The position numbers were made by a program, and so were the translations under genes. A DNA stretch of 26,185 nt from Eubacteriales bacterium (GTDB lineage: Bacteria > Bacillota > Clostridia > Oscillospirales > CAG-272): NCBI GenBank assembly GCA_045596585.1, contig JAZOCP010000166.1, positions 1-26,185 of the forward strand, in the 5' to 3' direction. Position 1 is the first letter of the stretch; each line of letters begins with the position of its first letter. Shown here piece after piece: positions 1-26,185 of this stretch. Below the pieces are notes generated by a model. It was not told where the DNA came from, did not search any database, and saw only the letters and a list, made by a program, of their open reading frames with translations.

Positions 1-844
1 CCCGAGGTATGTTACTTTGTGAAATTACAAATACCGCTATTGGAACAATCATCATAATTACTGAACCTGCAGCAGATGCACCAGCACGAGCGATACCACC
101 CGCGGTGATTTGTCCGATTGCATAGTTAAGTGTCTTTAATTCCTCACTATAAATGTACGCTGAAGCACCTGTGTTCCAGAGTCCTTGGAAGGAATAAATA
201 ATAAGTGTGAGCCATGCTGGCTTAACCATAGGCATAGCAATTACCCAGAAGGTTCTAAATTCACTACATCCGTCAAGACGTGCACTTTCAAGCACGGAAT
301 CTGAAATTGATGAATCCATGAACTGCTTCATAAGGTATAGTCCCATTGAAGATCCCCATGCAGGAATGATAAGAGCAAACGGATTATCTGTCAAGTGTAA
401 TGCAGAAAGTGTTAAGAAGTTTGCTATTGCTGTTACAGTTGAGGTAAACATAAGTGAACGTTGAATCAACCAGAACACGCCTTTTCTTCCTGGGAAAGGA
501 ATTTTTGAAACTGCATATGCTGCAAGTGAGCTAAATAGTAAGTTACCAAATGTACCCGCAGCTGTAATAAATACTGTGTTGAATATATATCTTGAGAAAG
601 GTACCCAAGAATCGCTAAGTAATGTAAATAGGTCTTGGAAGTTCTTAAGTGTTGGATGTAATACGTAAAACTTAGGTGGGAACATCCAAAGCTCATCAAG
701 AGGCTTCAAGGACTGCATTATTACATATACCATTGGCAAGAACATAAACGCACCCATTATAATAAGGAAGGTAAATATTCCTGCATCTCCTCCTACCGAA
801 CGGTTAAGGACAACCTGATGATTTCTAACTCTCATTTTTTGCAT
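1..844 (-). CDS. Carbohydrate ABC transporter permease (MalG-like), 3' end runs off window
   Basis: Not in the ORF track; translated by hand from ATG at 844: MQKMRVRNHQVVLNRSVGGDAGIFTFLIIMGAFMFLPMVYVIMQSLKPLDELWMFPP..., with EAA motif SVLESARLDGCSEFRTFWVIAMPMVKP and several hydrophobic segments. Frame is open to the window edge. Starts 1 nt after the upstream permease stop. Confidence 0.93.
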   Translation of the reverse strand, partial: MQKMRVRNHQVVLNRSVGGDAGIFTFLIIMGAFMFLPMVYVIMQSLKPLDELWMFPPKFYVLHPTLKNFQDLFTLLSDSWVPFSRYIFNTVFITAAGTFGNLLFSSLAAYAVSKIPFPGRKGVFWLIQRSLMFTSTVTAIANFLTLSALHLTDNPFALIIPAWGSSMGLYLMKQFMDSSISDSVLESARLDGCSEFRTFWVIAMPMVKPAWLTLIIYSFQGLWNTGASAYIYSEELKTLNYAIGQITAGGIARAGASAAGSVIMMIVPIAVFVISQSNIPR

Positions 845-845
845 A

Positions 846-2219
846 TTATTGTCCTACCTTCGATAGCATTTTATTAACCAGCGTGTTAGCGCCAATCATA
901 ACTAAGAATAGTACTACCGCAATTGCTGAAGCGTAGCCTACCTCCCAACGTTGGTTACCATAGTCCTCTAAGCAGTGCATAATTGTATGACATGAATAGT
1001 TAACCGATGGGAAGCCACAGAGGGCGGTTACAACGCCACCAAAGCCGAAGGCACCTGTAATTGACATTACAGCACCGAACATTAGCTGTGGTCGCATCAT
1101 TGGAAGTGTTATGTACCATAATTCCTGCCACCTGTTCTTAATTCCGTCAACCGCTGCCGCCTCAAACAAGCTCTTGTCAACCGTTTGAAGACCCGCAATA
1201 AATGAAAGGAATGCTGTACCGAGTGACATCCATAGTGCAACTATGATACAAAGTGTCATTGCGTATTTTTCATCATAGAACCAAAGTATCGGGGCATCAA
1301 TAATATTCATTTTCATGAGGATACCATTTACCCAACCTTGGCTATCATTGTGGAATAATGTACCCCAAATCAAGTAAACGTTACTTGAAATTGATGGTGC
1401 ATAGAAAATAAGTGTTACTATTGCTCTTATTCTTGGTGAAAGCTCATTAATGAACCATGCAACAAGGAAAGAAAGCACGTATGAAACAGGTCCTGTTACT
1501 GCTGCGAATACGAGTGTGTTTTTGCAAGCAAGAAGGAATATTTCGTCCTTTAGGAAAAGTCTTGTGTAGTTACCAAAGCCTGTTTGGAACATTTCCCAGT
1601 TGAACTCAAGCATATTAAAGTTTGTAAAGCTGAGTACAAGTGACATACCAACAGGGAAAACGGTAAATAGTGTAAAGATCAACATAAATGGCGCTATCAT
1701 CAAATAAGCGATTTTGTTTCTCTTTATTTCATGCAAGGTCCATTGGAGCTTTGTCATGTCTTTTCTTGCTACTGCCTTTTTCTTTGGAGCTTTTGGACTT
1801 TTTGGGGTCTTTGATTTTTTGGATTTCTTACCCTCATCCTTTTTAGGTTCTTCTAAAACACTATTTTCATGTATTTGTTCACTTACAGGCTCTTCTGCTT
1901 CAGCATCCTCAAGGACTACATCCTCGTAAATGTCTGTTGCTTCTTCAGTAGCTTCTGCTTCAGTAGTTACATCTTCAATGGCAACATCCTCGCAAGCTTC
2001 TGCTTCCTCGACAGCTATGTCTTCAGTAGCTTGTGCTTCGATGGCTGTTTCATTTGCAACTACTTCTTCAGTAACTTCTGCTATTTCTTCGTTAACTACG
2101 CTTTCAACAGCTTCAGATACTTCATCAGCGGCTACTTCAGGTTCATTTTGAGCAACAGGAGTAACATTTACGTTTGCTGCCTTATGCTTGGCCTGAAATT
2201 TCTTTTTACGTTTAGCCAT
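846..2219 (-). CDS. Carbohydrate ABC transporter permease (MalF-like) with long charged N-terminal extension
   Basis: EAA motif SLFEAAAVDGIKNRWQELWYITLPMMRP; TM segments begin at about aa 170; SD AAGGAG 9 nt before ATG 2219. Confidence 0.93.
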   Translation of the reverse strand: MAKRKKKFQAKHKAANVNVTPVAQNEPEVAADEVSEAVESVVNEEIAEVTEEVVANETAIEAQATEDIAVEEAEACEDVAIEDVTTEAEATEEATDIYEDVVLEDAEAEEPVSEQIHENSVLEEPKKDEGKKSKKSKTPKSPKAPKKKAVARKDMTKLQWTLHEIKRNKIAYLMIAPFMLIFTLFTVFPVGMSLVLSFTNFNMLEFNWEMFQTGFGNYTRLFLKDEIFLLACKNTLVFAAVTGPVSYVLSFLVAWFINELSPRIRAIVTLIFYAPSISSNVYLIWGTLFHNDSQGWVNGILMKMNIIDAPILWFYDEKYAMTLCIIVALWMSLGTAFLSFIAGLQTVDKSLFEAAAVDGIKNRWQELWYITLPMMRPQLMFGAVMSITGAFGFGGVVTALCGFPSVNYSCHTIMHCLEDYGNQRWEVGYASAIAVVLFLVMIGANTLVNKMLSKVGQ

Positions 2220-2250
2220 TTACATTTTCTCCTTCATTAGTATTTTAGAA

Positions 2251-5200
2251 TTATTTCTTTTTGTCATAATCGAGAATGAGGTCAGGATTTAGCTTCTTAT
2301 ACTCTTCGTATGTGAGCATACCAAACTCTTGTCTTCTTCTTGAAAGCTCATCATCGATAACTGATACATATTCAAGAAGTGCGTCAGATGCGTCCTTGCC
2401 CTCGTTGTAAGCATCAAGGAATGCGAAGTTGACATAACGAGCAAGATAATAGCTACCTGGGTGGTTAGGAACTGCTGCAAGATGTTCAAACTGCTCAGCT
2501 ATGCTATTTCTTTCCTCAGCTGTCCATGGAAGTGAGTAAAGTGCCTCTTTGTTAGCTGTTGCAGGTCTTGCTGCGATACCAAGGATTGATACGATTTCGT
2601 TTGCGTAGTCTGCTTGGAACTCGCTACCTGTGTACCATCTCATAAATTCCCAAGCACAAGCCTGTTTTCTTGATTGTTCATTCAATTTGCTTTCATTTTT
2701 CAGCTTGTTATTTTTAATCATAACACAGCCAGTAACTGTTGCCATTGCTGAGTTATCAATGTACTCATTTCCGTTTTCATCAACTCTTACATGACCTGGA
2801 AGAGGAACAAAGGTCCAAAGACCTGAAAGCTCAGATGCGAAAACTGAAAGCTGGTTACATGATGTGTATGCTGAAATACCGATTGGCATTTCGCCTGTAC
2901 GGAAACGGTTAGCAAAGTCATATGTATAAGGAAGTGAATATTGTGTATAGTAGTTACACATTTGCTCAAATGAGTTAAGAACGCCATTTGACCCAAAGTT
3001 AATTCTCATACCACCATCTGCATATGCCTCATTTCCGTTTTGATACATAAAGGTATATGCATCATTTTGGATACCAATCTCCATGTTGTTAAACTGGAGA
3101 ACCGGAAGGATAGCGAGCATATCATCCCATGTTTTTGGTGTTTCAAGCTCAAGGGATGAAAGAACGTCCTTACGATAGAACATCATTGAGAATGTTAAAG
3201 AGTCTGGCAATGCATAGAGCTGAATGCCCTGCTGAGCATCTGAATTTTTCCAGTCATAGCCATATCTCTTGTCATCTGATGGGTTGGTTCTTGAGCCATT
3301 TGTGTCGATTTGATTCTTCTCATAATCTCTCCACAAATAGAGGTTATCACTTTCATTTGCCCAATTGTAGCCATCTCCATAACCAAAGTTATAAAGAGTA
3401 AGTGGCTCAAATGCAGCCTCTGGGAAAACCTCCCTTATATCGTCCTTTATGCCTGCCTCTTCGTCTGATGTGTCTCTTATATCAGCATTGATAAAGTTGT
3501 TTAGTGGCTCAATTGCATCACGGAGAGCATAGTCTATGATAGTAGAGCTTGCTTCCATTAAAGATACTTGAGGTCCTACACCAGCAATAATTGATGGAAG
3601 CAATGTACCTCCCGCAATAAGCTTAATTTCAACACCGACCTTAATATTTTCTTCGGACTTTTCTTTAAGAGTTCCATTTTCCGTTATATTATATTTGATA
3701 TTTAACTCATTAGGAGTAAAATCGTTTTCAATAAGGTTTCTTATGATTTGTGCCTGGTCACGGCCTGTTACTACCCATACCGCGATAGTTTCATCCACAC
3801 CACCATTTGGATTGTCTTTCTTTACATCATATTTATTTCCTATAAAGGAAGCAAAGAATAGCTTAATCTCAAACCAAAGGGCTTCGAAGAAGTTTGCATC
3901 AGCCTTAGGTAAATCCTCTTCTTGTGATTGTAGTCTATAATAGTCAACTTGAAGTGGTTGGGTCTTTGCGCTATTGATCCATGTACCTAAAGAACCGATT
4001 TGTGATTTTAGTGTTGCGAGGTTAGCTGGAATTTCTCCCTCGTTTGTCGCCATTTTTTCAAGTAATTGATATACTTGTTTAATTGTAGCGGTCTTTTCGC
4101 CTTCACCTGTACCGCCATCCTGCTTGTTTACGGAAACTAAGTACTCATAAACACTCTCAAGGTTTTGAGCCTCAAGAAGCATTACCTTTAATACGTCAGG
4201 CATTACTCTTGTAAAGCCATAGGAACGGTTAGGGTCTGGGTCTGTACCTGTTAGCTTGATAATTTCAAGATAGCAGTTATTTATGTTAGCAAGTGACTCG
4301 CTAACCTGCTTGATTTGTTCACCCATTTCGCCAAGGGTAACCTCAAGCTTAATTTCGTATGTTTTGCCTTCCTCAAAGTAGAACTCAAAGTCTCTATCAC
4401 CATTGTTTAAGAAGTCTGTTTGCCATGAGTTTGAGTAGTTAAAGCGACAATTTGCCGCCTCAGCAAATGGAACCTCTCCATTGATGTAAAGCTTTCTTGA
4501 TACGTACATACCACTAAGGAGTGCCTGCTTATATCTAACTGCGATTGAATAGAAGCCTGTTTTATCAACCTCGATTTCATAGCTCATCCATTCGCCAACA
4601 TTTTGCCATTGCTCCTTACCAGCTGTGTTGTACTTAACCTGCGAAGCGCTTTGCTTACCTGTCAAGCCTTGAGTAATAGCTGATGTTCTGTCATATACAG
4701 GGTAAATTGTAATTGCAGAAACGTTATCTGGCGCTTCTGCTTGAATATACTTATTAAGATCTACTCTATTATTGTCAGGTGTTGCGTTGTATTTCTCTTT
4801 TATTTGCTTAAGGTACTCATTATATGAGATAGGTGCCTTATATGGGCGAAGTGTGATTGATTGAACAACCATACCCTCTCTTTGACCTTCAAGAGAAATA
4901 GTGTTTTCACCTGGCTGAATATAGAATTGGAATGGGTCTGCATAATAACCATTCGCATCGGAAATTGTATATTCTACCCATGTTGGCTCAGTTGAGAGTG
5001 AAGGACGAATATCATCACCCTTATTGTTCTCTTTCTCATTTTTAAAGGTTAGCTTTCCATCAACCTCGAGGTAATCATACTTCCAAACCTTGTTAAGGAC
5101 AAGAGTACGTGCCTCGGCAAATGGGAAATTACCATTTAAATAGAAAATACGCTCAATTGCGTTTGAGGTATCTCTATCAATTTCCTTTTCAAGAGCCTCC

Positions 5201-5700
5201 CATTTCTCTTTTTCAGCTCCAGTAAGCTTACTCAAGTCTGGAATTACGATATTGTCCTTTGCTTGCGCATAAACAATTTCGATAGTGTAATTACCAGAAA
5301 ATTTCTCTGATACTTCAAAAGTCCAGGTTGCTGTACCGTTTGAACCGATGAAAACGCCATCGTTTCTTCCAGCCTTAGAATTACCGGATTTTGTAGTAAT
5401 CAGCTCAAGGTCGGTCGAATTATCGCCTTCCTCATAAACGCCATTGGTGATATCGATTTCAATAGCGTGTCCATCTTCAAATGTCTTTTTTGCGTATTTG
5501 CTTAACACATTATCCATGTACTCATCATAAGAGAGTGCGTTAAGGATAGCGCTGACATCTGAAATAGATTGCTTCTTGGAAGTTGTGCTTCCAGAAGTGC
5601 TACTTGATTTTGAGCTTGCAAATACAGGAATTACCATTGTAGATGATAGCATTAGCAAGCAGAGAAAAAATGCAAGTAGTCTTTTTGCCTTTCCTTTCAT
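2251..5700 (-). CDS. Large extracellular solute-binding protein (family-1 sugar SBP at C-terminus; putative CBM-like beta-domains and helical region at N-terminus)
   Basis: Signal peptide MKGKAKRLLAFFLCLLMLSSTMVIPVFA; C-terminal SBP motifs (YALP...MMFYRKDVL, PKTWDD, FRTGEMPIGI, WTFVPLPG, AWEFMRW); SD GGAGG; lies upstream of two permeases. Confidence 0.88.
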   Translation of the reverse strand: MKGKAKRLLAFFLCLLMLSSTMVIPVFASSKSSSTSGSTTSKKQSISDVSAILNALSYDEYMDNVLSKYAKKTFEDGHAIEIDITNGVYEEGDNSTDLELITTKSGNSKAGRNDGVFIGSNGTATWTFEVSEKFSGNYTIEIVYAQAKDNIVIPDLSKLTGAEKEKWEALEKEIDRDTSNAIERIFYLNGNFPFAEARTLVLNKVWKYDYLEVDGKLTFKNEKENNKGDDIRPSLSTEPTWVEYTISDANGYYADPFQFYIQPGENTISLEGQREGMVVQSITLRPYKAPISYNEYLKQIKEKYNATPDNNRVDLNKYIQAEAPDNVSAITIYPVYDRTSAITQGLTGKQSASQVKYNTAGKEQWQNVGEWMSYEIEVDKTGFYSIAVRYKQALLSGMYVSRKLYINGEVPFAEAANCRFNYSNSWQTDFLNNGDRDFEFYFEEGKTYEIKLEVTLGEMGEQIKQVSESLANINNCYLEIIKLTGTDPDPNRSYGFTRVMPDVLKVMLLEAQNLESVYEYLVSVNKQDGGTGEGEKTATIKQVYQLLEKMATNEGEIPANLATLKSQIGSLGTWINSAKTQPLQVDYYRLQSQEEDLPKADANFFEALWFEIKLFFASFIGNKYDVKKDNPNGGVDETIAVWVVTGRDQAQIIRNLIENDFTPNELNIKYNITENGTLKEKSEENIKVGVEIKLIAGGTLLPSIIAGVGPQVSLMEASSTIIDYALRDAIEPLNNFINADIRDTSDEEAGIKDDIREVFPEAAFEPLTLYNFGYGDGYNWANESDNLYLWRDYEKNQIDTNGSRTNPSDDKRYGYDWKNSDAQQGIQLYALPDSLTFSMMFYRKDVLSSLELETPKTWDDMLAILPVLQFNNMEIGIQNDAYTFMYQNGNEAYADGGMRINFGSNGVLNSFEQMCNYYTQYSLPYTYDFANRFRTGEMPIGISAYTSCNQLSVFASELSGLWTFVPLPGHVRVDENGNEYIDNSAMATVTGCVMIKNNKLKNESKLNEQSRKQACAWEFMRWYTGSEFQADYANEIVSILGIAARPATANKEALYSLPWTAEERNSIAEQFEHLAAVPNHPGSYYLARYVNFAFLDAYNEGKDASDALLEYVSVIDDELSRRRQEFGMLTYEEYKKLNPDLILDYDKKK

Positions 5701-5789
5701 AAGAAACCTCCATAATTTTTTCTAATCGCGAGGTGGCCGCGCTTGCCACTCCACGGAAATATACATATGCGTATATATTAGTATATAAT

Positions 5790-5818
5790 ATTTTAGCACA
5801 CGGGAAAATTAAAGTCAA
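5790..5818 (-). promoter_or_regulatory. SigA-type promoter for the ABC operon
   Basis: Minus strand TTGACT-N17-TAAAAT with extended -10 TG (TGcTAAAAT), about 90 nt upstream of the SBP ATG. Confidence 0.75.
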
Positions 5819-6001
5819 GTTGCCATTTTTAACAAGGAACTGCATATTTTACTAAATAGGCATAATTTTTAATTTTTTGTTCATAATTAATGTTGTATCA
5901 AAACGACAATTTTCAGGACTTTTGAAAAATTTTTGTCTTTTAAATTCAATAAAATCAACACTTTCATATTTTTTAGTATATTTTTATAAAATTTCTACGT
6001 A

Positions 6002-6018
6002 TTGTGCAAATTGCACAA
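6002..6018. promoter_or_regulatory. 17-bp palindrome TTGTGCAA-A-TTGCACAA (candidate operator)
   Basis: Perfect 8-bp arms in the middle of the divergent ABC/glcK intergenic region. Confidence 0.45.
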
Positions 6019-6131
6019 ATTTGGAAGCGTTTTTTTGTTACATATACAACATGCACAAAATTAATTATTTTTCTAATTTTTGGCGCTTTTTATCTTGAAT
6101 TAAAAATTTTCATTCGTTTTTCAACAAATTA

Positions 6132-6160
6132 TTGACATAATTGGAATTTAAGACTATAAT
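6132..6160 (+). promoter_or_regulatory. SigA-type promoter for glucokinase-recG
   Basis: Perfect TTGACA-N17-TATAAT, 34 nt upstream of ATG 6195. Confidence 0.85.
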
Positions 6161-6194
6161 TAAACTATATTGCAAAAAAGGACGGTAGCGCATT

Positions 6195-7154
6195 ATGTAC
6201 TATTTAGGAATTGACCTTGGCGGAACTAATATTGCCGCTGGTATTGTTGATAAAAACTACAAGATTATAAAAAAGAAGAGCACCCCTACTCTTGCGCACA
6301 GGGATGGCAAGGAAATTATTAAGGACATGGCTAAGCTTTGCCTTTCTTTAATCGAAGAGTGTGGATTAACTCTTAAAGATATAGCATATGCAGGTATCGC
6401 CTCTCCAGGCACTGCAAACTCAGAAACTGGTGTTGTTGAATATGCAAACAACCTTCCATTTGAGAACTTCCCTATTGCTGCTTTGCTTAAGGAATATTCA
6501 GGAATTGAGAAGGTATATATTGAAAACGATGCAAATGCAGCTGCTAAAGCTGAGGCTATTGCCGGTGTTGCTAAGGGTGCTAAATATTCAGTTATGATTA
6601 CTCTTGGTACAGGTCTTGGTGGAGGAATTGTTCTTGACGGAAAGGTTTACTCTGGCTTTAACTTTGCAGGTGCTGAGCTTGGTCACATTGTTATTGAAAA
6701 GGACGGTAAGCAATGCACATGTGGCAGACGTGGATGTTGGGAAACATACAGCTCCGCAACTGGTCTTACCAATATGACAAAGGAAGCCGTATTAGAGGCA
6801 AGAAAAGCCGGTCGCAAGACTCTTATTGAAGACTTAATAAACGGAAACGTTGATAATTGTAATGCAAGAGTTGCCTTCGCTGCTATGAAGCAGGGTGACG
6901 AGGTTGGCAAGGAAATTGTTGACAAGTATATTTCATATCTCGCTTGTGGTATTGCAAATGTAATTAACATTTTCCAACCAAACGTGCTCTCAATTGGTGG
7001 CGGTGTTTGTGGTGAAAAGGACAATCTTTTAGTTCCACTAAAGGAAGCTGTATTTAAAGAAACTTATACAAGAGGCGACAGACAAACCGAAATCAAGATT
7101 GCAGAGCTTGGTAACGATGCAGGTATCGTTGGCGCTGCAGTGCTCGGTCTATAA
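6195..7154 (+). CDS. glcK: ROK-family sugar kinase (glucokinase)
   Basis: GIDLGGT, ENDANAAA, GTGLGGG, GAELGH and CTCGRRGCWE motifs; no N-terminal HTH, so a kinase rather than a repressor. Confidence 0.88.
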   Translation: MYYLGIDLGGTNIAAGIVDKNYKIIKKKSTPTLAHRDGKEIIKDMAKLCLSLIEECGLTLKDIAYAGIASPGTANSETGVVEYANNLPFENFPIAALLKEYSGIEKVYIENDANAAAKAEAIAGVAKGAKYSVMITLGTGLGGGIVLDGKVYSGFNFAGAELGHIVIEKDGKQCTCGRRGCWETYSSATGLTNMTKEAVLEARKAGRKTLIEDLINGNVDNCNARVAFAAMKQGDEVGKEIVDKYISYLACGIANVINIFQPNVLSIGGGVCGEKDNLLVPLKEAVFKETYTRGDRQTEIKIAELGNDAGIVGAAVLGL

Positions 7155-7170
7155 TTAAATAGTTGCAAAT

Positions 7171-7199
7171 ACCCGCAGAGAACAAAATTTTCTGCGGGT
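7171..7199 (+). terminator. Stem-loop between glcK and recG (weak terminator or mRNA-stabilising hairpin)
   Basis: ACCCGCAGAGAA-caaaa-TTTTCTGCGGGT, 12-bp stem including one G-U pair; followed only by a weak GTTATT tail. Confidence 0.55.
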
Positions 7200-7243
7200 G
7201 TTATTAATAAGCACAAAATTAAAAGTTTTGAAAGGAGGACAAG

Positions 7244-9379
7244 ATGGATTTTAACACCCCTGTAAAAAAGCTATATGGTGTTGGCGAAAAATTAGAAAAA
7301 TCACTCAACAATGGTGGTATTTATACGGTTAAGGATATGCTCTACCATTTTCCGAGAGCTTATCAAAACAGAGCCGATGTTCGCGCATTGTGTGACGAAA
7401 GCTGTCATGGTGAATTTCATTCATATATTTTAACAATTGCAAACGAGCCAAAGGCAGTTATGATTAGACGCGGAATGAATTTGCTTAAGTTTCGTGCCTT
7501 TGACGAAAGCGGAACTGTAAATATTACTTATTTTAACCAGAATTATCTCAAGGATGTTTTTCACCAAGGTGCAACGTTTAGATTTTGGGGTAAGGTTACA
7601 AAGGAAAAGCGTACTCTTTCTATGAGCGCACCCGCCTATGAGCCTGTTTTGCCCACTCGTCCACTTAATGCATTAATTCCTGTTTATCCTCTTTTTTCAG
7701 GACTTAATCAAAAGCTTTTTGCTAAGCTTGAGGGAGAAATCATTTCTTCTCTACCAGAATTTTTAAATGATTATTTACCAAGCTATGTACGTACAGAAAA
7801 CAAGCTATGCACTCTTTCCTATGCTTTTGAAAACATACATTTTCCAAAAAGCGAGTCCTCGCTTGCACAAGCAATTAGGCGACTTACCTTTGATGAATTA
7901 TATCTGTTTGCACTTGCACTATCAAAAATTAAAAATGTGCAAAGCGACAGACTTGCCCCCGCTTTATTAGATAATGATATTAGTAAGTTTCTAAGACTAC
8001 TTCCATATGAGCCAACAGGCGCACAGACAAAGGCAATCAATGAGGTGCTTTTTGATATGTGCTCACAAGACGGCACAATGTTAAAAAAGCCAATGAATAG
8101 AATTGTTGTCGGTGATGTTGGAAGTGGTAAAACATTAGTTGCTGCTGTGAGTGCTTATATCACCTGTAAAAATGGCTATCAATGTGCCTTAATGGCGCCA
8201 ACTGAGATCTTGGCGACACAGCACTTTGAAACCTTAAAGCCGATGTTTGATTCACTTGGAATTAGCTGTGAATTGTTAACGGGCTCTACATCTGCAAAAG
8301 AAAAACGAGCAACGCTTGCTCGTCTTAAAAACGGAAGCTGCTCATTTATAATCGGCACTCATGCTTTAATTCAAGACAGTGTTGAATTTGATAAGCTTGC
8401 TCTTGCAATAACTGACGAGCAACACAGATTTGGTGCAAATCAGCGCTCCTCTCTTTCAGACAAGGGTTATTATGCACACACATTAGTTATGAGCGCAACG
8501 CCAATACCAAGAACACTTCAATTTATGATTTATGGTGACCTTGATATTTCTCTTATCGACCAAATGCCTCCAGGCAGAAAAAAGGTTTTAACTTATGTGG
8601 TTGATGAGAGTTATCGTGAAAGATTAAACGGCTTTATAAGAAAGCAAGTTGAAGCAAAGGGACAGGTTTATATTGTATGTCCAAGCGTTGAGGATAAGCA
8701 TGACGACATTGATAACGTTAGTGACTTCGACCCATTTAACCCTTTCTTTTTCGAAGGACAACCTCCTCTTAAATCCGCAGTTGATTATGCAAAGGAGCTT
8801 TCAGAAAGCATATTCCCAGACTTAAATATCGCATTTATACACGGAAAAATGAAGGGAACGGACAAGGACAAGATTATGTCAGAATTTTCCCTCGGCAACA
8901 TTGATATCTTAGTTTCTACAACCGTTATTGAGGTTGGTGTAAATGTACCGAATGCTTCTCTTATGATAGTTGAAAATGCTGAGCGCTTTGGTCTTTCTCA
9001 GCTTCATCAGCTACGTGGACGTGTTGGTCGTGGAAGCACACAATCCTATTGTATTTTAGTTTCTGACTCAAGGGGTGAAAATGCAAAGGAGCGTTTAGAA
9101 ATCATGAGAACAACATACGATGGCTATACTATTGCTGAGCGTGACCTGCAAATGAGAGGTCCTGGCGACTTCTTCTCTTCTGGCAGTGGCATCAGGCAAT
9201 CTGGTCAGCTTGATTTAGGAATTGCAAAATCCTGCACGGATACTTCTCTTGTGGGTAATGCGTTTGAAAGTGCCAGAAAAACACTCTTAATTGACCCTAC
9301 ACTATCAAACGAGGAGCATAGTAAGATCAAAATATTAGTTGAAAGGCTATGTGACGAAAAAAATAGTACAATTAACTAA
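7244..9379 (+). CDS. recG: ATP-dependent DNA helicase RecG
   Basis: GDVGSGKT, DEQH, SATPIPRTL and QLRGRVGR motifs, N-terminal wedge domain, SD AAAGGAGG. Confidence 0.97.
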   Translation: MDFNTPVKKLYGVGEKLEKSLNNGGIYTVKDMLYHFPRAYQNRADVRALCDESCHGEFHSYILTIANEPKAVMIRRGMNLLKFRAFDESGTVNITYFNQNYLKDVFHQGATFRFWGKVTKEKRTLSMSAPAYEPVLPTRPLNALIPVYPLFSGLNQKLFAKLEGEIISSLPEFLNDYLPSYVRTENKLCTLSYAFENIHFPKSESSLAQAIRRLTFDELYLFALALSKIKNVQSDRLAPALLDNDISKFLRLLPYEPTGAQTKAINEVLFDMCSQDGTMLKKPMNRIVVGDVGSGKTLVAAVSAYITCKNGYQCALMAPTEILATQHFETLKPMFDSLGISCELLTGSTSAKEKRATLARLKNGSCSFIIGTHALIQDSVEFDKLALAITDEQHRFGANQRSSLSDKGYYAHTLVMSATPIPRTLQFMIYGDLDISLIDQMPPGRKKVLTYVVDESYRERLNGFIRKQVEAKGQVYIVCPSVEDKHDDIDNVSDFDPFNPFFFEGQPPLKSAVDYAKELSESIFPDLNIAFIHGKMKGTDKDKIMSEFSLGNIDILVSTTVIEVGVNVPNASLMIVENAERFGLSQLHQLRGRVGRGSTQSYCILVSDSRGENAKERLEIMRTTYDGYTIAERDLQMRGPGDFFSSGSGIRQSGQLDLGIAKSCTDTSLVGNAFESARKTLLIDPTLSNEEHSKIKILVERLCDEKNSTIN

Positions 9380-9576
9380 AAATGTACTGATTTTTTCACA
9401 ATTATTTGTAAGATGATAAGTACATTAGATAATATACTATTTTAACACAAACTAAAATCAACATTTTTGTTGACAAAATAGTATAATAAAAACCAGTTTT
9501 ATATCAAATTTTTGGGTGGCAAAAAGTCAAACTTTACATTGGTCTTTTTACAATTGCCCACACAAAGGAGTATGCA

Positions 9577-9867
9577 ATGAACATTGGAGAAAAAATCAGA
9601 AACGCAAGAGAAGATTTAGACCTTTCACAGGAAGAGGTTGCGCGCCAAATTCCTATGAGCCAATCAGGTTATTCAAAAATTGAACGCAACGTTCAAGAGC
9701 CAAGCATTATGCAGCTTCGCCGCATTTGCCAAATTTTGAATATCAGTGCGGATTTTCTTCTTGCACTCAACCACTTTGATACCTTGTCAGAGAATGATTT
9801 ATCCCTACTTTACGATATTAAATCAGCAATCAAGAAACATCTTGACAAGATAACTCAAGGCAATTAA
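9577..9867 (+). CDS. XRE/Cro-C1-family helix-turn-helix transcriptional regulator
   Basis: MNIGEKIRNAREDLDLSQEEVARQIPMSQSGYSKIERNVQEPS...LNISADFLL is a typical HTH_3 pattern; SD AAAGGAG. Confidence 0.9.
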   Translation: MNIGEKIRNAREDLDLSQEEVARQIPMSQSGYSKIERNVQEPSIMQLRRICQILNISADFLLALNHFDTLSENDLSLLYDIKSAIKKHLDKITQGN

Positions 9868-9879
9868 TTTTATTTGTAA

Positions 9880-9909
9880 AAAAAAGGCACTCAATCGAGT
9901 GCCTTTTTT
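9880..9909. terminator. Bidirectional intrinsic terminator
   Basis: AAAAAAGGCACTC-aatc-GAGTGCCTTTTTT between the convergent XRE and DUF1846 genes. Confidence 0.9.
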
Positions 9910-9912
9910 GTT

Positions 9913-11397
9913 TTATCCATGGAATAATTTTTTTGTTTGATACATTGGCTCACAGGTCAAGTGGACACCAAGTTTCCTAAAGGTTGCAACATCAACAGGA
10001 GATAAAATTACAGAGGAGTGTAGCTCTGCATTTCTTAGTTCCTTTAGCGCATCCATTGCGCGTTTTGCCTTTTCATCAGTTGCAGCTGTAATTGCAAGAG
10101 CAATTAACACCTCATCAGTATGAAGCCTTGGGTTGTGGTTGCCAAGGTTTTCTATTTTTAGCCTTTGTACTGGCTCTAATACCTCGTGAGAAATAATATC
10201 AATTTCCTTATCAATTCCCGCAATCACCTTTACTGCGTTTACAAGCACTGCGCTTGATGCACCAAGAAGTGATGAGGTTTTTCCAGTCACTATTCTGCCA
10301 TCAGGTAGTTCAATAGCTGCAGCTGGTGCGCCTGTTTCTTCTGCCCTATCAAGCGCTGCTTGAATGCATCTTCTCTGCTTAGCATTAATTGAGCTTTGAT
10401 TCATAAGGAGCTTGATTTTGTTAATTTCCTCCTCACACATATTGCCCTTTCTTTGTTGGCAAAGAGCATTATAGTATCTTCTTATAATTTCATTGTTTGC
10501 ACTTTCTCTTACAGCCTCGTCGTCAAATATACAGTTGCCTGCCATATTGACACCCATATCTGTTGGAGATTTATATGGGCATTTACCCATAATTCCCTCA
10601 TACATTGCGCGAAGAACAGGGAAAATTTCAACGTCTCTGTTATAGTTTACAGCTGTTGTACCATATGCCTCAAGGTGGAATGGGTCGATCATGTTTATAT
10701 CATTTAAGTCAGCAGTTGCTGCCTCATATGCTACGTTTACAGGGTGAGAAAGAGGAATATTCCATACAGGGAAGGTTTCAAACTTTGCATAACCAGCATT
10801 AACGCCACGCTTATGCTCGTGATAAATTTGAGATAAGCAGGTTGCCATTTTACCGCTACCTGGTCCAGGTGCTGTAACTACAACAAGCTCTCTTTCAGTT
10901 TCTATATACTCATTTTGACCATAGCCTTGGTCGCTAACAATATAATCAATATCATATGGGTAATTCTTTATTGCATAGTGCTTATAAACCTTAATTCCAA
11001 GTCCCTCAAGCTTATTTTTGAACGCCTCAACTGCAGAAGTTGAGTCATATTTTGTTAAAACATCGCTACCAACATATAGTCCAAAGCCACGGAATGCATC
11101 AATTAAACGTAAAACATCGAGGTCGTATGTAATGCCGAGGTCGCCTCTTACCTTATTCTTTTCGATATCGGCAGAGTTTACAGCAATAATTATTTCAGCT
11201 TGCTCCTTCAACTCTGCAAGCATTCTGATTTTACTATCAGGCTCAAAGCCAGGAAGAACACGAGAAGCATGGTAATCATCAAAAAGCTTTCCACCAAATT
11301 CAAGATAGAGTTTTCCGCCAAACTGTGCTATTCTTTCCTTAATCTTCTCTGACTGAAGCTTAAGGTATTTATCATTGTCAAATCCTATTTTATACAT
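9913..11397 (-). CDS. DUF1846 (UPF0371) family protein
   Basis: Characteristic N-terminus MYKIGFDNDKYLKLQSEKIKERIAQFGGKLYLEFGGKLFDDYHASRVLPGF, plus TAPGPGSGK and YAKFETFP. ATG 11397 preferred over TTG 11403 because SD GAGGA lies 7 nt upstream. Confidence 0.88.
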   Translation of the reverse strand: MYKIGFDNDKYLKLQSEKIKERIAQFGGKLYLEFGGKLFDDYHASRVLPGFEPDSKIRMLAELKEQAEIIIAVNSADIEKNKVRGDLGITYDLDVLRLIDAFRGFGLYVGSDVLTKYDSTSAVEAFKNKLEGLGIKVYKHYAIKNYPYDIDYIVSDQGYGQNEYIETERELVVVTAPGPGSGKMATCLSQIYHEHKRGVNAGYAKFETFPVWNIPLSHPVNVAYEAATADLNDINMIDPFHLEAYGTTAVNYNRDVEIFPVLRAMYEGIMGKCPYKSPTDMGVNMAGNCIFDDEAVRESANNEIIRRYYNALCQQRKGNMCEEEINKIKLLMNQSSINAKQRRCIQAALDRAEETGAPAAAIELPDGRIVTGKTSSLLGASSAVLVNAVKVIAGIDKEIDIISHEVLEPVQRLKIENLGNHNPRLHTDEVLIALAITAATDEKAKRAMDALKELRNAELHSSVILSPVDVATFRKLGVHLTCEPMYQTKKLFHG

Positions 11398-11409
11398 TAC
11401 CAAGTCCTC

Positions 11410-12639
11410 TTACTTTAATCTGATATGCACAGGCATACCGTTTTCATACTTTATGGTCTTTTCTCCTAAAATGAGTGGAGAAATATATTCAATACATTCT
11501 TTTGTCACATTGTTACCAGCTTCATTTATATACTCGCGTGGAACAAGCTTAACCTTATTTGCAACTAAAGAAACGTCTTTGGCAGTAATTTCAACACCAT
11601 ATTCTCCACTCTTACGAGTAAAGCATAGCATTTTTCCATTTTCGCCATTTTCAGCATATTCAACTGAGGCTTTTCCAATTAATACGCTTTCATCAATATC
11701 AACAGCTGATGCAATATGAGATGCACAGCGTTGAAGTATATTAAGCTCAACCGAGCGCACCTTACATCCAATTTCGCGTTTTACAAGCGCCTCAAGATAT
11801 TTAGCAGTACCTGCTAAATATTTATGTCCAAATACGTCAACTGCACCACTTTGATTGCTTGCGCCAACATATTCTCCGTTTTCGTATCTAATACCCTCAC
11901 TTACAGCGACAACGACATTAGGATGAGTCTCAAGCTCCTTTTCAACAGCTGACAAAAACTCATTATCATAAAATGGAACCTCAGGTAAATAAATGAGGTC
12001 GGCGCCTACGCCTGTATAGTGCTTTGGCAAGGCAGCAGCGGCAGTAAGCCAACCCGCATCTCTACCCATCATTTCAACAATAGTAACAGCATTTACCTTA
12101 TAAACAGCACAGTCAGTTGCAATTTCATGTATTGCTGTTGCAATAAATTTAGCAGCAGAGCCAAATCCTGGTGTGTGGTCAGTTTCAGGAAGATCATTAT
12201 CTATGGTTTTAGGCACACCGATAATTCTAATTTCATAATCAATATTTTTTGCATATTCAAAAAGCTTATAAACAGTGTCCATTGAATCATTTCCACCAAT
12301 GTAGAAAAAGTATCTTATATCATAGCTTTTGAAAGTTTCAAAAATTTTGGAATAAACATCGTTTTCCTCATTAAACGAAGGAAGCTTTTTTCTACATGAG
12401 CCAAGCGCACTGGCAGGAGTTAACTCAAGAGAAGAAAGAGCCTCGTCATTATTAAAAAGATATGAAAGGTCTATTATCTTATTGTCAAGAAAGCCCTCTA
12501 TTCCATTTACCATGCCATAAAGCTTTTCAATAGCTGCACTGTTCGCGCAACCACGAATTACGCCTGACAAGGTAGCATTTATTGCTGAGGTTGGTCCACC
12601 TGACTGACCTACAATTGCATTTCCCTTTAGTAAAGACAT
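11410..12639 (-). CDS. pfk: 6-phosphofructokinase family protein, likely pyrophosphate-dependent
   Basis: GQSGGPTSAIN, IGGNDSMDT, PKTIDNDL and EMMGRDAGWL motifs; Asp in GGNDS is the PPi-type signature. Confidence 0.9.
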   Translation of the reverse strand: MSLLKGNAIVGQSGGPTSAINATLSGVIRGCANSAAIEKLYGMVNGIEGFLDNKIIDLSYLFNNDEALSSLELTPASALGSCRKKLPSFNEENDVYSKIFETFKSYDIRYFFYIGGNDSMDTVYKLFEYAKNIDYEIRIIGVPKTIDNDLPETDHTPGFGSAAKFIATAIHEIATDCAVYKVNAVTIVEMMGRDAGWLTAAAALPKHYTGVGADLIYLPEVPFYDNEFLSAVEKELETHPNVVVAVSEGIRYENGEYVGASNQSGAVDVFGHKYLAGTAKYLEALVKREIGCKVRSVELNILQRCASHIASAVDIDESVLIGKASVEYAENGENGKMLCFTRKSGEYGVEITAKDVSLVANKVKLVPREYINEAGNNVTKECIEYISPLILGEKTIKYENGMPVHIRLK

Positions 12640-12674
12640 AGGTACTCCTCCAAGATAGCTTAATCACAAAGAAT

Positions 12675-12703
12675 AGTATATCACATACGCATAAAAAAGT
12701 CAA
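12675..12703 (-). promoter_or_regulatory. SigA-type promoter for pfk-DUF1846
   Basis: Minus strand TTGACT-N17-TATACT with extended -10 (TGaTATACT). Confidence 0.78.
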
Positions 12704-12887
12704 ATGAAAACGCGCGATTTTTTATGATATTTGTCACAATTTTATTTTTTACGCAAAACTCAAATTTTAAAAAGTCGTACAAAGCCTTGATTTTATTGAT
12801 TTTTAGAGTTTTTTGCCCTTTTTTAGACAATATACACAAAAAATTTGAATATTTTTTAAAAAATCTATTTATTTTCACAATAATTTG

Positions 12888-12896
12888 TGGTATAAT
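12888..12896 (+). promoter_or_regulatory. Extended -10 promoter element for hpf
   Basis: TGgTATAAT 64 nt upstream of the ATG; only a poor -35 (TTTATT) at 17 nt spacing. Confidence 0.6.
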
Positions 12897-12960
12897 AAAT
12901 ACAACAGAGGCAGTAGTATCTTGCTTCTGCCCTGAAATCCATTAGCAAAGAGGTGTTCAT

Positions 12961-13482
12961 ATGAAAATGAATTTTACCGCACGACAAATGAAGGTTTACG
13001 ACCAAGTTAAGCAAAACGCTGAAAAGAAGCTATCCAAGTTCGACAAGTTTTTTGGCGATGAGGCTGAGATGGACATCACATTTTCAATGCCAAACGGGCT
13101 TGAAATGGTAGAAATTACAATTCGCTCACAGGGTATGGTTTTCCGTGCTGAGGAGGCAGCTGAAACATTTGCAAATGCAATTGACAGTGCAACCGAGGCG
13201 CTTGAAAGACAAATTAGAAAAAACAAAACACGCCTACAAAAAAGAGTAAAGGCTGAGGCGTTTAGTATAATAGATGATGACATTGGTGAAATTGAAGAGG
13301 AATATGTTCAAAATGTAAGAACCAAGACCTTCCCATTTAAGCCAATGGGTGTTGAAGAGGCAATTTTGCAGATGAATATGTTAGGTCACGATTTCTTTGT
13401 TTTCAAGGATGCAGAAACACTTGAAACCTGCGTTGTTTATAGACGTAAAAGAGGTGGCTACGGTTTAATTGTTCCTGAATAA
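12961..13482 (+). CDS. hpf: Ribosome hibernation promoting factor, long HPF (RaiA family)
   Basis: AEKKLSKFDKFF, VEITI...FRAEE, AIDSATEALERQIRKNKTRL; C-terminal KTFPFKPMGVEEAILQMNMLGHDFFVF and VVYRRKRGGYGLI. Confidence 0.95.
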   Translation: MKMNFTARQMKVYDQVKQNAEKKLSKFDKFFGDEAEMDITFSMPNGLEMVEITIRSQGMVFRAEEAAETFANAIDSATEALERQIRKNKTRLQKRVKAEAFSIIDDDIGEIEEEYVQNVRTKTFPFKPMGVEEAILQMNMLGHDFFVFKDAETLETCVVYRRKRGGYGLIVPE

Positions 13483-13492
13483 TAGAATCGGT

Positions 13493-13529
13493 GGGGTGGG
13501 CAAAATTGCCCACCCCGTGTTTGTTTTTT
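13493..13529 (+). terminator. Intrinsic terminator after hpf
   Basis: GGGGTGGGCA-aaat-TGCCCACCCC followed by GTGTTTGTTTTTT. Confidence 0.8.
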
Positions 13530-13593
13530 ATTTGCTTATTGAGAAGTTTTCGCGACAATTCAAGGCTTGTGATTTTGTTTTTTCTCTACATTA

Positions 13594-13622
13594 TTGCATT
13601 TAATTTATTGATATGGTAATAT
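13594..13622 (+). promoter_or_regulatory. Putative SigA promoter of the deo operon
   Basis: TTGCAT-N17-TAATAT with TG extension; an overlapping TATAAT lies at 13620-13625. Confidence 0.55.
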
Positions 13623-13659
13623 AATATTGTAGGGACAAGATGCCCTTTTGGAGGTTAAA

Positions 13660-14337
13660 ATGGATATTAAAAAAATTCTTTCATATGTTGACCACACTTA
13701 TCTTAATCAAATGGCTACATGGCAAGATATAAAAAGAACCTGTGACGAGGGCATTAAATACTCTTGCGCCTCAGTTTGCATTCCACCATCGTTTGTAAGA
13801 ATGGCAAAGGAATATTGCCAAGACAAGGTTAAGATTTGCACAGTTACAGGCTTTCCAAATGGGTATTCAACCAACAGGACAAAATGCTTCGAATCGCAAG
13901 AGGCGGTTATGGCAGGAGCGGACGAAATTGATACTGTTATAAACATTGGTGATTTAAAGTCAGCAAACTATGAAAAGGTATTAAACGACTTAAAGGACAT
14001 AAAAGCATCTTGCCAAGGCAAGGTTTTAAAGGTTATTATTGAAACGTGCTTGTTAAATGAATATGAAAAGCAAAAAATGTGTGAATTAGTTAGCAATTCT
14101 GGTGCTGACTTTATTAAAACATCAACTGGCTTTTCAACTGGTGGCGCTACAAGAGAGGATATAATTCTCTTCTCTAAATACGTTGCCCCACATGTAAAGA
14201 TTAAAGCAGCTGGTGGAATTGCATCGATTGAGGATGCAGAGGACTTTATTTCACTTGGCGCTTCAAGGCTTGGCACAAGCAGAATAGTAAAATTAGTAGA
14301 AAAGGATGGACTAAACAATGGCAACTCCTCATATTAA
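13660..14337 (+). CDS. deoC: Deoxyribose-phosphate aldolase
   Basis: VDHTYL, ASVCIPP, GADEIDTVIN, KVIIET, DFIKTSTGF, KAAGGI and RLGTS motifs. Start moved to ATG 13660 because SD GGAGGT covers the track's TTG. Confidence 0.95.
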   Translation: MDIKKILSYVDHTYLNQMATWQDIKRTCDEGIKYSCASVCIPPSFVRMAKEYCQDKVKICTVTGFPNGYSTNRTKCFESQEAVMAGADEIDTVINIGDLKSANYEKVLNDLKDIKASCQGKVLKVIIETCLLNEYEKQKMCELVSNSGADFIKTSTGFSTGGATREDIILFSKYVAPHVKIKAAGGIASIEDAEDFISLGASRLGTSRIVKLVEKDGLNNGNSSY

Positions 14338-15043
14338 TGCAGAAAAAGGCGCATTTGCGAAAACAGTTTTAATGCCAGGTGACCCTTTACGTGCAAAATT
14401 TATAGCTGAAACATTTTTAGATAACGCAAGGCTTGTAAACAACGTGCGCGGAATTCAGGGTTATACTGGTACATATAAGGGTGTGCCTGTTAGTGTAATG
14501 GCAAGTGGCATGGGTATGCCCTCAATTGGTATTTATTCATATGAGCTATATTCTTTTTTTGGTGTTGAAAATATTATTCGTGTCGGCTCTGCGGGTGGTA
14601 TGCAGGAAAGCGTTAAGCTACGTGACCTTGTAATTGGAATGGGTGCATGTACAAACTCAAGCTTCGCCTCACAATATGACCTTCCTGGCACATTTGCGCC
14701 TATCGCAAATTACAATTTAATGCGCACCTGTGTCGAAAAAGCCGATTTTTATGGGATAAATTACCATATTGGAAACTTGCTTTCAAGCGACACCTTTTAT
14801 AACGAGCTTGATATGAAAAGACCTAAGGGGGAGGACTCTCCTTGGAAAAAAATGGGCGTTTTAGCTGTCGAAATGGAGGCGGCTGCTTTATATATGACTG
14901 CTGCACGTCTTGGCAAAAACGCGCTTGCCATTTGTACAATTTCCGACCATCTTTTAACAGGTGAGGAAACTACAAGTGAGGAAAGACAAAAAACCTTTAC
15001 CGATATGATAACACTTGCACTTGAGGTAGCAATAGATTTATGA
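14318..15043 (+). CDS. deoD: Purine-nucleoside phosphorylase (DeoD type)
   Basis: MATPHINA, VLMPGDPLRAKFIAETFL, GMGMPSIGIY, RVGSAG, AVEMEAAALY and TISDH motifs. Confidence 0.96.
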   Translation: MATPHINAEKGAFAKTVLMPGDPLRAKFIAETFLDNARLVNNVRGIQGYTGTYKGVPVSVMASGMGMPSIGIYSYELYSFFGVENIIRVGSAGGMQESVKLRDLVIGMGACTNSSFASQYDLPGTFAPIANYNLMRTCVEKADFYGINYHIGNLLSSDTFYNELDMKRPKGEDSPWKKMGVLAVEMEAAALYMTAARLGKNALAICTISDHLLTGEETTSEERQKTFTDMITLALEVAIDL

Positions 15044-16200
15044 AAAGAGCATTTTTAATAGTTCTTGATAGCTTTGGCATAGGTGCTTTGCCTGATGCTG
15101 CCGATTTTGGTGATGCTGGTGCCTCAACTATAGGCAGTGTATCAAGCTCACAAAAGCTAAAAATACCCAACCTAATTTCCTTAGGTCTTGGCAATATTGA
15201 TGGTGTTGACTGTATTGATAAAGCAGACACTCCCTCGGGTGTTTTTGCAAGATGCATGGAGCTTTCGCGTGGTAAAGACACAACTGTTGGCCATTGGGAA
15301 ATAGCTGGGGTTATTTCCTCTAATCCTCTACCCACCTATGAAAATGGCTTTCCAGAGGAAATAATAAAAGAGTTTGAAAAAAGAACCAAAAGACGTGTTA
15401 TTTGTAATCTTCCCTACTCTGGCACTGAGGTGATTAAGGACTATGGCAAGGAGCATATAGAAACAGGTGCGTTAATTGTTTACACCTCTGCCGATAGTGT
15501 TTTTCAAATTGCTGCGCATGAGGAATATGTACCTCTTGAAAAGCTATATGAGTATTGTGAAATTGCAAGAGAAATGCTTGTAGGCAAATGGGCAGTTGGA
15601 CGTGTAATTGCAAGACCGTTTGTTGGCACATACCCAAGCTTTAAAAGAACAGCTAACAGGCGCGATTTTTCACTTGAACCTACCGCTAAAACGGTGCTCG
15701 ATGATTTAAAGGAAAACGGACTTGATGTTATTTCTGTTGGAAAAATCAGTGATATTTTTGCATCTCGTGGTATTACAAGAGCACATAAAACTCACTCTAA
15801 TCTCGAAGGAATAAAGAAAACAATTGAGCTTATGAAATTAGACTTTTCTGGTCTTTGCTTTACCAATCTTGTTGACTTTGATATGATTTATGGTCACAGA
15901 AATGATATAGATGGGTATGCGCAGGCGCTAAGCGAGTTTGATATGTATTTACCCGAGCTTTTAGATGGGCTTTTAGATGATGATATTTTAATTATAACCG
16001 CAGACCATGGCTGCGACCCTGGGGATAGAAGCACTGACCACACACGAGAATATGTACCACTTTTGGTTTATAAAAAGGGTATTGTGCCAAAAAATCTTGG
16101 TACTCTTACCTCCTTTAGTGCTATTGCCTCTTCACTTGGTGAATATTTTGGAACTGGATTTAGAGGCACAGAAGAAAGCATACTATCTAAATTATATTAA
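15040..16200 (+). CDS. deoB: Phosphopentomutase
   Basis: RAFLIVLDSFGIG, GKDTTVGHWEIAG, YTSADSVFQIAAHE, RVIARPF, NLVDFD..YGHRND, TADHGCDP and DHTREYVP motifs; ATGA overlap with deoD. Confidence 0.96.
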   Translation: MKRAFLIVLDSFGIGALPDAADFGDAGASTIGSVSSSQKLKIPNLISLGLGNIDGVDCIDKADTPSGVFARCMELSRGKDTTVGHWEIAGVISSNPLPTYENGFPEEIIKEFEKRTKRRVICNLPYSGTEVIKDYGKEHIETGALIVYTSADSVFQIAAHEEYVPLEKLYEYCEIAREMLVGKWAVGRVIARPFVGTYPSFKRTANRRDFSLEPTAKTVLDDLKENGLDVISVGKISDIFASRGITRAHKTHSNLEGIKKTIELMKLDFSGLCFTNLVDFDMIYGHRNDIDGYAQALSEFDMYLPELLDGLLDDDILIITADHGCDPGDRSTDHTREYVPLLVYKKGIVPKNLGTLTSFSAIASSLGEYFGTGFRGTEESILSKLY

Positions 16201-16210
16201 GGAGAACAAA

Positions 16211-16621
16211 ATGGACAAGCAAGCGTGCTTAGATTTGATAAATAACGCTATTTTAGCAAGAGAAAACGCATATGCTCCATATTCGAAGTACCGAGTAGGG
16301 GCTGCTCTGCTTTCAAATAGCGGTGAGGTTTTCCTCGGTTGTAACATTGAAAACAGCGCTTATTCTGAAACTGTTTGTGGTGAAAGAGTTGCTTTTTTTA
16401 GCGCAATATCTAAAGGTGTGCGCGATTTTAAAGCTATTGCCATTGTCGGTGGCAAGGATGAAATTTGCTCTTTTGCTTCTCCTTGTGGCGCATGCAGACA
16501 GGTAATGCAAGAGTTTTGCGAAGATGGCTTCAAGGTAATCCTTTTCGATGGTAAAGATATAAAGACTTACACGCTTTCCGAGCTACTACCAAGTTGCTTT
16601 AATTCAAGCAATTTGAAATAG
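16211..16621 (+). CDS. cdd: Cytidine deaminase (tetrameric type)
   Basis: AYAPYSKYRVGAAL, GCNIEN, CGERVA and PCGACRQV motifs. True start is ATG 16211 (SD AAGGAG), not 16007. Confidence 0.95.
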   Translation: MDKQACLDLINNAILARENAYAPYSKYRVGAALLSNSGEVFLGCNIENSAYSETVCGERVAFFSAISKGVRDFKAIAIVGGKDEICSFASPCGACRQVMQEFCEDGFKVILFDGKDIKTYTLSELLPSCFNSSNLK

Positions 16622-16656
16622 CAAATTTAAAAAATCAACCACAGGGTGAGGTTTTT

Positions 16657-17955
16657 ATGAGAATTTATGATATTATTGACAAAAAGAGGCACGGGCTTGA
16701 GCTTAACCGTGAGGAAATAGATTTTTTTGTTAGTGGATATATGAGTGGAGATATTGCTGACTATCAAGCATCTGCGCTTTTGATGGCTATTTGTATCAAT
16801 TCAATGACGAAAGAGGAAACCTTTTATTTGACCGATGCTATGATAAAATCAGGTAATGAGCTTGATTTGAGTGTGCTTGGCACAAGCACTGTCGATAAGC
16901 ATAGCACCGGTGGAATTGGTGACAAAACAACACTTATAGTTGCGCCAATTGCTGCATCCCTTGGCTCTGTTGTTGCAAAGATGTCTGGTAGGGGGCTTGG
17001 CTTTACTGGCGGCACTATTGATAAATTAGAATCAGTTGGTGTCAAGGTGGAGATGAACGCCGACGAGTTTTTAAAGCAAGCTGTGGGCACAGGCATTTGC
17101 GTTATTGGACAAAGTGTTTCTCTTTCCCCAGCTGACAAAAAGCTATATGCCCTACGTGATGTTACTGCTACTGTTGAATCTATACCATTAATCGCCTCAA
17201 GCATTATGTCAAAAAAAATTGCAAGTGGCTCAAAATCTATTGTGCTTGATGTAAAGGTTGGCACAGGTGCTTTTATGAAAACGACTGAAAGCGCCAAAGA
17301 GCTTGCTCGTGCAATGATTGAAATAGGTAAGGCGTATGGACGCCGAGTTGTTTGCATAATCAGCGATATGAATGTACCTCTTGGCTCTTGTGTTGGAAAC
17401 AGTCTTGAAATTTGGGAGGCAATAGAGGTTTTAAGTGGGCGCGGTGAAAAAAAGCTTATTGAGCTTTGCACCGAGGTTTCTGCAAATATGGTTTCACTTT
17501 CTCAGGGTATTAAAATTGAAGTGTCAAGAAATCTTGTAAAAGAGGCAATAAATAATGGCTCAGCACTTGAAAAATTCAAGGAATGGATTAAAATTCAAGG
17601 CGGGGACGTGTCGCTAATTGACAAATCAGACAGTCTTTTAGGTGCTAAGTGCGTGTATGAAATCAAAGCTGATTTTTGTGGCTATATTGATAAGCTTGAT
17701 GCTGAAAAAATCGGTATTGCATCAATGTCGCTTGGTGCAGGCAGAAAGACCAAGGAGGACAAAATCGACCCGCTTGCAGGTGTTGTTTTGAACAAAACCT
17801 ATGGCGATTATGTAAAACATGGTGATTTAATTGCTACTCTTTATTCAAGCGACTCTTCTCTTTTTTCAGATAGTGAAGAAATTTTATTATCAGCACTTTC
17901 CGTGTCAGAAAACAAGCCTTATGAGAAGACTTTAATTTATGATATAATTAAATAA
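16657..17955 (+). CDS. pdp: Pyrimidine-nucleoside (thymidine) phosphorylase
   Basis: DKHSTGGIGDKT, KMSGRGLGFTGGTIDKLES, ADKKLYALRDVTATV, SSIMSKKIA and LDVKVG motifs. Confidence 0.96.
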   Translation: MRIYDIIDKKRHGLELNREEIDFFVSGYMSGDIADYQASALLMAICINSMTKEETFYLTDAMIKSGNELDLSVLGTSTVDKHSTGGIGDKTTLIVAPIAASLGSVVAKMSGRGLGFTGGTIDKLESVGVKVEMNADEFLKQAVGTGICVIGQSVSLSPADKKLYALRDVTATVESIPLIASSIMSKKIASGSKSIVLDVKVGTGAFMKTTESAKELARAMIEIGKAYGRRVVCIISDMNVPLGSCVGNSLEIWEAIEVLSGRGEKKLIELCTEVSANMVSLSQGIKIEVSRNLVKEAINNGSALEKFKEWIKIQGGDVSLIDKSDSLLGAKCVYEIKADFCGYIDKLDAEKIGIASMSLGAGRKTKEDKIDPLAGVVLNKTYGDYVKHGDLIATLYSSDSSLFSDSEEILLSALSVSENKPYEKTLIYDIIK

Positions 17956-17982
17956 CACTTTCAATCCCTTTTGCATAATATA
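17954..17982 (+). promoter_or_regulatory. Putative mother-cell sporulation (SigE/SigK-like) promoter for spoVM
   Basis: aACa (17954-57)-N16-CATAataTA (17974-82) matches the B. subtilis SigK-type AC..CATAnnnTA consensus; the -10 is also SigE-like. Confidence 0.6.
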
Positions 17983-18005
17983 GTATAAAAGGAAGGGTGA
18001 ACTAT

Positions 18006-18089
18006 ATGAAAATTGTTATTTTTAAATCACCAAGGCTTCTTGTTCCGTTTCTTAGGCGAATCTTTAAAATCTCAAAAGGCGACAAATAG
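18006..18089 (+). CDS. spoVM: Stage V sporulation protein M (27 aa), missed by the ORF track
   Basis: MKIVIFKSPRLLVPFLRRIFKISKGDK aligns without gaps to B. subtilis SpoVM (K2, K7, P9, K/R10, L12, R17); SD-like GGAAGGGTG; terminator immediately downstream. Confidence 0.85.
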   Translation: MKIVIFKSPRLLVPFLRRIFKISKGDK

Positions 18090-18094
18090 CCTTG

Positions 18095-18124
18095 AAAAAA
18101 GAGGGGTCAATCCCCCTCTTTTTT
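18095..18124. terminator. Bidirectional intrinsic terminator
   Basis: AAAAAAGAGGGG-tcaatc-CCCCTCTTTTTT between the convergent spoVM and alpha-galactosidase genes. Confidence 0.88.
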
Positions 18125-19862
18125 AATATATAGATATCATACCACCATTTGGTAAATTTATTTTATTTACGCCCATTGAAGCTATGCCACTATTGATTTT
18201 TTCGCCAAACATATTATATACCTCATATAAGGCTTGGCGAGTAGAATCAATATATACTACATCCTTGCCTGTTGCATTGAAGATATATGTTTTAAAGGAA
18301 TTATGTAGGCTTGTAATACCCTGTTGATAAAGCACCTCGACAACCTCATTTTTGCCAGTTGCACTTGCTTTTGTATAGTTTGCCTCCATATCCTCAACTT
18401 GGATTTCGCCCTCTAAGATAGTTTCCTTATGTGAGGACCAAAAATCAAGGAAATTCTTGAGTATTTTCTTGTGATCGCTTGTTATATTATCGAAGCGAAC
18501 TGAAATTTGAGGAACTGTGAACATTATTCCAAGAAGCTGATACATAAGAGCTTCATTTTTCTCGTCCTTATTCCACATAAGCATATCGCTATGTACAGCA
18601 CTATTTAAAAGTGCAAGACGCATATTAAGTGAATGAGTACGATTCACAAGTGGGTCGTTTGGACAGTCACCAACTCTAAACATATTTCCATATTTACTGA
18701 TTGCAGGTCCAACATAGGACTGCCTAAATTCAATTAGAAAATCAGGATTTATGCTCTTTAGTCTTTGGCTAATTTCAGAAAGAAGTATTTCAATAGCCTC
18801 ATCAACCGAGGTGGTTGTCATTTTTTCATAATTTTCAGAGCTTGATTCACTTAAAGTAAAATCATCAATAAAGTCAAGCTTTAATCCATCTATTTGATAA
18901 TCGTTAACAAATCGCTCATATGTACTAACTAAAAACTCTCTCACCTCGGGAAAACGTGGGTCAAGCACCATTGCGTTCATTCTTGGCTTGCTTTTTAAAT
19001 ACATTCCCTCAAATCTTTTATAGTTTTTACTATAAATACCAACGAAAGGAACACTAAACCATAGCATAAATTTCATACCAAGCGCGTGAACATCATTTAC
19101 AAAGTCCTTCATGCTTGGAATTTTCTTTTTGCAAACCTCCCAGTCACCACAATAGCCATAGCCACGCGCACCATCATCAGTTTGCCAACCATCATCGACT
19201 ATCAAGACCTCCATTCCAAGGGATTTTGCCACCTTACATTCCTTAATTATTTTTTCAGGAATTGTATCTTGATGGAAGCTATACCACGCGGAATATAGTG
19301 GCATTTTTGCTTCCCTTGGTGTATAGGCATGAGTATAACCGTGCTCTCCCCACCAAATTGACACATCCTTTATGGTTTTTGAATATGGAAGCTCGCGATA
19401 ATCAAGCAAAAATTCAGCCTCATAGCTTGAAATTTTAGCTGTTTTTTCTGTAAATAATCTTATTTCATATTTAAGAGTTGAATTTTCCTCAACTACGCCA
19501 GCCTTAAGTGATACTGGAATTTTAGGGTCGGAAAATGCAATTGTTAGCTTGTTTGTGCCCTGCTTGTTAACTAAAACGCATACAGGCATACCACTTGTTA
19601 GCTTACTGTTTGCTGTGTTCATAGACCAGTCTGGTCTTAAATATGACTCGAAATGATGCATCGGTGACCAAAACGCAAGGGTGTCAATAAGTGGCTCATA
19701 CCACGTAATTGTATATTCCTCTGGCATTACTTCTCCATCATATTCAATTTTTAATTTATATTTTGACACCTCACCATTAAATGCCCTTGTTATTGATTCA
19801 CATTTTACAGGACTTTTAGTAGTTGTTTCAAAGCAAAGTTTATCAAATGTAAAGCTTGCCAT
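18123..19862 (-). CDS. Alpha-galactosidase-like glycoside hydrolase (GH36 / clan GH-D)
   Basis: YSAWYSFH, IVDDGWQ, GDWEV, KFMLWF, LDPRFPEV and GLKLDFID (nucleophile Asp) motifs; SD AAAGGAG; no signal peptide. Confidence 0.85.
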   Translation of the reverse strand: MASFTFDKLCFETTTKSPVKCESITRAFNGEVSKYKLKIEYDGEVMPEEYTITWYEPLIDTLAFWSPMHHFESYLRPDWSMNTANSKLTSGMPVCVLVNKQGTNKLTIAFSDPKIPVSLKAGVVEENSTLKYEIRLFTEKTAKISSYEAEFLLDYRELPYSKTIKDVSIWWGEHGYTHAYTPREAKMPLYSAWYSFHQDTIPEKIIKECKVAKSLGMEVLIVDDGWQTDDGARGYGYCGDWEVCKKKIPSMKDFVNDVHALGMKFMLWFSVPFVGIYSKNYKRFEGMYLKSKPRMNAMVLDPRFPEVREFLVSTYERFVNDYQIDGLKLDFIDDFTLSESSSENYEKMTTTSVDEAIEILLSEISQRLKSINPDFLIEFRQSYVGPAISKYGNMFRVGDCPNDPLVNRTHSLNMRLALLNSAVHSDMLMWNKDEKNEALMYQLLGIMFTVPQISVRFDNITSDHKKILKNFLDFWSSHKETILEGEIQVEDMEANYTKASATGKNEVVEVLYQQGITSLHNSFKTYIFNATGKDVVYIDSTRQALYEVYNMFGEKINSGIASMGVNKINLPNGGMISIY

Positions 19863-19881
19863 AATTGCTCCTTTATTAGTT

Positions 19882-19911
19882 AGGCTATCGAGTTATCGAT
19901 AGCCTTTTTTT
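19882..19911 (+). terminator. Perfect 10-bp stem-loop with its T-tract on the + strand (antisense to both flanking genes)
   Basis: AGGCTATCGA-gtta-TCGATAGCCT-TTTTTT; on the coding (-) strand it is followed by AACTAATAAAGGAG, with no U-tract. Confidence 0.5.
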
Positions 19912-20575
19912 ATTCTCTTATTAGCTCGTATGTGCCATCTTTAAGGATTTTTATTAACTCTTCCATGCTTTTAATTTCATACTCGGTTCTTATACCAGCA
20001 TTGGCAGGAACGTGGTTGTAATGAAAATCAGTTCCTGAGGTTTTAATTAAGCCATATTTTTCTGCCCATAGATTTGCAATTTCATTTCTTGAGTCGTGAC
20101 CCTTGTGTCCATTATAAACCTCAACACCATCAAGAAGGTCTGGGCGAACTATTTTCATTGAATTTCTAAATGGGTGTGCTTGAATAAATAAAAGACCGTT
20201 TTCTCTTGCAATTTTAGAAAAGCTCTCTGGGTTTAAATCAAACAATCCCTCGTTTTCGCGCAAGAATTTTTCGTCAATTCCAAAAACTAAATAGTCGTTT
20301 GAATTTTCCTTAAATCTAAGCTCCATTGCGAGCAGAACTATTAGCTTACCCTCAGCATCTCTTTTTAAATCCTCATAGCCCTTTAGATAAGCAGTAACAA
20401 AGGCTTGGTAGTCATTATCACATTTATGAAAGCACTGTGTACCATAATTAAAATGGTTAGAAAGCACTAAGGTTTTATAGCCAGCCTCGGTATATTTTTG
20501 AATAATTTCCTCGTTTGATACGCTTGCACACTCACTTACGCTTTTTGAGTGGCAATGCAATTCTGTCTTGAACAT
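19910..20575 (-). CDS. PHP-domain phosphoesterase
   Basis: ELHCHS, VLSNH, AMELR, QAHPFR, VEVYNGH and GTDFH metal-ligand motifs. ATG 20575 preferred (SD AAAGGAG). Confidence 0.88.
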   Translation of the reverse strand: MFKTELHCHSKSVSECASVSNEEIIQKYTEAGYKTLVLSNHFNYGTQCFHKCDNDYQAFVTAYLKGYEDLKRDAEGKLIVLLAMELRFKENSNDYLVFGIDEKFLRENEGLFDLNPESFSKIARENGLLFIQAHPFRNSMKIVRPDLLDGVEVYNGHKGHDSRNEIANLWAEKYGLIKTSGTDFHYNHVPANAGIRTEYEIKSMEELIKILKDGTYELIRE

Positions 20576-20648
20576 TTTTTCTCCTTTTGCCATTTTGTAA
20601 ATTGGAGCTATGTGTGCTTTTTTATTTAAAATCGCACACAGGGTTCAC

Positions 20649-21581
20649 TTATTTCCATTTTGGTTTGTTTTTTAAAGTTGTATAAAGCTCACAATAGCTT
20701 TGATGTCTTGTGGCTTCAATTTTCCCCTCTTTAACAAGTGAAATAACCTTGCAGCCATCCTCCTTTGTGTGAGAGCATTTTGTATATTTGCACTCACCCA
20801 CGCACTCCTTAAAATCTCTAAAGGTATCAAATAAATCCTCAAGAGAAAAGAAATCAAAGCGCTCAAAATCAAGAAGTGAAAAGCCTGGGGTGTCGGCTAA
20901 ATAGCCATTATATTCCTCGCCTAAAAGCTCACTAAGTGGGAACAGCTCTGTATGACGAGTAGTGTTTTTTCCCCTCTCTATTTTCTCACTTAAATCTCCA
21001 GTTTGAAGGTTCAAGGTTGGGAAAAGTACATTCATAAGTGTGCTTTTTCCAGCACCCGAGGCGCCTGCGAATGCACAAATAGGAGCATTATCCTTGGTAA
21101 TTTCCTTTAAGAACTCACAAAGTGGGGTAGTGCCCATTTGTAGCTGTGAAGATGTGATAAAGGTTTTAAAGCCACTATTTTTATAAATGTTATAAATTTT
21201 CTCGCTAAATTCACTATCAAGGTCTGATTTTGAAATTACAATGACTGGCTCAATTTTATTATACTCAGCTATTGAAATCATTTTATCAACTATAAAAAGC
21301 GAGGGGGTTGGTTTTTTTGATGAAATTACTATAAATATGTAATCAAGGTTAGCAAGAGGTGGACGAATAAGGGAATTTTTTCTTTCAAGAATTCTTTTTG
21401 AGAAAAATGTGCCCTCGCTTGTCGGCTCAACCTCTATTCTATCTCCTGCCAAAAGCAGAGTTTTTTCATAACGAAATGAGCCTCTACCTCTTACAGTTAC
21501 ATATTCCTCATCATTATATTTCGAGTCAAGACGGACAGTATATAGTCCACCAACTCCTTTTATAACTGTTCCTTTTATCAT
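20649..21581 (-). CDS. rsgA: Ribosome small subunit-dependent GTPase A (CpgA)
   Basis: Circularly permuted GTPase motif order SKSDL, GASGAGKST, GKNTTRH, DTPGF; Zn finger CKYTKCSHTKEDGC. Confidence 0.96.
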   Translation of the reverse strand: MIKGTVIKGVGGLYTVRLDSKYNDEEYVTVRGRGSFRYEKTLLLAGDRIEVEPTSEGTFFSKRILERKNSLIRPPLANLDYIFIVISSKKPTPSLFIVDKMISIAEYNKIEPVIVISKSDLDSEFSEKIYNIYKNSGFKTFITSSQLQMGTTPLCEFLKEITKDNAPICAFAGASGAGKSTLMNVLFPTLNLQTGDLSEKIERGKNTTRHTELFPLSELLGEEYNGYLADTPGFSLLDFERFDFFSLEDLFDTFRDFKECVGECKYTKCSHTKEDGCKVISLVKEGKIEATRHQSYCELYTTLKNKPKWK

Positions 21582-22528
21582 TTGTCCTTCTTTTGAAAAA
21601 ATCTTTTTACTCTGCCCCAGAAATTCTGCATAGCAGTATTTGAAGGGAGCTCATCAAATTTTATTTTTTTGTCTGATTGGAAACGCTTAATATAATTTAA
21701 CATTTCATCTGCTGTTTGGAAACGATTTGCTGGGTCCTTGCTCATTGCACACATAATAATTTGCTCAAGTCCGATAGGAATTGATGGGTTTACCTGTCTT
21801 GGCGGAACAGGCTCCTCTTGTATGTGCTTATATAGAACCTGTAACGGTGTTTCGCCCTTGAATGGTGTGCGTCCAGTTGCAAGCTCATACATCATAGCAC
21901 CAAGGGAATAAATATCACTTCTTGTGTCTATGTTTTTCTTTCCACTTGCTTGCTCTGGACTCATATAATAAACAGTTCCTACTGCCTTATCTGTAACTGT
22001 AATTGTTTCAGCATCTGGTAGCTTTGCAATACCAAAATCCATGACCTTTATGCGTCCATTTTCAAGAACCATAATGTTTTGTGGCTTGATATCTCTATGA
22101 ATTATGCCATTACGATGTGCCTCAGAAAGCGCACGAAGAATTTGTGCTGTGTAGCTTGCAATTTCGTCCGTTCTTAATGGCTCTCCCTTTGCTGTCATAT
22201 AGCTCTTTAGAGTAATGCCATAAAGGAACTCCATTACCATATATTTAATTCTGCCCTTTATTGAAACATTGTGGACTGCAACAATATTATTGTGCTTTAA
22301 TGTGCCCTCTGCCTTTGACTCGTTTTTAAATCTCTTTACTACTATCTCGTCAGTAGCTACATCGTCCTTTAGGATTTTAATTGCCACGGTCATATTGTTA
22401 AGGTAGGTATCTCTGGCTCTAAACACAACAGCCATTCCACCGACACCTATTAGCTTGTCGATAATATATCTATCGTCAAGTATTTTATTCTCGTATTGCT
22501 TATATTTCTCGTATTTATCTTTTGACAT
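21578..22528 (-). CDS. prkC: Hanks-type Ser/Thr kinase in the PrkC/Stk1 position; kinase domain only
   Basis: GVGGMAVV, VAIKILK, HRDIKPQN, DFGIA and GTVYYMSPEQ motifs; lies between a PP2C gene and rsgA; only 316 aa. Confidence 0.9.
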   Translation of the reverse strand: MSKDKYEKYKQYENKILDDRYIIDKLIGVGGMAVVFRARDTYLNNMTVAIKILKDDVATDEIVVKRFKNESKAEGTLKHNNIVAVHNVSIKGRIKYMVMEFLYGITLKSYMTAKGEPLRTDEIASYTAQILRALSEAHRNGIIHRDIKPQNIMVLENGRIKVMDFGIAKLPDAETITVTDKAVGTVYYMSPEQASGKKNIDTRSDIYSLGAMMYELATGRTPFKGETPLQVLYKHIQEEPVPPRQVNPSIPIGLEQIIMCAMSKDPANRFQTADEMLNYIKRFQSDKKIKFDELPSNTAMQNFWGRVKRFFQKKDK

Positions 22529-22545
22529 ATTGGCAACCTCCCCCC

Positions 22546-23322
22546 CTAAATTCTTACAAGTAGTGCAGTTATGTTGTCATATCCGCCATTTTCATTTGCT
22601 GTGTCAATAAGTCTTCTTACCTTGAGGTCAAGCTCTACCTGATCTACGCGTGATGCATTGCGCTCATTTGAAACTATATCACAAATTGTCGCCTCATCTA
22701 CCATATTAGTTAAGCCGTCTGTGCATAGTAGCAAATAGCTACCCTCCTCGAGCTTTACAGTGTAAATATCACCCTCAACAAAAATTTCAGTACCAACTGC
22801 TCTTGTTATAATATTCTTTTTTGAGGAGCTTTCAGCCTCCTCCTTAGTCATTTTTCCTTGGTCAACCAAAAGCTGAACAAAGGAATGGTCCTTTGTGATT
22901 TGTCTAATTGTACTACCCTTTAATGAGTATAAACGGCTATCACCTACATTTATGCAAAATAGCACCTTGTCAATTATAAGTGCGCCAACGAGCGTTGTAC
23001 CCATATTTTTGTGGTCCTTACTACTTTTAGCAGTTAGATAAACCTTTTCATTGGCTATGTCAACACCTCTTGCAAGTGCTCTTTTTATATCGCTTGTGCT
23101 TACTTGTCTGTCTCTGTTTCTAAGGTATGGAATAATAAATTGGTCAACAGTATGTACAAATTCCTTTGCTGCAATAGCTGATGCCTCTTCTCCACCCTTG
23201 GCACCGCCCATACCATCACATACCACGCAAAGGGTTGTTTTTTCAGTATATTTGCGAAGCATATAATTGTCCTGATTATTTTCGCGCTTCATGCCCGCAT
23301 TTGTATCAGCTGAACAAATCAT
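22546..23322 (-). CDS. prpC: PP2C-family Ser/Thr phosphatase (PrpC/Stp1)
   Basis: RENNQD, VCDGMGG, MGTT, NVGDSRLY, TKDHS, NIITRAVG, CTDGLT and GYDNIT motifs. Confidence 0.95.
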   Translation of the reverse strand: MICSADTNAGMKRENNQDNYMLRKYTEKTTLCVVCDGMGGAKGGEEASAIAAKEFVHTVDQFIIPYLRNRDRQVSTSDIKRALARGVDIANEKVYLTAKSSKDHKNMGTTLVGALIIDKVLFCINVGDSRLYSLKGSTIRQITKDHSFVQLLVDQGKMTKEEAESSSKKNIITRAVGTEIFVEGDIYTVKLEEGSYLLLCTDGLTNMVDEATICDIVSNERNASRVDQVELDLKVRRLIDTANENGGYDNITALLVRI

Positions 23323-24368
23323 TTATTCTCCTCCTTTGCACCTTTTCTTAATTGTCCACACGAGGCATTTATGTCAGAGCCAAGACGACGTCTGACCGTT
23401 GCATTTATGCCAAGTGAAATTAGCTTGTTTTTAAAGCCTGTCACATTTTTAGAGGTGGAAAGCTTTGTTTCCTTAACCTCGTTTAATGGAATTAGGTTTA
23501 CGTGACATGGCGAATGTATATACTTTTTAATAATTGCGGCCAAACGACAAGCACCCTCTATTGTATCGTTTTTGCCCTCTATCAAGGTGTACTCAAATGA
23601 GATACGTCTTGATGTTTTTTCAAAATATTTTTGGCATGCTGTAAGCAATTTTTCAATTGGGTATTTTTTGTTTACAGGCATAATTTCGCTTCTTACATCG
23701 TTATCATAAGCGTGTAGAGAAATTGAGAGTGTAATTGGCAAGCCCTCACCTGACAATCTCTCAATTTTGTCAACTAAGCCACAGGTAGAAACGGAAATAT
23801 GGCGAAGCCCAATATTAAGTCCATTTTCTGAGCTTACAAGATGTAAAAATTTTATTGTGTTATCGTAGTTATCAAGTGGCTCACCTATTCCCATCATAAC
23901 AACATTGGAAATACGCTCACCTGTATCTTTTTCGGCAGAAATTATTTGTCCAAGCATTTCAGATGGAGCTAAATCTCTTGTCTTTCCAAGCAAGGTTGAG
24001 GCGCAAAACTTGCAGCCCATTAGGCAACCAACCTGTGAGGAAATACACAGTGTGTTTCCGTGCTCATATCTCATAAACACAGACTCTATAAGCTCTCCGT
24101 CATAAAGCTTAAACAAATATTTAATTGTGCCATCAATTGAAGAAACGAGCTTTCTTTCAACGCTTGGTAGCTTGTAAATAAAATGCTCCTCGAGCTTTTG
24201 GCGTAGCTGTAGGGGGATGTTTCTCATTTCCTCACCCCATGCGCCCTTATTTATCCAGCCAAAGACTTGCTTTGCACGGAATTTAGGCTCACCAAGGCTT
24301 ATAATTTCTTTTTCAAGCTCCTCATAAGAGAGCGATAAAATATCAATTTTTTGAAGGCTATTCGTCAT
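23319..24368 (-). CDS. rlmN: 23S rRNA m2A2503 methyltransferase RlmN
   Basis: CISSQVGCLMGCKFC (radical SAM), VMMGIGEPLDN, SLH, FEY and DINASCGQL motifs. Confidence 0.96.
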   Translation of the reverse strand: MTNSLQKIDILSLSYEELEKEIISLGEPKFRAKQVFGWINKGAWGEEMRNIPLQLRQKLEEHFIYKLPSVERKLVSSIDGTIKYLFKLYDGELIESVFMRYEHGNTLCISSQVGCLMGCKFCASTLLGKTRDLAPSEMLGQIISAEKDTGERISNVVMMGIGEPLDNYDNTIKFLHLVSSENGLNIGLRHISVSTCGLVDKIERLSGEGLPITLSISLHAYDNDVRSEIMPVNKKYPIEKLLTACQKYFEKTSRRISFEYTLIEGKNDTIEGACRLAAIIKKYIHSPCHVNLIPLNEVKETKLSTSKNVTGFKNKLISLGINATVRRRLGSDINASCGQLRKGAKEENK

Positions 24369-25665
24369 CTTTTTTTCTTATTCTCGCCACGAAAAAACCA
24401 TCTGTTTTGGTAATGTGTGGAAAGAAGGTATAGCCTCCTTTTGTTGATTTTATATCACCTAACTCAAAGTCAAACGCTTCAAAGTCGTCATTTTCAAGTA
24501 GGAATTTTTCTATGATGTTTTCATTTTCCGCTTTGTTGAGCGTACAAGTGGAATAAACCAAGATTCCACCCTTTTTAAGATATTTTGACGAGGTTGTCAA
24601 AATGTCATACTGAACTGCGGGTAAATTAAGATACGCTTCTGTTGATTTATATTTTATGTCTGGCTTTTTGAAAATCACGCCAAGTCCAGAGCAAGGTACA
24701 TCACATAAAACTCTATCATATTTTTCTTTGCTTTCCTCTTGATATTCCTTTGCGTTTTGTACCCTTGTAGAAATAATATCTATGCCGAGCCTTTTAGCTC
24801 CCTTTTCTACAAGTGAGAGCTTACTTTTATGCAGGTCGGATGAATGTAGCTCACCCTTGTTTTGCATATCAATAGCAACACTAAAGCTTTTGCCACCTGG
24901 GCAAGCGCAAACATCTGCTACTATTTCATTTGGCATAGCACCAATGACTATACTTGCTATACGTGAGGACTCATCTTGTACAAAGGCCTCTCCAGCCTCA
25001 ATTAAGCCCTCAAGCCTTGAAATTGGAAGATTAGTTTTAATTATATCCTTTGCAATTTGCGATTTTTCCGCCTCGCCACCCATTTCCTTAATTTTAAGGA
25101 TTAGCTCATCTTGGCTTGTCCTTAATGTGTTAACACGCAAGCAAAGAGGGGATTTTTGTGGGGGGAGTGTGCAAATTTCCTCTGTTATTTTCTCACCATA
25201 GGAGTCTTTAAAGACCTCTATTAGCTCCATTGGAATTGAATATTCAAGTGATATTCTTTCAAATTTTTCTTTTGGCAGGTCATAAGCCTTGCCATCTCTT
25301 AGAAAGCTACGGAGAATGGCATTTACATAGCCCTTTGCCTTTTTAGGTGCAAGGTTAACGCTTTCGTCAACTGCACTATATTCAGGAATTTTATCTGTAA
25401 AAATAAGCTGATAAATACCTAAGCGAAGAATATTTTTAACCTCAGTATCAATTTCTTCAAGCTTCACCTTTGAATATTTTTTAATTATTGAATCAAGTAG
25501 TAGCTTTTTTTCAATTACGCCTAAGAATAGAAGCGTGTATAAGGAAATATCAATTTGTTGTGCATTTGCACGTGAGATAGCAGTATTTAATTCAATATTT
25601 GAATAAGCTCCATTCACTTCCCATTTAACAAGTGAATTTAACGCTGCTTCTCTTGGGTTGAACAT
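24358..25665 (-). CDS. rsmB: 16S rRNA m5C967 methyltransferase RsmB/Sun
   Basis: NusB-like N-terminus; VQDESS, DVCACPGGKS, DVPCSGLG, YSTCT and DGFFVA motifs. Confidence 0.96.
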   Translation of the reverse strand: MFNPREAALNSLVKWEVNGAYSNIELNTAISRANAQQIDISLYTLLFLGVIEKKLLLDSIIKKYSKVKLEEIDTEVKNILRLGIYQLIFTDKIPEYSAVDESVNLAPKKAKGYVNAILRSFLRDGKAYDLPKEKFERISLEYSIPMELIEVFKDSYGEKITEEICTLPPQKSPLCLRVNTLRTSQDELILKIKEMGGEAEKSQIAKDIIKTNLPISRLEGLIEAGEAFVQDESSRIASIVIGAMPNEIVADVCACPGGKSFSVAIDMQNKGELHSSDLHKSKLSLVEKGAKRLGIDIISTRVQNAKEYQEESKEKYDRVLCDVPCSGLGVIFKKPDIKYKSTEAYLNLPAVQYDILTTSSKYLKKGGILVYSTCTLNKAENENIIEKFLLENDDFEAFDFELGDIKSTKGGYTFFPHITKTDGFFVARIRKKDDE

Positions 25666-25686
25666 CTCCTTTGCTCCTTTCTTTAA

Positions 25687-26185
25687 TTATCCTAAAATGT
25701 CGCCTACTGAAAGCTTTCTTCCGTTTATAAATGCTGATGCACTCATCTTGCCCTTACCCTCGGGAACAACCTCGTCAAGAGCTATTGCACCATCCTTGCA
25801 CATAACATAAATTGCGCCCTCAAGCGAAACGACCTCACCCACTTGTCCTTTAAAAGCAATGGGGGACGTGTGTGATTTTATGACCTTTAGAATTTTCGAA
25901 TCGGGCATTTTCGTAAATGCAACTGGTATTGGACTGAGTCCTCTTATTTGGTTATGAACCTCTTTTACTGTTTTTGAAAAATCAATTAAGCAATCAGCCT
26001 TTGTTATCTTTTCAGCATAAGTAAACACCTCGCCCTGTGGGGTGAAGGTTGCTTTGCCTTCCTTAAATAGGTCTATCGCCTTTAAAAGTCCCTTGCTACC
26101 TGCTAATATTAGCTTGTCATGTACTGTTTCAAAATTATCGTTTTCTAAAATGGAAACCTCTTCAACAAGTATTATATCGCCCGTG
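25687..26185 (-). CDS. fmt: Methionyl-tRNA formyltransferase, 3' part (5' end outside window)
   Basis: Frame stays open beyond the track's GTG 26028 to the window edge: TGDIILVEEVSI...HDKL...PQ...TYAEKITK...IDFSK...HNQIRGLSPIP; upstream of rsmB as in the canonical operon. Confidence 0.93.
   Translation of the reverse strand, partial: TGDIILVEEVSILENDNFETVHDKLILAGSKGLLKAIDLFKEGKATFTPQGEVFTYAEKITKADCLIDFSKTVKEVHNQIRGLSPIPVAFTKMPDSKILKVIKSHTSPIAFKGQVGEVVSLEGAIYVMCKDGAIALDEVVPEGKGKMSASAFINGRKLSVGDILG

Follow-up and report, generated by a model that had tools for sequence, protein, structure and literature searches.

Serine/threonine kinases bearing PASTA repeats have been studied as the means by which Gram-positive bacteria tie the state of their cell wall to growth, to tolerance of beta-lactams, and to germination of spores. 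The kinase described here shares a closely related catalytic domain and the activation-loop threonines with Bacillus subtilis PrkC, Staphylococcus aureus Stk1/PknB, Streptococcus pneumoniae StkP, Enterococcus faecalis IreK, and Mycobacterium tuberculosis PknB, along with the operon context of PASTA kinases, in which a Stp1-type PP2C phosphatase lies upstream and rsgA downstream. Unlike these proteins, it has neither a transmembrane (TM) helix nor PASTA repeats, and their 40–80-residue disordered juxtamembrane region is missing, just eight linker residues preceding a terminal tail helix. Hanks kinases lacking an extracellular sensor exist: B. subtilis YabT is TM-anchored, and B. subtilis PrkD/YbdM and M. 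tuberculosis PknG/PknK are soluble proteins without a TM segment. However, PrkD/YbdM and PknG/PknK are not orthologues of the PrkC operon kinase and occur in different genomic contexts; none is known to end in a conserved amphipathic helix. The literature that we searched yielded no published description of an amphipathic-helix-anchored or PASTA-less PrkC.

The window (the whole 26,185-nucleotide stretch of DNA analysed) derives from a genus of uncultured gut Clostridia (Oscillospirales) that are cell-walled and have sporulation genes. The kinase gene encodes 316 amino acids plus the stop and occupies the position between the phosphatase gene and rsgA, within the fmt–rsmB–rlmN cluster, that is expected of a PrkC orthologue (Table 1).

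Table 1. Features of the kinase locus, with window coordinates
Feature	Coordinates	Strand	Basis
Short PrkC/Stk1-type Ser/Thr kinase gene	21578..22528	-	ORF translation; Pfam and NCBIfam matches
Hanks kinase catalytic domain, residues 22-277	21698..22465	-	Pfam PF00069, E 7e-50
Linker FDELPSNT, residues 291-298	21635..21658	-	Profile of 104 tails; alignment with juxtamembrane regions of relatives
Cationic amphipathic helix (predicted), residues 299-316	21581..21634	-	AlphaFold2 299-315; muH 0.71; 104-tail profile
GGAGG ribosome-binding site, 8 nt 5' of the kinase ATG	22537..22541	-	Sequence
Translational coupling, kinase to rsgA	21578..21590	-	GAAGGA 21585-21590; rsgA ATG 21579-21581; kinase stop TGA 21578-21580
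rsgA (ribosome small-subunit GTPase A)	20649..21581	-	Pfam RsgA_GTPase and RsgA_N; TIGR00157
Stp1/IreP-family PP2C phosphatase, kinase partner	22546..23322	-	NF033484 at 249 bits (cut-off 230)
rlmN	23319-24368	-	Pfam and NCBIfam
rsmB	24358-25665	-	Pfam and NCBIfam
fmt, C-terminal part	25687-26184	-	Pfam and NCBIfam
Upstream operon genes fmt-rsmB-rlmN	23319..26184	-	Pfam and NCBIfam

Membership among the Hanks-type Ser/Thr kinases is clear from the PF00069 score (170 bits against a cut-off of 31.7), and K51, E70, H144-R145-D146, N151, D164-F165-G166, and S190-P191-E192 are invariant among 27 orthologues, as are the activation-loop residues T175, T177, and T179. The best NCBIfam match, NF033483 (‘Stk1 family PASTA kinase’), covers only positions 2–279 of the 563-position profile, and the whole-protein score of 387.3 bits remains under the cut-off of 450 because the C-terminal half is absent. 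The nearest solved structures are the kinase domains of PknB (E 1e-62), Stk1 (4eqm), and StkP; both HMM and PDB alignments stop at residue 282–294.

Beyond the catalytic domain, no TM helix was found, the highest 19-residue Kyte–Doolittle mean being 1.02, compared with 2.0–3.5 in TM-bearing relatives, and in no short form does such a window exceed 1.5. Pfam returned no PASTA (PF03793) match in the protein. The genome's only PASTA matches lie inside a penicillin-binding protein (PBP) adjoining murE, and in 22 of 23 genus genomes that are at least 90% complete, PASTA consists of two repeats in one PBP frame of ~745 amino acids. No other PASTA kinase or stand-alone PASTA protein was found in the genus, and the restriction of PASTA to one PBP is a new observation. 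A second kinase, on contig C104, was considered as a replacement and rejected: it is unrelated, is 468 amino acids long, carries a zinc ribbon, and lacks both a TM helix and PASTA. The first-pass annotation had described a complete set of catalytic motifs in a 316-aa frame devoid of a TM stretch and a PASTA sensor, with no leftover PASTA DNA 3' of the kinase, and had proposed that cell-wall sensing was lost. The motifs and the missing segments are confirmed, the loss of cell-wall sensing through PASTA domains of the kinase itself is supported by their confinement to the PBP, and the directly adjoining rsgA indeed leaves no space for remnants.

The short form characterizes the genus. It recurs in all 26 other genus orthologues examined (61–89% identity), with open frames of 314–343 amino acids in each of the 24 other species first sampled, and the best 120 database clusters (at 90% identity) are all short (311–338 amino acids), as against 574–734 amino acids for kinases of 16 other families in the order. 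A search of representative sequences, the results of which were dominated by multi-kinase proteins, placed the short clade in one 50%-identity cluster (P0059), with the nearest single-domain relatives measuring 566–716 amino acids. In the kinase-domain tree, the short kinases are monophyletic (100/100 support) and nested among family relatives of 557–973 amino acids.

Sister genera form a graded series: full-length, TM-only, amphipathic tail, and no kinase. At least eight of these genera, in two clades separate from each other and from the short-form clade, have at the same locus an orthologue of the same family that lost PASTA and thus the sensor while the kinase was kept; the TM-only forms arose separately. 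In them, both the long linker and a genuine TM helix persist, the latter followed by 23–42 residues (the kinase of Eubacterium sp. CAG:841, at 408 amino acids, is an example), whereas the window kinase has neither.

What remains after the catalytic domain is about 26 residues, comprising the short linker and the predicted helix. As first noticed in this single protein, F303, W304, V307, F310, and F311 do fall at i, i+1, i+4, i+7, and i+8; together with residue 300, they form a hydrophobic face, and K/R residues stand at 306, 308, 309, and 313–316. The check then proposed, whether orthologues conserve length and tail, showed that the short length is conserved in the genus and that the pattern holds across 104 distinct tails, with large hydrophobic residues at 300, 303, 304, 307, 310, and 311 (class conservation of 85% or more, save for 76% at position 304) and K/R at 306, 308, 309, and 313–318. 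In these tails, the periodicity peaks at 100 degrees, and the cationic face is roughly opposite the hydrophobic one. AlphaFold2 predicts a helix at 299–315 (pLDDT by block 83, 73, and 53). The Fauchere–Pliska moment (muH) ranges from 0.56 to 0.82 among 25 genus loci, with a net charge of +4 to +9 in the last 22 residues. Among 1181 C-termini of its own genome, this tail ranks 16th by muH and is one of only four that combine muH of at least 0.70 with a net charge of at least +4; since a high moment is common in globular terminal helices, conservation over the 104 tails is the stronger argument.

An aromatic/aliphatic face bordered by K/R on a short helix likewise characterizes the C-terminal helices of MinD, FtsA, MreB, and RNase E and the SpoVM peptide, and the prediction, moment, and periodicity place the tail in this terminal amphipathic type. 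Its muH of 0.71 equals or exceeds the values computed for MinD, FtsA, and SpoVM sequences. Those proteins have been shown to bind membranes, whereas for the tail such binding is predicted from sequence, and N302 and the LP motif of the tail are more tightly conserved than is usual in such membrane-targeting sequences. ‘MinD/FtsA-like’ describes a design analogy and not homology, and the host protein is a different one. The 73%-complete source genome yielded only weak ParA-like matches to TIGR01968 and none to TIGR01174, so that, with MinD and FtsA not recovered, it supplies no in-genome positive controls for membrane targeting.

On balance, we favour, with moderate confidence, the explanation that this is the genus's single PrkC/Stk1/PknB-type kinase, anchored peripherally by its terminal helix in place of a TM segment. 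An ancestor with the architecture kinase–linker–TM–PASTA would have lost everything from the TM helix onward. Most likely, the helix lies flat against the cytoplasmic leaflet: its F/W/I/L face would be buried, and its K/R residues would contact anionic lipid head groups. It would act as a reversible peripheral anchor that substitutes for the TM helix. Such an anchor would concentrate the kinase in two dimensions for trans-autophosphorylation and keep it near membrane-proximal substrates, and muropeptide or lipid II binding by PASTA domains of its own can no longer supply the kinase's input. The intact catalytic core and activation-loop threonines make it probable that the kinase is active, with the neighbouring Stp1-type phosphatase most likely counteracting it. 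That the tail stands in for a membrane anchor is argued chiefly from the PASTA-less sister genera, all of which keep the TM helix. In B. subtilis, septal localisation of PrkC depends on the TM segment alone, and its activity in vitro is unchanged by PASTA deletion (PMC5786024). A peripheral-membrane kinase, as originally suggested, thus appears to be a reasonable reading.

An alternative that we consider less likely is that the kinase is cytosolic and that its terminal helix serves for regulation or for binding a partner instead of anchoring it to the membrane. The tail may represent a lengthened form of the conserved juxtamembrane phosphosite motif (in B. subtilis PrkC, the region around T290). 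Docking on a kinase lobe, in cis or in trans, could promote autoactivation, or the tail could instead have a binding partner, for example RsgA, the ribosome, or the phosphatase. In the linker, F291 is invariant. Among the 104 tails, L294 (100%), P295 (96%), N302 (98%, raw counts), and F311 (90%) are near-invariant. L294, P295, N302, and F311 are tighter than membrane helices usually need, which suggests a specific protein contact, and L294, P295, and N302 would fit protein docking as well as they fit membrane binding. The linker (LPS-N-[ST]) aligns where order-level relatives have P-T-[KR]-[FY]-[VI], a motif conserved to +6 and required for trans-autoactivation in B. subtilis (bioRxiv 10.1101/2025.11.01.686061), and may represent what is left of the juxtamembrane phosphosite motif. 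Moreover, the pLDDT of 73–83 over residues 291–310 is compatible with docking of the first part of the helix on the kinase domain, translational coupling to rsgA places the gene within a ribosome-biogenesis operon, and a K/R-rich tail could bind rRNA. However, conservation of the candidate phosphosite is not strict: 25% of tails have Cys at position 296, and only 77% have S/T at position 298, which weakens the idea that the tail conserves a T290-like phosphosite. An aromatic face with flanking K/R and a small polar opposite side is typical of membrane-binding helices, every other PASTA-less relative retains its TM anchor, and the end of the HMM and PDB alignments before the tail means that no homologous docking element is known.

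More elaborate versions of the anchor model, which we regard as quite improbable, would make the kinase a self-contained switch or its tail a reader of membrane properties. In the first, Ser/Thr at 296/298 would be the leftover of the conserved site of juxtamembrane autophosphorylation, which in B. subtilis PrkC is T290; phosphorylation would place negative charge beside the cationic helix and free the kinase from the membrane, an electrostatic switch that would put activity and localisation in mutual feedback with no extracellular sensor. In the second, a SpoVM-like helix would sense curvature or anionic lipids and direct the kinase to septa or forespores. Under either, losing sensor, TM helix, and IreB/ReoM would signify that the PASTA-kinase pathway has been rewired so that its input and output are linked to lipids or to the ribosome.

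A functionless tail is very unlikely. The protein would then be a soluble truncated PrkC, comparable to one-domain Hanks kinases such as PrkD/YbdM, and its C-terminus would consist of juxtamembrane left-overs shaped by the coding constraints of the rsgA ribosome-binding site. The first-pass annotation's account of the junction is borne out: the kinase TGA overlaps the rsgA ATG as ATGA, and GAAGGA, inside the last kinase codons, is only 3 nt from that ATG. Among 25 genus loci, rsgA lies directly 3' of the kinase in 23, 18 of which share the ATGA overlap, and in all 25 the last kinase codons are purine-rich. The last four to six, Lys/Glu/Gly/Asp codons, form the rsgA Shine–Dalgarno region; the terminal Lys-rich codons thus also serve as the rsgA ribosome-binding site, a dual coding that partly accounts for the K-rich run. 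Yet the hydrophobic periodicity (300–311) lies upstream of these codons and is held in the 104 tails though the residues vary, and the tail's length is nearly fixed, with a gap-free alignment in 26 of 27 sequences.

The short frame does not stem from an assembly break or a frameshift, nor is it a full-length PASTA kinase gene that has recently become a pseudogene; artefacts of these kinds are refuted by independent assemblies that agree on the short form: although the source is a fragmented metagenome-assembled genome (273 contigs, 73% complete), the gene is internal to its 26-kb contig with rsgA overlapping its stop, the cluster of this exact protein occurs on 12 contigs, of which the longest measures 91 kb, the same architecture is shared by every genus orthologue examined, among them those in genomes 95–97% complete with 10–90 contigs, and PASTA-coding DNA elsewhere is found only in the PBP. 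The earlier proposal of an evolved redesign is accordingly strongly supported by a clade-wide, monophyletic form.

The redesign seems to extend to the pathway's output. The kinase substrate IreB/ReoM, usual among PASTA kinases, was found in none of 23 high-quality genus genomes, as against 130 of 148 other family genomes, an absence reported here as new; TM-only sister-genus genomes retain IreB. The genus has kept the kinase, the phosphatase, and the operon and has dispensed with the sensor, with the TM helix and the long juxtamembrane linker, and apparently with IreB/ReoM as output. Its condition constitutes a natural experiment on what the pathway core does without muropeptide or lipid II sensing, and on whether membrane proximity alone is the essential property, questions for which the graded sister-genus series supplies ready-made constructs. 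Should the tail bind membranes, this would be the first amphipathic-helix-anchored Hanks kinase that we have found described.

Loss of DivIVA/GpsB was considered as part of the same rewiring and set aside as non-specific, a third of the family's genera also being without it. Two full-length relatives (L062 and L039) have a similar cationic–aromatic segment ~8 residues before the TM helix. It is a possible precursor of the tail and would sit at the membrane interface, with a likeness that spans only ~9 residues and could be convergent. A juxtamembrane amphipathic helix as a general property of relatives was rejected, only 1 of 92 having one by our criteria and 2 more a similar motif. The further statement that the organism still has spoVM stands in part: SpoIVA is present, as is a SpoVM-like 27-aa frame at 18006–18089 (+), but the Pfam SpoVM model (PF08183) gives no match to this frame at E <= 1, and its best match genome-wide (E 0.6) is located elsewhere. 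The frame ends in RRIFKISK, and some kinase tails of the genus read RRIFGISKKK.

Judged by its position and its catalytic domain, the 316-aa kinase of the window is a PrkC/Stk1 orthologue. It belongs to a tightly packed cluster in the order fmt, rsmB, rlmN, phosphatase, kinase, and rsgA (see table), and its kinase domain (Pfam, residues 22–277) has as its nearest solved structures the kinase domains of M. tuberculosis PknB, S. aureus Stk1 (4eqm), and S. pneumoniae StkP, with alignments that end at residue 282. The best NCBIfam model is that of the Stk1-family PASTA kinases; the match is limited to profile positions 2–279 of 563 and scores 387 bits, below the 450-bit cut-off. The protein fails three features of this family—score cut-off, transmembrane (TM) helix, and PASTA repeats—and is therefore classed as a new architectural variant of the PrkC/Stk1 kind, outside NF033483. 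A literature search found no paper describing an amphipathic-tailed, sensor-less form of PrkC.

Features discussed, located in the window unless another contig is named
Feature	Position	Strand	Basis
fmt	from 25687, cut by window end	−	Pfam/NCBIfam
rsmB	24358–25665	−	Pfam/NCBIfam
rlmN	23319–24368	−	Pfam/NCBIfam
Stp1/IreP-type PP2C phosphatase	22546–23322	−	Pfam/NCBIfam
Kinase, 316 aa	21578–22528	−	ORF translation
Last kinase codons, doubling as rsgA ribosome-binding site	21581–21600	−	
rsgA	20649–21581	−	Pfam/NCBIfam
PHP-domain protein, 227 aa	19910–20593	−	
SpoVM-like ORF, 27 aa	18006–18089	+	
468-aa kinase (contig C104)	1195–2601	+	
PP2C_2 phosphatase (contig C104)	2598–3569	+	

The kinase ATG is preceded at 8 nt by GGAGG, and the kinase TGA overlaps the ATG of rsgA (ATGA), with GAAGGA 3 nt 5′ of the latter. 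Kinase and rsgA are directly adjacent in 23 of 25 loci of the genus, and in 18 of these the terminal AAA-TGA of the kinase yields the ATGA overlap. The kinase gene closes with four to six purine-rich codons for Lys, Glu, Asp, and Gly that also serve as the ribosome-binding site of rsgA, in the window as at the same place in relatives (loci L006–L029). The junction is dual coding, which may account for some of the Lys residues in the terminal run. ORF, translation, junction sequence, and Pfam/NCBIfam searches agree with the first-pass annotation: reading frame, tail, and overlap are as described there, and PASTA remnants are absent. A PHP-domain gene comes after rsgA, at the place taken in B. 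subtilis by rpe and thiN.

This gene almost certainly encodes a fixed and functional PrkC orthologue that has neither sensor nor TM helix. As contig C166, the window belongs to a metagenome-assembled genome (MAG) of 1.72 Mb (273 contigs, 73% complete). In each of the 24 other species in the initial sample of the genus, an open frame of 314–343 aa (61–89% identity) encodes the kinase, and two further members have the same short form; for comparison, the kinases of sixteen other families of the order measure 574–734 aa. The best 120 clusters (90% identity) in a collection of 5.8 billion proteins span 311–338 aa, come from Clostridia or Ruminococcaceae MAGs, and are named just ‘serine/threonine protein kinase’; the cluster of the exact protein is found on 12 contigs, the longest of 91 kb. 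In a maximum-likelihood phylogeny built from 81 kinase domains, from which duplicate domains and loci with frames running off the contig were left out, the 27 short forms make up one clade (support 100/100) on a long stem (0.42) that arises among the family's full-length kinases. Clustering at 50% reduces this clade to a single representative, whose nearest single-domain neighbours have 566–716 aa and 56–57% identity. The first-pass annotation had proposed an evolved redesign rather than a frameshift or assembly break, with conserved length as a check; the narrow length range, the monophyly, and the recurrence in every genus member sampled and on 12 contigs uphold that proposal.

The best reading of the C-terminal tail (residues 299–316, after the linker FDELPSNT at 291–298) is a membrane anchor, which we consider slightly better than an even bet. 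Among the 25 genus loci, no 19-residue window of the short forms is TM-like (maximum 1.47 versus 2.0–3.5 in relatives), the best 14-residue hydrophobic moment (muH) is 0.56–0.82, and the last 22 residues carry a net charge of +4 to +9. The tail alignment of 27 orthologues is gap-free, bar a single-residue insertion in one sequence. In a position profile of 104 distinct tails, F291 and L294 are invariant and P295 (96%), N302 (98%; by raw counts 99/104, or 95%), and F311 (90%) nearly so; large hydrophobic residues fill positions 300, 303, 307, 310, and 311 (85–100%) and 304 (76%), K/R positions 306, 308, 309, and 313–318, and small residues (G/A/S) position 305. Hydrophobic periodicity peaks at 100° per residue (power 4.0 versus at most 1.6 outside 90–110°), the cationic vector is roughly opposed to the hydrophobic one, and the pattern that was to be sought in relatives is conserved across the set of 104 tails. 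AlphaFold2, run on the 27-sequence alignment (mean pLDDT 85.8), predicts a helix at 299–315 with block pLDDT values of 83, 73, and 53. The tail ranks 16th among the 1181 C-termini of its own genome and is one of four with muH ≥ 0.70 and charge ≥ +4, high moments being common in the terminal helices of soluble proteins. Its likeness to the membrane-targeting sequences of MinD, FtsA, RNase E, and SpoVM is one of design only.

The near-invariance of L294, P295, and N302 suggests a specific contact, and the helix could therefore dock on a kinase lobe or on a partner instead of on lipid. The linker has L-P-S-N-[ST] at the place of P-T-[KR]-[FY]-[VI] in order-level relatives, a motif that corresponds to the juxtamembrane region with a conserved phosphosite (T290 of B. 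subtilis PrkC). It is found ~20 residues past the kinase domain, shows conservation up to +6, and is required for trans-autoactivation (bioRxiv 10.1101/2025.11.01.686061). A conserved phosphosite in the short forms is, however, at odds with Cys at position 296 in 25% of the 104 tails and with S/T at position 298 in merely 77%.

The anchor reading rests mainly on a comparison with other shortened kinases of the family. Across 150 family genomes, kinases measure 557–973 aa in most genera and 377–502 aa in at least eight genera and several MAGs, including Eubacterium sp. CAG:841 (PASTA-less orthologues include L121, L124, L125, L126, L127, L128, L129, L131, and L037). The linker and a strong TM helix are retained in all of the 377–502-aa forms, with only 23–42 residues beyond the helix, and these forms fall into two clades that are both separate from the short clade; PASTA has therefore been lost at least three times in the family. 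Two of these lineages retained the anchor in the form of a TM helix; the third has a conserved amphipathic helix at the former anchor position. In B. subtilis PrkC, septal localisation is set by the TM segment only, and in vitro activity is unaltered by PASTA deletion (PMC5786024).

Of 92 TM-bearing relatives whose juxtamembrane regions (median 50 aa) were scored, a single one (L043) was tail-like by the same criteria. Two full-length kinases, L062 (660 aa) and L039 (635 aa), have an unusually short juxtamembrane region (~27 aa) with K-[FL]-K-x-F-F-x-K-[KR] ~8 residues before the TM helix; the region contains EKFKKFFSKKFKK or EKLKGFFQKRL, and the segment resembles R-V-K-R-F-F-Q-K-K of the window kinase. 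Since such a segment would sit at the membrane interface, it is a plausible precursor of the short-clade tail, although the match is short and could be convergent.

PASTA occurs in the own genome solely in a class B PBP adjoining murE and in 50 genus genomes solely as two repeats within one ~745-aa frame, which is present in 22 of the 23 that are at least 90% complete. A second PASTA kinase or stand-alone sensor, for which the first-pass annotation had suggested a search, was found in none of the 50. The sole other Pkinase match, a degenerate one, comes from an unrelated protein of 468 aa (locus L004 of the own genome, G000), which has a zinc ribbon at residues ~331–364 and neither TM helix nor PASTA. 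Its gene lies next to that of another PP2C and overlaps the start of the latter.

IreB/ReoM (PF06135), which in Bacilli is a small substrate of PASTA kinases and controls MurA, has a match in 1 of the 50 genus genomes and in none of the 23 of high quality. Of 148 other family genomes, 130 have it, and so does each TM-only genus that was checked; its absence alongside the short kinase is an association and not a statistic because it represents a single lineage event. A DivIVA/GpsB domain was not found in the genus, an absence that is not specific since the domain is also missing in about one-third of the family. Roughly 30 of the 150 genomes sampled from the family (g21, g23, g29, g52, g53, g58, g59, and others), many of them >95% complete, have no PrkC-like match at E ≤ 1e-40, which suggests repeated loss of the kinase in the family. 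IreB is also missing in several genera without a kinase match.

The own genome and four genomes of the genus encode SpoIVA, and these bacteria therefore probably sporulate. The statement in the first-pass annotation that the organism still has spoVM stands in part: SpoIVA is there, as is a SpoVM-like ORF between pyrimidine-nucleoside phosphorylase and glycosidase genes (start MKIVIFKSPRLL, end RRIFKISKGDK), but Pfam PF08183 does not recognise the latter. The C-terminal half of this ORF resembles certain kinase tails of the genus (RRIFGISKKK).
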